A stretch of 64,000 nt of DNA, from NCBI GenBank assembly GCA_045568995.1, contig JBJKZY010000045.1:4281-68280 (forward strand), read 5' to 3'. This document shows positions 1-64,000 of the stretch, piece by piece. Both the position numbers and the translations under genes were made by a program. Origin of the DNA: Fidelibacterota bacterium (GTDB lineage Bacteria > Fidelibacterota > Marinisomatia > Marinisomatales > UBA1611). Position 1 is the first letter of the stretch. Every line of letters starts with the position of its first letter. The notes under the pieces were generated by a model. The model worked only from the letters and a program-made list of their open reading frames with translations, was not told where the DNA came from and searched no databases.

Positions 1-363
1 TGATTGAATTATAGAAACTGAGGAGTTTTTTATTTTTTTATAAATGTTTTTTTCGTATACCCTCTTGTCAATTTGTGCTCTTGGAGACCAAACGGCCCGA
101 CCTTTGCTTTTGTTGAGAGTTTTAAATTGCAAGCCAGATATATCTGCTGTTTCTGCCATTACGCCACCCAAAACATCAATTTCCCTAACAATTTGCCCCT
201 TTGCTAAACCACCAATTGCCGGGTTGCAAGACATTCTTGCTATTGCGTTTTTGTCCATGGTGACAAGGGATACAGATACGCCTAAATAACTAGATATAAG
301 CGCCGCTTCCACCCCAGAATGCCCACCGCCAATAACAACAACATCGTACTTGTTTCTAACCAT
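1..363 (-). CDS. mnmG: tRNA uridine-5-carboxymethylaminomethyl modification enzyme MnmG (GidA), 5' part; runs off the window edge
   Basis: Manual translation from ATG at 363: [21 protein letters not shown]...[15 protein letters not shown]...[14 protein letters not shown]; immediately downstream of mnmE. Not in the ORF track because it is truncated. Confidence 0.95.
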
Positions 364-366
364 TGG

Positions 367-1686
367 TCATTTTCCCACACAAAAAGTTGAAAAAACATTG
401 TCAAGTATATCGTTAGTTGTTGTTTTTCCTGTAAATAGGTCAATGTTTGATATTGCCCTCTTAATCTCTTGTGCTGGGAGCTCTATCTGTTGGTTGTCTT
501 TAGTAAAAAGTTTAATAGAGTTTGATAGGCACGATGAAACTTTAACCATGGCCTCTTTTTGCCTAATGGTTGTTAATAGAGGTTCAGCCGCGTTAACTCT
601 AAGACCACTTATTTTTTTTTCAATTTGTTGTACTAGGTGCCCTACCCCCATTCCCTTAGTGGCGGAAATTGAAATAACTTTTTTATTGTCTCCTTCATAA
701 GGTGCTACGTCGGTCTTGTTGTACACGTATATTTTTTCTTTAACCTCTTTAATATCAACAGCTTGTAATTTTTTACAAAAAAGAGAAACAACAAGGTCTG
801 CTGTTTTAATCTCTTTAAAAGACCTTTTAATTCCTTCCTTTTCTATGTGGTTTTTTGTGGTATGAATTCCAGCGGTGTCTACAAGCGTAACAGGAATTCC
901 TTTTAATATGGTTTCTGTGGAAACCAGGTCACGTGTCGTTCCTGGTGTTTTGCTTGTGATGCTTTTCTCTATTCCCAATATTTTATTTACCAAGGTGGAT
1001 TTTCCAACGTTTGGTTTTCCTACAAACGCGACCTTAACACCATTTGAAAGAGCGGAGCCACGTTCAAAGGTCTTTATCATGGATATGGTATTTTTTAAAC
1101 AGGTTTTTAAATTGGTTCTAATGTGGTTTGTTGTGGTTTTGTTTAAAAATGGGTCTTCAGAAACATCTAGTTCGTATTCTATGTGAGATAAAACCGAAAT
1201 CAAACCCTTCTTTATTTGTTCTATTCTTTCTGTTGCGCCACCACTTAGGTTTTTTGTTTGCTGTTTTACAGCTTCAAGGGACCTGGCGTTAATTAATAAA
1301 GAAACGGACTCTGCTTGCAACAGGTTTAATTTTCCATTAAGAAAAGCTCTTTTTGTGTATTCTCCGGGTTCTGCGATTCTTGCTCCGAATCTAATGGTCT
1401 CTGTAATTATAGCCTCACAAACATGAAGGTTTCCATGGCAAGATATTTCAACTATGTCTTCTCCTGTGTAAGATCGAGGAGATATAAAGGCTGTGAAAAT
1501 TGCTTCATCAATTAATTTCTTTTTTATATAAACTGGACGAAGTTCTGCTTTTTGATGTTTTAAGGCTACATCCGTGCTGGAAATTTTTGCAACTATATTA
1601 GTGGCTTTAGGACCACTAAGTCGAATAATTGCTATCGCTGAAAAACCCGATGGCGTTGACTGGGATACAATAGTCGCAACCGACAC
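367..1686 (-). CDS. mnmE: tRNA modification GTPase MnmE (TrmE)
   Basis: SYTGEDIVEISCHG, GKPNVGKST, PGTTRD, DTAG, NKTD and C-terminal FCVGK motifs. Confidence 0.97.
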   Translation of the reverse strand: MSVATIVSQSTPSGFSAIAIIRLSGPKATNIVAKISSTDVALKHQKAELRPVYIKKKLIDEAIFTAFISPRSYTGEDIVEISCHGNLHVCEAIITETIRFGARIAEPGEYTKRAFLNGKLNLLQAESVSLLINARSLEAVKQQTKNLSGGATERIEQIKKGLISVLSHIEYELDVSEDPFLNKTTTNHIRTNLKTCLKNTISMIKTFERGSALSNGVKVAFVGKPNVGKSTLVNKILGIEKSITSKTPGTTRDLVSTETILKGIPVTLVDTAGIHTTKNHIEKEGIKRSFKEIKTADLVVSLFCKKLQAVDIKEVKEKIYVYNKTDVAPYEGDNKKVISISATKGMGVGHLVQQIEKKISGLRVNAAEPLLTTIRQKEAMVKVSSCLSNSIKLFTKDNQQIELPAQEIKRAISNIDLFTGKTTTNDILDNVFSTFCVGK

Positions 1687-1696
1687 AAAAGCACCT

Positions 1697-3349
1697 TTAC
1701 GTTTTAGGTTTGTTGGGAATTAGCTTCTGTTGGGCTATTGTAAGAACGTTGAACAGGGTATAGTATAGATTTAGCCCAGAAGGGAAGTTGTTGAAAATTA
1801 GAAAGAAAAAAACCATCATAAAGTTTTGCATCATTTTTTGTTGGGGTTGTTGAATGCCGCCACTCATCATTTTTTGTTGAGCATAGGTTGAAAGAGCCAT
1901 CAAGATAGGTAAAAAGGCTATGTGGTCTCCATATAAAGGTATAGTAAAAGGAAGGTTTACTATTACGTCGGGAGAAGAAAGGTCTTTTATCCACCATATA
2001 AAAGGTTCGTTTCTTAGTTCAATTGTTGTTCTAAAAACCTGAAAAAGTGCAAAAAGCAAGGGCATTTGTAGGAGCATTGGTAAGCAGCCACCCAAAGGGT
2101 TTACACCTTTTTTCTTGTAGAGCTGCATTGTTGCCTGGTTTAGTTTTTGAGGGTTGTTTTTAAATTTATCCCGCAGCTTACTTACTTCAGGTTGTATCTC
2201 TTGCATTGCAGAAGTTGATTGGTAGCTTTTTCTTGTTAAGGGGAAAACCAAAATTTTAACCAAAAGTGAAAAAACAATTAAAACTACTCCGTAGTTGGGT
2301 ATGTATTCATGCATTCTTTTTAAGGAGTAGAGCACGCCTTTTGAAATTGGTCGAATAAAAGACCAGCCGAAATCCATAATTTCATCTAGGTCTACATTTA
2401 GAGATTTAATTTTTTCATATTCAAGGGGGCCAAGATAAAGCGTGAATGAAGATTCTTGAAAAGAATCAAAAACAAAAGATAAATCATATTTTTCTTGGTT
2501 TGTGGATTTTCCAGATACCTCAGCAAACCTTATTGCTTCTGGGGCCTTGGGAATTAAAGCAGATACAAAATACTTTGTTCTAATAGCACCCCAATCAGTA
2601 GATCCGTTAAGTTTTTTGGTTTTGTTTTGGCTATCTTTAACCTTTAAATCCTCAACCTCTTTTCCTTGATAAACAGCAACTTTAAAATAAGTTTTGTCAT
2701 CGACAGAATCTTTTTCTGTGGTTGCTAACCCTCCGTTCCATGAGAAGCGGACGTCTCTGTAAATCAGGTCTTTAATATCTGAAAAATCTAATTTGATTTC
2801 AACGGTGTAATTATCAGGAGAAAAGAAAAGAGTCTTTTTTATAAACTTGTTTTTAAAAACCTCTAGTTTGTATTCTAAGGATTGCTCCAGTTGTAAGTTT
2901 GTTCGGCTTGGCTCTTTAGTCAGGTTCCAGTTTCCACTAAGCGATACCGGGTCTCCGTTTAAATCTTGAATCTCTATTTCTAAGTTGCTATCATTATTTC
3001 GAGATATTATGTTTACTTCTTGGCTGTCTGGTGATAAAAAGTCTTTTAATAAAAAACCCAGAACAGACCCTCCATTAACGGAAGAAATTTTGGCTATATA
3101 TAGCGCTGTTTCTATGTTGGTTATCTTGTTTTTGTTTTTGTTGTTCGTGGGTTTAGTTTCGGTTTTTTTCACAGGTGGATAGTCCTGTGTGCTTGTGAAG
3201 CTTAGGGTGTCTGGCTTTCTTTCTTGTTGCGTGTCATCGAGCATATCTTGATTGGCGGCTGGTTGAGGTGCAAAGGTTTCCATGTATTTAGGTGTGAAGA
3301 GTAAAACGATGGCGATCAAGAAGAAGGCAAGTAGGGTGTTTCTGTCCAT
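1697..3349 (-). CDS. yidC: Membrane protein insertase YidC
   Basis: N-terminal TM, periplasmic domain, YLGP, DFGW, NYG, GVNPLGGCLPMLLQMP, WIKDLS, PSGLNLYY; conserved synteny. Confidence 0.97.
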   Translation of the reverse strand: MDRNTLLAFFLIAIVLLFTPKYMETFAPQPAANQDMLDDTQQERKPDTLSFTSTQDYPPVKKTETKPTNNKNKNKITNIETALYIAKISSVNGGSVLGFLLKDFLSPDSQEVNIISRNNDSNLEIEIQDLNGDPVSLSGNWNLTKEPSRTNLQLEQSLEYKLEVFKNKFIKKTLFFSPDNYTVEIKLDFSDIKDLIYRDVRFSWNGGLATTEKDSVDDKTYFKVAVYQGKEVEDLKVKDSQNKTKKLNGSTDWGAIRTKYFVSALIPKAPEAIRFAEVSGKSTNQEKYDLSFVFDSFQESSFTLYLGPLEYEKIKSLNVDLDEIMDFGWSFIRPISKGVLYSLKRMHEYIPNYGVVLIVFSLLVKILVFPLTRKSYQSTSAMQEIQPEVSKLRDKFKNNPQKLNQATMQLYKKKGVNPLGGCLPMLLQMPLLFALFQVFRTTIELRNEPFIWWIKDLSSPDVIVNLPFTIPLYGDHIAFLPILMALSTYAQQKMMSGGIQQPQQKMMQNFMMVFFFLIFNNFPSGLNLYYTLFNVLTIAQQKLIPNKPKT

Positions 3350-3350
3350 A

Positions 3351-3575
3351 TTATATTACTGGGTCGTGGCCACCCTTACAGAGGGGGTTGCACCTAGCAA
3401 TCCTTTTTAGGGTAAGAAAAAGGCCCTTTGCGAGTCCTTTTTTTTCTAATGCGTCAATAGCGTAACTGGAACACGTAGGGTGAAAGCGACAGTTGTTTCC
3501 CAAAAGAGGAGAAACGACAACTTGATAACCTTTTATAATGTATGATAGCGATGTAACAGCCGCGCGATTGAACAA
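3351..3575 (-). CDS. yidD: Membrane protein insertion efficiency factor YidD
   Basis: YQ..SP...[10 protein letters not shown]...RIARCNP...GGHDPV. Confidence 0.95.
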
Positions 3576-3601
3576 ATTAAATACTTTCTTTTTTTAGGAG
3601 G

Positions 3602-3736
3602 TTATAATGCGAGTCTTTTTCGGCCTTTTTTTCGACGTCTTTTCAATACGTTGCGACCACCGGTCGAACCCATGCGCTTTCTAAACCCGTGTTTGTTTCT
3701 GCGTTTTCTTCTACTTGGTTGGTATGTTCTTTTCAT
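3602..3736 (-). CDS. rpmH: 50S ribosomal protein L34
   Basis: Manual translation (44 aa, below the ORF-track cutoff): [44 protein letters not shown]. Confidence 0.97.
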
Positions 3737-3892
3737 TTTTAAACTATTTGTTACCTAAAATTACTAAAGAGATTTGATCAGCACAAAAAAAATCCACACA
3801 AAAACATTTTATTTTTACATATAAAAATAGAAAAACATAAAAAAAAACTGTAATTTTTAAGGTGAATATACATGTGGATAACTTGTGGATAA
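3737..3892. promoter_or_regulatory. Candidate oriC / dnaA autoregulatory region with DnaA boxes
   Basis: Two perfect TGTGGATAA boxes at 3873-3881 and 3884-3892, degenerate boxes at 3790-3798 (AAATCCACA) and 3861-3869 (GGTGAATAT), a very AT-rich tract at about 3800-3860, located between rpmH and dnaA. Confidence 0.75.
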
Positions 3893-5243
3893 TATAAAAA
3901 AAGACGTTTCTTCTGCCTGGGGTCAGGTTCATCTTTATTTAGAAAAAAAACTTCCTGGGCACGCAATTCATGCTTGGTTTGAACCAATTGTGCCTACTGG
4001 TTTTCGAAATAATTCTTTCGTTTTAGAGGTTCCTAACCAGTTTTTTCTTGAGTGGATAGAGTCTCATTACAAAGACGACATTATTATGGCGATTGAAAAG
4101 ACATATAGTAAAAACATTGAGTATAAACTTTTGGTTACAAAGGAAAAAAGGAAGAAAGCGGACAGTGGGATCTCCAAACCTTCTTTTGTTGAAGCTAAAC
4201 CAAAAAGGTTCAACAACCTAAATCTTAAGTATACTTTTGAAAACTTTATTGTTGGCAGCAACAATGAATTCGCTAAAACGGCATCTGAATCAGTTTCAAA
4301 TCACCCTGGTGAACAAAACTTTAACCCTCTTATTATTTATGGAGGTGTAGGTTTAGGAAAAACACATTTGATGCACGCCATAGGAAACCTTGCATTAAAA
4401 AAGAATAAGGACTTAAATATTGTAAATATTACCAGTGAACAGTTTACTCTAGACTTTGTTAACAGTCTTAGAAAAAACAAAACTATTGAGTTTGCTCAAA
4501 ACTACCGTTCCGCAGATATTTTATTAATAGATGACATTCAGTTTTTTCGAGGAAAAGAGCAAACTCAAGAACAGTTTTTTCATACATTTAATGTTTTACA
4601 TCAAAGTGGTAAACAAATTGTTTTAACGGCAGATAAGTTTCCAGGAGAAATGAAAGGATTACAAAGCAGGTTGCTTTCTAGGTTTCAATCAGGGCTTTCG
4701 GTTGATGTTCAGCCTCCAAACTTCGAAGTTAGAGTTGCAATCCTTTTAGAAAAAGCGGATCAAAATGGACTTTCTTTAGATTACTCAACTATTGAATTTA
4801 TTGCCAGGCATATAAAAAACAACGTTAGAGAACTTGAAGGTACGATTATTCGTTTATTAGCGAAGTCATCCCTTCTTAATGTTGAAATCAACAATCGTTT
4901 GGTTACAGAAGTGGTTAAAGAAAGGGTGGGGGGAAGAATTGGAAATGAGGTTTCTATTGAAAATATTGTAAAAAAGGTTTCCGAAATTTCCCATGTAAAA
5001 GAGGTTGATATTGTAGGAAAAAGTAGAAAAATGGAGATTGCTGAGGCTAGACAGATATCCATGTATCTTTGTCGAGATATGATGGGAACCTCTCTTAATA
5101 ACATCGGGATGTTTTTTGGAGGTCGGGATCATACTACAGTGATGCATGCGCTAAAAACAATAAATGTAAAAAAATCAAATGATGTTCGCATGAAAAAAAT
5201 GATCACTTCCATAAGGAAAGAACTAGGGTTTTCTTTCTTATAG
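3885..5243 (+). CDS. dnaA: Chromosomal replication initiator DnaA
   Basis: YTFENF, NPLIIYGGVGLGKTHL, LLIDDIQF, QEQFFHTFN, NVRELEG, GGRDHTTVMHA. Confidence 0.98.
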   Translation: MDNIKKDVSSAWGQVHLYLEKKLPGHAIHAWFEPIVPTGFRNNSFVLEVPNQFFLEWIESHYKDDIIMAIEKTYSKNIEYKLLVTKEKRKKADSGISKPSFVEAKPKRFNNLNLKYTFENFIVGSNNEFAKTASESVSNHPGEQNFNPLIIYGGVGLGKTHLMHAIGNLALKKNKDLNIVNITSEQFTLDFVNSLRKNKTIEFAQNYRSADILLIDDIQFFRGKEQTQEQFFHTFNVLHQSGKQIVLTADKFPGEMKGLQSRLLSRFQSGLSVDVQPPNFEVRVAILLEKADQNGLSLDYSTIEFIARHIKNNVRELEGTIIRLLAKSSLLNVEINNRLVTEVVKERVGGRIGNEVSIENIVKKVSEISHVKEVDIVGKSRKMEIAEARQISMYLCRDMMGTSLNNIGMFFGGRDHTTVMHALKTINVKKSNDVRMKKMITSIRKELGFSFL

Positions 5244-5334
5244 AAAGGATGAAAAAAACCTATTACTTTATAATGATTGTTTTTTAAAAAAAATTATCGG
5301 TAAAAATAGAAATAAAAAATTAAAGGAGTTGTAA

Positions 5335-5739
5335 ATGCAAAAAAGTAGCGTTAATAAGGTAATTATTGTAGGAAACTTGGGACAAGACCCCGAAGCGAGG
5401 TTTACTCCCCAAGGAACCGCCGTTACAAACCTTAGTATTGCCACGAATGAATCTTGGAAGAATCAAGAAGGTCAAATACAAGACAGAACCGAATGGCACA
5501 GGGCTGTTCTTTACGGAAAAATGGCCGAAACAGCAAGTCAATATATGAAAAAAGGTTCTATGGTGTATGTTGAAGGTCGACTTAGAACAAAAGAATGGGA
5601 AGACCAAAACCAGAACAAACGGAAGACCACAGAAATAATGTGCGACAATTTTACCATGCTTGGTCGCAGGGGAGATAGTGCGCCAAGTTCAACCAATGAG
5701 TCGAGCACTTCAACAGAAGATGATGACTTACCGTTTTAA
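5335..5739 (+). CDS. ssb: Single-stranded DNA-binding protein
   Basis: VNKVIIVGNLGQDPE, TEWHR, VYVEGRL, acidic tail DDDLPF; AAGGAG RBS. Confidence 0.97.
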   Translation: MQKSSVNKVIIVGNLGQDPEARFTPQGTAVTNLSIATNESWKNQEGQIQDRTEWHRAVLYGKMAETASQYMKKGSMVYVEGRLRTKEWEDQNQNKRKTTEIMCDNFTMLGRRGDSAPSSTNESSTSTEDDDLPF

Positions 5740-5772
5740 AAAGTAGCCTTTAATAACGTTATTTTTTTCAAT

Positions 5773-6507
5773 ATGAAAAAAACGTTTGGCCCAGAATATT
5801 TATCTCAACTAACGCCAAGAAGCTTTACGGTAAGATATCTTTTAACTTATGTCTCTTTTTTTTTGTGTTCAACGGTTGCAAGAACAAAAGTTAATGGGCG
5901 CAGGAACCTTCCTTTAAAAGGACCATTTGTCGTTGCCAGTAACCATTTTAGTAATTATGATCCCCCTTTCTTTACCTATGGAATTCAAAAACCTGTTAAC
6001 TTTATAGCTGCAAGCGACCAAGAGGTTGAGTGGTGGTTAATATGGGCTCCGTTTTTATATGGCTGGATCCCTGTTGATAGAAAAAAACTAGCACCATCTA
6101 CTATTAAAAGGGCTTTGGAGGTTTTAAAAAAAAATGAGATATTAGGAATTTTTCCAGATGGAGGAGTTAATGAAACAATTCTTGGAAACCCTAAAAATGG
6201 AACAGTTTATTTATCAACAGTTGGAAAAGCACCGATAATTCCGATGGCTATTTATGGAGCAGAAAACGCCATTGAAAACGTTTTAAGGGGTGTTAGGCCT
6301 AGGGTGACAGTCAATATAGGAAAACCGTTTGGACCTTTTGAAATAAAAGGATCCAAAGATAAAAAAGACAAAGCTTTACAAAAAATTGGAAATGATATGA
6401 TGATAAGAATTGCTTCTTTGCTACCGGAGGACCGACAAGGTTCATATTTTAAGAATGACAAAATCAAAAAATATCAATCGGAAAATGGGTTTATACCAAA
6501 CCCGTAA
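5773..6507 (+). CDS. plsC: 1-acyl-sn-glycerol-3-phosphate acyltransferase (PlsC family)
   Basis: NHFSNYD (HX4D), IPVDR, IFPDG (usually FPEG), APIIP. Confidence 0.8.
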   Translation: MKKTFGPEYLSQLTPRSFTVRYLLTYVSFFLCSTVARTKVNGRRNLPLKGPFVVASNHFSNYDPPFFTYGIQKPVNFIAASDQEVEWWLIWAPFLYGWIPVDRKKLAPSTIKRALEVLKKNEILGIFPDGGVNETILGNPKNGTVYLSTVGKAPIIPMAIYGAENAIENVLRGVRPRVTVNIGKPFGPFEIKGSKDKKDKALQKIGNDMMIRIASLLPEDRQGSYFKNDKIKKYQSENGFIPNP

Positions 6508-6513
6508 ACAATT

Positions 6514-7389
6514 TTAACAAGGAGGTTTGGTCTTGTTTTTTTTCGAGTAGTTAAGAATAAAACATATTCCAATTAAAACGAAAGGTGCCCCTACAAAATA
6601 ATCTGCGGGGATTTTTTCCCTAAGTAAAACCCACCCCATTAAAGATGCTATAATTGGCTCCCCAAGGGGAATCGATGCTATGGCTGTAGGTGATAAAAAC
6701 TTCAACGCATAATTTAGGGAGTTATGCCCTAAAATTGATGGAACAAAACCCAAAAACAATAACCAACCCAGGTCTTCTATTTCAAAAGATAAGAGGGATA
6801 CCTTTGCGAAAAGGCAAACAAAAGCAATGGTTATAGCTGCAAAAAAAAACAAACTCCGGCTGTATGTTATTGTGTCGTTTTTTCTTCTAATATTTTTAGC
6901 TACCATATATACTATCGCGATACAAAACCCACTCAAAAGAGAAACCATGTTTCCCATAAAATTGCTTGAACTAATGTCCATTTCAGATCTTTGAATTAAT
7001 AAAACCCCTAATAGTGAAATTAAAAGTGAATAAAAAACTTTTTTAGAAATTGTTCTGTATACTATAAATGTTAAACCGACTGTAAATAGGGGACCTGTGT
7101 TTCCTAATAATGTAGCATTTGCTATAGAGGTGTTTCGTACACCCCAGAAAAAACATGCAAAGTGTAAACCTAAAAAAAACCCGGCAATAGCGACTTGATT
7201 GACGTCTTTTTTATATAATGGTTTTGTTTTTTTGAAACAACTATAACTCCAAAGCATAGCGCTAGCTATAAGCATTCTCCAAAATGCCATTGTAAGAGCA
7301 GGAATAGAAGGAAGGGCTTTTACTACTATGGATGTAGAGCTTACGGAAACTAGAGCGATGATTAATATAAGGTATAAACGAATAGGCAC
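6514..7389 (-). CDS. EamA/DMT family transporter
   Basis: About 10 hydrophobic segments, AFWR, TSIANATLL..TGP, LGEPI motifs. Confidence 0.85.
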   Translation of the reverse strand: MPIRLYLILIIALVSVSSTSIVVKALPSIPALTMAFWRMLIASAMLWSYSCFKKTKPLYKKDVNQVAIAGFFLGLHFACFFWGVRNTSIANATLLGNTGPLFTVGLTFIVYRTISKKVFYSLLISLLGVLLIQRSEMDISSSNFMGNMVSLLSGFCIAIVYMVAKNIRRKNDTITYSRSLFFFAAITIAFVCLFAKVSLLSFEIEDLGWLLFLGFVPSILGHNSLNYALKFLSPTAIASIPLGEPIIASLMGWVLLREKIPADYFVGAPFVLIGICFILNYSKKNKTKPPC

Positions 7390-7390
7390 C

Positions 7391-8794
7391 TTAGGTAGTA
7401 AACTTACTTAAAACATATGAAATGCATGCTGTTAGTTTTTTTGCATATGGGATGTGTAGAAATTCATTCGGGCCATGAGCATTTGATCCCGGCCCAAGAA
7501 CTCCAGTAATCACAAACTGTGCCTTCGGGAACTGATTACCCAACATAGCCATGAAGGGAATAGTTCCGCCTTCTCCAATATAGCAAGAGGGTTTTTTAAA
7601 AAACGCTAAGGATCCTTCATTAGTTGCTTTTTCAAGCCAGGGAGAGGTTTTTGGTGCACTCCAACCAGATGCTGGTTCGTCAAAATCCAGACTTATTTTT
7701 GAATTGTATGGTGGTTTTCTTATTAGTGTTTTTTCTATCGCCTTTTGTGCTTTTTTTTGATCAACAAAAGGTGGTATTCGAATAGAAAGTTGTAGCTCTG
7801 TATATGGCCTTAAAACGTTACCTGCGTTTCTTGACAGGGGAAGACCACCTCCTCCAACAACGGAAAGAGCAGGCCTCCATGTTCTTCTTAACACCCCTTC
7901 TACATCATTGCTTGTCGAAGGCTTCGTTTTTGAAACCCATGGAAATTCTTTCCTTAGTTCTTTTCCGATTATTTGTACATATTTTTTGGTCTCTTGTTTT
8001 CTAAAGCTAGGAATCTTCACCTTTAGTTCATTTAAAAGAATTTCGCCAGTTTCTTGGTTTTCTATTCTTGATAGAAGTTGTCTTGCAACTCGAAAAGAGG
8101 ATGGAACATAACCGCTTGCCCCACCGGAGTGTACACCTTCTTTTAGAACATCAACCCTCAACTTTAAACCAATTAACCCTCGCAAAGATGTTGTTGTCCA
8201 CATTCTTTTATAGTCACCAGCTCCAGAGTCTAGACAGACAACAAGATCCGGGGTACCTATTTTTTTTTTGCAAAGGCTCATGTAGTGTGGCAGGTCTGGA
8301 GATCCGCTTTCTTCGCTGAACTCAATTAAAATTAAAATTCGAGGTAGGGATACGTTTTGTTCTTGCATTGCTTTAATTGAACATATGGATGCAAAAAGAG
8401 CATAACCGTCATCTGCCCCACCTCGGCCATAGAGCTTCTTGTTTTTTATAACAGGCTTCCATGGTCCCATTCCTTTATTCCATCCATTCATTTCTGGTTG
8501 TTTGTCAAGGTGTCCATACATTAACACGTTTCCCGCTTTTTGGCCAGGCACATCAATAAGTATTAAAGGGGTTTTCCCTTCGCTTTCTTTAACTGTTAAA
8601 GAAGCATCGGAAGGTAAATGTTTTTTAGCCCAAGTTGTTGCGAGCCTTAATACTTTATCCATATGACCATTCTTTTTCCAATCCGGGTCAAAAGAAGGAG
8701 ACTTGTTTGGAATTTTAATATATTCTGTTAGAGTTGGCACTATATTTAAGTCCCAAAACTTGTTAATGTTTTTTTCTAAAATTTTATTATCCAT
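7391..8794 (-). CDS. M20 family metallopeptidase (dipeptidase/ArgE-DapE-like)
   Basis: YGHLDKQP, LYGRGGADDG, EESGS, NAHGPNE. Confidence 0.9.
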   Translation of the reverse strand: MDNKILEKNINKFWDLNIVPTLTEYIKIPNKSPSFDPDWKKNGHMDKVLRLATTWAKKHLPSDASLTVKESEGKTPLILIDVPGQKAGNVLMYGHLDKQPEMNGWNKGMGPWKPVIKNKKLYGRGGADDGYALFASICSIKAMQEQNVSLPRILILIEFSEESGSPDLPHYMSLCKKKIGTPDLVVCLDSGAGDYKRMWTTTSLRGLIGLKLRVDVLKEGVHSGGASGYVPSSFRVARQLLSRIENQETGEILLNELKVKIPSFRKQETKKYVQIIGKELRKEFPWVSKTKPSTSNDVEGVLRRTWRPALSVVGGGGLPLSRNAGNVLRPYTELQLSIRIPPFVDQKKAQKAIEKTLIRKPPYNSKISLDFDEPASGWSAPKTSPWLEKATNEGSLAFFKKPSCYIGEGGTIPFMAMLGNQFPKAQFVITGVLGPGSNAHGPNEFLHIPYAKKLTACISYVLSKFTT

Positions 8795-8803
8795 GTGTTT
8801 CTC

Positions 8804-10078
8804 TTACCTTTTCGTAGCTAAGTTTTTATATATTTTTCCACTTTTCATAACAAAAACAACCTTTTCTAAAACTTCAATTTTTTGAAGAGGATCTCCTTCT
8901 ACGGCAACAATGTCTGCAAGTTTCCCTTTTTCAATTGTGCCAAGTTCTTTTTGTTTTTCAATTAATTCTGATGAGGTTTTCGTTGCAGATAATATTGCTT
9001 CAATAGGGCTCATACCAGCTTCAACCATATAGCTAAATTCTTTTGCGTTTTCTCCGTGGTACGAAACACCAGCATCTGTCCCAAAAGCAATTTTAACGCC
9101 AGCCCGATATGCCTTTCCAAAAGTAGTTTTTAATTGAGGTCCTATTTTTTTTGCTTTCGGCCTAACAACATCGGGGTAATAGCCTTCTATTTTGGCTTTA
9201 TTTGCAACAAATTCACCTGCAGAAATTGTTGGAACATAATAGGTTCCTTTTTCTATCATCAAGTTTATAGTTTCTTCATCCATTAAGGTTCCGTGTTCTA
9301 TAGAGCGTACACCGGCCAAAATCGCTCTCTTCATACCTTCGGCACCATGTGCATGTGCAGCGACATGCATTCCATAATCAGAGGCGGTTTTTACAACCTC
9401 TTTTATTTCATCTTCTGTAAACTGTGGGTTTTCTCCACTTTTTGCAACGCTTAGCACTCCCCCGGTTGCTGTGATTTTTATTAAATCTGCCCCATTTTTG
9501 TATTGTTGTCTAACTGCTTTTCTGGCGTCAGTTACACCATTAATCACACCTTGTTTGGGACCCGGATCTCCAGCTAATTCAAAGCTCATTCCATTAGTTG
9601 GGTCTGCGTGTCCACCTGTGGTTGTTAGGGCCTTACCCGCACTAAAAATTCGCGGTCCAATTACCTGTTCGTTTTGAATTGCCTTCTTTAAAGATGTGTT
9701 TATGGGTCCTCCAAGATCTCTAACAGTTGTAAAACCCGCCATTAGTGTTTTTTCTGCATAAGAAATAGATCGATATGCATAATCATCTAAATTCATGGTA
9801 AAACGATCCATGTACTTTTTGGGGTTTGACTCTCCTGATAAATGTACGTGCATATCCATAAGTCCCGGAATTACAGTGTAATTATTAAGGTCTACTTTTT
9901 TGTCTCCGATTCCTGGATCAACATATCCTTCAACCACATCTATAATTCTATCTTTTTCAATTAAAATACTATACGCATGTTTCATCTCTTTGGAGGTTCC
10001 ACAGATTAATTTTCCAGCATGGATTATTGTAATCTGACACCAAAGAAAAGAAGAAAAAAAGAAAAATAAAAATTTCAC
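8804..10078 (-). CDS. Secreted amidohydrolase-superfamily peptidase (Xaa-Pro dipeptidase-like)
   Basis: Signal peptide, PGLMDMHVH, GFTTVRDLG, IKITATGG, AHAHG, IEHG, FGTDAG. Confidence 0.9.
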   Translation of the reverse strand: MKFLFFFFSSFLWCQITIIHAGKLICGTSKEMKHAYSILIEKDRIIDVVEGYVDPGIGDKKVDLNNYTVIPGLMDMHVHLSGESNPKKYMDRFTMNLDDYAYRSISYAEKTLMAGFTTVRDLGGPINTSLKKAIQNEQVIGPRIFSAGKALTTTGGHADPTNGMSFELAGDPGPKQGVINGVTDARKAVRQQYKNGADLIKITATGGVLSVAKSGENPQFTEDEIKEVVKTASDYGMHVAAHAHGAEGMKRAILAGVRSIEHGTLMDEETINLMIEKGTYYVPTISAGEFVANKAKIEGYYPDVVRPKAKKIGPQLKTTFGKAYRAGVKIAFGTDAGVSYHGENAKEFSYMVEAGMSPIEAILSATKTSSELIEKQKELGTIEKGKLADIVAVEGDPLQKIEVLEKVVFVMKSGKIYKNLATKR

Positions 10079-10085
10079 TGAAAAA

Positions 10086-10892
10086 CTATTCTGGTTTTTT
10101 AAAAGTTGCGCTCTTGTATATTAATTTGTTTTGAATAAATGAATTATAAACATCGCTACCTTTAATTCCTGCATAAGACATAAAAACTGGTTGAATAAAT
10201 TTTGGAACGTGTTTTTTTATTTTTTCTTTACGCTCGCTGCTCATCTTTTTTAGTGCGTCTATAACAAAGTCTGTAATGTTTTTTTCACGAATTTTTACCA
10301 ATCCTGATTCTAAAAAAGAATTGAAAAGAATGGGCATTTCTTTTGTTTTTCTAAAATCTGCCCATAGAAAAAAACCTCCAGGTTTAAGCACTCTTTTAAC
10401 TTCGTTTAAAAACAAAGGTATGTTTCCATAGCAGTGGGAGGACTCAACATTAAGTACAATATCAAAAGACCGATCCTTGAAAGGTGCTTTTTCCGAATCA
10501 CCAACACAAAAAGACAAATTTGAGTATTGGTGTGTTGAGCTACAAAGTCCAACAGCATTTTTTGATATATCAATTCCAACAACGGATTTTGGGTCTAAGT
10601 ATCGGGAAACATACGACGCACCACCTCCTCTCCCAGACCCCACCTCAAGGACTTTTTTTCCAGCAATGTTTTCCTGGCTAGCTGTGTGATGGTAAAGTTG
10701 GGCTGGGTATCGTTCACCTTCTTCTTTTGAGTCTGTTTTTATAGAAAGAATTTCATCGGAGTATCCATAGTTCATGAAAAAAAAATCATGTGTGTAAGCT
10801 TTCTTAGCAAAAAAATTATACCAGGATTTCCAAAACCAACGTTTTGTTTTTGGGCCAAAATGAATTAGCCGAACTAGTAGGTTTTGAATCAA
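10086..10892 (-). CDS. Class I SAM-dependent methyltransferase, lipid O-methyltransferase-like (phthiotriol dimycocerosate / fatty-acid O-methyltransferase type)
   Basis: FMNYGY, RYPAQLYH, VLEVGSGRGGGA, VLNVESSHCY, RVLKPGG. Confidence 0.8.
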   Translation of the reverse strand: MIQNLLVRLIHFGPKTKRWFWKSWYNFFAKKAYTHDFFFMNYGYSDEILSIKTDSKEEGERYPAQLYHHTASQENIAGKKVLEVGSGRGGGASYVSRYLDPKSVVGIDISKNAVGLCSSTHQYSNLSFCVGDSEKAPFKDRSFDIVLNVESSHCYGNIPLFLNEVKRVLKPGGFFLWADFRKTKEMPILFNSFLESGLVKIREKNITDFVIDALKKMSSERKEKIKKHVPKFIQPVFMSYAGIKGSDVYNSFIQNKLIYKSATFKKPE

Positions 10893-10914
10893 CTTAAAGG
10901 CCCCCTAATAAATA

Positions 10915-11721
10915 TTATCTTTTATTTTCATTAATTGCGCCCACAACTTTTTTTTCAAGAAACCCATTGAAAAAAACCTTTAAAAACGGAATTAATGATA
11001 GTTTTTTAGGGATGTATACGGTTTTTAAATCTTTTTCAATTGATGTAATTATTTTTTTTACACATTGTGCAAGAGGAACGGCTTCTTTAGTATGTTTTCT
11101 TGTAAAGCCTTCTTGTTTTTTACCATCAACTCCAAAAGAGTTGCTTCTAAGGTCGGTGCCCTTTATCCAACTAAGTACCGCTTCTAAAACCGTTATCTCT
11201 TTCTTGTTTTCCATTCGAATTGTAGAAAGAAACCCATGCAAAGCATGTTTTGAAGCGACATATCCAGAATGGTTTGGAAAACCCATAATGGCTTGCCCAG
11301 TTGAGCAACTAATTATCTTACCTCTTGTTCTCTTTAAAAAAGGAAGAGCAGCGTGAACGCAGTAAACCGAACCTAAATAGTTTGTGTCCATAATTGTTTT
11401 AAAAAAACTTACATCTTTTATTTCATCAAACCTTGCCCACATGCTTATGCCAGCATTAAGAATAAGCCCATCAATTCTACTAAATTTTTTTATGGTTTGA
11501 TTTACAATTTTTTCACATTGGTCTTTTTCTGTTATGTCAGCTTGTATTGGAAAAGCTGTTCCACCATTGTTGTTTATGTTTTTACAAAGAGTTTCAAGTT
11601 TTGTCATTGTTCTCGCTGCGCACACAACGGAAGCTCCCTTTAATGTAAGTTGATAGGCAAGCTCTGAACCTATTCCAGAAGAGGCACCAGTGATGATAAA
11701 AACTTTGTCTTTAGTAATCAA
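10915..11721 (-). CDS. Short-chain dehydrogenase/reductase (DHRS7/7B-like)
   Basis: ITGASSGIG, LNAGIS, YVASK catalytic motif. Confidence 0.85.
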   Translation of the reverse strand: MITKDKVFIITGASSGIGSELAYQLTLKGASVVCAARTMTKLETLCKNINNNGGTAFPIQADITEKDQCEKIVNQTIKKFSRIDGLILNAGISMWARFDEIKDVSFFKTIMDTNYLGSVYCVHAALPFLKRTRGKIISCSTGQAIMGFPNHSGYVASKHALHGFLSTIRMENKKEITVLEAVLSWIKGTDLRSNSFGVDGKKQEGFTRKHTKEAVPLAQCVKKIITSIEKDLKTVYIPKKLSLIPFLKVFFNGFLEKKVVGAINENKR

Positions 11722-11748
11722 TTAAGTTGTTTCTTTTCCTTTTAAAGG

Positions 11749-13506
11749 TCAATCGCTAAAAACGTTATTTGCAACACCAAAAACATTTGTTGGGTCTTGA
11801 GAGTTCTTCAGGCCTTTAACAAGCTCCATACTTCCTTCAGAAATCATACTTGGTAAGAAGTCTTTTCGGAGTTTTCCAACACCATGGTGGTGAGAAATTG
11901 AACCTCCATTCTCAATAATAGTTTTTCTTAGTTCATGTTCAATTTCACCAAAGACTTTTTCTGGGTCTTTGATTCCTTTGAAACTCATAGCAATGGTATT
12001 ATACATACAGGCACCACTATGATATACTTTTGATAATCTAGAACCAAACAGAAAAGTACCAGGTAGGTTGTGTTTTTTATGAAGTTCTTTTAATTTTTTT
12101 GTGACAGCTTCACTTACTTTTATCACATCAGACCACGGAACTGCGCTCTCCAAGGTTTCACCTATGATGTTTTGATCCATAAAAAAATCTCTAATGTATG
12201 CAATCGCAAGCGTTAGGTTATACCCACTTTTACCCTGATTGGAACCTGCAAAAACAGGGTTGTATTTTTTTGCTAAAATTTTTAGGTTTTTTTTCTGGTA
12301 GGTCACTTCTTGAACAGAACCTTCCATTTTAAAGACAGCAACAACACATTGTTTTGGGTCAAAACCTTTTATTTTAAAAACCATGAAGTTTTTTAAAGAA
12401 TCTATGGTTTTTTTCACTCCGGTTTTTTTTTCTTTCAAGGCACTTGCAAATCGAACCATTGAATTGTCCATTAACCTTGAGCTTGCAGGGATTAAATTGG
12501 AACGAGCAAGTTCATTCATAAAGCTTACACCATCTTTCCAATTATGAAAAAGGATAGATTCAAAAGTAGAAGATTCGGGTTTTTTATGGATTCTAATAGT
12601 CGCTTTTGTTATTATTCCAAAGTTACCCTCTGAACCGAAAATCATATTCTGAGCTTTTACTCCAATAGATGATCTTGTTAATGGTTTAATCTGGTTTATT
12701 GTTCCTTTGGGTGTAACTAGAGTTACATTCTGTACAATATCTTCTATGTTTCCGTAACGATGTTTTTTCATTCCTGAAGCATTGGTTGATATCCAACCAC
12801 CAAGAGTAGAGAACTCAATACTGTCAGGTTCGTGTCCTGCTGTATATCCTATTTTTTGCAATTTATTTTCTAGGTCTATACCTAAAATGCCGGACTGTAC
12901 TGTTGCTAAAAGATTTTCTTCATCCACAGATTCAATTTTATTCATTCTTCGAGTGTCAACTGAGACAACCATCCTGTTTTCCTTTTTGGGAATTTTTAGT
13001 GCATTTGAAACGCTTGTTCCTCCGCCAAATGGAATTAAACAGACATCGTGTTTCTTTGCTAAAGAGATCAATGTTTTTGCTTCTTCTTCACTTTCAATAT
13101 AGAAAACTAAATCTGTAAAAGCTTCTAGGCTTGAATATAAAACCTTATATACTTCATCTGAAGTGGTTTGTCCATGGCTATGCAAAAGCCTTTCTTTATT
13201 AGAGGAACAAAACCGATCTTCGTCAAAAAGAGAGGATAGCTCATCTACAAAGGGTTTGTTTATTTTTTGTTTTGAAATTGGTTTTTTTTCAACTTCTTTG
13301 ATTTGAGGGTTTGGTAAAATCTTTATACCCAAAACATCTTCTGCAAAAGGGATTAGATTAGGCAGTTTTTTAGAACAAATGTTATAACGGTTTCCAGAAA
13401 GAACAACGTCTTTATCGCCTTTAGAAATAAAGGCAGAGTCTTTATAACCCCACCTGTGTTCCCAATTAGTATTGTTTACAGCATAGAATTTTTTTGATTT
13501 ATCCAT
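11749..13506 (-). CDS. Alkyl-dihydroxyacetonephosphate synthase (AGPS)-like FAD-linked enzyme
   Basis: PFGGGTSV, GHEPDSIEFSTLGGWISTNASGMKK.RYGNIED, GSEGNFG, SRLMDN, AYIRD, GACMY, ISHHHGVGK; these closely match eukaryotic AGPS motifs. Confidence 0.88.
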   Translation of the reverse strand: MDKSKKFYAVNNTNWEHRWGYKDSAFISKGDKDVVLSGNRYNICSKKLPNLIPFAEDVLGIKILPNPQIKEVEKKPISKQKINKPFVDELSSLFDEDRFCSSNKERLLHSHGQTTSDEVYKVLYSSLEAFTDLVFYIESEEEAKTLISLAKKHDVCLIPFGGGTSVSNALKIPKKENRMVVSVDTRRMNKIESVDEENLLATVQSGILGIDLENKLQKIGYTAGHEPDSIEFSTLGGWISTNASGMKKHRYGNIEDIVQNVTLVTPKGTINQIKPLTRSSIGVKAQNMIFGSEGNFGIITKATIRIHKKPESSTFESILFHNWKDGVSFMNELARSNLIPASSRLMDNSMVRFASALKEKKTGVKKTIDSLKNFMVFKIKGFDPKQCVVAVFKMEGSVQEVTYQKKNLKILAKKYNPVFAGSNQGKSGYNLTLAIAYIRDFFMDQNIIGETLESAVPWSDVIKVSEAVTKKLKELHKKHNLPGTFLFGSRLSKVYHSGACMYNTIAMSFKGIKDPEKVFGEIEHELRKTIIENGGSISHHHGVGKLRKDFLPSMISEGSMELVKGLKNSQDPTNVFGVANNVFSD

Positions 13507-14230
13507 ATAAGAATTTAGTCTTTTCTTTGATTTGGTTTTCTAAGTATTCGGTCATTTTTTTTGTTGCTTTTTGAATATCCTCTTTGTTCGGGTTTTTTTC
13601 TTTTAAAAACCTATCTGGGTAAATAGGTTTTAATATGATAACTTTTATTTTTTTTGGCCAACCAAAAAAAATTTTTCCACGAGGCCAGACTAAATGAGAT
13701 CCATAAATAATAGCTGGAAGTATTGGCTTGTTTAAATGAATTGAAAACCTTGCTGTACCCAGGTGGAAAGGTAAGACCTCGCCAGGTTTTCCTCGGGTTC
13801 CCTCTGGAAACATAATTAGGTTACGTTTTTCAAAATTCATAAAAGCCCTACAAAGAGACAGAGTGTTTTCAATTGAGAATTTACGAACTCCGTTAACTTT
13901 TCTATCGATAGGAATTAGGTTCATCACCATGTTTATTGATATTCTTCTAATCCAACTGTCAAAAAAATAATCTTTTGCTGCAAGCATAGCCATTTGGTTA
14001 TAGGTCTTTCTTGTTGATACCGAAAGTAAGGCAACATCAAGGTGACTGTTGTGGTTACTGCAAGCTATAAATGAATCATCGGGTATGTTTTCTTGCCCTT
14101 GTACTGTTACTGGTGTGTATATCGTAAAAACAGTTTTTGAATAATAATAAAATAATGTTTTAAATATTTTATAATAAAAAGGCTGTTTTTTAATTAAGTA
14201 AGAAAATTTTGGATTGTTGAGAACATCCAT
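13499..14230 (-). CDS. Glycerolipid acyltransferase (PlsC/GNPAT superfamily)
   Basis: NHNSHLD, AAKDYFF, IPIDR, MFPEGTR; overlaps the AGPS start by 8 bp. Confidence 0.88.
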   Translation of the reverse strand: MDVLNNPKFSYLIKKQPFYYKIFKTLFYYYSKTVFTIYTPVTVQGQENIPDDSFIACSNHNSHLDVALLSVSTRKTYNQMAMLAAKDYFFDSWIRRISINMVMNLIPIDRKVNGVRKFSIENTLSLCRAFMNFEKRNLIMFPEGTRGKPGEVLPFHLGTARFSIHLNKPILPAIIYGSHLVWPRGKIFFGWPKKIKVIILKPIYPDRFLKEKNPNKEDIQKATKKMTEYLENQIKEKTKFLYG

Positions 14231-14238
14231 TTTTGTTT

Positions 14239-15399
14239 TTATTTTCTTCCATATTTCATATGGGCATCTGTCCAGGTGTGTGATCCAATAGCGCAGATAA
14301 GTGAAATTTCCAAAGACAGGGTGGCTCCAGCAATAATTTCGGCAAGCTTTCTACTGGAATGTTCTCCTTCAGAGCAACCTAAAAGTTGAAGGTTTTTATT
14401 TTGCATTTTTAATCGAGTTCCACCACCTACAGTTCCAACCGTTAAGGAAGGAAGCGTAAGTTTAAACTTAAGAGCATCTTCCCTTTTTTCTAATCCGACA
14501 TGTGCTACGCTGTTTTCTGCTGCACAAGCAGCATCTTGACCAGTTGCTAAATAAATTGCAGTAAGGGCATTAGAAACATGAAGCCCATTTCCATGGGTTC
14601 CAGCCATGCTTGAAACAATTGGGAAAAAACTCCAAGCATCAAATAGTATATCGGGATCCATTTTCAATATTCGCTTCATAACACTATTTTTGATTGTTGT
14701 TTCTGCTGTCACTCCATGCCCTCGACCAAGAATCATGTTTCTTACGGATGCTTTTTTATCGCTATTCATATTTGATTCAAGAAAGTAGTTGTGATTGGTT
14801 TCTTTTTGGATGTATTCGCACGCAACTTTTGCTGCTAAGGTTACCATGTTTTGTCCAGCTGCATTACTTGTGTCAAGAACAAGGTCTAAAATAACATAGT
14901 TCTGAACTGTATATTGATCTATACGTAACACTCGACCGTGGTTTGTAGTTCCTTCAGCCACTTTTTTGATTTTGTCTTCATTTTTAGTCACCCACACTTG
15001 AAAATCTGAACTATCCTTTAAGTTGTCAAAAATAAAAACAGGTGCTCGGGATAGTTCTTGGCGGAAGTGATTTACTTTTATTCCACCAGAAAGGGCAGAG
15101 GCGTAAATTCCCCTGTTCATTGACATTGCAAGCGTACCCTCTAGAGTACAAACAGGAACACAGAATTCTCCCTTTGCGTATTTTCCGTCAATAATCATTG
15201 GGCCAACTACGGCCATAGGAACCTTCATAAAACCAACGTGGTTTTCAATAATTCCTTGAAGGTCTTCTGCTTTATCTTCTAGCGTATCATCAATCTCAAC
15301 ACCAGCATATTCTTTAACCCAAGACTTTCTTGCCTCTGTATCTTCTTGTTGGTATCCACGAGGGATTGATGTTCCTCGCCCATTTGTTTCTTCTGTCAT
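14239..15399 (-). CDS. Class I HMG-CoA reductase-like protein
   Basis: ENHVG, PVCTLEG, NAAGQNM, SDKK, ATGQD, GTVGGGT and C-terminal His (DAHMKYGR). Confidence 0.88.
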   Translation of the reverse strand: MTEETNGRGTSIPRGYQQEDTEARKSWVKEYAGVEIDDTLEDKAEDLQGIIENHVGFMKVPMAVVGPMIIDGKYAKGEFCVPVCTLEGTLAMSMNRGIYASALSGGIKVNHFRQELSRAPVFIFDNLKDSSDFQVWVTKNEDKIKKVAEGTTNHGRVLRIDQYTVQNYVILDLVLDTSNAAGQNMVTLAAKVACEYIQKETNHNYFLESNMNSDKKASVRNMILGRGHGVTAETTIKNSVMKRILKMDPDILFDAWSFFPIVSSMAGTHGNGLHVSNALTAIYLATGQDAACAAENSVAHVGLEKREDALKFKLTLPSLTVGTVGGGTRLKMQNKNLQLLGCSEGEHSSRKLAEIIAGATLSLEISLICAIGSHTWTDAHMKYGRK

Positions 15400-15558
15400 T
15401 TGTATTTTTCTTTTAAATATTATAAGTAATTTGTGTACAAGGTAATTTAGGTGTCTATTTTCATTAACTTAAATCCTAAGCACATCGTATAAATATACTA
15501 GAAGCAACAAACCTATTCAAACAAAAATACTAGAGCTTGTTTTAGTTCCTTGATATTG

Positions 15559-17016
15559 CTATCCTATGACCAACAGCAATATAAACCCAGCAAAAGCAGC
15601 GAACCCTCCTAAGGTACCAATGGCTGTTGATTTTTGGCGTAAAACACCAACCTCTGACTTGTATTTTTTTTTATATTTCATTTCTTCTTCTTTTGTGTTT
15701 ATTTCGGGAGGATATGTTACGTTTGTTATTTTAGAGGATCCTTTTGCAAGTATAGAAGGAAGAGTTGCACCAAACATCCCGCCTAGGATAAAGCCTGGAA
15801 AAGCTAAAACCCCATCGCTAAATTGACCAAGAGTAAACAAACCAACAACACTCCCAAAGGCACTAGAGGGAACACCTGTTAGTCCAAAAACAGACCAAAG
15901 AGCACCAATGTGTTTTTCTTGTGCATTTTTTTTTGCTAAATCAATAAGCTGTCTATCTGTGAACTTGTCTTCTTTAAGGTATGGGGTCTCATTAGGGGGG
16001 GTGACTATTTCTCCGGTTTCTGGATCAAAAAACCCAGCGACCTTTTTTAACCTTTCTCCTGTTTCCGGGTTAAATATATTCTTTTGTAAATGAGGAAGAG
16101 GTGAAATGGGTTGATCATAATGATGAGGTGGTTTGAAAAAATTATATCCTATGCTTCCCGATACAATGAAATGATAACTATCTGATTTTTCACTTAAAAA
16201 AGGCGATGCTTCTTTTTGATCAAGTATCCAAGTTCCATTTTCATAAACTAAAGGATATTCAAGGCTGTTCCATTTTTCTTTTGGCTGATAATTCGTTGAA
16301 AAGAAATTGTTTACAAGTGAGAAGTCTATTTGGATTTGAAAAGAAGATTTTTGATTAAAAACAGTTTCTTTTCCAATGATTAGACCGAGTCCTAAACTAT
16401 TTGAATTGTATTTAAATTCCTCTTCAATGTTCAGTGTGGGATATATTTCATCTGATGAATTGTAAACTTCGTAATCGGCTAAACCTATTTTATTTATTCC
16501 TGAAACTAAAATACCATGCGCGCCAAAATAAAAAGATTTATTTTTATTGGTAGTGGTTGTTATTGAGGGAAAAAGTTGTACCGTTGGTCCACCCTTGTTA
16601 ATAATGTTCAGTTCAAAAACAGCGCCAATTTTTTGTGGTGAATCTCCAAACAGGTTTGTGTATTTTTTTCTTTGCGCTCCTAAAACGACGCCAAAAGGAC
16701 TTCGGTTGTTTTCATTTGCCCGTAGCAAACCAACACCACCATAAAACCCTGTTTCTGATTGAGTTTTTCCTCTAAGACTTGAAACTACAACCCTAGGCCC
16801 AATTATGCCTAAATCAACTCCTTTAAATTCTCCTCTTTCATAACCCGAATAGTATTCGTTGCTTATGTAGTCTTCGCTAGTCCCCCCTAATGGAAGAATT
16901 GTACTAATTGAGATTACTTTTTCATCTGGCTGTAAAGGTTTTTGAGTTCTAACATGAGCGTTGTTATGGCAACCGAATGTAAAAATTAAAATAAATAAAC
17001 AAGGATAAATTTTCAC
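15559..17016 (-). CDS. Hypothetical lipoprotein/membrane protein with FxPETGE motifs
   Basis: Probable GTG start at 17016 gives a lipobox-like signal (FIL IFTFGC); beta-rich N-terminal half, FNPETGE/FDPETGE, Gly-rich C-terminal TM segments. Confidence 0.6.
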   Translation of the reverse strand: MKIYPCLFILIFTFGCHNNAHVRTQKPLQPDEKVISISTILPLGGTSEDYISNEYYSGYERGEFKGVDLGIIGPRVVVSSLRGKTQSETGFYGGVGLLRANENNRSPFGVVLGAQRKKYTNLFGDSPQKIGAVFELNIINKGGPTVQLFPSITTTTNKNKSFYFGAHGILVSGINKIGLADYEVYNSSDEIYPTLNIEEEFKYNSNSLGLGLIIGKETVFNQKSSFQIQIDFSLVNNFFSTNYQPKEKWNSLEYPLVYENGTWILDQKEASPFLSEKSDSYHFIVSGSIGYNFFKPPHHYDQPISPLPHLQKNIFNPETGERLKKVAGFFDPETGEIVTPPNETPYLKEDKFTDRQLIDLAKKNAQEKHIGALWSVFGLTGVPSSAFGSVVGLFTLGQFSDGVLAFPGFILGGMFGATLPSILAKGSSKITNVTYPPEINTKEEEMKYKKKYKSEVGVLRQKSTAIGTLGGFAAFAGFILLLVIG

Positions 17017-17018
17017 TT

Positions 17019-17873
17019 TTAAGATAGCATAATCATAAACAGAAACCATGCTCCACACCCTAGGAGAACATTTTGAAAAAGTTTGTTTCGGCGTTGTTCT
17101 TTGTGTTTTCTTATCTCATACGGAAGGGTTTTTCGTAATTCTTTACGAACTTCATTTTTTATAAAGTTACGTATTTCATCTTCAGAAAGATTTACAGTAC
17201 CATCTTCGTAATAATACGTTGCTAACCTATCTTTAGTTTCTTTTTGGGGTTTTGATACGTTGTTAGTTGTAGATGATGAATAAACCCTCTTTTCATTTGT
17301 CTGTGTATTATCTTGGTAGGGCTCTTCCTTGACGCCTTCATAAAACGTTTTGGATATAGCTGGTTTTATTTTTGGACTAACAACTTCCAGAAGAGTGTTT
17401 TTAGTCTTTTCTAGTTGCTTTTTTAGAACTTTTTCAGGATCAAAATCAGGTTTTTCTGTTGAACTTTTTTGAGGTTGTTTATTCTCTGAAACACGTTCCT
17501 CTAGTGAGTTCAGTCTTTCTTTTTCTTTTTTGGCTAAAAGCTTTCTTTTTTCAGGGTCAAAAACATCTGGTGTGATTGTTTCCCATTCTCCCGTCATTGG
17601 ATTAAGTTGTGGAGGAAAAAGGATGTCAGCAGTAACGGTGTTTATGCTACAATCATAATCAAAGCTGTAAATATAATTTTTTGTTACAGATTGAATATTA
17701 TCACATTTGAAATAATTAATGTTGTCATCGATTAATAGATGAATGTGTTCCATGTATGTGCCAATAAAATCACCAGAAACAGTATTTCCAGTTTTTAGTT
17801 TTACTTGAACAAGTTCTTGTCCTTTACCAGAAGACACCGTTAATAAAAGTATAACAAGTGCTTTTTTAATCAC
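17019..17873 (-). CDS. Hypothetical secreted, C-terminally anchored protein
   Basis: Probable GTG start at 17873 gives a signal peptide; LKTGNTVSG module, low-complexity linker, C-terminal hydrophobic tail. Confidence 0.6.
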   Translation of the reverse strand: MIKKALVILLLTVSSGKGQELVQVKLKTGNTVSGDFIGTYMEHIHLLIDDNINYFKCDNIQSVTKNYIYSFDYDCSINTVTADILFPPQLNPMTGEWETITPDVFDPEKRKLLAKKEKERLNSLEERVSENKQPQKSSTEKPDFDPEKVLKKQLEKTKNTLLEVVSPKIKPAISKTFYEGVKEEPYQDNTQTNEKRVYSSSTTNNVSKPQKETKDRLATYYYEDGTVNLSEDEIRNFIKNEVRKELRKTLPYEIRKHKEQRRNKLFQNVLLGCGAWFLFMIMLS

Positions 17874-18342
17874 GAAGTCTTCCTGAGATGTCAACTTTTT
17901 GGGTTTTATAAAAAGCATTCTTTCCTACAAAAAACCCCAAAACTGTGCCCAGGGTTGTTACGGTCCCAACGAGCTTAACCTCAGGGTTTTGGATTGCAAT
18001 AATCAGTGCGACATATCCTGCTAGTCCACCTAAAGCAGAGAAACTTGCAGTTATATACAGGTCTTCAGAAACAGGAGGTAGGTAAACAAAATCTACGTTT
18101 TTATGTTTATAAAATTTGGCAGTTTTATTTACAGAGAGCACAAAGTCTTGTTCTGTTATGTTGACTAAAACACCTTGCACTATTTTTGAGTTTTCTGTAG
18201 TAAAACGAATTATTTTCCCTTTGTAATTATTTTTAAAGTTTTCAAGCCTGATTTTCCGAACTTGGTCAGAGTTTGTTTCTACTTGGCCTAATAAGCAGGA
18301 AAACAAGAAACAAGCAAAAGAAACCCTTATAAGATTTTTCAT
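17866..18342 (-). CDS. Hypothetical membrane protein
   Basis: Probable ATG start at 18342; signal peptide, small beta domain, two C-terminal TM helices. Confidence 0.6.
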   Translation of the reverse strand: MKNLIRVSFACFLFSCLLGQVETNSDQVRKIRLENFKNNYKGKIIRFTTENSKIVQGVLVNITEQDFVLSVNKTAKFYKHKNVDFVYLPPVSEDLYITASFSALGGLAGYVALIIAIQNPEVKLVGTVTTLGTVLGFFVGKNAFYKTQKVDISGRLRD

Positions 18343-18357
18343 TATTAACACCAACGA

Positions 18358-19851
18358 TTAAAACTCGAAGAATTCCCAATAAAAATCAAGATATGGTTGC
18401 TGAAAGTGAACACCTACCCTAAAGGTTTCGCTAACAGCATATTGCATTCCAAAGTCAAAGTCAATAAGACTTGGAGCACCTCTTGGAGAATCAAGCGAAA
18501 GTACAGAAGACCCATCGCTACCAATATAATCTTCCCACGTTCTTCCCGCGCTCATAGTTTTATAGCCATTATCAATCCAAGCAAGCGCTAAAAACTTAAG
18601 GTTTTTTCTTAAATCGTATTCAATTCCAGCCCAGATGCGGTAGGGTATTTTATATTTTGCATCATCATTCCATGAAATATCGTATATGCCGTTGTCCTTG
18701 GTAACCGATTTGTTAATTAAATCTTTTCTCTTCATAAAAGCATTGGATACTTTTGCACCAGCGGACCAACCAACCTTTCCTCTTCCAGAAGGATTTGTTC
18801 TCCTAGAAGAAAAAACAATAAACGCGTGTCCATAAAGGTGTCTCTTACCTTCACTTAAGACCTCATTAATTGTTATCTTTGGATTTCCGTTTGTATCATC
18901 CATTTCATTTAAAGGAATAGGTTCTGCTTCGACACTATTCAAATCTATTACGTTTATTGCATGTGAGTATTTACCGACAATGTTAGAAGCGGGGTATCTG
19001 CGATGAATAGCGGCTCCCCATGATGCAGCAAGCTCTTTAGTTGCAGATTTTCTATGGTAAAAACGCATTTTAGCATGAAGATTAAGGTCTCCAGAAAAAT
19101 TAGAACCGAAGACAGAACGCATCATAAACCTATCGGTTAAACCGTACCCAACGGAGAGACCGCTCACATAAAAAGTATTAGCGGTTAATGGAAAAGCAGT
19201 TGGGTCTAAAAAAATACTCATTAATTGGGCTTGCCCTTGATAAAATTGTTTTTTGTTTTCTGTTTGTTTTTCTAAAACTCCACCATAATACCTTTTCATA
19301 CTGGAAATATCTCTTTTTTGAACTACTGCATCTCCATACTTGGTTCGAAGAACAAACTCTTCTTCTGTTTCTCCTAGAACAACACCACTAAACATCTCTC
19401 CTTTTTTGTTTCTAATTTCTGCTGTTTCATCCAGAAACTCGCTCTTAGGAATCGTAAAGCTACCGCTACTTGTTTTTAATGTGGCAACATCATCGTTTAC
19501 AGATATGACTTCTCCATCTCGTACGGAACCATCACGAAAATGGAACTGTTTTTTCATCCCCGCTTCTATGAAAGTAGCAGATGTTTTTTTAGTTTCTTCT
19601 TGTTTTACTTGAGGCTTAGAAACATTGCCAGCTTGAAAAGCCTTTATAACTTCGGCGCCCTGGGTTCGGGAAAGGCCTGTTAACCCAACTCCGTAACTTT
19701 GAAGTAGATAGCTATTTAAGTTCTCAGTTGAAAAACCAGCAGAAACTGCTAAAGAAGAGATCGCTGATTTTTGTCCTGGTAATATTGAACCGGTTTGAGA
19801 AAACAACCAAGAAAACAAAAAAAGACTTAAAAAGGTGGTTTTAAATTTCAT
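18358..19851 (-). CDS. Hypothetical secreted protein, probable C-terminal outer-membrane beta-barrel
   Basis: Signal peptide, two xxDG/KG-x-V/F-x-G-x-V beta modules, alternating beta strands ending FYWEFFEF (terminal Phe); GGAG RBS. Confidence 0.65.
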   Translation of the reverse strand: MKFKTTFLSLFLFSWLFSQTGSILPGQKSAISSLAVSAGFSTENLNSYLLQSYGVGLTGLSRTQGAEVIKAFQAGNVSKPQVKQEETKKTSATFIEAGMKKQFHFRDGSVRDGEVISVNDDVATLKTSSGSFTIPKSEFLDETAEIRNKKGEMFSGVVLGETEEEFVLRTKYGDAVVQKRDISSMKRYYGGVLEKQTENKKQFYQGQAQLMSIFLDPTAFPLTANTFYVSGLSVGYGLTDRFMMRSVFGSNFSGDLNLHAKMRFYHRKSATKELAASWGAAIHRRYPASNIVGKYSHAINVIDLNSVEAEPIPLNEMDDTNGNPKITINEVLSEGKRHLYGHAFIVFSSRRTNPSGRGKVGWSAGAKVSNAFMKRKDLINKSVTKDNGIYDISWNDDAKYKIPYRIWAGIEYDLRKNLKFLALAWIDNGYKTMSAGRTWEDYIGSDGSSVLSLDSPRGAPSLIDFDFGMQYAVSETFRVGVHFQQPYLDFYWEFFEF

Positions 19852-19997
19852 TTTTTCTCCAATTTTAAAAAATACATTTCAAATTTATTTAGTTTTTAAT
19901 CGCATGTTATTATTGTTGCGATATTTTTTAATTTATCTTAATTTAACTTAAGGTTTAATTAAAAAAAAGCAAAGTAAATTTGTTTGGAGAGGGTACT

Positions 19998-20699
19998 GTG
20001 GAAAATGCATTAGAGACAATAAACAAAGTGATGGATAAATATAAATTTAGGCATAAGAGAGATGTTGCTGAATACTTTGGTGTAACACCACAAGCACTCA
20101 GTATATGGATTGCCAAAAACCAAATTCCACCTAAGCACTTATTAAAACTTTCTCAAGAAAACACAAAAGATATTCCTGTTAGTATTAATTCAGGGAGCTT
20201 ATCTGAAAAAGCAAGCTCACCCGAAGAAATGCAGTCTGTTATAGACTATATCATGCGTGAAAATATTTCTCTAAAAGATGAGCTTCGTGGATTAAAAGAA
20301 AAAAGAAAAAATAAACCATTGAAAAAACACCGAGGGGGTGTTTTTGATCGCATAGCAACAGATACTTTATATATATCAGGGAGAATGTCCGATGGGGTTA
20401 TAACGGATTTAGATGGGAAATGGGAAAGTGTAATGGGGTATAAACCATCACAGTTAAAAGGAGCTCGATATGACGGTGAGGATTTAATACATCCAGACGA
20501 TCTAAAAGGGGTTAAAAAGATCGAACAAAACTTAAAAGAATCAACTATAATTTCTTTAACTAGGTATTGCACAATACAGCGTTGGAAGCACGGAAAAACA
20601 GGAGAGTATATTATGCTTAGTATGGTTTGGGATGTAAATGTTGAAGAAGATATTGGTTTGGTGGTTTGCAAGCCGATAGATGGATTTATTAGCGCATAA
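19998..20699 (+). CDS. Transcriptional regulator: CI-repressor-like HTH, coiled coil and PAS domain
   Basis: KRDVAEYFGVTPQALSIW..KNQIP (HTH); WESVMGY...LIHPDD (PAS_3-like); GTG at 19998 follows GGAGAGG. Confidence 0.7.
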   Translation: MENALETINKVMDKYKFRHKRDVAEYFGVTPQALSIWIAKNQIPPKHLLKLSQENTKDIPVSINSGSLSEKASSPEEMQSVIDYIMRENISLKDELRGLKEKRKNKPLKKHRGGVFDRIATDTLYISGRMSDGVITDLDGKWESVMGYKPSQLKGARYDGEDLIHPDDLKGVKKIEQNLKESTIISLTRYCTIQRWKHGKTGEYIMLSMVWDVNVEEDIGLVVCKPIDGFISA

Positions 20700-21074
20700 T
20701 AAAACTCTTAGATTTAAAGCGGCCTTGTGCTTGTTTTTTAAGAATCAATAATGAAAAACAGAGTGAGGTTTATAAAACTACATTGATGAAATAAAATAAC
20801 AAATCATTCTAAATGAAATTTGGTTTTACGTTTTTATTTTGTCAAAATCAAAACTATGTCTTTGTCGATTCGATGCAATATGCAGTAAAAAAAACTCTTT
20901 AATAAATTTCAAAACCTCAACTACAATAAAAGACAAAAGATATTTATTTTTTTCAATATCTTTCTAGACTTTATTTATAAAAAAACCGAAAGTATTTAAT
21001 AAATTAGTTAATCATCTTTTGAAAAATATTTTTAAGTTGTAATAACTTAAAAAAAACTAATTTTTTTTGGAGCA

Positions 21075-22007
21075 ATGGAATTACAAATGAAACAATTATT
21101 ACAAATATTTTTTTTATTCACTTTGGTGGTTTCTCAAGAAGTTGAAAATGACATTGCTTATAAATTGGTGTCGAAAGAATTAGACAAGTCCGTTCCAGCT
21201 TTATTTATAAAAGAAGCTTTTTCGCATGAAAAGCTAGAAGTGCATAAAATAATTGCAGAAAGATTCGCTAAGCCATACGAAAAAAAACCATGGACAGAAT
21301 ACAAAAAAATCTTTGTGAAAGAGTCAAGAGTTTCAGCTGGAGCAAAGTTTTTTTCAGAAAACATAAACTTGATAAATCAAGTGGCCTTAAAGTATGGTGT
21401 TGATCCGTTTGTTATTGTAACCATTGCAGGAGTTGAGAGTAATTATGGAGTACATCACTCACAATTTTCTGTTTTTAATTCTCTTTATTCTCAGATACAT
21501 GAAATACCAAGAAGAACTAAGTGGGCTACAAGAGAGTTAGCTGAATTTATAAAATATTGTTACAAAGATAAGCTTGACCCTCAAGAAATAGGTGGCTCTT
21601 ATGCTGGTGCATTTGGATACGGTCAGTTTATTCCATCTAGCTTTACAAGATACTCTGTTGATTTCAATGAAAACGGAGTGAGGGAACCCTATAGCTGGCC
21701 TGATGTTTTAGGAAGCATAGCTAATTACCTTAGAATGAATGGATATAAAAAAAACAGCAATGACTATTACAAAGGTGGAGATATCTACAAGTCTGTTTAT
21801 GCATACAATCATGCTGATAATTATGTCATGGCTGTGCTTGAATTAACAGAAAGAATACGCGAAAGATGCACTGGTTCCAGAAAATATTATCCGTCTACGA
21901 TTACTAATTTTGACCGGAAACGTGTAAAAATGTATAAGTCTAAAGGTTGGGCCCCAGATAAAACAATTAACATGGATGCGTGGGTAGAAGTGTCTAAAGA
22001 AAGCTAG
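21075..22007 (+). CDS. mltB: Lytic murein transglycosylase B family
   Basis: YGVDP...GVESNYG, GSYAGAFGYGQFIPSS, VDFN.NG, SIANYL, YNHA..Y. Confidence 0.9.
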   Translation: MELQMKQLLQIFFLFTLVVSQEVENDIAYKLVSKELDKSVPALFIKEAFSHEKLEVHKIIAERFAKPYEKKPWTEYKKIFVKESRVSAGAKFFSENINLINQVALKYGVDPFVIVTIAGVESNYGVHHSQFSVFNSLYSQIHEIPRRTKWATRELAEFIKYCYKDKLDPQEIGGSYAGAFGYGQFIPSSFTRYSVDFNENGVREPYSWPDVLGSIANYLRMNGYKKNSNDYYKGGDIYKSVYAYNHADNYVMAVLELTERIRERCTGSRKYYPSTITNFDRKRVKMYKSKGWAPDKTINMDAWVEVSKES

Positions 22008-23800
22008 AAAGTTGCATCAAGAAGTATCTTCTCACCATCTCTTTCAATTAATACCGGTACGGTCATTCCTGCTTTTAAAGTACTTAGCCTATCCATGTAT
22101 TCATAAATGTCACTAATTGATTTTTCATTAATTGATTTAATGACATCTCCTTTTTTAATACCTGCAATTGCTGCAGGACCATCACTTCTTGAGATACCAT
22201 CTACCTCCAGTCCTTTTTTTGTACTGCTGTAAGAAGGCATTAAACCAAGGGTTACCGTAAACTTTTTAGGAGAACCCATTTGTCCTTTTTTAGGACCAGA
22301 TTCTTGAAAGACAGGTCTTTTAGGATATCGCGAAAGGTAATAGGTTAAATCATAAATAAAGTTCAGGATATGTTTTTCTCCTTGAAGGTTTATTAATTGC
22401 CAAGTATCTGCTGGGGTATGATATTCATCGTGAAGTCCAGAAAAGAAAAACAAGACAGGAATATCTTTTGTATAAAATGTAGCATGATCACTTGGTCCAA
22501 ATCCGGACTTATTCATAATTAAATTAAAAGGACGATTGTTTTTTAAGCTATCAAGAAGATATTCAAAAGAGGGAGACGTTCCGACTCCCCCAACGGTATA
22601 TGAAGAGTCAGACATTCTGCCAATCATATCCATATTTATCATAGTCGTAATGTTTTCTATTTTAATTGGTGAAGATTCAATAAAATGTTTTGATCCAAGC
22701 AACCCTTTTTCTTCTGCGTCAAAACCGATCAAAAGGACACTTCGCTTTAGATAGTTAATATTTGCAGATAGTTTTTGTGCAAGCTCTAGCAACCCCGCTA
22801 CTCCAGAGGCATTGTCATCAGCGCCGGGATGAATTTGATTCTTTTCCGGTTTTCTAGATCCGGAACCAGGTCCTCCCATACCAATATGGTCAAAATGTGC
22901 CCCAATCACGATATAATCATCTCTATATTCTCTGTTTCTGCTTCGTATTTCTCCTACAACATTTGCACCTTTGCTTATAACGGGTTCTATGTCAATGGTG
23001 GCATTAAAGTTCAATACTCCAAGTTGGAAGCTTAGCGGCTTTAAGCTTTGGTTCATTTCATCTTGAATTTTTTTTGTAGACCACCCGACTCTTTCAAAAA
23101 TTTTATTTGCTTTGTTTTTTGATAAAATAACAGCAGGCGCTTCATTGTTCTCGAAACCGGGAACATATTTAAGAGGATATAATTCTTCGTCTTCTATTTG
23201 AGACACAAAAACAATCCCTTTTGCTCCATTATCTTTGGCTACAAGCATTTTTTTGTGGAGCGGAGAATGAGGAGCGTAAATAGAGTGAGGCTGATTTCTT
23301 TCTGGGCTATGTCTCATTACAATTACCCATTTGTCTTTTACATCCAGTCCTTCGTAGTCATTCCACTTTAATTCTTTTTCATTTATTTGAAAACCGTACC
23401 CTGCAAAAACAACCTCTCCAGAAAAACTCCCATTTGCAGAAAAAAAGAGAGGCAGGTAGTCTGAGCCGACAATCATAGTATCCTTATTTAATATAAGATT
23501 ATTTGACGGACCAAGTTGTATTCCAGTTTTTATATCAAAAGGTTGTGTGTATGATTTACCAAAAGCAGGCCTAACACCATAGGACTTTAGGTTTTTAATC
23601 AGATATGCGATTACATCTTTACTACCTCTTGTTCCGGGAAGTCTACCTTCTCTGTTTTCGTGAGATAAATAGCGGATGTGGGTCATAATTTCATCTTCGG
23701 TAATTTCAGATGAAGAAGTATTGCTTCTACTAATGATTAAAACAAACCCTACTAGAAGAATACTTATAATGGCATAAATTGATCGACTGGATTCATTCAT
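22004..23800 (-). CDS. M28 family aminopeptidase with PA and PDZ domains
   Basis: GAHFDHIG, GADDNASG, AEEKGLLGS, NMDMIGR, SDH, YHTPAD; C-terminal PDZ (LGLMP...GPAAIAGIKKGDVI). Confidence 0.92.
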   Translation of the reverse strand: MNESSRSIYAIISILLVGFVLIISRSNTSSSEITEDEIMTHIRYLSHENREGRLPGTRGSKDVIAYLIKNLKSYGVRPAFGKSYTQPFDIKTGIQLGPSNNLILNKDTMIVGSDYLPLFFSANGSFSGEVVFAGYGFQINEKELKWNDYEGLDVKDKWVIVMRHSPERNQPHSIYAPHSPLHKKMLVAKDNGAKGIVFVSQIEDEELYPLKYVPGFENNEAPAVILSKNKANKIFERVGWSTKKIQDEMNQSLKPLSFQLGVLNFNATIDIEPVISKGANVVGEIRSRNREYRDDYIVIGAHFDHIGMGGPGSGSRKPEKNQIHPGADDNASGVAGLLELAQKLSANINYLKRSVLLIGFDAEEKGLLGSKHFIESSPIKIENITTMINMDMIGRMSDSSYTVGGVGTSPSFEYLLDSLKNNRPFNLIMNKSGFGPSDHATFYTKDIPVLFFFSGLHDEYHTPADTWQLINLQGEKHILNFIYDLTYYLSRYPKRPVFQESGPKKGQMGSPKKFTVTLGLMPSYSSTKKGLEVDGISRSDGPAAIAGIKKGDVIKSINEKSISDIYEYMDRLSTLKAGMTVPVLIERDGEKILLDATF

Positions 23801-23862
23801 TTGAGATAAAAATTATGATGGAATCTATGGGATGGCAAAGATAAAGGATTTAATTTTATTTA

Positions 23863-24234
23863 TTGGAAAACAATATAAAAATACAAACATACCCTGGGTT
23901 TTTACCTGAAAGGTCAGATCCTTCAAAACCATATTATTTTTTTTCATATCGAGTGAAAATTATAAATAATTCTGACGTGACAGTAAAGGTTTTGAGCCGA
24001 TACTGGCATATAAAAGATGGGAAAGGGCAATCTGAAGACATACATGGGCCGGGAGTGGTTGGACAAACTCCTAGCATACACCCAAAAGAGTTTTTTGAAT
24101 ATACAAGTTTTTGTCCTCTACAAACGCCAATGGGGTTTATGAGAGGAAGTTATAGGATGACATTGGAAAACGGAGAACAATTTGATGCAGAAATACCACA
24201 ATTCAAATTAGTTGCACATAAATATTTAAATTGA
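23863..24234 (+). CDS. apaG: ApaG protein
   Basis: SRYWHI, GPGVVGQTP, FEYTSFCPL.TP.G.M.GSY. Confidence 0.93.
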   Translation: MENNIKIQTYPGFLPERSDPSKPYYFFSYRVKIINNSDVTVKVLSRYWHIKDGKGQSEDIHGPGVVGQTPSIHPKEFFEYTSFCPLQTPMGFMRGSYRMTLENGEQFDAEIPQFKLVAHKYLN

Positions 24235-24268
24235 ACAACTTATCTAATTATTAACCAATAGTCTTAGA

Positions 24269-25678
24269 ATGGATATAAAAACAAAAATTATCGCCACTGT
24301 TGGCCCAAGTTGTTTCTCAAAAGAAAAAATAGAATCTCTTATAAAAAGTGGCGTTACTTGTTTTAGGGTAAACTTATCACATGGAACTAAAAGTGAAAAA
24401 TCTAAGTGTTTTGATCTTTTAAGGTCTTGCAGGTTAAGGTCAGGGATTAGGCCAACAATTCTAGCTGATCTTGCTGGTCCAAAAATTCGAGTCAGCAGAA
24501 GAAAAGAACCCATAAGAGTTCAAAAAGGTCAACAGGTATATATTAGTAGTGAAAAAACGGGGAAAAATGTTGTTCCTATTTCTGAGGGTATAAAGTTTCA
24601 AACTGTAGAAAAAGGTGCTAAAATCCTTATTGATGATGGAAAAATTTTATTGGAAGTAGAAAAGCTTATCTCAAATAAAACACTTTTGTGTAAGGCTGAA
24701 TTCGATGGGGTTGTTGAGCAGAGGAAAGGAATTAATTTCCCAGGGATAGAATTAGATTTACCATCGATAACAGATCAAGATGAAAAAGACCTTGAGCTTG
24801 CATTGTCAAAGGGAGCAGACTGGGTTGCTCTTTCGTTCGTTAGGTCTTCTTCTGATTACCAAATACTTCGAGATATTATTATAAAACTTGGGTTTACAAC
24901 TCCGATATTAGCAAAAATAGAGAAGTGGGAAGCTGTAAAAAACATGAATGACATCATCGATACTTTTGATGCTGTAATGGTAGCTAGAGGAGACCTGGGT
25001 GTAGAGTTACCATTGGAACAGGTCCCAGGAATTCAGAAAAAGGTTATAAAAAAGGCTATAAAAGCAGGAAAACCAGTTGTCCTTGCCACTCAGATTTTGG
25101 ATTCTATGATAAAAAGACCTGTTCCAACTAGAGCAGAGGTAAGTGATATTGCAAATGCAATATTGGACGGGGCTGATGCTCTGATGGTTACGGGCGAAAC
25201 TGCAGTAGGAAAGCATCCTGTAAAGGTTATAAAAGTACTAAGTCGAGTTATAGCTGAATCTGAAAATAGCATCAATTACAAAACTTTTATAAAAGACATT
25301 AGTAAAAAAAAGCTAAACACTGCTCAATCTATAAGCCATGCTGCTTGTTCCGTTGCCGTTAAACAGGGAATTAAAAAAATTATCACGATGACACACAGTG
25401 GGAGCACAGCTAGAATGGTCTCTCGATATAGACCTAGCGCTAAAATCATAGCAATGACACCCTTTAAAGAAACGTGTCGTCAGCTTGGAATTGTTTGGGG
25501 TGTTCAGCCTCTTTTGGTCAAAAATTATAATACCTCTGATGACATTCCTTTAATTGCCAACGAGATGCTGATTTTAAACAAAGATCTAAGAAAAAATGAA
25601 AAATATGTAATAACAGGTGGTGTTCCTGTTGGGGTACCCGGAACTACAAACTACCTATCTGTTTTAGAAGGGGTTTAA
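24269..25678 (+). CDS. pyk: Pyruvate kinase
   Basis: TKIIATVGP, RVNLSHG, DLAGPKIR, AKIE, MVARGDLGVE, ATQILDSM, PTRAEVSD. Confidence 0.96.
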   Translation: MDIKTKIIATVGPSCFSKEKIESLIKSGVTCFRVNLSHGTKSEKSKCFDLLRSCRLRSGIRPTILADLAGPKIRVSRRKEPIRVQKGQQVYISSEKTGKNVVPISEGIKFQTVEKGAKILIDDGKILLEVEKLISNKTLLCKAEFDGVVEQRKGINFPGIELDLPSITDQDEKDLELALSKGADWVALSFVRSSSDYQILRDIIIKLGFTTPILAKIEKWEAVKNMNDIIDTFDAVMVARGDLGVELPLEQVPGIQKKVIKKAIKAGKPVVLATQILDSMIKRPVPTRAEVSDIANAILDGADALMVTGETAVGKHPVKVIKVLSRVIAESENSINYKTFIKDISKKKLNTAQSISHAACSVAVKQGIKKIITMTHSGSTARMVSRYRPSAKIIAMTPFKETCRQLGIVWGVQPLLVKNYNTSDDIPLIANEMLILNKDLRKNEKYVITGGVPVGVPGTTNYLSVLEGV

Positions 25679-26148
25679 AATTTTTCCGATTTGGTTATCT
25701 TACCCAAGCTAGGATGTGATTTATCACATTCTTCATCACATATAAAATAGTCCTCTTCTAATTTTTTAATTCCTTTTTTATTGTAGTATGTCCATTTACC
25801 AACTTGGAAACCAAATTTATATTTTCCTTCATACTTCTTTTGCCCACTAGGATAAAACCCTGTCCAAGACCCTTCTGGATTACCCTCAGCATACTCTCCT
25901 GTAAATTTTTTCTTCCCATCTTCATACCAGCCAGTCCATGTACCCGTTTTCCAACCATATTCTATTGGTCCTTCTTCTTGTTTTTTACCATTTTTATATT
26001 TTTTAAATCCAGGACCACTATATACCTTTTGGTTTTTTATTGATTTGAACCGTCCTCCTCTGTCTACTAAAACTTCGTCCATATTTACTGGAGTGTCCGA
26101 TGAACAACTAAATATAAAACAAATAATTAATATAGATAATATTCTCAT
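25675..26148 (-). CDS. MORN-variant repeat lipoprotein (YwqK-like)
   Basis: Lipobox (IFSC), G.WT.WY..G.KK..G.Y repeats. Confidence 0.75.
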   Translation of the reverse strand: MRILSILIICFIFSCSSDTPVNMDEVLVDRGGRFKSIKNQKVYSGPGFKKYKNGKKQEEGPIEYGWKTGTWTGWYEDGKKKFTGEYAEGNPEGSWTGFYPSGQKKYEGKYKFGFQVGKWTYYNKKGIKKLEEDYFICDEECDKSHPSLGKITKSEKF

Positions 26149-26214
26149 TATTATGACCGTTATTTTATTGTAATCTAATAATTAATCAAATGAAGAGAAA
26201 GATTTTGAACAACC

Positions 26215-28545
26215 CTATTCTACCACTATCTCATCAGAAAAGATCCAGGCATCACCATCACTTCCAGCGTGCCAGCTAGGGCATTTTTTTCTATTATGAG
26301 CTGTTATTAAAATATATCTAGCTGATTGATTTAATCGATCGAACCGCCCCTCTTTCCTATTTGATTTTATATAGTTTTCTCCATCTTGTAATATTAGTTG
26401 TTTTTTATTTATAAAGTTTTTTCCATTAGTAGAGAATGATACAATTACCGATTTTGGTAAAAAGATCCAGGATTGATGAGATTCTAAAAAACCACAAACA
26501 ATAGTATTTATCTTTTTATTTTCATGTAAATCAATAACGATTTCCATGTCATCTTTTTCCCATCCTTGCCAGTATCCATCATTGTGATCTTCTGAACCGA
26601 TTAACCCGTCAATTAAGTTTTTTTCACCAGAACCTGAATATTTACGAACATAGTCTGAATTGTAAACAACTGTTTTCCCGATTGCTTTATGAAAATAAAA
26701 AGTTTTTTCTGACATGGGTCCGAAGGTTCCGTCTGATTTCATAATATTGGCTTTGATAGTTGTTGTTTTTTTTATTGAAAAATTCTTTTTAAAAATTTGG
26801 GAAGACTTATCTGGTTGGTTTCCATTAATTGTGTAATAAATTGGTTCTCCAGGATGCTCAGAAGAAAGAGAAATCAAAAAACTATCGACCTTAGATCTTT
26901 TAATATTTACCTCAAATGAACCTGGGGAATAAGTCCAGTTTAAATTTTTAAATCTTTTTTTCAGATCCTTTAATCTAAAATAAAAATCTTCATATGTATT
27001 TGTACCTGGACCTGACCATAAAACTTCGGACAGAGCGCTCATTCTTGGTAGAACTCTATATTGTGCAATTTCGGGTGTTTGAACGTATTCCGTCCAAAGG
27101 TTTCCTTGTCCACCTAAAACAAATTTAGAACTTGTGCTGTCTAGCTCTTTAGGAATTGGATTAAAAGAATAAACAGTCTTTAGTGTTGTCATTCCTCCAA
27201 AAGCAGCAGCAGGAGCACTTTCAGGGTCTGACTGATAATAATCAAAATAGCAATGAGAAACAGGGCACATAATTACGTCATGTCCAGCTTTAGCAGACTT
27301 AACACCATCGTGAAACCCTCGCCAGCTCATTACCGTAGCAGACTTCGCTAAGCCACCTTCTAGAATTTCATCCCACCCAATTAATTTTTTCTTTTTAGAA
27401 AGAATAAATTTCTCTATTTCTTTTATGAACCAACTTTGTAGTTCGTGTTCGTTTTTCAATCCCTCTTCAACTATTCTGGTTTGGCATTTATCGCATTTTT
27501 CCCAGTTTAGTTTTTCTGCTTCATCACCGCCGATATGTATATATGGACCAGGAAATAAAAGACAAACTTCTTCTAGCACGTTTTTAAGAAAGGAAAAAAC
27601 ATCATCGTTTCCTGCGCAAAAAATATCCTCGTTTGGCCAATATGATCCCGGGTTCACAGGAATATATTTTTTATTACATGAAAGTTCTGGATAAGCGGAA
27701 AACACTTCTGATGTATGCCCAGGCATTTCAATTTCAGGAATTACTAATATGTTTTTCTTTTTAGCGTATTCTACAATTTCTTTTATTTCTTTTTGTGTGT
27801 AAAAACCACCATATGTTGCCTTCTCATTTTTTTTTGCAGGTGATTGTTCTTTCCAAGGCTCCTTTCTTCTATCCACTCTCCAAGCTGCTTTTTCAGTTAA
27901 AAGTGGATATTTTTTTATTTCAATCCTCCATCCATTATCATCTGTTAGGTGCCAATGAAAAACATTCATTTTGTGTAAAGCAATCATATCAATATAAGTT
28001 TTGATAAAATCAACATTGAAAAAATGGCGGGAGACATCTAGATGCATGCCTCGATATTTAAAAGAAGGGGTGTCTTTAATTTCACAAGAAGGAACAAGAG
28101 ATGTTCTTGGTTTTAAGCCCTTTTCTAAATTCGGATCACATAATTGTCTAAACGATTGGAAGCCATAAAATAAACCAGGTTCATGTGATGCTTTTATTGT
28201 GATAAAGCCAAGGTCGCTGATATTTAGTACATACTCTTCTTTTTCTAAATTGTGTTTAAGGCTTAAGCTAATGTTTATTTTGTTTTTTGGATCACCTATC
28301 GATTTTTCTATTTTTAGAGTTTTTAAAGGTTCCAAATAACTTTTGAATAGTCCTGCTATGTATCTTTCATATTTTGTATTGTTTTCAATTTTTATGCCAT
28401 CGATAGAGTTTAAGTCTAAAGATGAGCTGTTTGTTTTGATGCTTGTTGGTTTTGGAATAATGTTTATAGATGTGTTGTTCATGTTTTTTTCATAGTTATT
28501 ACAAGAAAAAAGTAAACAGATTATTGAAAATATTAAACGATACAA
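26215..28545 (-). CDS. Beta-N-acetylhexosaminidase (GH20) lipoprotein with C-terminal accessory domains
   Basis: RGMHLDVSRHF, FHWHLTDD.GWR, PEIEMPGH, HIGGDE, LWTEY, PR..ALSE. Confidence 0.93.
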   Translation of the reverse strand: MYRLIFSIICLLFSCNNYEKNMNNTSINIIPKPTSIKTNSSSLDLNSIDGIKIENNTKYERYIAGLFKSYLEPLKTLKIEKSIGDPKNKINISLSLKHNLEKEEYVLNISDLGFITIKASHEPGLFYGFQSFRQLCDPNLEKGLKPRTSLVPSCEIKDTPSFKYRGMHLDVSRHFFNVDFIKTYIDMIALHKMNVFHWHLTDDNGWRIEIKKYPLLTEKAAWRVDRRKEPWKEQSPAKKNEKATYGGFYTQKEIKEIVEYAKKKNILVIPEIEMPGHTSEVFSAYPELSCNKKYIPVNPGSYWPNEDIFCAGNDDVFSFLKNVLEEVCLLFPGPYIHIGGDEAEKLNWEKCDKCQTRIVEEGLKNEHELQSWFIKEIEKFILSKKKKLIGWDEILEGGLAKSATVMSWRGFHDGVKSAKAGHDVIMCPVSHCYFDYYQSDPESAPAAAFGGMTTLKTVYSFNPIPKELDSTSSKFVLGGQGNLWTEYVQTPEIAQYRVLPRMSALSEVLWSGPGTNTYEDFYFRLKDLKKRFKNLNWTYSPGSFEVNIKRSKVDSFLISLSSEHPGEPIYYTINGNQPDKSSQIFKKNFSIKKTTTIKANIMKSDGTFGPMSEKTFYFHKAIGKTVVYNSDYVRKYSGSGEKNLIDGLIGSEDHNDGYWQGWEKDDMEIVIDLHENKKINTIVCGFLESHQSWIFLPKSVIVSFSTNGKNFINKKQLILQDGENYIKSNRKEGRFDRLNQSARYILITAHNRKKCPSWHAGSDGDAWIFSDEIVVE

Positions 28546-28558
28546 TTCGATTAATTAT

Positions 28559-29000
28559 TTATTTTTTTTGAACTGCAATTAATGAAATAAACTCATATAT
28601 AATATTTGGAGTAAGTAGACTTGTAATATGAGTTGGGTCATATGGTGGCATTACCTTAACTATATCAAAACCTACAAAATTGATTTATGTTAATCCCCGA
28701 ACAAATGAAATTGCATCGTAACCAGTAACCCCCCAGCTTCTGGTATTCCCGTGCCTGGCGCGAAAGCAGGATCTATAAAGTCTATATCAAAAGTTAGATA
28801 TGTCCTTTTATTACCAATTCGACTTTTGACTAAGGACAGCGCTTTTTGAACGCCCATAGTATGGAGTTCTGGTCCTGTAATTGAGAGTAAACCCGCGTCT
28901 TTAGACATTGAAAAATTATTTTTATCGTATAAGGGTCCACTTAATCTTATTTGACAAGAAGCGGAGGGGTCAATCAAATTTTCTTCTAGCGCTCTACGTA
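28559..29000 (-). pseudogene. speB: Agmatinase/ureohydrolase remnant: C-terminal half only, with a frameshift and a premature stop
   Basis: RRALEENLID...YLTFDIDFIDPAFAPGTGIPEAGG, then after a frameshift near 28730 TGYDAISFVRGLT*INFVGFDIVKVMPPYDPTHITSLL...YEFISL; the N-terminal metal-binding motifs are absent. Confidence 0.85.
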
Positions 29001-29022
29001 TAAGTATTTTTATCACTTTTCC

Positions 29023-30453
29023 TTATTTGAGATATGCTAATTTTTTTGTGCTTCTTTCAGAAGAAGACGCAATAGAAAAAAAGTAAACTCCCGAAGGGAT
29101 TTCTTGGCCCAGACTGTTTTGTCCATCCCAAACGAAAGTATGATATCCGATTGGGTGCTTAGGTGATTTCGTATGTATGATCTTTTGACCTAATTTATTA
29201 AAAATTGAAATAGTAATGTCCTCTTTAAATGATGTCTGATATCCGATACTTGCTCTTCCGTTAAAAGGATTTGGACATATAGATTTAATTAATATACTGT
29301 TATTTATAACCGTATTGTTATCCAAATCGCTACCCGCAGAAACGGGGGTAAATTGGATAGCATCAAACACAACAAAGGACCCAGAGGAAGAAGGGCCCAC
29401 AACATCTCTTAGGATTACGCTACAGTTTGATCCGGGAGACAAAGAAACAGAAAATATAGAAAAAAAACTTCCTTGGTTTGCACTCTGATTTACCGTTACA
29501 GAATTTTTTTCACTTGTTCCATCTTCATTTTTAATGTTTAATTCGTAAATTGCTTCTGTAACAGCATCTAGTCCTTCGGGTATAAATATCTCAACATTAT
29601 GTTCACCTTCTTGTTCCAGAAATGGTACCCAAATTGCGTAGTGTCGACTATCTTCTTCTGCATTAATTGCAGGACTAATCCAACAATCATTATTATATCC
29701 AAAGTTAAGATAGCTCCAGTCGGGGCCTTGAAATCTTTCAAATCCATTATCCCCATCATCAATTAGTGTGTTTGAAGACCATAGCCATTCACTTTGATTA
29801 CCTCGAAACTGTTCTATCGGATCAGTAGAGGCATGCCACCAACCAAAAGGGTCTACTGCATATGGGTTGTCTGGATCAAAAAAATGACTACCTTTTCGAA
29901 CTTCAAAATGTAAGTGCGAATTTATAGCGCATCCGGTATTTCCCGTAAAGCCCAAAGTGTCACCTGTTACCACATTGTCTCCAACGCTCACATTTAAAGG
30001 GGGCATCATATGGAGATACACCGTAAAGTAGTCATTACCATGAGCAAGTATGATTGTTCCTTGGTCTCCATTGGGAGAAATTCCACCGGGGCACGGGTCT
30101 GCAGGAGAAGAAAACGAAGACCATAAAACATAACCATCTGCGGGTGCCAGTATAGGCGTATTCAAAGGCATAAAATAATCAACACCAGCATGTCCATCGT
30201 AACATGATGTACCAGTTAAACAATCAGGATATATTAAATCATCTGTGTACTCAATGCCGTCAAAACGTAAAAATATATTATCTTGTTGATTTGTTGAGGG
30301 ATGGTGGTGGTCCACGCAATTAGAAACTGGATATTGTTCGAAGCTTGGTGGGACATAGGGTCTGATATCTAAAAAAGGTTCCTGACTAATTAAGAATGAT
30401 AGGAATAAGATGGAGGCAAGTTTTTTATATGATATGATGGATAATTTTTTCAT
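29023..30453 (-). CDS. Secreted M23 family peptidase with a central beta-sandwich and a C-terminal FlgD/T9SS-like tail
   Basis: HAGVD (HxxxD), YLHM, GNTG, HLHFE; tail PNPFN...WDG.N..G...PSGVYF. Confidence 0.85.
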   Translation of the reverse strand: MKKLSIISYKKLASILFLSFLISQEPFLDIRPYVPPSFEQYPVSNCVDHHHPSTNQQDNIFLRFDGIEYTDDLIYPDCLTGTSCYDGHAGVDYFMPLNTPILAPADGYVLWSSFSSPADPCPGGISPNGDQGTIILAHGNDYFTVYLHMMPPLNVSVGDNVVTGDTLGFTGNTGCAINSHLHFEVRKGSHFFDPDNPYAVDPFGWWHASTDPIEQFRGNQSEWLWSSNTLIDDGDNGFERFQGPDWSYLNFGYNNDCWISPAINAEEDSRHYAIWVPFLEQEGEHNVEIFIPEGLDAVTEAIYELNIKNEDGTSEKNSVTVNQSANQGSFFSIFSVSLSPGSNCSVILRDVVGPSSSGSFVVFDAIQFTPVSAGSDLDNNTVINNSILIKSICPNPFNGRASIGYQTSFKEDITISIFNKLGQKIIHTKSPKHPIGYHTFVWDGQNSLGQEIPSGVYFFSIASSSERSTKKLAYLK

Positions 30454-30522
30454 TGTGGTCTAACTTTCATTGAAATATACCATTATCATATTAAAGAATT
30501 GAATACTAAAAAAGGATTTAAA

Positions 30523-32244
30523 ATGAAATTGACACACGTTTTCTCTTTCGTTTTTTTATTTTTAGGAAATAGTCACTTATCTGGTACGGATATAGATAGC
30601 GCTTTTTCCGTAAAGTGGCACAATGACTCTTGGGGAGCGGGTGGCTTGTTCCCTGCTGGCCCACCTTGGAGCATGGTCGGGTCATATGACTTTGATAATG
30701 ATGGATTTGGAGATTTTGTTGTTTCCAGTTCTTATGCTGGGCAATATTGTAATGGTGTCTATCACTATGAAGCAGCAAGCAACGATTCTATTGAAATTCG
30801 TTGGGTATATACTTTTTATGATTTGAGTTGTGATTACGATGCGTATTCAAGCATTGCTGTTGGAGATCTTGATGGAGATAATAACCAAGAAATAATATCT
30901 CTTGTGGATACTAGTCCTGGTGTTTCTGGGCAAAATGGATTTCAGGTGTTTGAGTGGAGTCCAGATTCAATGTCGTTTTTGTCTACCCCCTCTTATACTT
31001 GGAACATGGGGTTGGATAGTGTTTGGGAAGCTGCTCAGATTTTGGTAGAGGATTTGGATGGTGACTCTAAAGATGAGATTGTTGTTTCTATCATGGACGG
31101 TCCTTGGGAGCAAGCTGGGATTGGTGGAAGTAGTCGATTAATGATTTTCGAGCTAGACACAGTTTTTTATGATACAACGTATAATGATGATGGAACGATA
31201 AACACAATCAATGACTCTGTGCTATTTTCGATTGAATTTGAAGACGATTCTTGGACAAATTGGAGTGGCTATAATATATCCACAGGAGATCTTGACAACG
31301 ATGGCTTTACAGAAATTTACACTGTAGCATTTGATTTTTATCATGTTATTGTTTTTGAAAACACAATGGTAAATGAGTATGAATACCAAACAGATTTTTA
31401 TGTTAGTTCTGAAGCTTATGAGTTCGGAAATCAGAGCTTGGTCGTAACAGATATGAATGGGGACGGAACCAATGAATTGTTTGCAGCAACTTCAGGTACC
31501 AAGTCGGGAGAAATTCCTCTAACGCCGGGCAAGCTATATAGCGCGAGCAACATTGAAGATGTTAGCCTGTTGACTTTTTCAGATTTTAATTATTTTGCAA
31601 GTTATGAAGGAGGACTTCGTCAGATTGTGACAGGAGATGCAGATAATGATGGAAAACTAAATCTTTATTTGGCTGGTCACTATGACGAGTCTTTATATGA
31701 TTGGGAGTACATCGGACAAGACCCTGGTGATGTCTCAAGTTATTCTGAGCGTGTTATCTTTATGGATGACACAACCGATGATGGCGGTTTTGGTTTAGAC
31801 CAGGGAAAGGTTCGAGTAGCAAAACTTTTTGTTGGAGATTTAGATAATGATGAAATAGGAGATATTGTTTTTACATCTGCAAGCTTTGCTGCAGATAAGC
31901 CACATATATATTTTCTTGAACATAGTGGTATACTTGATGTCGGGAGCGATAATAAAATCATACCAGATAAAATTGCTATATCACAAAACTATCCAAACCC
32001 ATTTAATCCCCTTACAAAATTTGTTTACACGATAGATAAGCCAGGTGTTGCATCATTGAAGATATACGATGTAACAGGAAAGCTGATATACACTATTTTT
32101 GATGAACACAAAGAAACTGGAACTTTTGAAGAAGAATGGAGAAGTGCCGATAAAAACAGCCAAGCAGTTTCAAGCGGCGTCTATCTTTACCGATTTACTT
32201 TAAATGGTGAAAGTGTTACAAAAAAAATGGTTTTAAGTAAATAG
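30523..32244 (+). CDS. Secreted FG-GAP/VCBS-repeat protein with a C-terminal FlgD/T9SS-like tail
   Basis: Seven DxDxDG-type motifs (DFDNDG, DLDGDN, DLDGDS, DLDNDG, DMNGDG, DADNDG, DLDNDE); QNYPNPFNP...SSGVYLY; probable ATG at 30523. Confidence 0.85.
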   Translation: MKLTHVFSFVFLFLGNSHLSGTDIDSAFSVKWHNDSWGAGGLFPAGPPWSMVGSYDFDNDGFGDFVVSSSYAGQYCNGVYHYEAASNDSIEIRWVYTFYDLSCDYDAYSSIAVGDLDGDNNQEIISLVDTSPGVSGQNGFQVFEWSPDSMSFLSTPSYTWNMGLDSVWEAAQILVEDLDGDSKDEIVVSIMDGPWEQAGIGGSSRLMIFELDTVFYDTTYNDDGTINTINDSVLFSIEFEDDSWTNWSGYNISTGDLDNDGFTEIYTVAFDFYHVIVFENTMVNEYEYQTDFYVSSEAYEFGNQSLVVTDMNGDGTNELFAATSGTKSGEIPLTPGKLYSASNIEDVSLLTFSDFNYFASYEGGLRQIVTGDADNDGKLNLYLAGHYDESLYDWEYIGQDPGDVSSYSERVIFMDDTTDDGGFGLDQGKVRVAKLFVGDLDNDEIGDIVFTSASFAADKPHIYFLEHSGILDVGSDNKIIPDKIAISQNYPNPFNPLTKFVYTIDKPGVASLKIYDVTGKLIYTIFDEHKETGTFEEEWRSADKNSQAVSSGVYLYRFTLNGESVTKKMVLSK

Positions 32245-32277
32245 TTTTGATGCGTTATCCTCAGAAGGTTTTTTGGG

Positions 32278-33855
32278 TTGACTGAGGTAATGTTTTTGGA
32301 AAGAATAATTACCAGAGCAATCATTTTTAATCTGTTTTACATTGTTTTATTTCAGCTTAATTGTTCTCCACATGATATAAAAAATGATAAAGTATTTGTA
32401 ATTGCTACCTATGATGATGTAAAAGACTGGGATCCTGCTACTGCTTTTTCACTTGAGGTTTTTCCTATGTCTAATATGTATGAGCCCTTGCTTTGGTATG
32501 ACGCGGGGGTAAAACCGGGAAGGTTTTTACCCGGGTTAGCAACCTCCTATTCCAAATCTGAAGATGGTCTTGTTTGGGTATTTAATTTAAGGAAAAATGT
32601 TTTTTTTCATGATGGAACAAAGTTTAATGCTGAAGCGGTAAAGTTTGTTGTAGAAAGAAATAAAAAACTCAATGGAGGGGCAAGTTACATATGGTCTTCA
32701 GTTGCCAAAATTACGATAAATAGCCCGCACCAAATTATTTTCACTCTTTCATCTCCTGTCCCTTTTGATAAAATAGTAAGCTCTCAGTATGGAGCGTGGA
32801 TGTATTCGCCATCGATTGAAAGCATTTCAGAAGATTCTTTGAATCATGGTTTCGGATCTGGAACGGGACCTTATCAATTAAAAAAATGGGCCAAGAATAA
32901 ATATATATTATTAGAAAAATTTAATAAATATTGGAGGGGTTGGGAGAAAAGAGACCATTATAACTCTGTTTTAATTCAAGTAGCAACAGAGTCTTCTACA
33001 AGGTTTCAAATGATAAAAAGTGGAATAGCTGATTATGCTGTTTTAATTCCTAATCAATTACTAGAGACATTAGAAGATAATTTAGAAGTAAGCGTTTCGT
33101 ATCATCCATCTTGGATCAATGAATTCTACCTTTTGAATACAAAAAAACATCCTACCAACAATCTTTGGTTTAGGAGAGCAATAGCTTCGTCATTAGACCG
33201 AAAAGTTCTATCTAATTATATATATAAAAACACTGCTGTGGAATCAAAAGGGTTAACTCCACAAAGCATACCCTTTTTTGTTGAACCAGATAGTTTGATC
33301 GAGTTTAGTTTAGATCTTGCCAAGAATTATTTAAATAAATCAGGTTTGGACTTAACCAATGTAAAAACAGATTTATCCTATGTTTCAACCTACGAGCAAT
33401 ATCGTTTAACTGCGTTTATGCTTTTAGATAATCTAAAAAAAATTGGTGTTGATCTTGATTTAAGGCCAGGTTTGTGGTCAACGAATTGGGACAAAGCTAA
33501 AAATTTGGATACGGCACCCAATATAATATCTATGGCTTGGTGGCCAACGGTATCATCACCATCAGATTGGTTTTTTGCATTATACAACACTCAAGAGAAC
33601 CCCCTTTTTAATCTTTCTTATTATGGTAACAGTGTTGTGGATTCACTTACAAAAAAAGCCTGGGAATTAGAAACAACTGAACCTAGCGTTGCTCAAGATT
33701 TGTATAAAAAAATTCAAAACATTCTCATTGATGATTGCGTTGTAATCCCCGCTGTTGATGTAAATGTGTCTTCGGTTCGAAAAAGGAATATAAGTGGCCT
33801 GAAAAGCAATCCTGCTTACTCTACTATATTTGTTTATGATTTAAGCAAAAATTGA
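32278..33855 (+). CDS. Peptide/nickel ABC transporter substrate-binding protein (family 5)
   Basis: WDPA, PGLATS...FNLRK.V.FHDG..FNAEAV, GTGPY. Confidence 0.9.
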   Translation: MTEVMFLERIITRAIIFNLFYIVLFQLNCSPHDIKNDKVFVIATYDDVKDWDPATAFSLEVFPMSNMYEPLLWYDAGVKPGRFLPGLATSYSKSEDGLVWVFNLRKNVFFHDGTKFNAEAVKFVVERNKKLNGGASYIWSSVAKITINSPHQIIFTLSSPVPFDKIVSSQYGAWMYSPSIESISEDSLNHGFGSGTGPYQLKKWAKNKYILLEKFNKYWRGWEKRDHYNSVLIQVATESSTRFQMIKSGIADYAVLIPNQLLETLEDNLEVSVSYHPSWINEFYLLNTKKHPTNNLWFRRAIASSLDRKVLSNYIYKNTAVESKGLTPQSIPFFVEPDSLIEFSLDLAKNYLNKSGLDLTNVKTDLSYVSTYEQYRLTAFMLLDNLKKIGVDLDLRPGLWSTNWDKAKNLDTAPNIISMAWWPTVSSPSDWFFALYNTQENPLFNLSYYGNSVVDSLTKKAWELETTEPSVAQDLYKKIQNILIDDCVVIPAVDVNVSSVRKRNISGLKSNPAYSTIFVYDLSKN

Positions 33856-34868
33856 TGTTTAAATATTTTTTTAATAGAGTTGCTTTGATGGGGTTGATAA
33901 TGTTGTTTGTAACAAGCGTTACTTTTTTTATCGTTCGTTTGCTTCCTGGGGATCCAGTTTTTTTATTGGTTGGCGATCACCCAACAGAAGAACAGATAGA
34001 AAAGGCAAAAAACGATTTTGATCTAAATGAGTCTATATACAAACAATATGTGGGTTTTTTAAAAAAGACAATGTTTTTAGATCTTGGTGTATCACTTCGA
34101 ACAAAACAACCGGTCTTAACAGAGTTGACCAAACGATTTTCCGCTACTTTTGAGCTTGTTCTTTTTTCGATGTTTATCGCTATCCTTTTTGGGTTTCCAG
34201 TGGGGTTAATATCTGCCTTAAAGCAGAAAAAAAGAATTGACTATTTTTTTAGAAGTTTTGGTTATTTAGGTTTATCTATACCCGTTTTTTGGCTCGGCAT
34301 GATTCTACAAATAATTTTTTTTGGGATTTTGTACTGGCTTCCACTTCAAGGTAGATATTCAGGAATAGTTTTTCAAGATTCCCCGCTAATTTATAATAGT
34401 GGTTTTATTTTAATCGACAGTTTTTTTTCTGGAGAGTGGACATCTTTTATAGATGCTTTGAGGCATATAACCTTACCTGCTTTTACAATGGCTTTTGGTG
34501 TTTTTGGAATTGTGGTTCGTACAACTCGCTCTGTAACTATTGATACCATGAGCGCACCGTTTTTTAGGACTTTTAAATTTTATGGACTTAAAAATAGTGA
34601 GATCATTAAAAAATCAGGATATAAAAACACACTTGTTCCTGTTTCTACAGTTGTTGGATTGAGTTTTGGTCTCATGCTTGGAGGAACGTTTCTTGTTGAA
34701 TCTATCTTTGATTGGCCGGGAGTGGGTCAATTTAGTGTTTTATCAATTTTAACAAGAGATTTTCCAGCAATAGTTGGCGTTACCATCCTTTATAGTTTTA
34801 TTTATGTGATCATTAATTTTTTTATAGATATGTTTTATGTAATTGTTGATCCAAGAATTCGTGACTAG
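33852..34868 (+). CDS. Peptide ABC transporter permease (DppB/OppB-like)
   Basis: LPGDP, DLG.S, SIPVFWLG, VESIFDWPGVG, DPRIR. Confidence 0.92.
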   Translation: MMFKYFFNRVALMGLIMLFVTSVTFFIVRLLPGDPVFLLVGDHPTEEQIEKAKNDFDLNESIYKQYVGFLKKTMFLDLGVSLRTKQPVLTELTKRFSATFELVLFSMFIAILFGFPVGLISALKQKKRIDYFFRSFGYLGLSIPVFWLGMILQIIFFGILYWLPLQGRYSGIVFQDSPLIYNSGFILIDSFFSGEWTSFIDALRHITLPAFTMAFGVFGIVVRTTRSVTIDTMSAPFFRTFKFYGLKNSEIIKKSGYKNTLVPVSTVVGLSFGLMLGGTFLVESIFDWPGVGQFSVLSILTRDFPAIVGVTILYSFIYVIINFFIDMFYVIVDPRIRD

Positions 34869-34869
34869 A

Positions 34870-35703
34870 GTGATAAAATACGCTCAAAGTTTTTTTTCAA
34901 AAGAACTATCATCTGTAGCTATAATATTTCTAGTCGGATTGTTTTGGTTATCTGTTTTTATACCTTTTCTATCTCCATATTATCAAGATATTTATGGATC
35001 AGTTCATTTTGAAATTGCTGGTCAACCACCTTCTTTTTCACATTGGTTTGGTACGGATACAGCAGGAAGAGATATGTTTACTATAACCATTCGCGCAGCG
35101 TTTTACTCATTAAAGATAGCCGTTGGGGTTGTGTTTCTTTCTGTTTTGGTTGGTGTGCCAATTGGGATGTTTTCAGGTGTTTCTAATAAAAGAACGGATG
35201 AAATAATAATGAGAATTACAGATGGGTTTCTTGCTTTTCCGCCAATGATCCTTCCTCTTGCAATAACGGCTATTCTGGGTCCATCTTTAAACAATGTTAT
35301 TATCGGAGTTTCGGTTTCCTGGTTTCCTTGGTATGTTAGAATAGCGCGTTCTCAATCCTTGGTTATTTCATCTTTAGACTATGTGTCTATTTCAAAAAGT
35401 ATGGGAGCCAGTAAATATCATATAATAAAAACCCATGTTTTACCAAACAGTTTAAATCCTATTTTAACCCAGGCGTCTATTGATGCAGGTTATGCTATAT
35501 TAACTGCTGCAGGTCTTTCCTTCATTGGTTTAGGGGCACAACATCCTGAGGTAGAATGGGGCTTGTTAGTTACACAATCAAGAGCACAGTTTTTAAATCA
35601 TTGGTGGGTGGTTTTTTTCCCGGGGGTTTTTATGTGCTTAACTGTTGTTTGTTTTAATATCATTGGTGATGATTTTCGCAACAATGAAACGCCAGAGATA
35701 TAA
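34870..35703 (+). CDS. Peptide ABC transporter permease (DppC/OppC-like)
   Basis: HWFGTD.AGRD, MRITDG.LAFP, HVLPN, LSFIGLG, EWG; probable GTG start at 34870. Confidence 0.92.
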   Translation: MIKYAQSFFSKELSSVAIIFLVGLFWLSVFIPFLSPYYQDIYGSVHFEIAGQPPSFSHWFGTDTAGRDMFTITIRAAFYSLKIAVGVVFLSVLVGVPIGMFSGVSNKRTDEIIMRITDGFLAFPPMILPLAITAILGPSLNNVIIGVSVSWFPWYVRIARSQSLVISSLDYVSISKSMGASKYHIIKTHVLPNSLNPILTQASIDAGYAILTAAGLSFIGLGAQHPEVEWGLLVTQSRAQFLNHWWVVFFPGVFMCLTVVCFNIIGDDFRNNETPEI

Positions 35704-37244
35704 TGGGTAAGTTTTTTTACGAAATTAAAGATCTGCAAATTAAATCGACTCCAAAAAATGGTGCTGTAAAAATACTTAATAAAATTAATCTTAATATTTA
35801 TAAGGGAGAGATACTCGGTCTTATTGGAGAATCTGGTAGTGGAAAAAGTATGCTAGGGTGCGCACTATTAGAAATGGTTCCATCGGGTTGTTTAATTACA
35901 AAAGGCTCTATTACTCATCATTTTAATTCAAATAATAGGATATCAAGAATTAGAGGCATTAATATAGCGATGATATCCCAAGATCCAATGCAGGCACTCA
36001 ATCCTTTACAAAAAATTAAAACTCAGTTTACAATAATCCTTAGAAAAAGGTTTGCCCTTAATAAAAAAAACACAAAACAACAACTTGTGAGATGGATGGA
36101 AAAAGTAAACCTTCACCAAGTTCCTAATATTTTAGATCGTTATCCACATCAACTTTCTGGGGGGCAGATACAAAGAATTATGATTGCAATGGCGATGTCT
36201 ATTAATCCTGATTTTATTGTAGCAGATGAAATCACTACGGGTTTGGATGCTAGTACAAAAATGGAAATTTTAAACTTGTTGGTTTCTTTTCAAAAGACCG
36301 CAGGGTTTTCAGTTTTACTTATTTCTCATGATTTAAAAAGTATTCAAAAATATTGTCATAGAATAGCTGTTTTAGAATCAGGGGAAACGGTTGTAGTTGG
36401 TGATACAAAAAGGATAATCCAAAAAACAAAAGAGAGATATGAAAAAGCAATAAAAAAAACCAAAACAGAAGATACGGAGAAAAATCCAAATCCAATTTTA
36501 GATGTAAAAAACTTATGTAAAACGTATGGATCGGGTAGAAACTCTGTTCCAGCTTTAAAAAATATAACTTTTACACTTTGCAAGGGAGAAACATTAGGAA
36601 TAATTGGAGAATCTGGCAGCGGGAAAACCACCTTAGTTAAAACGATATTAAACATATTAAGTCGAGATTCAGGAGACTTACTTCTTGATGGGTGCTCCAA
36701 AGATAAATCATTAACGGAGCCTAACCGAAAAATTGGAGCAGTTTTTCAAGATAGTCAAGGGTCTCTAAACCCTAAAATGAATATCTTTGATATTTTGAGT
36801 GAACCATTAATTTTGTTAGGTGACAAAACCAATAAGAGTAAGAAAGAAAAAATATTAAGTCAGATAAAAAAAGTTCATTTAGATAATAATTTACTAGAGT
36901 TGTATCCTCGTGAATTATCAGGTGGTCAGAGACAAAGAGTTTCGATTGCTAGGTCCTTGCTTACTAATCCAAGCATAGTTGTTTTAGATGAACCAACATC
37001 AGCCCTAGATATAAAAACCCAGGGGAAAATATTGAACTTGTTGTTGAATATTCAAAAACAGGAAAAACTTTCTTATATTTTCATATCACATGATCTTGAA
37101 GTTGTTTCAGAAATAGCTGATAGCATTGCAGTTTTGTATAAAGGAGAAATAATTGAATTCGGATCGGTTAAAGATGTGTTGTCCCAACCATCACACGATT
37201 ATACAAAAAAATTAATATATTCTAATTCATGGATGTCCCAATAA
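35703..37244 (+). CDS. Fused double-ATPase peptide ABC transporter subunit (DppD-DppF)
   Basis: Two GESGSGK Walker A motifs, two LSGGQ signatures, ADE/LDEPT Walker B. Confidence 0.93.
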   Translation: MGKFFYEIKDLQIKSTPKNGAVKILNKINLNIYKGEILGLIGESGSGKSMLGCALLEMVPSGCLITKGSITHHFNSNNRISRIRGINIAMISQDPMQALNPLQKIKTQFTIILRKRFALNKKNTKQQLVRWMEKVNLHQVPNILDRYPHQLSGGQIQRIMIAMAMSINPDFIVADEITTGLDASTKMEILNLLVSFQKTAGFSVLLISHDLKSIQKYCHRIAVLESGETVVVGDTKRIIQKTKERYEKAIKKTKTEDTEKNPNPILDVKNLCKTYGSGRNSVPALKNITFTLCKGETLGIIGESGSGKTTLVKTILNILSRDSGDLLLDGCSKDKSLTEPNRKIGAVFQDSQGSLNPKMNIFDILSEPLILLGDKTNKSKKEKILSQIKKVHLDNNLLELYPRELSGGQRQRVSIARSLLTNPSIVVLDEPTSALDIKTQGKILNLLLNIQKQEKLSYIFISHDLEVVSEIADSIAVLYKGEIIEFGSVKDVLSQPSHDYTKKLIYSNSWMSQ

Positions 37245-37276
37245 AACAGGTTTAGAGAGTTGTAAGAGAATATTAA

Positions 37277-38095
37277 ATGAGTAAAACTATAACCATAGCA
37301 TCAATCCAGATGTTTGTACATAAGAAGAAAAAACAAAACGTAGAACAAGTTAAAAACCATCTAAAGTATTTAAACAAAGTTTTTCCACAGGTTGAAATGG
37401 TTGTTTTTCCTGAATTATCAGTTTCAGAACCGGATCTTGAACCAAAAGAACAAGCAGAAAAAATACCTGGAGAATTGACAAGTTTGTTTTCACGCTTAGC
37501 TAAAAAGTATGGATTGTGGCTTATTCCAGGTAGTGTATATGAAAAATCAGGATCAAAGGTTTATAACACTTCTCTTGTTTTTTCACCTGAGGGTGGTCTT
37601 GTTGGAAAATATCGTAAAAGGTTTCCATGGTGCCCTTATGAAAAAACCGTACCAGGAAAAGATCCCTTTGTTTTTACTGTTGAAGGGGTGGGGAAAATAG
37701 GTTTAATGATATGTTATGATTTATGGTTCCCAGAAGTTGCAAGAGATCTTGTTGATTTAGGGGCTGAGGTTATCTTGGTCCCAACCATGACTACGACAGG
37801 GGACAGAACCCAGGAACAAATAATTTCTCAAGCTACTGCTATTATGCAACAGGCTTATGTTGTGTCCTGTAACGGTGTCGGATATGGAGGGGTAGGTGGT
37901 TCTTTAATTGTTGATCCTGATGGGAATATTTTACAAAAATCTGGAGGTAGTCCTTTTGTTCAGACTGCTATTATTGATTTTGAAAGAGTGGGAATGCTTA
38001 GAGACAAAGGGGTTGCTGGCGTTAGTCACCCTTGGAAGGATTTTCGACAAAGCAAGCAAACTTTTAAAGTTTATAATAAAAAATCAAAAACTTAA
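37277..38095 (+). CDS. Carbon-nitrogen hydrolase (nitrilase superfamily)
   Basis: FPEL, YRK, ICYDLWFPE (E-K-C triad). Confidence 0.9.
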   Translation: MSKTITIASIQMFVHKKKKQNVEQVKNHLKYLNKVFPQVEMVVFPELSVSEPDLEPKEQAEKIPGELTSLFSRLAKKYGLWLIPGSVYEKSGSKVYNTSLVFSPEGGLVGKYRKRFPWCPYEKTVPGKDPFVFTVEGVGKIGLMICYDLWFPEVARDLVDLGAEVILVPTMTTTGDRTQEQIISQATAIMQQAYVVSCNGVGYGGVGGSLIVDPDGNILQKSGGSPFVQTAIIDFERVGMLRDKGVAGVSHPWKDFRQSKQTFKVYNKKSKT

Positions 38096-38129
38096 TTTCT
38101 AAAATCATAAAATAACAAATGGCATAAAC

Positions 38130-39182
38130 ATGAGTGAATTAAAAGAATATTATATTTTTATTGTTTCAAACCATTTTCTTAAATCAGTTAGTATAGTTTT
38201 ATTTTCCATTGTTTTTGCAAAATTTATTGATGTTGTTTTTACAATTATTTTCAAGAGAATGGTGGATAAAACCGCTACAAAGCTTGATGATAAGATCCTT
38301 CACTTACTTCACAAACCAATTTTTTATTCAATTCTCTTTATAGGTTTTAGTTTATCTGTTAAAACGGCTCCTTTACCAGACTATGTTGATTATGCTATGA
38401 CTGGAATTTTTAAAACTATTACTATTGTTATTTGGTTGTTTGTTGTATCAAAAATATTGCTAATGTCAATGGAATGGGCATCAAGAAAAACAAGATCAAA
38501 TTCTTTGCTGCAAAAAAACACTGTTCCACTTTTTAATAATTTAGGAAAGATTGCAATAGGTATTTTTGGAGCATATTTTATATTTCTAAGTTGGGATATA
38601 AACATCAATGGTATCCTTGCTTCTGCAGGTGTTCTGGGTGTCGTTCTAGGTTTGGCAGCTAAAGATACTGTTTCGAATTTTTTTGCAGGAATTTTTTTAT
38701 TAGCAGATGCTCCTTTTAAAGAAGGTGATTATATTTTACTAGAGACTGGTGAAAGAGGTTACGTAACGCAAATGGGATTAAGGTCAACGCGTTTTATGAC
38801 AAGAGATGATATAGAAATTACCATCCCAAATTCTGTTATAGCGACTTCTAAAATAGTAAATGAAAGTGGCGGACCAGGAGAAACAGAGCGTGTAAGGGTT
38901 ACCCTTATGATATCCTACGATTCAAATTTGGATGAAGCAAAAGAAACATTAATTAGCATTGCGAAAGAGAATATAAATGTTTTAAAAACCCCTGACCCAA
39001 GGGTTCGGCTTAGGGAATTCGGTGATAGCGGTTTAAGACTACAGCTACTTTTTTGGATTGAAAAGCCTGAAATAAGAGGACGAACGGTAGATGCTGTTAA
39101 CACTGAAATATATAAACAATTTTCTGAAAAAAACATATTGATACCGTATCCTACAATGAAAGTTCTTCTTCCAAAAACCTAA
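38130..39182 (+). CDS. Small-conductance mechanosensitive channel (MscS family)
   Basis: GLAAKDTVSNFFAG, PFKEGD, GLRST, IPNS, IPYP. Confidence 0.92.
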   Translation: MSELKEYYIFIVSNHFLKSVSIVLFSIVFAKFIDVVFTIIFKRMVDKTATKLDDKILHLLHKPIFYSILFIGFSLSVKTAPLPDYVDYAMTGIFKTITIVIWLFVVSKILLMSMEWASRKTRSNSLLQKNTVPLFNNLGKIAIGIFGAYFIFLSWDININGILASAGVLGVVLGLAAKDTVSNFFAGIFLLADAPFKEGDYILLETGERGYVTQMGLRSTRFMTRDDIEITIPNSVIATSKIVNESGGPGETERVRVTLMISYDSNLDEAKETLISIAKENINVLKTPDPRVRLREFGDSGLRLQLLFWIEKPEIRGRTVDAVNTEIYKQFSEKNILIPYPTMKVLLPKT

Positions 39183-39204
39183 TGGTTTTGAATTGATATA
39201 AGCA

Positions 39205-40683
39205 GTGATTAGCTATAAGGTTACTTTTCTTTTTATATATTTCATTATACTGATTTGCATAGGTATCTCTTCTTCTAAAAAAGTTTCTTCTTTATCTGAT
39301 TATTATGTAGGTGGCAAAAAACTTGGGTATTGGATTGCCGCCTTATCTGCAAGAGCTACTGGTGAATCGGGATGGTTGCTGATTGGGGTAACTGGTATGG
39401 GGGCGTTAATGGGAGTGAGCGCTTTTTGGATAGTTGTGGGAGAAGTTTTAGGTGTTTGGGTTTCTTGGAATTTTATGGCCAAAAAATTTAAAGCGATGAC
39501 GGATGAATATGAAGCCATAACAATTACAGATTTTCTTGTAAGTCATTTTAATTCCAATACTAATTTTCTTCGTTTTATTTCGGCTTCTTCACTTTCTTTA
39601 TTTGTTGTTATATACGTTAGTGCGCAGATTGATATAACTGGAAAAACATTTGAGTCTTTTTTAGATCTTAATTATTATACCGGAATAGCTATTGGATTTG
39701 GGATCGTTGTCTTCTATATATTTTCAGGTGGTTTTATAGCGGTAGCATGGTCTGATTTTTTTCAAGGGGCTTTAATGTTTTTTGGTTTATTAATATTGCC
39801 TCCTGCTATTTTTTTCTCCTTAAATGAAACAGGATCGGTTATTAAAGGGTTAAACGAAATTGATCCTGGTTTGATGAATGTCTGGGGTGTAGGTGGGTTC
39901 AGTTTAATAAACCTGGCTACAGTATTAGGTCTTTTATCTATTGGAATTGGGTTTATGGGGTCACCTCAAGTATATGTAAGGTTTATTGCCATAAGGGATA
40001 AGAGTGAAATTGAGAAGGGGAAGTGGGTTGCTGTCCTTTACACATTTTTGACTGATATTTCGGCAGTATTGATTGGTATCTTAGGTCGATATATGTTTAC
40101 AAAAGCTGACTATAATCCCGAACTTATTTTGGGTATTGGTGGAGAAGATGTATTATCTTTGGTAATTGGGCAGGTAATGCCGACAATGGTAATTGGAATT
40201 TATATTGCGGCTGTGTTGTCTGCAGTTATGTCTACGATTGATTCTTTGTTGGTTGTTGCATCGAGTGCTGTAACAAGGGATTTTTACCAAAAAGTTTTTC
40301 ATCCAAACATTAGTGAAAAAGCTCTTATAAAAATATCTAAAAAAGTAACATTCTTTTTGGCGCTTTTGGCGCTTCTTGTCGCTGTTTGCGTTTCTGTTTT
40401 ATCACCAACAAGGACAGTGTTTTGGTTTGTCATTTTTGGTTGGTCTGGAATAGCTGCAACTTTTTGTCCAGTTATAATTATGTCTATCTTTTGGGAAGGG
40501 CTAACTGAAAAGGGTGCGATTGTTTCAATGTTTACAGGGTTTGTGTCTGTTCCCTTTTTTAAGTTTGTTGTTCCGTTAAATCAGAATATTGGTCCCTTCT
40601 TTGAAAAGCTAGATGTAATGCTTCCTTCTGTGCTTCTTGCAATCCTTTTGGGTGTGTGCGTAAGTTTTTTGTCGCCTGATTAA
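39205..40683 (+). CDS. Sodium:solute symporter (PutP-like)
   Basis: DYYVGG, ALSA..ESGW, GGF.AVAWSD..QG, GSPQ...RF, SAVMSTIDS. Confidence 0.88.
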   Translation: MISYKVTFLFIYFIILICIGISSSKKVSSLSDYYVGGKKLGYWIAALSARATGESGWLLIGVTGMGALMGVSAFWIVVGEVLGVWVSWNFMAKKFKAMTDEYEAITITDFLVSHFNSNTNFLRFISASSLSLFVVIYVSAQIDITGKTFESFLDLNYYTGIAIGFGIVVFYIFSGGFIAVAWSDFFQGALMFFGLLILPPAIFFSLNETGSVIKGLNEIDPGLMNVWGVGGFSLINLATVLGLLSIGIGFMGSPQVYVRFIAIRDKSEIEKGKWVAVLYTFLTDISAVLIGILGRYMFTKADYNPELILGIGGEDVLSLVIGQVMPTMVIGIYIAAVLSAVMSTIDSLLVVASSAVTRDFYQKVFHPNISEKALIKISKKVTFFLALLALLVAVCVSVLSPTRTVFWFVIFGWSGIAATFCPVIIMSIFWEGLTEKGAIVSMFTGFVSVPFFKFVVPLNQNIGPFFEKLDVMLPSVLLAILLGVCVSFLSPD

Positions 40684-40685
40684 TT

Positions 40686-41456
40686 CTAAAGTTTTTCTGC
40701 TGTCTTTCTAGTTGAATTGTAATTCCATCCTTGCAAAACAAGCTGGACATTGGTATGGTTACCACTATCCATAGTTTTATCCTTTCCTGAATATAACTGT
40801 ATAAGAACGGTTTTTCTTGGTTTTGATGATTTATTTGGCATAGAACCGTGAAGCGTACAGCAATGAAAAAATAATACATCTCCACTTTTTGCTTCAATTG
40901 GAATAGCAGATTCAAGAGTGTGTTTTTTATGAATTTTTTTTACATATGAGTGCCCATCAGATTTTTTGATTTTTCCTAGTTTATTAGAGCCAGGAATCAA
41001 TCTTATGCACCCCATGTCATTTGTAGAGTCAGAAATATGAACTACGGCAGCAATCATCGTGTTGTTTTCAGTTGGGAAATAAGACCAGTCTTGATGTAGA
41101 GGAAATGCAGAGCCTAACTCAGGAGGTTTTAAAAATAATTTTGTATGATGTAGAATTATATCTGGGCCTATAAAAGACTCTGCTATACCCAACAACTTTT
41201 TATTTTGAATCATTTCAAGCATAATAGATGAAAAGGTTTGTACGTTATGAGTGTGTATTACTTTGGAATTTTTAAGATCTAGGTCTTTAACTAACTCCCC
41301 ACCCCAGCGAGCATTAATGTTTTCACCACTTTGTTCTAGTTGTAATACGATTTTATCAAATTCTGTTTCTAAAACAGAAACTTCTGACTTGCTGAATAAA
41401 TTTTTTGATAAATAACAACCCTCATTTTGAAAAGTTTTTTTTCTTTTTTGCTTCAA
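40686..41456 (-). CDS. Phytanoyl-CoA dioxygenase (PhyH) family Fe(II)/2OG enzyme
   Basis: HQDW (HxD), GCI..IPGS, GDVLFFH...HGS..N.S..PR. Confidence 0.88.
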   Translation of the reverse strand: MKQKRKKTFQNEGCYLSKNLFSKSEVSVLETEFDKIVLQLEQSGENINARWGGELVKDLDLKNSKVIHTHNVQTFSSIMLEMIQNKKLLGIAESFIGPDIILHHTKLFLKPPELGSAFPLHQDWSYFPTENNTMIAAVVHISDSTNDMGCIRLIPGSNKLGKIKKSDGHSYVKKIHKKHTLESAIPIEAKSGDVLFFHCCTLHGSMPNKSSKPRKTVLIQLYSGKDKTMDSGNHTNVQLVLQGWNYNSTRKTAEKL

Positions 41457-42238
41457 TTTTTTTTTTGATAGATAGTTGGGGCAATAGATGAATCATTAAT
41501 CTGATTTAAATAATGATTTTCTCTGCCTTTTGCTTCTATTTGTTTGGACTTGTCTGTTCGGAAATGTACAACCATTCCAATCCTAGGGTCTTTTTCTTTA
41601 TTCCCCAAAGAAGAATGGTAGGTTTGAGAACTATGGATGCTAACCTCTCCCATATGTAATGTAGAATTGATTATTTCTTTATTTTTTTTGGTTTTGTTTA
41701 GTTTGGTTTCTTGTGTTTTTACATTTTGATTAAAAAAATCCATTCCTTGAATTTCTGCCCAATGATTAGAGCCGCGTAAAAATCTAACAGGCCCAGATTG
41801 AATAGAGACGTTTGAGAGAGCAATCCAAGCTGTATATAGCCCTTTTTTTGACCAAAAAGGCCAATATTGAGAATCTCTATGCCAACCGGCATTTCCTTTT
41901 TGATTTTTGCTATAAGGTTTCCAAACAACTTGTGAGTGCCATATTTGGATAAATCGTGCTTTTGTAGCCTCTCCCAATAATTGTCCTAATGCTTTATTTG
42001 TTATTAGATCCCAAACTGATTGATCAGAAAGGTGTGGTTTGTCTATTTTTATGATAGAATAAGGATCGTCTCCTGGATTCCAAAACCTACTTTCTGGTTT
42101 TCGACCAGACCGATATTCTCCATTAATAACGCGTTGTAAACCATTTCGAGCCTTTTGGATTTCTTCATTCAAAAAAACTTTTGGTAAAAAACAAAAACCA
42201 TCCTTTTTAAGATCATATTTTACTTTTTTTAATTCCAC
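41453..42238 (-). CDS. Phytanoyl-CoA dioxygenase (PhyH) family Fe(II)/2OG enzyme
   Basis: WHRD, TAWIALS, GSNHW, H...YHSS..N...PR. Confidence 0.88.
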   Translation of the reverse strand: MELKKVKYDLKKDGFCFLPKVFLNEEIQKARNGLQRVINGEYRSGRKPESRFWNPGDDPYSIIKIDKPHLSDQSVWDLITNKALGQLLGEATKARFIQIWHSQVVWKPYSKNQKGNAGWHRDSQYWPFWSKKGLYTAWIALSNVSIQSGPVRFLRGSNHWAEIQGMDFFNQNVKTQETKLNKTKKNKEIINSTLHMGEVSIHSSQTYHSSLGNKEKDPRIGMVVHFRTDKSKQIEAKGRENHYLNQINDSSIAPTIYQKKN

Positions 42239-42244
42239 GAAAAT

Positions 42245-43207
42245 TTAAACTTTATAAAGAGACTTTACCCAACGGGTATCCTCATGCGAAAGAATTTCTC
42301 CAAGCGAAGATGCTATTTTCACTTGGTCAATTGTTCTTTGCCCTAACAAAGCGCACCCTGTCGGGGAATCAAAAAACAAAGCATTTACTATTCCATACAT
42401 TATTGGGTTTTCATGGTTAGAGAATTTTTTTTCTAACTTTTTACAAATTAACAGGGTTTTTTTTATTACTTCATTATTTTGGAAATCTTTGATTCCTGAT
42501 CTATGATCTCCCTCTTTAAAGGTTGCTGGGGATTTATATTTCCCTGTTAACAAACCATGTTTTAATGGTGAAAAAAAACATACACCAAGGTTGTTTTTAT
42601 TTATTATACTTTTCAGACCGGAGCTTTCATAGGTGTTATCCATGATGTTCCTGTATGGTTGTATAACATCAGGGTCGCAGGCATCTAAATATTTTGCTAT
42701 TCTTTTATTGGACCAATCTGATAAACCAATAAAACGAATTTTTCCTTGGGATTGAAATGTTTTTAAAACATCCAGGGCGTCATCAAAGTATTCATCTTTT
42801 TTTCCAAAATTACAGTGATGTAAATATAAAAGGTCAATATAGTTTGTATTTAAGTTGGTGAGAGACTTTTCTATTTTAAGTTTCATATGTTTTGGGTTGT
42901 ACCAATGTGGGAAAGGTCCCATGTCCCAACCTACTTTTGTGGCTAAAAATATAGATTTTCGCGGTATGGTCCCCCATACGCTCCCAATTATTTTTTCGGA
43001 ACGACCTTCTCCGTATACATCTGCTGTGTCCCAATGGTTAATCTCTTTTTCCCATGCTTTTATTAATACAGTCCGTGAAGTATCATCACTTTGATTTGTC
43101 CAACCAACTGATTTTTTACCAATTTTATTTTCACCACCAAAAGCCCACGTTCCAAGGCTTATGGCGGATACAGATGCTTTTGTTCTTCCTAAAACAATTT
43201 TTCTCAT
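42245..43207 (-). CDS. Aldo/keto reductase
   Basis: LGTWAFGG, DTADVYG.G.SE, ATK, IDLLYLH, GKIRFIGLS, SPL..GLLTGKY. Confidence 0.92.
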   Translation of the reverse strand: MRKIVLGRTKASVSAISLGTWAFGGENKIGKKSVGWTNQSDDTSRTVLIKAWEKEINHWDTADVYGEGRSEKIIGSVWGTIPRKSIFLATKVGWDMGPFPHWYNPKHMKLKIEKSLTNLNTNYIDLLYLHHCNFGKKDEYFDDALDVLKTFQSQGKIRFIGLSDWSNKRIAKYLDACDPDVIQPYRNIMDNTYESSGLKSIINKNNLGVCFFSPLKHGLLTGKYKSPATFKEGDHRSGIKDFQNNEVIKKTLLICKKLEKKFSNHENPIMYGIVNALFFDSPTGCALLGQRTIDQVKIASSLGEILSHEDTRWVKSLYKV

Positions 43208-43269
43208 GAGATTTGTTTTTTATTGAATAATAAAATTATAACAAAGGGTTGTAATTTCATGGTGATATT

Positions 43270-43605
43270 ATGAAAAATGGAAAAATAAAAATTATTGATA
43301 TTGGGCATAAACACTTAAATCTTGAAGATGCGCAATCATTATTAGAAACAACTATTAGCCAAATTGCATATGAAGGCAATATTAAGGTTGTAAAAATTAT
43401 AACAGGTCATGGATCGGGAGCACTTAGAAGTTCAGTTCGGAAATGGCTTCAAGATCAGGAAGGGAGATTCCAAGGTGTCATATATGGAGAAGATTACAAT
43501 ATGTTTAACACCCTTGCCTCTGATATGAGATCGGAATGCTTTGTTAGAGAGGACCATGATTTTGGTAAAAACAACTCAGCTATAACTCTTGTTTGGCTAT
43601 GGTAA
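43270..43605 (+). CDS. Stand-alone Smr/MutS2-domain protein
   Basis: IDIGH, KIITGHGSGALR..VR.WL. Confidence 0.8.
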   Translation: MKNGKIKIIDIGHKHLNLEDAQSLLETTISQIAYEGNIKVVKIITGHGSGALRSSVRKWLQDQEGRFQGVIYGEDYNMFNTLASDMRSECFVREDHDFGKNNSAITLVWLW

Positions 43606-43653
43606 AAGCTAATAGTTAATGTAGAATTCAAAAGGTAAACGTATATTTACGTT

Positions 43654-44583
43654 ATGTATCAAAAATCAAATTATGATAATCTTTTTAAAAACGTTATTCC
43701 CAATAGCGTATCCGGTATAAAGATATTTAATGCTTATGAGTCATATATTATTAGTCAAAAGTATGATGAAGTAACAAATTTAGAAAACAGAATTTGGTCG
43801 GAGTTGTTTCAAAGTTTAGAATTTGAACTAGACCGATATGCCTCCAGGGAATATTTGTTGGGTTTGCGATCTCTTCCTATCCCTAATAATATGTTTCCTA
43901 ACTTCAATCAAATATCTCCTCTCATTGAAAATTCTACGGGTTGGTCTTTGTTGCCGGTTGCTGGTTTTTTAGATGAAGAGTTGTTTTTTGAAATAAATAC
44001 AAAAAGACAATTCCCAGTTACGGATATAATTAGAAAGTCTCCCAGGTTTGATCAAAAATATTCAGGTGTTCAAATTGCAAATGATGCTGGATATACCCCT
44101 GAACCTGATATTTTTCATGATGTCCAAGCCCACACTCCGTTTTTAATGAATAAGGATTACGCGAATTTTATGTGGGAAATTGGTCTTCTTGGTTATGAAA
44201 TCATTAAAAACAAGAAAGCATTAAGTCGTGATTTAGTTATGCATAATTTAAAAAGGCTTCAGAACTTTTCATGGTGGACCTATGAATATGGTCTTTTAAA
44301 TAATTATGGTGAAACAGATCCTTTAAGAAGAAGAAAAAATGATATTAAATATGAAATATATGGGGCAGGGATTATATCATCCCTTGATGAGGTTGAAAAT
44401 ATAGTGTCTTGTGCAAAAGGTGAGTCCAGCCAATCAAAATTTATACCTTATAATATAGAAGAAGTCGCAATGACCTGTTTTGACTATAGCCATATTCAGG
44501 ATAGATATTTTGTTATTGATTCCATGGAAGATTTATACAAATCGTTTTCTGAAAACAAAAACCTTTTTTGGTTTGAAGGGTAG
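43654..44583 (+). CDS. phhA: Pterin-dependent aromatic amino acid hydroxylase (phenylalanine 4-hydroxylase-like)
   Basis: TGW...V.G, FPVT.IIR, YTPEPDIFHD..AH.P, WWTYEYGL, YGAGIISS, Q..YFVI.S. Confidence 0.8.
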   Translation: MYQKSNYDNLFKNVIPNSVSGIKIFNAYESYIISQKYDEVTNLENRIWSELFQSLEFELDRYASREYLLGLRSLPIPNNMFPNFNQISPLIENSTGWSLLPVAGFLDEELFFEINTKRQFPVTDIIRKSPRFDQKYSGVQIANDAGYTPEPDIFHDVQAHTPFLMNKDYANFMWEIGLLGYEIIKNKKALSRDLVMHNLKRLQNFSWWTYEYGLLNNYGETDPLRRRKNDIKYEIYGAGIISSLDEVENIVSCAKGESSQSKFIPYNIEEVAMTCFDYSHIQDRYFVIDSMEDLYKSFSENKNLFWFEG

Positions 44584-44584
44584 T

Positions 44585-45151
44585 TTGAAAAACTTTTTTA
44601 TTGGTTTAACACTAAGTTTTTTAATTTGTTGTACCACTGTTTCTTATCACAGGATAGCAATAGAATCTCCATATGAATTGATATCTTTAGAAGATTCACT
44701 TGTAAGCACTGGCTTAAGTAAAAAAAATCAAAAATCATTGGCTCTAGCACATAAAAATATTGGCCTGATACAAATGGGGGAAAAAAACTATATTAATGCT
44801 CAGGTTCATTTTTTAAATGCACTTAATTATGCAAATGAAGATTCTACTGTGCAATACAATTTATTTATGATTGATGGACATTTATTAAGAAAAACAGGGA
44901 AAAAAGAAAAATTGTGGGATGCAATTGAGATATATTACGAAGCCATAAAATTGAAACCATTTAGTGGAGAACCATATTTTTTTATTGGGCAATGCTATCA
45001 GGTTTTAGGAAATAAGGATTTTGATTTAATTTTAGAATCTTATCAAAAGGCGCTTAGTTTACAACTTCCTGTTCTATTAAAAGAAAAAGTGGAGCAAGAG
45101 GTTTCCCTGGTATCGGACAGGGAAAAGAAGTTGAAATCTTTTTGGAAATAA
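44585..45151 (+). CDS. TPR-containing putative lipoprotein
   Basis: Probable TTG start at 44585 (MKNFFIGLTLSFLICC); TPR-like helices (AHKNIG, YFFIGQCY, YQKAL). Confidence 0.65.
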   Translation: MKNFFIGLTLSFLICCTTVSYHRIAIESPYELISLEDSLVSTGLSKKNQKSLALAHKNIGLIQMGEKNYINAQVHFLNALNYANEDSTVQYNLFMIDGHLLRKTGKKEKLWDAIEIYYEAIKLKPFSGEPYFFIGQCYQVLGNKDFDLILESYQKALSLQLPVLLKEKVEQEVSLVSDREKKLKSFWK

Positions 45152-45197
45152 CAATTGGGTGAAGGTTTTTAATCCAAAATGAAGTATTTATATTTTC

Positions 45198-45226
45198 TTG
45201 ACACATTCCTGAATTTGCATTAAAAT
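45198..45226 (+). promoter_or_regulatory. Sigma70-type promoter of the motor-like operon
   Basis: TTGACA (45198-45203), 17 bp spacer, TAAAAT (45221-45226); GAGGT RBS at 45271-45275. Confidence 0.8.
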
Positions 45227-45280
45227 TCCGAAGCTTTAGCGCATTTAGTTGCTAAAAGTGTTCATAATCCGAGGTAAAAC

Positions 45281-52492: not shown

Positions 52493-55189
52493 TTATATTA
52501 GTTCAGATTGAGCTGCCGCTAATCTAGCAATAGGAACTCTATATGGCGAACAACTAACATAGTCTAATTCATTTTGTTTGCAGAAAAGAATAGAAGACGG
52601 ATCTCCTCCGTGTTCTCCACAAATACCTATCTTTAGACTGCTATTTTTTCCACGGCCATACTTAACAGCCATAGATACTAACTTTCCCACACCTTTTACA
52701 TCTAAGCTTTGGAATGGATCGCCAGGTAAAATATTGCGGTCTAAATACTCTGGTAGAAAAGAACCAATATCATCCCTGCTAAAGCCGTAGGTTGTCTGAG
52801 TTAAGTCATTTGTTCCAAAACTAAAAAACTCTGCATGTTCTGCAATCTCATCTGCTGTTAGGCAGGCTCTTGGAAGTTCAATCATTGTTCCAACAAGGAA
52901 ATTTAATGTTATACCATATTTGCTTTCAACGTTTGATGCAACATTTCGAATAACTTTCTCTTGATCTATATATTCTGTAACGGTTCCAACTAACGGGATC
53001 ATTATTTCTGGTAGAATATTAAAACCATCCATAACAAGTTCAGCTGTTGCCTCTAAAATTGCTTTTGCTTGCATTTCTGTAATTACAGGATATGCTATCC
53101 CAAGCCTACAACCACGGTGTCCCAACATAGGATTTAGTTCATGGAGACTTGCAATGCGCTGACGTACTACTGAGGCGTCTAAGCCAATATTCCTAGCTAG
53201 TTCATTCACCTGATTATCATTCAAGGTTATGAATTCATGGAGGGGTGGATCAAGTAATCTGATAGTTACCGGTTTCCCTTCCATAGCTTTCAGCGTTGCT
53301 TTGAAATCTTCCTTTTGAAAAGGGAGTAGTCCCATTACCGCTTCTCTTCTATCTTCATCATTATCAGATAAAATCATTTTTCTCATTGCTAATATTCGTG
53401 TCTCATCAAAAAACATATGCTCGGTTCTACACAAACCTATTCCTTCAGCTCCAAACTTTATAGCTTGTTTAGCATCTTCGGGGCTTTCAGCATTTGTTCT
53501 TATTTTGAGCTTTCTTATTTCATCTGCCCACATCATTAATTCTTTATATTCAAGGTTTCTGTCTGGATCAGCTGGAATTAGTTTTAATTGATCTAGATAT
53601 ACAACTCCAAGCGTTCCATTCATGGTTATCCAATCACCTTCCTTGACTATTACTTCACCAACTGTCAATTGTTTTTTTTCTACAGAAATATTTAATTCAT
53701 TGCATCCTACAATACAACACTTGCCCCACCCTCTTGCAACTAGAGCAGCGTGAGACGTCATTCCTCCTCTTGCCGTTAAAATTGCTTCAGCGGCGTGCAT
53801 CCCATGAACATCTTCAGGGGAGGTTTCTTCTCTCACCAAGATTACTTTTTCACCTCTGTTGTTCCATTCTTCTGCATCATCTGCTGTAAAAACAACTCTT
53901 CCTTTTGCTCCACCAGGACCAGCTGGAAGTCCTTTAGTTAATTTTGTAGCACTTTCTTCACTAGCTTTGTCTAAAGCAGGATGGAGTAATTCATCTAGTT
54001 GATTAGGGTTTACTCTCATGATAGCAGTGTTTTTATCAATCATTTTTTCATTAAACATATTTACAGCCATTTTTATCGCAGCTACACCATTTCTTTTTCC
54101 AACGCGGGTCTGTAACATCCAGAGTTTTCCTTCTTCAATTGTAAATTCAATATCTTGCATATCTGAATAATGTTTTTCTAGTCTATTTTTTATATCAAAT
54201 AGCTCATTGTATATTTTGGGCATTGTATCTTGTAACGAAGGAAGGTGGTTTGTATCTTCCGTTTTTGTATCCTCATTAAGTGGATTAGGAGTTCGAAGTC
54301 CAGCAACAACATCTTCTCCTTGTGCATTAGTTAACCATTCTCCAAAAAATTTATTTTCCCCAGTTGCAGGATTTCTTGTAAATGCAACGCCTGTGGCAGA
54401 TTCTTCTCCGGTGTTACCAAAAACCATAGTCTGTACATTTACAGCAGTCCCCCATTCTTCAGGTATGTTTTCTATTTTTCTATAGCTGATAGCTCTAGCA
54501 CCATTCCAACTTTTAAAGACAGCTTCAACTCCACCCCACAATTGAGCTTCAGCATTGTCAGGGAATTCTGATCCAAGAGAAGATCTTATTTCCCCTTTAA
54601 AGACATCAATGATTTTTATCCAATCATCTTCAGTCAGATCAGTATCATTTTCTAAGTTTTTTTCTGATTTATAAGAAGATAAATGATGCTCAAGTTTTTG
54701 TCTAATTCCTTCCCCTTCAGGAGGATTAATTCCAGCCGCTTTTTCCATTACTACATCTGAATACATTGTTATTAATCTTCTGTAAGCATCATAAACAAAC
54801 CTAGGATTGTTTGTTTTTTTAATTAAACCTGGAATAGTATTTGAAGTAAGTCCAATGTTTAATACTGTTTCCATCATTCCTGGCATAGATTGTCGAGCAC
54901 CGGATCTTACAGATAAAAGTAAGGGGCTATCTGAATCGCCAAATTTTGTTCCCATAATTGATTCAATTTCAGCTAAGCCATTTTTTACTTCTCTCGCTAA
55001 TTCTTCAGGAAAAGATTTATCATTTTTATAGTACTCTGTACAAACTTCTGTGGTTAATGTAAAACCTGGGGGCACAGGAATGCCTAAAATATTCATTTCT
55101 GCTAAATTAGCCCCTTTACCGCCAAGTAAATTTTTCATATCAGCTTTACCGTCAGCTTTACCATCTCCAAATAGATACACGTATTTCAC
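52493..55189 (-). CDS. ppdK: Pyruvate, phosphate dikinase
   Basis: LGGKGANLAEM, SVRSGA..SMPGMM, GGMTSHAA, GIGLCRTEHMF, GICGEHGG. Confidence 0.97.
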   Translation of the reverse strand: MKYVYLFGDGKADGKADMKNLLGGKGANLAEMNILGIPVPPGFTLTTEVCTEYYKNDKSFPEELAREVKNGLAEIESIMGTKFGDSDSPLLLSVRSGARQSMPGMMETVLNIGLTSNTIPGLIKKTNNPRFVYDAYRRLITMYSDVVMEKAAGINPPEGEGIRQKLEHHLSSYKSEKNLENDTDLTEDDWIKIIDVFKGEIRSSLGSEFPDNAEAQLWGGVEAVFKSWNGARAISYRKIENIPEEWGTAVNVQTMVFGNTGEESATGVAFTRNPATGENKFFGEWLTNAQGEDVVAGLRTPNPLNEDTKTEDTNHLPSLQDTMPKIYNELFDIKNRLEKHYSDMQDIEFTIEEGKLWMLQTRVGKRNGVAAIKMAVNMFNEKMIDKNTAIMRVNPNQLDELLHPALDKASEESATKLTKGLPAGPGGAKGRVVFTADDAEEWNNRGEKVILVREETSPEDVHGMHAAEAILTARGGMTSHAALVARGWGKCCIVGCNELNISVEKKQLTVGEVIVKEGDWITMNGTLGVVYLDQLKLIPADPDRNLEYKELMMWADEIRKLKIRTNAESPEDAKQAIKFGAEGIGLCRTEHMFFDETRILAMRKMILSDNDEDRREAVMGLLPFQKEDFKATLKAMEGKPVTIRLLDPPLHEFITLNDNQVNELARNIGLDASVVRQRIASLHELNPMLGHRGCRLGIAYPVITEMQAKAILEATAELVMDGFNILPEIMIPLVGTVTEYIDQEKVIRNVASNVESKYGITLNFLVGTMIELPRACLTADEIAEHAEFFSFGTNDLTQTTYGFSRDDIGSFLPEYLDRNILPGDPFQSLDVKGVGKLVSMAVKYGRGKNSSLKIGICGEHGGDPSSILFCKQNELDYVSCSPYRVPIARLAAAQSELI

Positions 55190-55235
55190 TATATCAAATC
55201 CTTTATATTTAGTTAATTAATGCGATTAAAGTTAT

Positions 55236-58200
55236 TTAAAAATCAGGAGAGAAATACCTAATCTCTTTTAGATTTCCATTTTTATCATAAAAAAACCATT
55301 TATCAATCATTTGCCCATTTTTATAATCACCTTGCATCTCTTTTTTTGTTCTTTGATGATCCCACCAACTAGTCCAAGTTGCATCTTTTTTACCGTTTGC
55401 ATAGTAGCCTTCCGAAAGCCTTCCATCTTCAAACCATGCAGTCCACTGTCCTTCTTTTGTTCCATTTGAAAAAGATCCTTCTTGAGCTTTTTTGGACTTG
55501 TCATCATAGAAAATCCAGAGTCCATCAGCATTCCCATTTATAAGAGAACCTTCTTTTTCTTTTATGCCGTTTGTATAGAAAAAAGTCCAATGCCCAACCA
55601 TAGTCCCAAGCCTGTATTCACCGTGAGATTTAATATGCTCATTATCGTACCATTCTGTCCACTGACCATGCTTTTTACCTTCTTTATATCCGCCCTGTTC
55701 CTGTTTCCCTCCGCTCCAAGGTTTTTTTGGTTCCGGAATAGGGACATCAACAATTAGAATTTCTGGGACTTGTTTACCACTTGGAAACCATTTAACCCAC
55801 TGACCGTCTTTTTTACCGTTTTTTACTCTACCAAGAAATTCATATCCTGTTTCAATATCTACATGAGTAATGATACCTGTAAACGGCAAATCTTCATTGA
55901 TTTTATAGAATAGTCCATCTGAGGTACGTTCTGGTGCATCTTCTATAGCAATATGCTCGAGTCCTGTTCCAAAATCAAAATCAAAATCTTTTTTGCCCTT
56001 TGTATTCCAATAAGTCCATACACCATCAGCGAATCCGTTTTTGTAAAACCCTTCTCTTTGCATAGTACCATCTTCATAATAGTAGGTTGTTAACCCTTCT
56101 TTAATGCCTTCTTGATGAAAACCTTGTTCTTGGATTTGATCACTGTTTGGATACCATTTTACCCAAGGACCGTCAGGAACATCTGATCTGTAGTTTGTCA
56201 TTGTATATCGGTGACCGTTTTTCCAAATTGTACTCGGTCCATCAAGTCTACCATCCCGATAAAACTTTTCTTCTTGTTTTTCTTCTGGCGTGAGCCATAA
56301 AGTTGATCTACCATCTTTTTTACCATTAGAAAAACTTATCTCCTCATCAATCGAACCATCATTTGCAAAATAAGACCAGAGTCCGTCTTGTTCATTTTCT
56401 ATATAGTTTCCTTCTGACTTTTTAACTCCCGTATCATACCACCAAGTCCAAATTCCATTTTTTGTTCCATCTATGTAATATCCTTCCATCTCTTTATTAT
56501 CATTCATATACCACCACCAATTCCATAACTCTTCATCATTTTGAGCTTTATAAGTACCTCCATTATAGCTCCATTGTCCATCTGTAAAATTTAAATTATG
56601 ATCATGTTCATACCACCATGTCCATTTTCCATTTGGTTTTCCATTTTGGTAAGACTGTTCCATATGGACATGACCATTGCCGTACCAATATTTGTATGTC
56701 CCGTTAATATCGTCCATTTCGAATTCACCTTTTTCTTTCATAGTGCCATCTTCATACCATAAAGTCCATTTCCCATGTTTTTTTCCACGATAATAAACAC
56801 CATCTATTTCTTTATTCCCGTTTCTATACCATTGAACCCATTGACCATCTCTTTTCCCTGATTTAAAACGACCGAGTAATAAATAGTCTTTTATACCTCC
56901 AGATTCTGTTACAATTCCTGTGTATGGCTTATATTTTCCAATTTTATAAAACATATTATCTCTTTCTTCGAGTTCTGCAATTCGCACTCTTTCCAATCCT
57001 GTTCCGTAATCGAATTTGAAATCTGTTGACCCATCACCACTATAATATGTCCAGTTGCCTTCTTTTTGGTTTCCTCTTACTATTCCTTCTCGATCTTTAT
57101 TGCCATTATCATGCCAAACGATAACTTGACCATCAGGAATCCCGTTAACATATGTTTCTTCACTTTTTTTCTTGTCAAGGTCTGCCCATGATATCCAGAG
57201 ACCATGTTTAACGCTATTTTTATAATCTCCTTCTTTTTCTAAAATTCCATCAGGATTATACCAAATCCACTTTCCATCTTTTTCACCTTTCGAATAACTT
57301 TCTTTAGCTTTTAGGTTTCCATCATCATAACGGATCGTCCAAAGTTTATCTTTTTGGTTTTGCTTGTATTGTCCATCTATGGTTTTAAAGTTATCTTTAT
57401 TCCACACCATATAAGAACCGTTTTTTAAACCATTACTGTATGTAATGACTTTTGTTTTTTGACCATCTTCGGACCAGTATGTCCATTTCTTATCCAACTG
57501 GTTATTTAAATAAAAACCCGTTTTTTCTTTAACAATGCCACCACTATACCAGGAAGTCCAAGAATCGTTTAATTTGCCATTTGAGTATGTAGCTTGAAAT
57601 TTTTTGTTACCATCTTTATACCAAGTAGTCCAGACGCTATCTCTTTCACCATTATTAAATTTTCTTTCGGATTTTTTAGTGCCATCTTCATACCAAGTGG
57701 TCCAAAGTCCTTCTTGTTGGCCATCAATAAAAGTTGTAATCTCTTTTTTTATCCCACTTTCCCAATACCATACCCATTTCCCATTTTGCTTACCATTATC
57801 ATAATTCCCTTCTTCTAATTTTGTTCCACCTTCATACCATTTTGTAATCGAGCCACTTAGTTTTCCTGTCTTGAAGTTTAATTCTTCTTTCTTGCTTCCA
57901 TTAGCAAACCATTTGGTCCAAACACCCTCTTTGTCGCCAGATAAGTAACTACCTTCCATTTTTTTTAACGGGGGATCGTACAGGCTGTCTCCATTAAAAT
58001 CTAAAATGACTTTCTCATCTGTCCCTGTTGTGTCCCAGAGCCCATTATTTTCTCCAGGGTCACCAGTGTTTGGGAGGCGATCTTCTCCGTAGTCTTCAAA
58101 TAGTTCTCCCTCGTACCAAAATGTCCAGAGTCCATCTCGAACCCCATTTGAGTAGTTTCCCTCTGTCTTTAGAGCTTTACTTGGGTAATATGTTTTTACC

Positions 58201-58265
58201 AAACCATCATTTTGAGCATACAATACCCAAATGATAGATGCTGGAATAACCAATAATTTCCGCAT
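55236..58265 (-). CDS. Large secreted MORN-variant repeat protein (1009 aa)
   Basis: Signal peptide; dozens of G.W..WY..G.K..EG.Y..G repeats of about 24 aa. Confidence 0.85.
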   Translation of the reverse strand: MRKLLVIPASIIWVLYAQNDGLVKTYYPSKALKTEGNYSNGVRDGLWTFWYEGELFEDYGEDRLPNTGDPGENNGLWDTTGTDEKVILDFNGDSLYDPPLKKMEGSYLSGDKEGVWTKWFANGSKKEELNFKTGKLSGSITKWYEGGTKLEEGNYDNGKQNGKWVWYWESGIKKEITTFIDGQQEGLWTTWYEDGTKKSERKFNNGERDSVWTTWYKDGNKKFQATYSNGKLNDSWTSWYSGGIVKEKTGFYLNNQLDKKWTYWSEDGQKTKVITYSNGLKNGSYMVWNKDNFKTIDGQYKQNQKDKLWTIRYDDGNLKAKESYSKGEKDGKWIWYNPDGILEKEGDYKNSVKHGLWISWADLDKKKSEETYVNGIPDGQVIVWHDNGNKDREGIVRGNQKEGNWTYYSGDGSTDFKFDYGTGLERVRIAELEERDNMFYKIGKYKPYTGIVTESGGIKDYLLLGRFKSGKRDGQWVQWYRNGNKEIDGVYYRGKKHGKWTLWYEDGTMKEKGEFEMDDINGTYKYWYGNGHVHMEQSYQNGKPNGKWTWWYEHDHNLNFTDGQWSYNGGTYKAQNDEELWNWWWYMNDNKEMEGYYIDGTKNGIWTWWYDTGVKKSEGNYIENEQDGLWSYFANDGSIDEEISFSNGKKDGRSTLWLTPEEKQEEKFYRDGRLDGPSTIWKNGHRYTMTNYRSDVPDGPWVKWYPNSDQIQEQGFHQEGIKEGLTTYYYEDGTMQREGFYKNGFADGVWTYWNTKGKKDFDFDFGTGLEHIAIEDAPERTSDGLFYKINEDLPFTGIITHVDIETGYEFLGRVKNGKKDGQWVKWFPSGKQVPEILIVDVPIPEPKKPWSGGKQEQGGYKEGKKHGQWTEWYDNEHIKSHGEYRLGTMVGHWTFFYTNGIKEKEGSLINGNADGLWIFYDDKSKKAQEGSFSNGTKEGQWTAWFEDGRLSEGYYANGKKDATWTSWWDHQRTKKEMQGDYKNGQMIDKWFFYDKNGNLKEIRYFSPDF

Positions 58266-58354
58266 GGTCGAATTCCTCTTATCTAGGATGAAAAAAAGGA
58301 GGTTTTACGGATGAAGCTATATTTCATCCACCTCTCGGATACCTTCTATAACTA

Positions 58355-58383
58355 AAATTAATGAATTAAGAGGAAAAAGTCAA
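58355..58383 (-). promoter_or_regulatory. Candidate sigma70 promoter for the MORN gene
   Basis: Minus strand TTGACT (58383-58378), 17 bp, TAATTT (58360-58355). Confidence 0.5.
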
Positions 58384-58398
58384 AAAATGTATAATAAT

Positions 58399-59226
58399 TC
58401 AATTACCTTTATTTAAACGGATCCAAAAGCTCTGACCAAACTTATCATTAAGGTTTATTAAGCCTTCATTTGAATTGTTGGTACCCAGAAACGATGTTTC
58501 AGTTTCAAATTTATTATTTGTTCTCAAATATCCCCCACCATCTCTTCCATTACCAAGGTATGTGGTCATTTTACCAAATTGGTTGTAGGTCCTGAAGTAA
58601 CCACTACCTAAGAAGGTTCCCGTTTCTCCTGCAGAGTCATAAACTCGTAGTTGGCCTGAGCTATCTGCACCAGTTCCAATATATACTGTTTCTTGTCCTT
58701 CAAAATTATATGTTCTCAAATATCCCCCTCCACTGGTTCCTGTGCCAAGGAAAAGAGTTCTTTCTCCAAATTGATTGTAAGCTTGATAGTAACCATCTCC
58801 AAGGTAGGATGAAGTCATTCCTTCTTTATTATAAACTCGTAATTGTCCTGCATGGTCAGACCCTGTCCCTAAATAAGATGTTTCTTTTTGTGAGTTATTA
58901 TATGTTCTTATATACCCGCCTCCCATTCTACCAGTCCCAACATATGCAGATTCATCTCCGTTTCCATTGTATGATCTCATGTATCCTCCCCCGTCTTTTC
59001 CAGTACCAATAAACAGGGTTGGTTCTCCATATTGATTGTATGTCTGCATGTAACCATTTCCTAAATAACCCATAATTACGCCTCTATCATCTTCAATGGT
59101 CAGGCTACGCACAACAAGATGACCAAGTTCATCTGTCTTGGATCTTAACCCCAAGGTTGAAAAAACAAGCATCGTTGCAAGAGCTCCAATTATTAAACTT
59201 TTTAGATCAATTTTTTTCATAACCAA
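58399..59226 (-). CDS. Membrane-anchored/secreted Gly-Tyr-rich beta-repeat protein
   Basis: N-terminal hydrophobic segment, about 10 repeats of the type YLGTG..GGGYLRTYN..G.ET. Confidence 0.75.
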   Translation of the reverse strand: MVMKKIDLKSLIIGALATMLVFSTLGLRSKTDELGHLVVRSLTIEDDRGVIMGYLGNGYMQTYNQYGEPTLFIGTGKDGGGYMRSYNGNGDESAYVGTGRMGGGYIRTYNNSQKETSYLGTGSDHAGQLRVYNKEGMTSSYLGDGYYQAYNQFGERTLFLGTGTSGGGYLRTYNFEGQETVYIGTGADSSGQLRVYDSAGETGTFLGSGYFRTYNQFGKMTTYLGNGRDGGGYLRTNNKFETETSFLGTNNSNEGLINLNDKFGQSFWIRLNKGN

Positions 59227-59263
59227 CTCCTTGATCGATTAATATTGATTAACAATTTTCAAT

Positions 59264-60331
59264 TTAGTCATATTCATAGGTATGAACCTGTACAGGAATT
59301 TTATAATCTTCTGAAATATTTTTTCTTATCATATCGTATTTTTTTATTTCAACGATCCTTTCATTTTCATCATAATAGAACACGTTTTTTTCTAGTAATT
59401 TATCTTGTCCATCAAGTATTGCTTCAATAAAAGTTCTACCTTTGCTATCTAATCTTGTTTCTTTGATAGCTAAAAAATTTACTAATGAATCCGAATAATA
59501 GTCATAGAAAACATGACTTTCATCATCGATGACTGTATTGTAAGTTTTTTCTACCTCCCCCTTTTCGTTATATATAACTTTTTTTATTTTTCGATTGTAC
59601 ATATCATATTCATATGTTTTAGATCCTAAAGAAGCGCCAAGATATCCAGAAGTAATTTCATGTGTTAGATTCCCCTCTGCATCATGAAAATATATTGTTT
59701 GGAAAATTACGGAAGGATCAAAATATTCTTTTCTTTTAATTGGTGTTTTTAAAGAATCAAAGTTATATGAAGTAATTGTTAAACAATAGTTATTATATAA
59801 TTCTCGATGTTCAAAACCAGTTCCGTCTTCAAAATATAAATACTTTTCTGCCCAAACCATCTCACCACTTTCAACATCATCAATCATTTCTGGGTTAATT
59901 GCTTTATTTGGATCAAAACGTATTAGCTTATATAAAAAGCTACTATCGTCATATTTATAATGTTCTTTCCAATATATGCTATCATTTGAACCGATAAGAG
60001 AGGTACTTGTCTTTCGTCTTAAATTATCATATTCAAATTTGTAAGATAGAATAACTTCTTTATCGTATGTACGTTGAAGTTGTAGTCCTTCGTTTTCACC
60101 CGTTATATATATATATTTTTTAGAAAGCGGTATATCGTGACTATAGATTGTGCTGTCAGTTATCAAACCTTTCTTGTTATAGTTTATAACTGTAGAGTAT
60201 TTTAACTCTTGGGTTTCTGTTCCAAAACTTTCAAAAACATGATATACTTTTATTGTAGCTGTATTTAATCCTAGCAAAGGTAAAAAAAGAAAAAGACAAA
60301 GTATTTTCATTGTTCTTAATCGAATAACCAT
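59264..60331 (-). CDS. Hypothetical secreted protein with YD-like beta hairpins
   Basis: Signal peptide; FEYDNL, YKYDDS, YEYDMY, YYDEN, YEYD motifs. Confidence 0.6.
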   Translation of the reverse strand: MVIRLRTMKILCLFLFLPLLGLNTATIKVYHVFESFGTETQELKYSTVINYNKKGLITDSTIYSHDIPLSKKYIYITGENEGLQLQRTYDKEVILSYKFEYDNLRRKTSTSLIGSNDSIYWKEHYKYDDSSFLYKLIRFDPNKAINPEMIDDVESGEMVWAEKYLYFEDGTGFEHRELYNNYCLTITSYNFDSLKTPIKRKEYFDPSVIFQTIYFHDAEGNLTHEITSGYLGASLGSKTYEYDMYNRKIKKVIYNEKGEVEKTYNTVIDDESHVFYDYYSDSLVNFLAIKETRLDSKGRTFIEAILDGQDKLLEKNVFYYDENERIVEIKKYDMIRKNISEDYKIPVQVHTYEYD

Positions 60332-60447
60332 TAATTAAGTTTTCTTTTTATCATATTGGGATTTTTGGATCAAAGGTTTATAATTAATTATAAATCAGAA
60401 ATCACTAAGCTGTTATATAATAGAAGTTAACAAATTTTAGTTATCTC

Positions 60448-60476
60448 TTGCTTTAAATATCGTATAATCCTAAAAT
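60448..60476 (+). promoter_or_regulatory. Candidate sigma70 promoter
   Basis: TTGCTT (60448-60453), 17 bp, TAAAAT (60471-60476), upstream of the 60517 CDS (GGAG RBS). Confidence 0.5.
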
Positions 60477-60516
60477 TAAGGAAGTCAAACATTGGCTTAA
60501 AAATGCGGAGTTCTAT

Positions 60517-62898
60517 TTGATATTTAGGTATACCATCTATTTTGTGGTGTTTTGCGTCACCTTGCTATCTGGTGCAAGGCTTAAAGATGTTAGTTATAGC
60601 ATTAAACAGAATGGAGTAATGATTAATATAGACTATGATATCCCAATTGATGATGATGAAATTATTGGGTGGAAATCGGATCGTGGTTGGGTATATCTTA
60701 CTTTATTAGGTGTTAGGGCACCCCAAAATAAATCTACAAACAGAAATTTTAATGGCGTCGTAAAAAAAATAGTAATTGATGATTTTGACGAGTCAACACA
60801 GCTTGCAATTCTTATCAATAAGCCTATTCTTGGTTATGATATTATTAATTCAAAAGGTGCACCTGGAACAATTGTTTTTATTCATACAGAAATGAAAAAA
60901 TCTGAAGTTGCTTATTTAAAGGAATATATAGAAAAAGAAGGCACCTCTGTATTTAATAGATCAAAGTCTTCAGGTTTTCCTAAATATAATACAAATTTTA
61001 AAAATGCATTTGATCAGGCAAGAAAAGAGCTAGGACCAAATGCTATATTTGAATTTCATGGCAACCTCTATACAACAAACCATCCTGGCGAGAAAGGAGA
61101 AACTTCTAGCTCGATTCTTAATAATAATATTATGTCATTGAATAAAGAGATTAACCTTAAGGAAAACATTGATCTGTATGATAATCAAATTAAAGAAGTA
61201 TATGTTGATAGTTCTTCAGGAGATATAATTACAGAATTAATTATTGATACTCTAACAAATGAGCTTAATAAAAATGAGGGTATTTATTTAAAAGATAGGG
61301 GTGATCCATTGTTAGGTGATTTAGATCAAGATGATGATGGTTGGTTTAGTGGAATTTTTCCTTCTTATAAGAAAAAAAAATCTCCCTTTAAGAAAAACAT
61401 AGATGATAAGGATAAAATTATAATAAAAAACAATGAGCCTATATTAGTTGAACGACCAATTGTTAAAAAGAAACTTGAATTTTGGAAGAAATTATTTCCA
61501 GTTTTGAAACCTAAGGATTTTTCAGAGAAAAATTCTGAGGGGGATAAAGTTTTAAAACCTAAAATTGAAAAAACAGATTTTGCAAAACTTCAAAATAAAT
61601 TTGTTCCATCCAAAATTGAAAATAAGCAGATGAAGCTTACAGATGAAGAATATACAGTTTTATCTCAAACTCAGTTATCAGACACAAATAATGTTGTTAT
61701 TGAAATACCTTTAGATAATCTTAAATCAGATTCTGATTATAGTAAAAATAAATATCTACAGAAAAAATATATTCCTTCCCCAAAAGAGAATTTAATTAGT
61801 GATACTTTGAGTTCTATTTATTTTTCAGGATCCTCAACTCAATCTCCTGATACAAACGTAGTTGAGGCATGGTTCACCAATGAAAATATTATTTCAAATG
61901 AATATGATTCTCAGCATTTACAGAAAAAATATATTCCTTCCCAAAAAGAGAACTTAATTAGTGATACTTTGAGTTCTATTTATTTTTCAGGATCCTCAAC
62001 TCAATCTCCTGATACAAACGTAGTTGAGGCATGGTTCACCAATGAAAATATTATTTCAAATGAATATGACCCTAGATACTTGCAGCAGCAGCATGTTCCT
62101 CTTGGCGCAAATAGTGAAAACCTTGAAACAGCATCTGATATTAGTATTTCAGAAGCTGATCCTCAAATTCCAGAGTTTACCGCACCATTTATTTTAGATG
62201 ATCGATATAAAACACAATATAAAAATAAAACAAAAAGAAATAAGCCTAAGCGAATAGTAGAAGCACCATTTGAGCCGAACAAAAAAGAAGAGAACACCTG
62301 GCTTAGTTTCTTCCCATCTCAGTCAGACTCAATTAAAAAAACATTGAATTGGAATTATAAAAAAGAAAAAGACATTCCAAAGTTTTTAAAGCGTGAAGCA
62401 GAAAGTTTAGACTATTCTTCTGTTGAGAACAAAGATTATAGCTGGCGAATTCAATTGCCAAACAAAAGACCTAAATCATTTCCTCCTAGATATTCAGATC
62501 CAGGTTTTAGGTATTATAGGCAAGGAGGAATTACGGTGGAAGCAAATTTGGATGGCGTGCCAATATATGTAGATGGAAAATATGTGGGAGATACGCCTCT
62601 TAATAGGCCGATTGAAGTGGAGCCGGGATGGCACCAGGTGAGTGGGTTTTCACCAGTTTATACCCGGCTTGCATCTCAAAAAGGATTGCAATTTGTGGGA
62701 TATGATTCAATTGTTCAAAATAATGAAATGTATGGTTCAACCACTGTTTATGCGGAACCTGGGAAATTAGAAACTGTTTCATTAAAATTTAATCAAATGG
62801 GTGATAAACCTAAAAAAATGAGGGAAATTGAAGTTGGTATGTCAATGGGTATCCCGATGTTTACATTGCTCATAAGCATTATTACTTGGGCTATGTAA
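60517..62898 (+). CDS. Secreted, C-terminally anchored protein with an AMIN-like N-terminus, long linker and PEGA domain
   Basis: Signal peptide; GGITVEAN..G..IYVDGKYVGDTPL...VEPGWH.V (PEGA); C-terminal hydrophobic tail. Confidence 0.7.
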   Translation: MIFRYTIYFVVFCVTLLSGARLKDVSYSIKQNGVMINIDYDIPIDDDEIIGWKSDRGWVYLTLLGVRAPQNKSTNRNFNGVVKKIVIDDFDESTQLAILINKPILGYDIINSKGAPGTIVFIHTEMKKSEVAYLKEYIEKEGTSVFNRSKSSGFPKYNTNFKNAFDQARKELGPNAIFEFHGNLYTTNHPGEKGETSSSILNNNIMSLNKEINLKENIDLYDNQIKEVYVDSSSGDIITELIIDTLTNELNKNEGIYLKDRGDPLLGDLDQDDDGWFSGIFPSYKKKKSPFKKNIDDKDKIIIKNNEPILVERPIVKKKLEFWKKLFPVLKPKDFSEKNSEGDKVLKPKIEKTDFAKLQNKFVPSKIENKQMKLTDEEYTVLSQTQLSDTNNVVIEIPLDNLKSDSDYSKNKYLQKKYIPSPKENLISDTLSSIYFSGSSTQSPDTNVVEAWFTNENIISNEYDSQHLQKKYIPSQKENLISDTLSSIYFSGSSTQSPDTNVVEAWFTNENIISNEYDPRYLQQQHVPLGANSENLETASDISISEADPQIPEFTAPFILDDRYKTQYKNKTKRNKPKRIVEAPFEPNKKEENTWLSFFPSQSDSIKKTLNWNYKKEKDIPKFLKREAESLDYSSVENKDYSWRIQLPNKRPKSFPPRYSDPGFRYYRQGGITVEANLDGVPIYVDGKYVGDTPLNRPIEVEPGWHQVSGFSPVYTRLASQKGLQFVGYDSIVQNNEMYGSTTVYAEPGKLETVSLKFNQMGDKPKKMREIEVGMSMGIPMFTLLISIITWAM
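61757..62069 (+). repeat. Intragenic tandem duplication, 162-bp period
   Basis: 61757-61907 and 61919-62069 match except for 2 substitutions that I could see; encodes QKKYIPS..ENLISDTLSSIYFSGSSTQSPDTNVVEAWFTNENIISNEYD twice. Confidence 0.92.
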
Positions 62899-62915
62899 GG
62901 AATATAAAGAATAGC

Positions 62916-64000
62916 ATGGATCTTAAAAGGGAAGTAAAGAATGTTGTTTTATCAAGTCTCAAAGAGTCTTTTGATATCAAAGTTGGAATTGAAATTGAAA
63001 ACATAATCTATAATGATAAAAATGAAAGGATAATGGTGAACCCTCACAATTCTATTTCTGCAACAGAGCTACTTCAGCTTTTAAAAAATGGAAAAAGTGT
63101 TTCTGAAAACTATTCTTTAGAACCAGGAGGACAGTTAGAATGGGCAAGTACTCCTTATAAGGATTTAAATGATTTAGAAGATTCAATTATAGCAAATAGA
63201 AAATTGTTAAATGAGGTTTTGGAAACAAAAAAACTTAAAGTGATGCCTTTTGGATTGGATCCTAATTTTAGTCCAATGGATATAGAGCTTATTGATCAGA
63301 AAAGATATAGTTTTATGGATGAAAAAATGGCAAAGTCAGGTTCAATGGGTCAGTGGATGATGCGATGTACTTCGAGCGTTCAGGTCAACTTTGATGCTTC
63401 AAGTAAGAATGATATGGAAGAAATAGTTTTTGTTGCTGACTGTTTACATCCAATTGCATCATATTTATTTTCCAATAGTCCTTTTAAGAATAAAAAACCT
63501 GCATATGAAAAAAACTTAAGAAATATTATATGGGCAAACACTGATAACTTTCGATGTAATAATTTATTTGATCAAGGTATTTATTTAAAAACTGACCTAA
63601 TAGATAAATACATTAATTTTTTTTTGAGTGTTCCCGCTATATTTTCATTAGATCGTAAAGGAATAGCCATTCAGACAAAAAGCACCATTGGCGAGTTGTT
63701 ATTGGAAAAAAATGACAATGGATCTTTAAATAAAAATCATATTTTAAGTTTTCTACGTCAAATTTTTACAAATGTTCGAATAAAAAACTTAGTAGAGATC
63801 AGAGGAGCTGATCGACCCCCAGAAGGTTTCGAAATCGCCCCAGCTGCTTTTTGGACAGGATTGTTAATGGATAAGTCAGTCCGTGAAAACATTTTAGCTA
63901 CTGTTTCTTCATGGGAAAGAAAAGACCGAGTTCTTTTGAATGATGCGAGTTTTGCATTAAACACAAGTCAAATGGGTCCAAGCAATAAAACATATGGTTA
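62916..64000 (+). CDS. Glutamate--cysteine ligase, GCS2 (plant/EgtA-like) family; runs off the window edge
   Basis: Manual translation from ATG at 62916: VGIEIE, SLEPGGQLEWAS, MMRCTSSVQVNFD, FSNSPF, FTNVRIKNLVEIRGAD. Confidence 0.88.
   Translation, partial: MDLKREVKNVVLSSLKESFDIKVGIEIENIIYNDKNERIMVNPHNSISATELLQLLKNGKSVSENYSLEPGGQLEWASTPYKDLNDLEDSIIANRKLLNEVLETKKLKVMPFGLDPNFSPMDIELIDQKRYSFMDEKMAKSGSMGQWMMRCTSSVQVNFDASSKNDMEEIVFVADCLHPIASYLFSNSPFKNKKPAYEKNLRNIIWANTDNFRCNNLFDQGIYLKTDLIDKYINFFLSVPAIFSLDRKGIAIQTKSTIGELLLEKNDNGSLNKNHILSFLRQIFTNVRIKNLVEIRGADRPPEGFEIAPAAFWTGLLMDKSVRENILATVSSWERKDRVLLNDASFALNTSQMGPSNKTYG

What the first reader, a model, noticed from the sequence alone, without database searches (positions are those of the whole stretch)
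10086..15399. Candidate bacterial ether-lipid operon mirroring the eukaryotic peroxisomal pathway (acyltransferase, AGPS, SDR) plus an HMGR-like reductase and an O-methyltransferase
Seen: five tightly coupled minus-strand genes (gap 8, overlap 8, gap 27, gap 22 bp): HMGR-like, HX4D acyltransferase, AGPS-like, SDR, SAM methyltransferase. Known: eukaryotes make ether lipids by acylating DHAP (GNPAT), exchanging the acyl group for a fatty alcohol (AGPS) and reducing alkyl-DHAP (an SDR, DHRS7B/PexRAP); the alcohol comes from an acyl-CoA reductase (FAR). Inference: this operon encodes every step, with the HMGR homologue in the FAR position, and makes an alkyl-glycerol ether lipid that is then methylated. 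A separate plsC at 5773 would leave the operon acyltransferase free to act on DHAP.
Basis: partly seen in the sequence, partly recalled or inferred. Interest (0 to 1): 0.86.

Follow-up and report, generated by a model that had tools for sequence, protein, structure and literature searches.

The report
Marine bacterial ether-lipid operon with FcrA
An uncultured marine Marinimicrobia (SAR406) bacterium carries a compact, conserved four-gene set that most likely makes alkyl ether lipids, using an HMG-CoA-reductase look-alike instead of the usual enzyme to make the fatty alcohol.

Summary
Five tightly packed minus-strand genes lie at 10086-15399 with the stated spacings and the stated families.

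The AGPS gene is a true orthologue of peroxisomal AGPS: E 5e-129 to the guinea-pig enzyme, with Tyr578, Arg419 and the HHH loop kept. The "HMGR" is not a mevalonate enzyme. It carries the three signature changes of FcrA (S684E, K735F, L862W), the HMGR-fold fatty acyl-CoA reductase described in 2025 (PMC11948995). Near-complete relatives have the MEP pathway and no HMG-CoA synthase or mevalonate-diphosphate decarboxylase.

In 301 genomes of the phylum, AGPS and the HMGR-fold gene co-occur in 46. In 44 of those 46 they sit one acyltransferase gene apart. One relative (G217) has a canonical FAR in exactly that slot. The conserved unit is fcrA, acyltransferase, AGPS and SDR.

The methyltransferase is not part of the unit. 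It is adjacent in only 6 of 32 genomes that have both genes, and it is present in 24 genomes without AGPS.

Closest known systems: the Myxococcus MXAN_1676-1674 operon, and the published suggestion that FcrA feeds ether-lipid synthesis. Verdict: a new variant of a known kind, with no biochemistry yet.

The parts
14239..15399 (-). fcrA-type gene: an HMG-CoA-reductase-fold, alcohol-forming fatty acyl-CoA reductase (short form, no N-terminal Lad domain)
   Evidence: PF00368 3e-98. Below the NCBIfam HMGR cut-off (269 vs 441.8 bits). Catalytic E87, K215, D289 and H380 are kept. E208 stands at human S684, F259 at K735 and W376 at L862, which are the FcrA signature positions in PMC11948995 section 19. 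It is the only PF00368 match in the genome.
13499..14230 (-). PlsC/GNPAT-family acyltransferase, proposed to make acyl-DHAP
   Evidence: PF01553 7e-22. NHNSHLD and FPEGTR are invariant in 17 of 17 orthologues. Only 24% identical to the genome's own PlsC, versus 39% to the AT domain of a FAR-AT fusion. Overlaps AGPS by 8 bp.
11749..13506 (-). alkyl-dihydroxyacetonephosphate synthase (AGPS)
   Evidence: PDB 4bby E 5.1e-129 over residues 15-580. R344 (=R419), Y502 (=Y578) and H539-541 (=H615-617) are invariant in 16 of 16 orthologues.
10915..11721 (-). classical SDR, proposed NADPH-dependent alkyl/acyl-DHAP reductase
   Evidence: adh_short 2e-45. NF004825 233 bits, above the cut-off of 215. TGASSGIG and YVASK motifs. 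Adjacent to AGPS in 32 of 33 distinct related loci that extend past AGPS.
10086..10892 (-). SAM-dependent methyltransferase related to mycobacterial lipid O-methyltransferases; a neighbour, probably not part of the unit
   Evidence: NF045823 237.7 bits (cut-off 300) and NF045825 209.6 bits (cut-off 400), both below cut-off. Its distribution is uncoupled from AGPS.
15400..15558 (-). 159-bp intergenic region upstream of fcrA; possible promoter and transcript start
   Evidence: Contigs of four RNA libraries from four studies all end at 15469-15476. A promoter-like site lies at 15520-15492, but such sites are no more frequent here than in shuffles. This is a weak hint only.

Best explanation
The four genes fcrA, AT, agps and SDR (10915-15399, minus strand) form a portable module for oxygen-independent synthesis of 1-O-alkyl glycerol-phosphate, the precursor of plasmanyl (alkyl ether) lipids. 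Proposed steps follow. (1) The HMGR-fold FcrA reduces a long-chain acyl-CoA by four electrons to a fatty alcohol. This is inferred from signature residues and from the published activity of a family member. (2) The acyltransferase acylates DHAP to 1-acyl-DHAP (inferred). (3) AGPS exchanges the acyl group for the alcohol and gives 1-O-alkyl-DHAP plus a free fatty acid. The orthology is strong and the catalytic residues are kept; the activity is inferred. (4) The SDR reduces the ketone with NADPH to 1-O-alkyl-G3P (inferred). The product then enters ordinary phospholipid synthesis through PlsC, for example the gene at 5773-6507. The methyltransferase, amidohydrolase, M20 peptidase and EamA genes downstream are lineage-specific neighbours.
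For: AGPS: E 5.1e-129 to solved guinea-pig AGPS, with Tyr578, Arg419 and His615-617 kept and invariant in 16 of 16 orthologues.

FcrA: catalytic E/K/D/H are kept, while S684 is E, K735 is F and L862 is W. All 15 other AGPS-linked copies tested, from six families, have E at 684, F/Y/L/G/S at 735 and W/F at 862. These are the three changes that PMC11948995 (section 19, read whole) gives as distinguishing FcrA. That paper reports that FcrA reduces C4-C18 acyl-CoA but not HMG-CoA.

No mevalonate pathway: HMG-CoA synthase over cut-off in 0 of 5 genomes, MDD in 0 of 5 and MVK over cut-off in 0 of 5. The sub-threshold hit in G018 is a galactokinase. DXS is present in 4 of 4 near-complete relatives and IspH in 3 of 4 plus a split copy.

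Co-occurrence: among 41 relatives the same 19 genomes hold AGPS and PF00368. Among 301 genomes of the phylum there are 46 with both, 3 with AGPS only, 3 with HMGR only and 249 with neither, and 44 of the 46 are adjacent.

In-situ swap: G217 has FAR (PF07993 219 bits plus PF03015), AT, AGPS and SDR, with 40%, 48% and 39% identity to the window's AT, AGPS and SDR.

Control: the HMGR-only genome G047 has its HMGR fused to a GHMP kinase, next to a decarboxylase, which is a real mevalonate operon.

Other support: no wax synthase in 0 of 5 genomes. No FAR-like match above 52.5 bits in 5 cluster-bearing genomes. The AT's nearest longer relatives are FAR-AT, ElbD-like and A-ACP-AT proteins.
Against: There is no biochemical or lipid evidence for this organism or for any Marinimicrobia.

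The own genome is only 52% complete, so the pathway absences rest on relatives.

The characterised FcrA carries an N-terminal Lad domain that this protein lacks. My quick tree does not resolve whether the Marinimicrobia clade and the Lad-type clade are one group apart from canonical HMGR, because the deep forks have 0 support.

At K735 the paper reports mostly small residues; here it is Phe.

The AT could equally be a 1-alkyl-G3P (sn-2) acyltransferase, which would leave the source of acyl-DHAP open. Its similarity to FAR-AT domains is only 30-39%, and the comparison set was chosen by similarity to the AT itself.

The SDR is a generic classical SDR, and it is missing next to AGPS in G255.

Co-occurrence counts involve related genomes and are not independent.

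In Myxococcus, loss of the AGPS gene reduced ether lipids only slightly (PMC9131029, passages).
Confidence: 0.72

Rival explanations
1. Same pathway, different job for the acyltransferase. It acylates 1-O-alkyl-G3P at sn-2, after the SDR step, and acyl-DHAP comes from another enzyme.
For: The protein is PlsC-sized (243 aa). Its only solved relative is Thermotoga PlsC (5kym, E 3e-14). TIGR00530 (AGP acyltransferase) is its best NCBIfam hit, though below cut-off.
Against: A separate conserved PlsC lies at 5773-6507. The AT is only 24% identical to that PlsC and is closer to the AT domains of FAR-AT fusions, which PMC13012113 treats as GNPAT equivalents. It overlaps AGPS by 8-14 bp in the window and in G217. 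AGPS needs a source of acyl-DHAP, and no other candidate was seen.
Confidence: 0.15
2. One reading: a five-gene operon whose alkyl-glycerol product is O-methylated by the methyltransferase.
For: There is a 22-bp gap to the SDR on the same strand. The best NCBIfam hits are mycobacterial lipid O-methyltransferases. The MT is adjacent in several genera of family f1. MT homologues are commoner in AGPS genomes (32 of 49) than in the others (24 of 252).
Against: Both NCBIfam hits are below cut-off. The MT is adjacent in only 6 of 32 genomes that have both genes, absent from 17 of 49 AGPS genomes and present in 24 genomes without AGPS. The enrichment may simply follow phylogeny.
Confidence: 0.1
3. 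The AGPS-like flavoprotein is an oxidase or dehydrogenase, and the cluster handles fatty alcohols, aldehydes or another lipid, not ether bonds.
For: The family (FAD_binding_4 plus FAD-oxidase_C) is mostly made of oxidases and dehydrogenases. The best NCBIfam model is GlcD, far below cut-off.
Against: The score to AGPS is 435 bits, against 96 bits or less to any dehydrogenase in the PDB. The AGPS-specific Tyr, Arg and HHH loop are invariant. It is always linked to an alcohol-forming reductase and an acyltransferase.
Confidence: 0.05
4. The HMGR-fold gene is a real HMG-CoA reductase and its position next to AGPS is inherited coincidence.
For: PF00368 at 3e-98. Sources name it hydroxymethylglutaryl-CoA reductase. 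All catalytic residues are kept.
Against: The HMG-carboxylate-binding residues are replaced. No HMG-CoA synthase or MDD was found, and the MEP pathway is present. The gene is not found in any of the 22 relatives without AGPS. FAR replaces it in G217. The phylum's real mevalonate operon looks different.
Confidence: 0.03

Closest known systems
Myxococcus xanthus operon MXAN_1676 (AGPS), MXAN_1675 (FAR-AT fusion) and MXAN_1674 (NAD-dependent epimerase/dehydratase). Sources: PMC9131029 section 6 passages; PMC13012113 Fig. 1 legend.
   Same: The logic is the same: an alcohol-forming reductase, a PlsC/GNPAT-like acyltransferase, AGPS and an NAD(P) reductase in one operon. The AGPS is about as close to the animal enzyme.
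   Different: Here the reductase has an HMGR fold (FcrA type) and not a FAR Rossmann fold. Reductase and AT are separate genes, and the order is reductase-AT-AGPS-SDR. The last gene is a classical SDR and not an extended one. No CarF/PEDS1 (PF10520) was found in 0 of 5 genomes, though no control genome rang either. The host is an uncultured marine phylum.
FcrA, the HMGR-related fatty acyl-CoA reductase (Grossi et al. 2025, PMC11948995)
   Same: Catalytic residues are kept. The S684E, K735 and L862 replacements are present. It occurs in genomes without a mevalonate pathway. The paper already suggests that some FcrA feed ether-lipid synthesis, and it notes an AGPS nine genes from Pb-fcrA and a PlsC-like gene beside fcrA in Coxiella.
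   Different: This is a short form without the Lad N-terminal domain. It has Phe/Tyr/Leu as well as small residues at 735. It is directly operonic with AT, AGPS and SDR. There is no wax synthase in the genomes searched. Marinimicrobia are not mentioned in the main text; I could not see the supplements.
Peroxisomal ether-lipid pathway of animals (FAR1, GNPAT, AGPS, PexRAP/DHRS7B); enzyme names recalled and from PMC13012113
   Same: The four chemical steps are the same and the AGPS is orthologous.
   Different: The reductase is non-homologous. The acyltransferase is small and PlsC-like rather than the large GNPAT. There is no organelle. All four genes sit in one operon.
ElbD-type multidomain ether-lipid enzyme (AMP-binding, ACP, FAR, AT); Lorenzen et al. 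2014 as cited in PMC9131029
   Same: The AT here is 31-36% identical to the AT domain of ElbD-like proteins. Both systems couple thioester reduction to an acyltransferase.
   Different: There is no adenylation or carrier domain here, and an AGPS is present.

Membership tests
AGPS (alkyl-DHAP synthase) | Full-length similarity to solved AGPS, well above other FAD-linked oxidases | tested here: met
   4bby E 5.1e-129, 435 bits, query 15-580 against chain 93-656. The next non-AGPS hit scores 96 bits.
AGPS (alkyl-DHAP synthase) | Catalytic Tyr578, Arg419 and the His615-617 loop. Positions were fixed from the mutant entries 4bca and 4bc7 and the alignment; the roles are recalled. | tested here: met
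   Y502, R344 and H539-541 are aligned and invariant in 16 of 16 orthologues.
AGPS (alkyl-DHAP synthase) | Acyl/alkyl exchange activity on acyl-DHAP | not testable with these tools
   Needs an enzyme assay.
FcrA (HMGR-fold fatty acyl-CoA reductase) | HMGR catalytic residues Glu559, Lys691, Asp767 and His866 kept | tested here: met
   E87, K215, D289 and H380.
FcrA (HMGR-fold fatty acyl-CoA reductase) | Ser684 replaced by Glu; the Lys that salt-bridges HMG replaced; Leu862 replaced by a bulky residue (PMC11948995 section 19) | tested here: met
   E208, F259 and W376. The same pattern holds in 15 of 15 other AGPS-linked copies. Six canonical rows in the same alignment show S/K/L.
FcrA (HMGR-fold fatty acyl-CoA reductase) | Genome lacks the rest of the mevalonate pathway | tested here: met
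   HMGS 0 of 5, MDD 0 of 5 and MVK 0 of 5 over cut-off. DXS in 4 of 4 and IspH in 3 of 4 near-complete relatives. The own genome is 52% complete.
FcrA (HMGR-fold fatty acyl-CoA reductase) | Falls in one clade with characterised FcrA, apart from canonical class-I HMGR | tested here: inconclusive
   In the quick tree of 156 rows, the Marinimicrobia clade (100) and the canonical S/K/L clade (97) are separate, but the deep forks have 0 support. No characterised FcrA sequence was at hand. The Lad-type proxy P0248 lies in another clade.
FcrA (HMGR-fold fatty acyl-CoA reductase) | N-terminal Lad domain (only 'certain FcrA' have it) | tested here: not met
   The protein is 386 aa and the Pfam match covers 22-385. 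No PF25653 was found, whereas P0248 has it.
Canonical class-I HMG-CoA reductase | HMG-binding Ser684, Lys735 and Leu862, and a score over the equivalog cut-off | tested here: not met
   E, F and W at these positions. TIGR00533 scores 269 bits against a cut-off of 441.8.
GNPAT-type DHAP acyltransferase | Acyltransferase motifs I (HX4D) and III (FPEGTR) | tested here: met
   NHNSHLD and FPEGTR are invariant in 17 of 17. These motifs are shared by all PlsC-family enzymes, so they do not show DHAP specificity.
GNPAT-type DHAP acyltransferase | Preference for DHAP as acyl acceptor | not testable with these tools
   Needs an assay with DHAP, G3P and 1-alkyl-G3P.
Acyl/alkyl-DHAP reductase (classical SDR such as PexRAP or Ayr1; names recalled) | Classical SDR cofactor and catalytic motifs | tested here: met
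   TGASSGIG and YVASK; adh_short 2e-45. The substrate was not tested.
Phthiotriol / fatty-acid O-methyltransferase (NF045823, NF045825) | Score over the curated cut-off | tested here: not met
   237.7 bits against 300 and 209.6 bits against 400.

The most novel reading that the evidence does not exclude
Marinimicrobia (SAR406), one of the most abundant uncultured groups of the ocean interior, put 1-O-alkyl ether lipids in their membranes. They make them without oxygen, using a portable four-gene module in which FAR and the HMGR-fold FcrA are interchangeable. This would make the group a major, so far unassigned source of non-isoprenoid alkyl-glycerol ethers in sea water and sediments. In the lineages where the lipid-type methyltransferase has joined the operon, the product (or the fatty acid released by AGPS) would be O-methylated, giving a distinctive biomarker.
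Probability: 0.3. Interest if true: 0.72.

Novelty: new variant of a known kind. Interest (0 to 1): 0.55.

Why it matters
Bacterial ether lipids blur the "lipid divide", and they are used as environmental biomarkers whose producers are mostly unknown. The AGPS route is documented genetically in bacteria only for Myxococcus, where it is minor.

This finding is a complete, compact and conserved AGPS operon in an abundant marine phylum. It offers a directly testable candidate pathway: four genes, about 4.5 kb, ready for heterologous expression. It also offers a candidate source organism for marine alkyl-glycerol ethers.

It gives the clearest genomic support so far for the published suggestion that FcrA supplies alcohols for ether lipids, because FAR and FcrA occupy the same operon slot in related genomes. 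Finally, it warns that "HMG-CoA reductase" annotations in these genomes do not indicate a mevalonate pathway.

Tried and rejected
Promoter and terminator scan: 36 promoter-like sites against 41.7 expected from shuffles, so it is not informative.

PF07993 as a test for FAR: the family rings in 14 of 14 control genomes. Only the score ceiling (52.5 bits here, against 219 bits for the G217 FAR) is usable.

PF10520 (CarF/PEDS1) search: 0 of 5, but no control genome rang, so it is a weak negative.

Complex prediction of AGPS with the acyltransferase: no verdict (score 0.00, mark 0.32). It is no evidence either way.

RNA libraries: only short contigs of four metatranscriptomic or transcriptomic runs were laid. 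They show that parts of fcrA, AT and AGPS, and in one run the MT, are present in RNA libraries. One contig (11688-11838) crosses the AGPS/SDR junction. DNA carry-over cannot be excluded, uncovered parts mean nothing, and no DNA run was laid beside them.

HMGR tree: the deep branches are unresolved, so it cannot place the clade relative to characterised FcrA.

A search for an HMGR-AT fusion among longer relatives of the AT: none among the 120 listed of 162 hits. This is weak evidence.

PMC3197636 (passages) concerns archaeal ether lipids and is irrelevant. The sponge-symbiont preprint (passages) only confirms that agps homologues are known in other phyla.

Atlas searches of two upstream ORFs: unnamed clusters only.

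Searches for prior description: "Marinimicrobia" plus "ether lipid" (10 papers, none on this). "FcrA", "fatty acyl-CoA reductase", "AGPS": only PMC11948995 holds FcrA and AGPS together. "HMGR-like" plus "ether lipid" (1 paper). The supplements of PMC11948995 (FcrA distribution tables, Fig. S13) and of PMC13012113 (GNPAT/AGPS datasets) may already list Marinimicrobia sequences.

Full report
**Observation.** One search confirms five minus-strand ORFs at 14239-15399, 13499-14230, 11749-13506, 10915-11721 and 10086-10892. Pfam gives HMG-CoA_red (3e-98), Acyltransferase (7e-22), FAD_binding_4 plus FAD-oxidase_C, adh_short (2e-45) and Methyltransf_11 (6e-20). The same tight string continues through an amidohydrolase, an M20 peptidase and an EamA transporter, with gaps of 7, 9 and 1 bp. 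Spacing therefore does not define the unit; conservation has to.

**Organism.** The window is contig C45 of a 1.56-Mb assembly that is 52% complete. Record titles of closely related contigs name Candidatus Marinimicrobia / Neomarinimicrobiota (SAR406), all of them uncultured marine MAGs or single-cell genomes. Marine metagenomes from at least seven studies hold most of the stretch.

**AGPS.** The 585-aa protein matches solved guinea-pig AGPS at E 5.1e-129 (435 bits) over residues 15-580, and Dictyostelium AGPS at 1.5e-77. The best non-AGPS flavoenzyme scores 96 bits. The alignment shows Tyr578, Arg419 and His615-617 kept. The mutant entries 4bca and 4bc7 fix these positions; the roles of the residues are recalled. 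The corresponding Y502, R344 and H539-541 are invariant in 16 of 16 Marinimicrobia orthologues. I take it as a true AGPS orthologue.

**The HMGR-fold gene: residues.** It is the only PF00368 match in the genome and is below NCBI's HMGR cut-off (269 against 441.8 bits). Aligned to human HMGR, the catalytic Glu559, Lys691, Asp767 and His866 are kept, as are Asn755, His752 and Arg590. Ser684 is Glu (E208), Lys735 is Phe (F259) and Leu862 is Trp (W376).

A literature search led to Grossi et al. 2025 (PMC11948995). I read the abstract, passages of sections 18-20 and the whole of section 19. [quoted passage not shown] They name exactly these three positions as its distinguishing changes: Ser684 to Glu, the salt-bridge Lys (printed as Lys795) to mostly small residues, and Leu862 to a bulky residue.

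In my alignment of 153 rows with all four columns filled (of 163 rows: the query, 12 close relatives and the 150 best representatives), only six rows show the canonical S/K/L pattern. All 15 further AGPS-linked copies that I tested, from six families of the phylum, have E at 684, F/Y/L/G/S at 735 and W/F at 862.

**The HMGR-fold gene: pathway context.** The protein is the short form, without the Lad N-terminal domain of the characterised enzyme. Four near-complete relatives that carry the cluster, plus the own genome, gave these results:
- HMG-CoA synthase over cut-off: 0 of 5.
- Diphosphomevalonate decarboxylase: 0 of 5.
- Mevalonate kinase over cut-off: 0 of 5. The sub-threshold hit in G018 carries the galactokinase signature.
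- DXS: 4 of 4 near-complete relatives.
- IspH: 3 of 4, plus a split copy in G007.

The gene is therefore an orphan with respect to mevalonate.

**Linkage.** Among 41 relatives, AGPS (48% identity or more) and PF00368 are found in the same 19 genomes and in none of the other 22, many of which are over 90% complete. In G006 only a fragment at a contig end was found.

In an even sample of 301 genomes of the phylum, 49 have AGPS and 49 have PF00368, and 46 have both.
- In 44 of the 46, the two matches are on one contig 722-871 bp apart, which is the size of the acyltransferase gene. The other two (G017, G291) have them on different contigs.
- The three AGPS-only genomes are G006 (HMGR fragment seen), G211 (AGPS 650 bp from a contig end) and G217.
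- The three HMGR-only genomes are G047, G058 and G167.

These genomes are kin, so the counts overstate independence. However, the module occurs in six families (f1, f3, f9, f16, f21, f24) and is patchy within them.

**Two natural controls.**
- In G217 the gene directly upstream of AT-AGPS-SDR, overlapping the AT by 14 bp, is a canonical FAR (PF07993 219 bits plus PF03015). Its AT, AGPS and SDR are 40%, 48% and 39% identical to the window's. Two other genomes of the same family, G263 and G282, have the HMGR-fold gene in that slot. This is a non-orthologous replacement in place, and it is the strongest evidence that the HMGR-fold enzyme does the FAR job.
- In G047 the HMGR domain is fused to a GHMP kinase and lies beside another GHMP kinase and a diphosphomevalonate decarboxylase. 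That is a real mevalonate operon, and its HMGR has a different pattern at the signature columns.

**Acyltransferase.** It has motifs NHNSHLD and FPEGTR, invariant in 17 of 17 orthologues. Its only solved relative is Thermotoga PlsC. It is 24% identical (42.7 bits) to the genome's own PlsC at 5773-6507. It is 39% identical (112 bits) to the AT domain of a FAR-AT fusion and 31-36% identical to ElbD-like proteins. That comparison set was picked by similarity to the AT, so it is biased. No HMGR-AT fusion was listed. DHAP specificity is an inference from the needs of AGPS and from the Myxococcus FAR-AT parallel.

**SDR.** It is a classical, probably NADPH-type SDR. It lies next to AGPS in 32 of 33 distinct related loci that extend past AGPS. 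G255 has MerR and ARPP-1 genes there instead. Its substrate is inferred.

**Methyltransferase.** Its best models are mycobacterial lipid O-methyltransferases, both below cut-off. Homologues occur in 56 of 301 genomes: 32 of the 49 with AGPS and 24 without. The MT is within 3 kb of AGPS in only 6 of the 32. It is a neighbour in some genera of family f1, not a part of the module. The amidohydrolase, M20 and EamA genes likewise follow only within family f1.

**Other checks.** No wax synthase was found (0 of 5), which argues against wax esters as the use of the alcohol. No CarF/PEDS1 was found (0 of 5, but no control rang), so alkyl rather than vinyl ethers are expected. Short contigs from four RNA libraries of four studies match fcrA, AT and AGPS. 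One contig crosses the AGPS/SDR junction, and contigs of all four runs end at 15469-15476, about 70-77 nt upstream of the fcrA start. This is a weak hint of a transcript start, no more.

**Comparison with what is known.** Myxococcus xanthus has an operon of AGPS (MXAN_1676), a FAR-AT fusion (MXAN_1675) and an NAD-dependent reductase-like gene (MXAN_1674). Disruption of the AGPS gene lowers ether lipids only slightly (PMC9131029 passages; PMC13012113 abstract, Fig. 1 legend and section 11).

PMC11948995 already proposes that some FcrA supply alcohols for ether lipids. It mentions an AGPS nine genes from Pb-fcrA and a PlsC-like gene next to fcrA in Coxiella. Its main text does not mention Marinimicrobia. 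I found no paper describing this operon, but supplements were closed.

The finding is thus a new variant of a known kind: the AGPS-type bacterial ether-lipid operon with FcrA in place of FAR, fully operonic, in SAR406.

**Verdict.** Confidence in the pathway reading is 0.72 and interest is 0.55.

Noticed in passing
L079 3871-8994 (G217:C11, minus strand): FAR, AT, AGPS and SDR lie together with 14-bp overlaps. A canonical FAR (PF07993 plus PF03015) sits in the slot that the HMGR-fold gene holds in the window.
   Followed up: yes
L090 2722-7085 (G047:C1): A 758-aa HMGR-GHMP kinase fusion lies beside a second GHMP kinase and a diphosphomevalonate decarboxylase. This is a mevalonate operon in another family of the same phylum. 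Its HMGR has Arg at the Ser684 column, as do 18 of the 153 rows, which may mark true bacterial class-I HMGRs.
   Followed up: partly
proteins P0249, P0255, P0263, P0319, P0274, P0283, P0251: HMGR-fold domains with the non-canonical signature are fused to other domains. P0249 has AMP-binding only. P0255 has AMP-binding plus a weak PP-binding match. P0263 and P0319 have AMP-binding, PP-binding and an EcKL/APH-type kinase domain. P0274 and P0283 have the kinase alone. P0251 has a PilZ domain. The adenylation and carrier fusions look like carboxylic-acid-reductase-type lines with an HMGR-fold reductase. Their taxa are unknown.
   Followed up: partly
window 3885-6507: dnaA (3885-5243), ssb (5335-5739) and a housekeeping-type plsC (5773-6507) lie just beside the cluster on the other strand. 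This neighbourhood is conserved across family f1.
   Followed up: partly
window 15559-19851 (minus strand): Four ORFs (499, 299, 162 and 497 aa) upstream of fcrA have no Pfam family. They are conserved upstream in some genera only. The Atlas gives unnamed clusters and weak outer-membrane beta-barrel leads with scores under 0.9.
   Followed up: partly
L084 1432-3037 (G255:C4): Here fcrA-AT-AGPS is followed by a MerR regulator and an ARPP-1 family gene instead of the SDR.
   Followed up: partly
L091 110-1261 (G167:C243): This HMGR-only genome has a 514-aa open frame that scores 423 bits to PF00368, with D/S/W at the signature columns. It is probably a longer FcrA form without a linked AGPS.
   Followed up: no
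window 19980-20699: A 239-aa protein combines a CI-repressor-type HTH with a PAS fold. It is divergent from the upstream ORF block.
   Followed up: no
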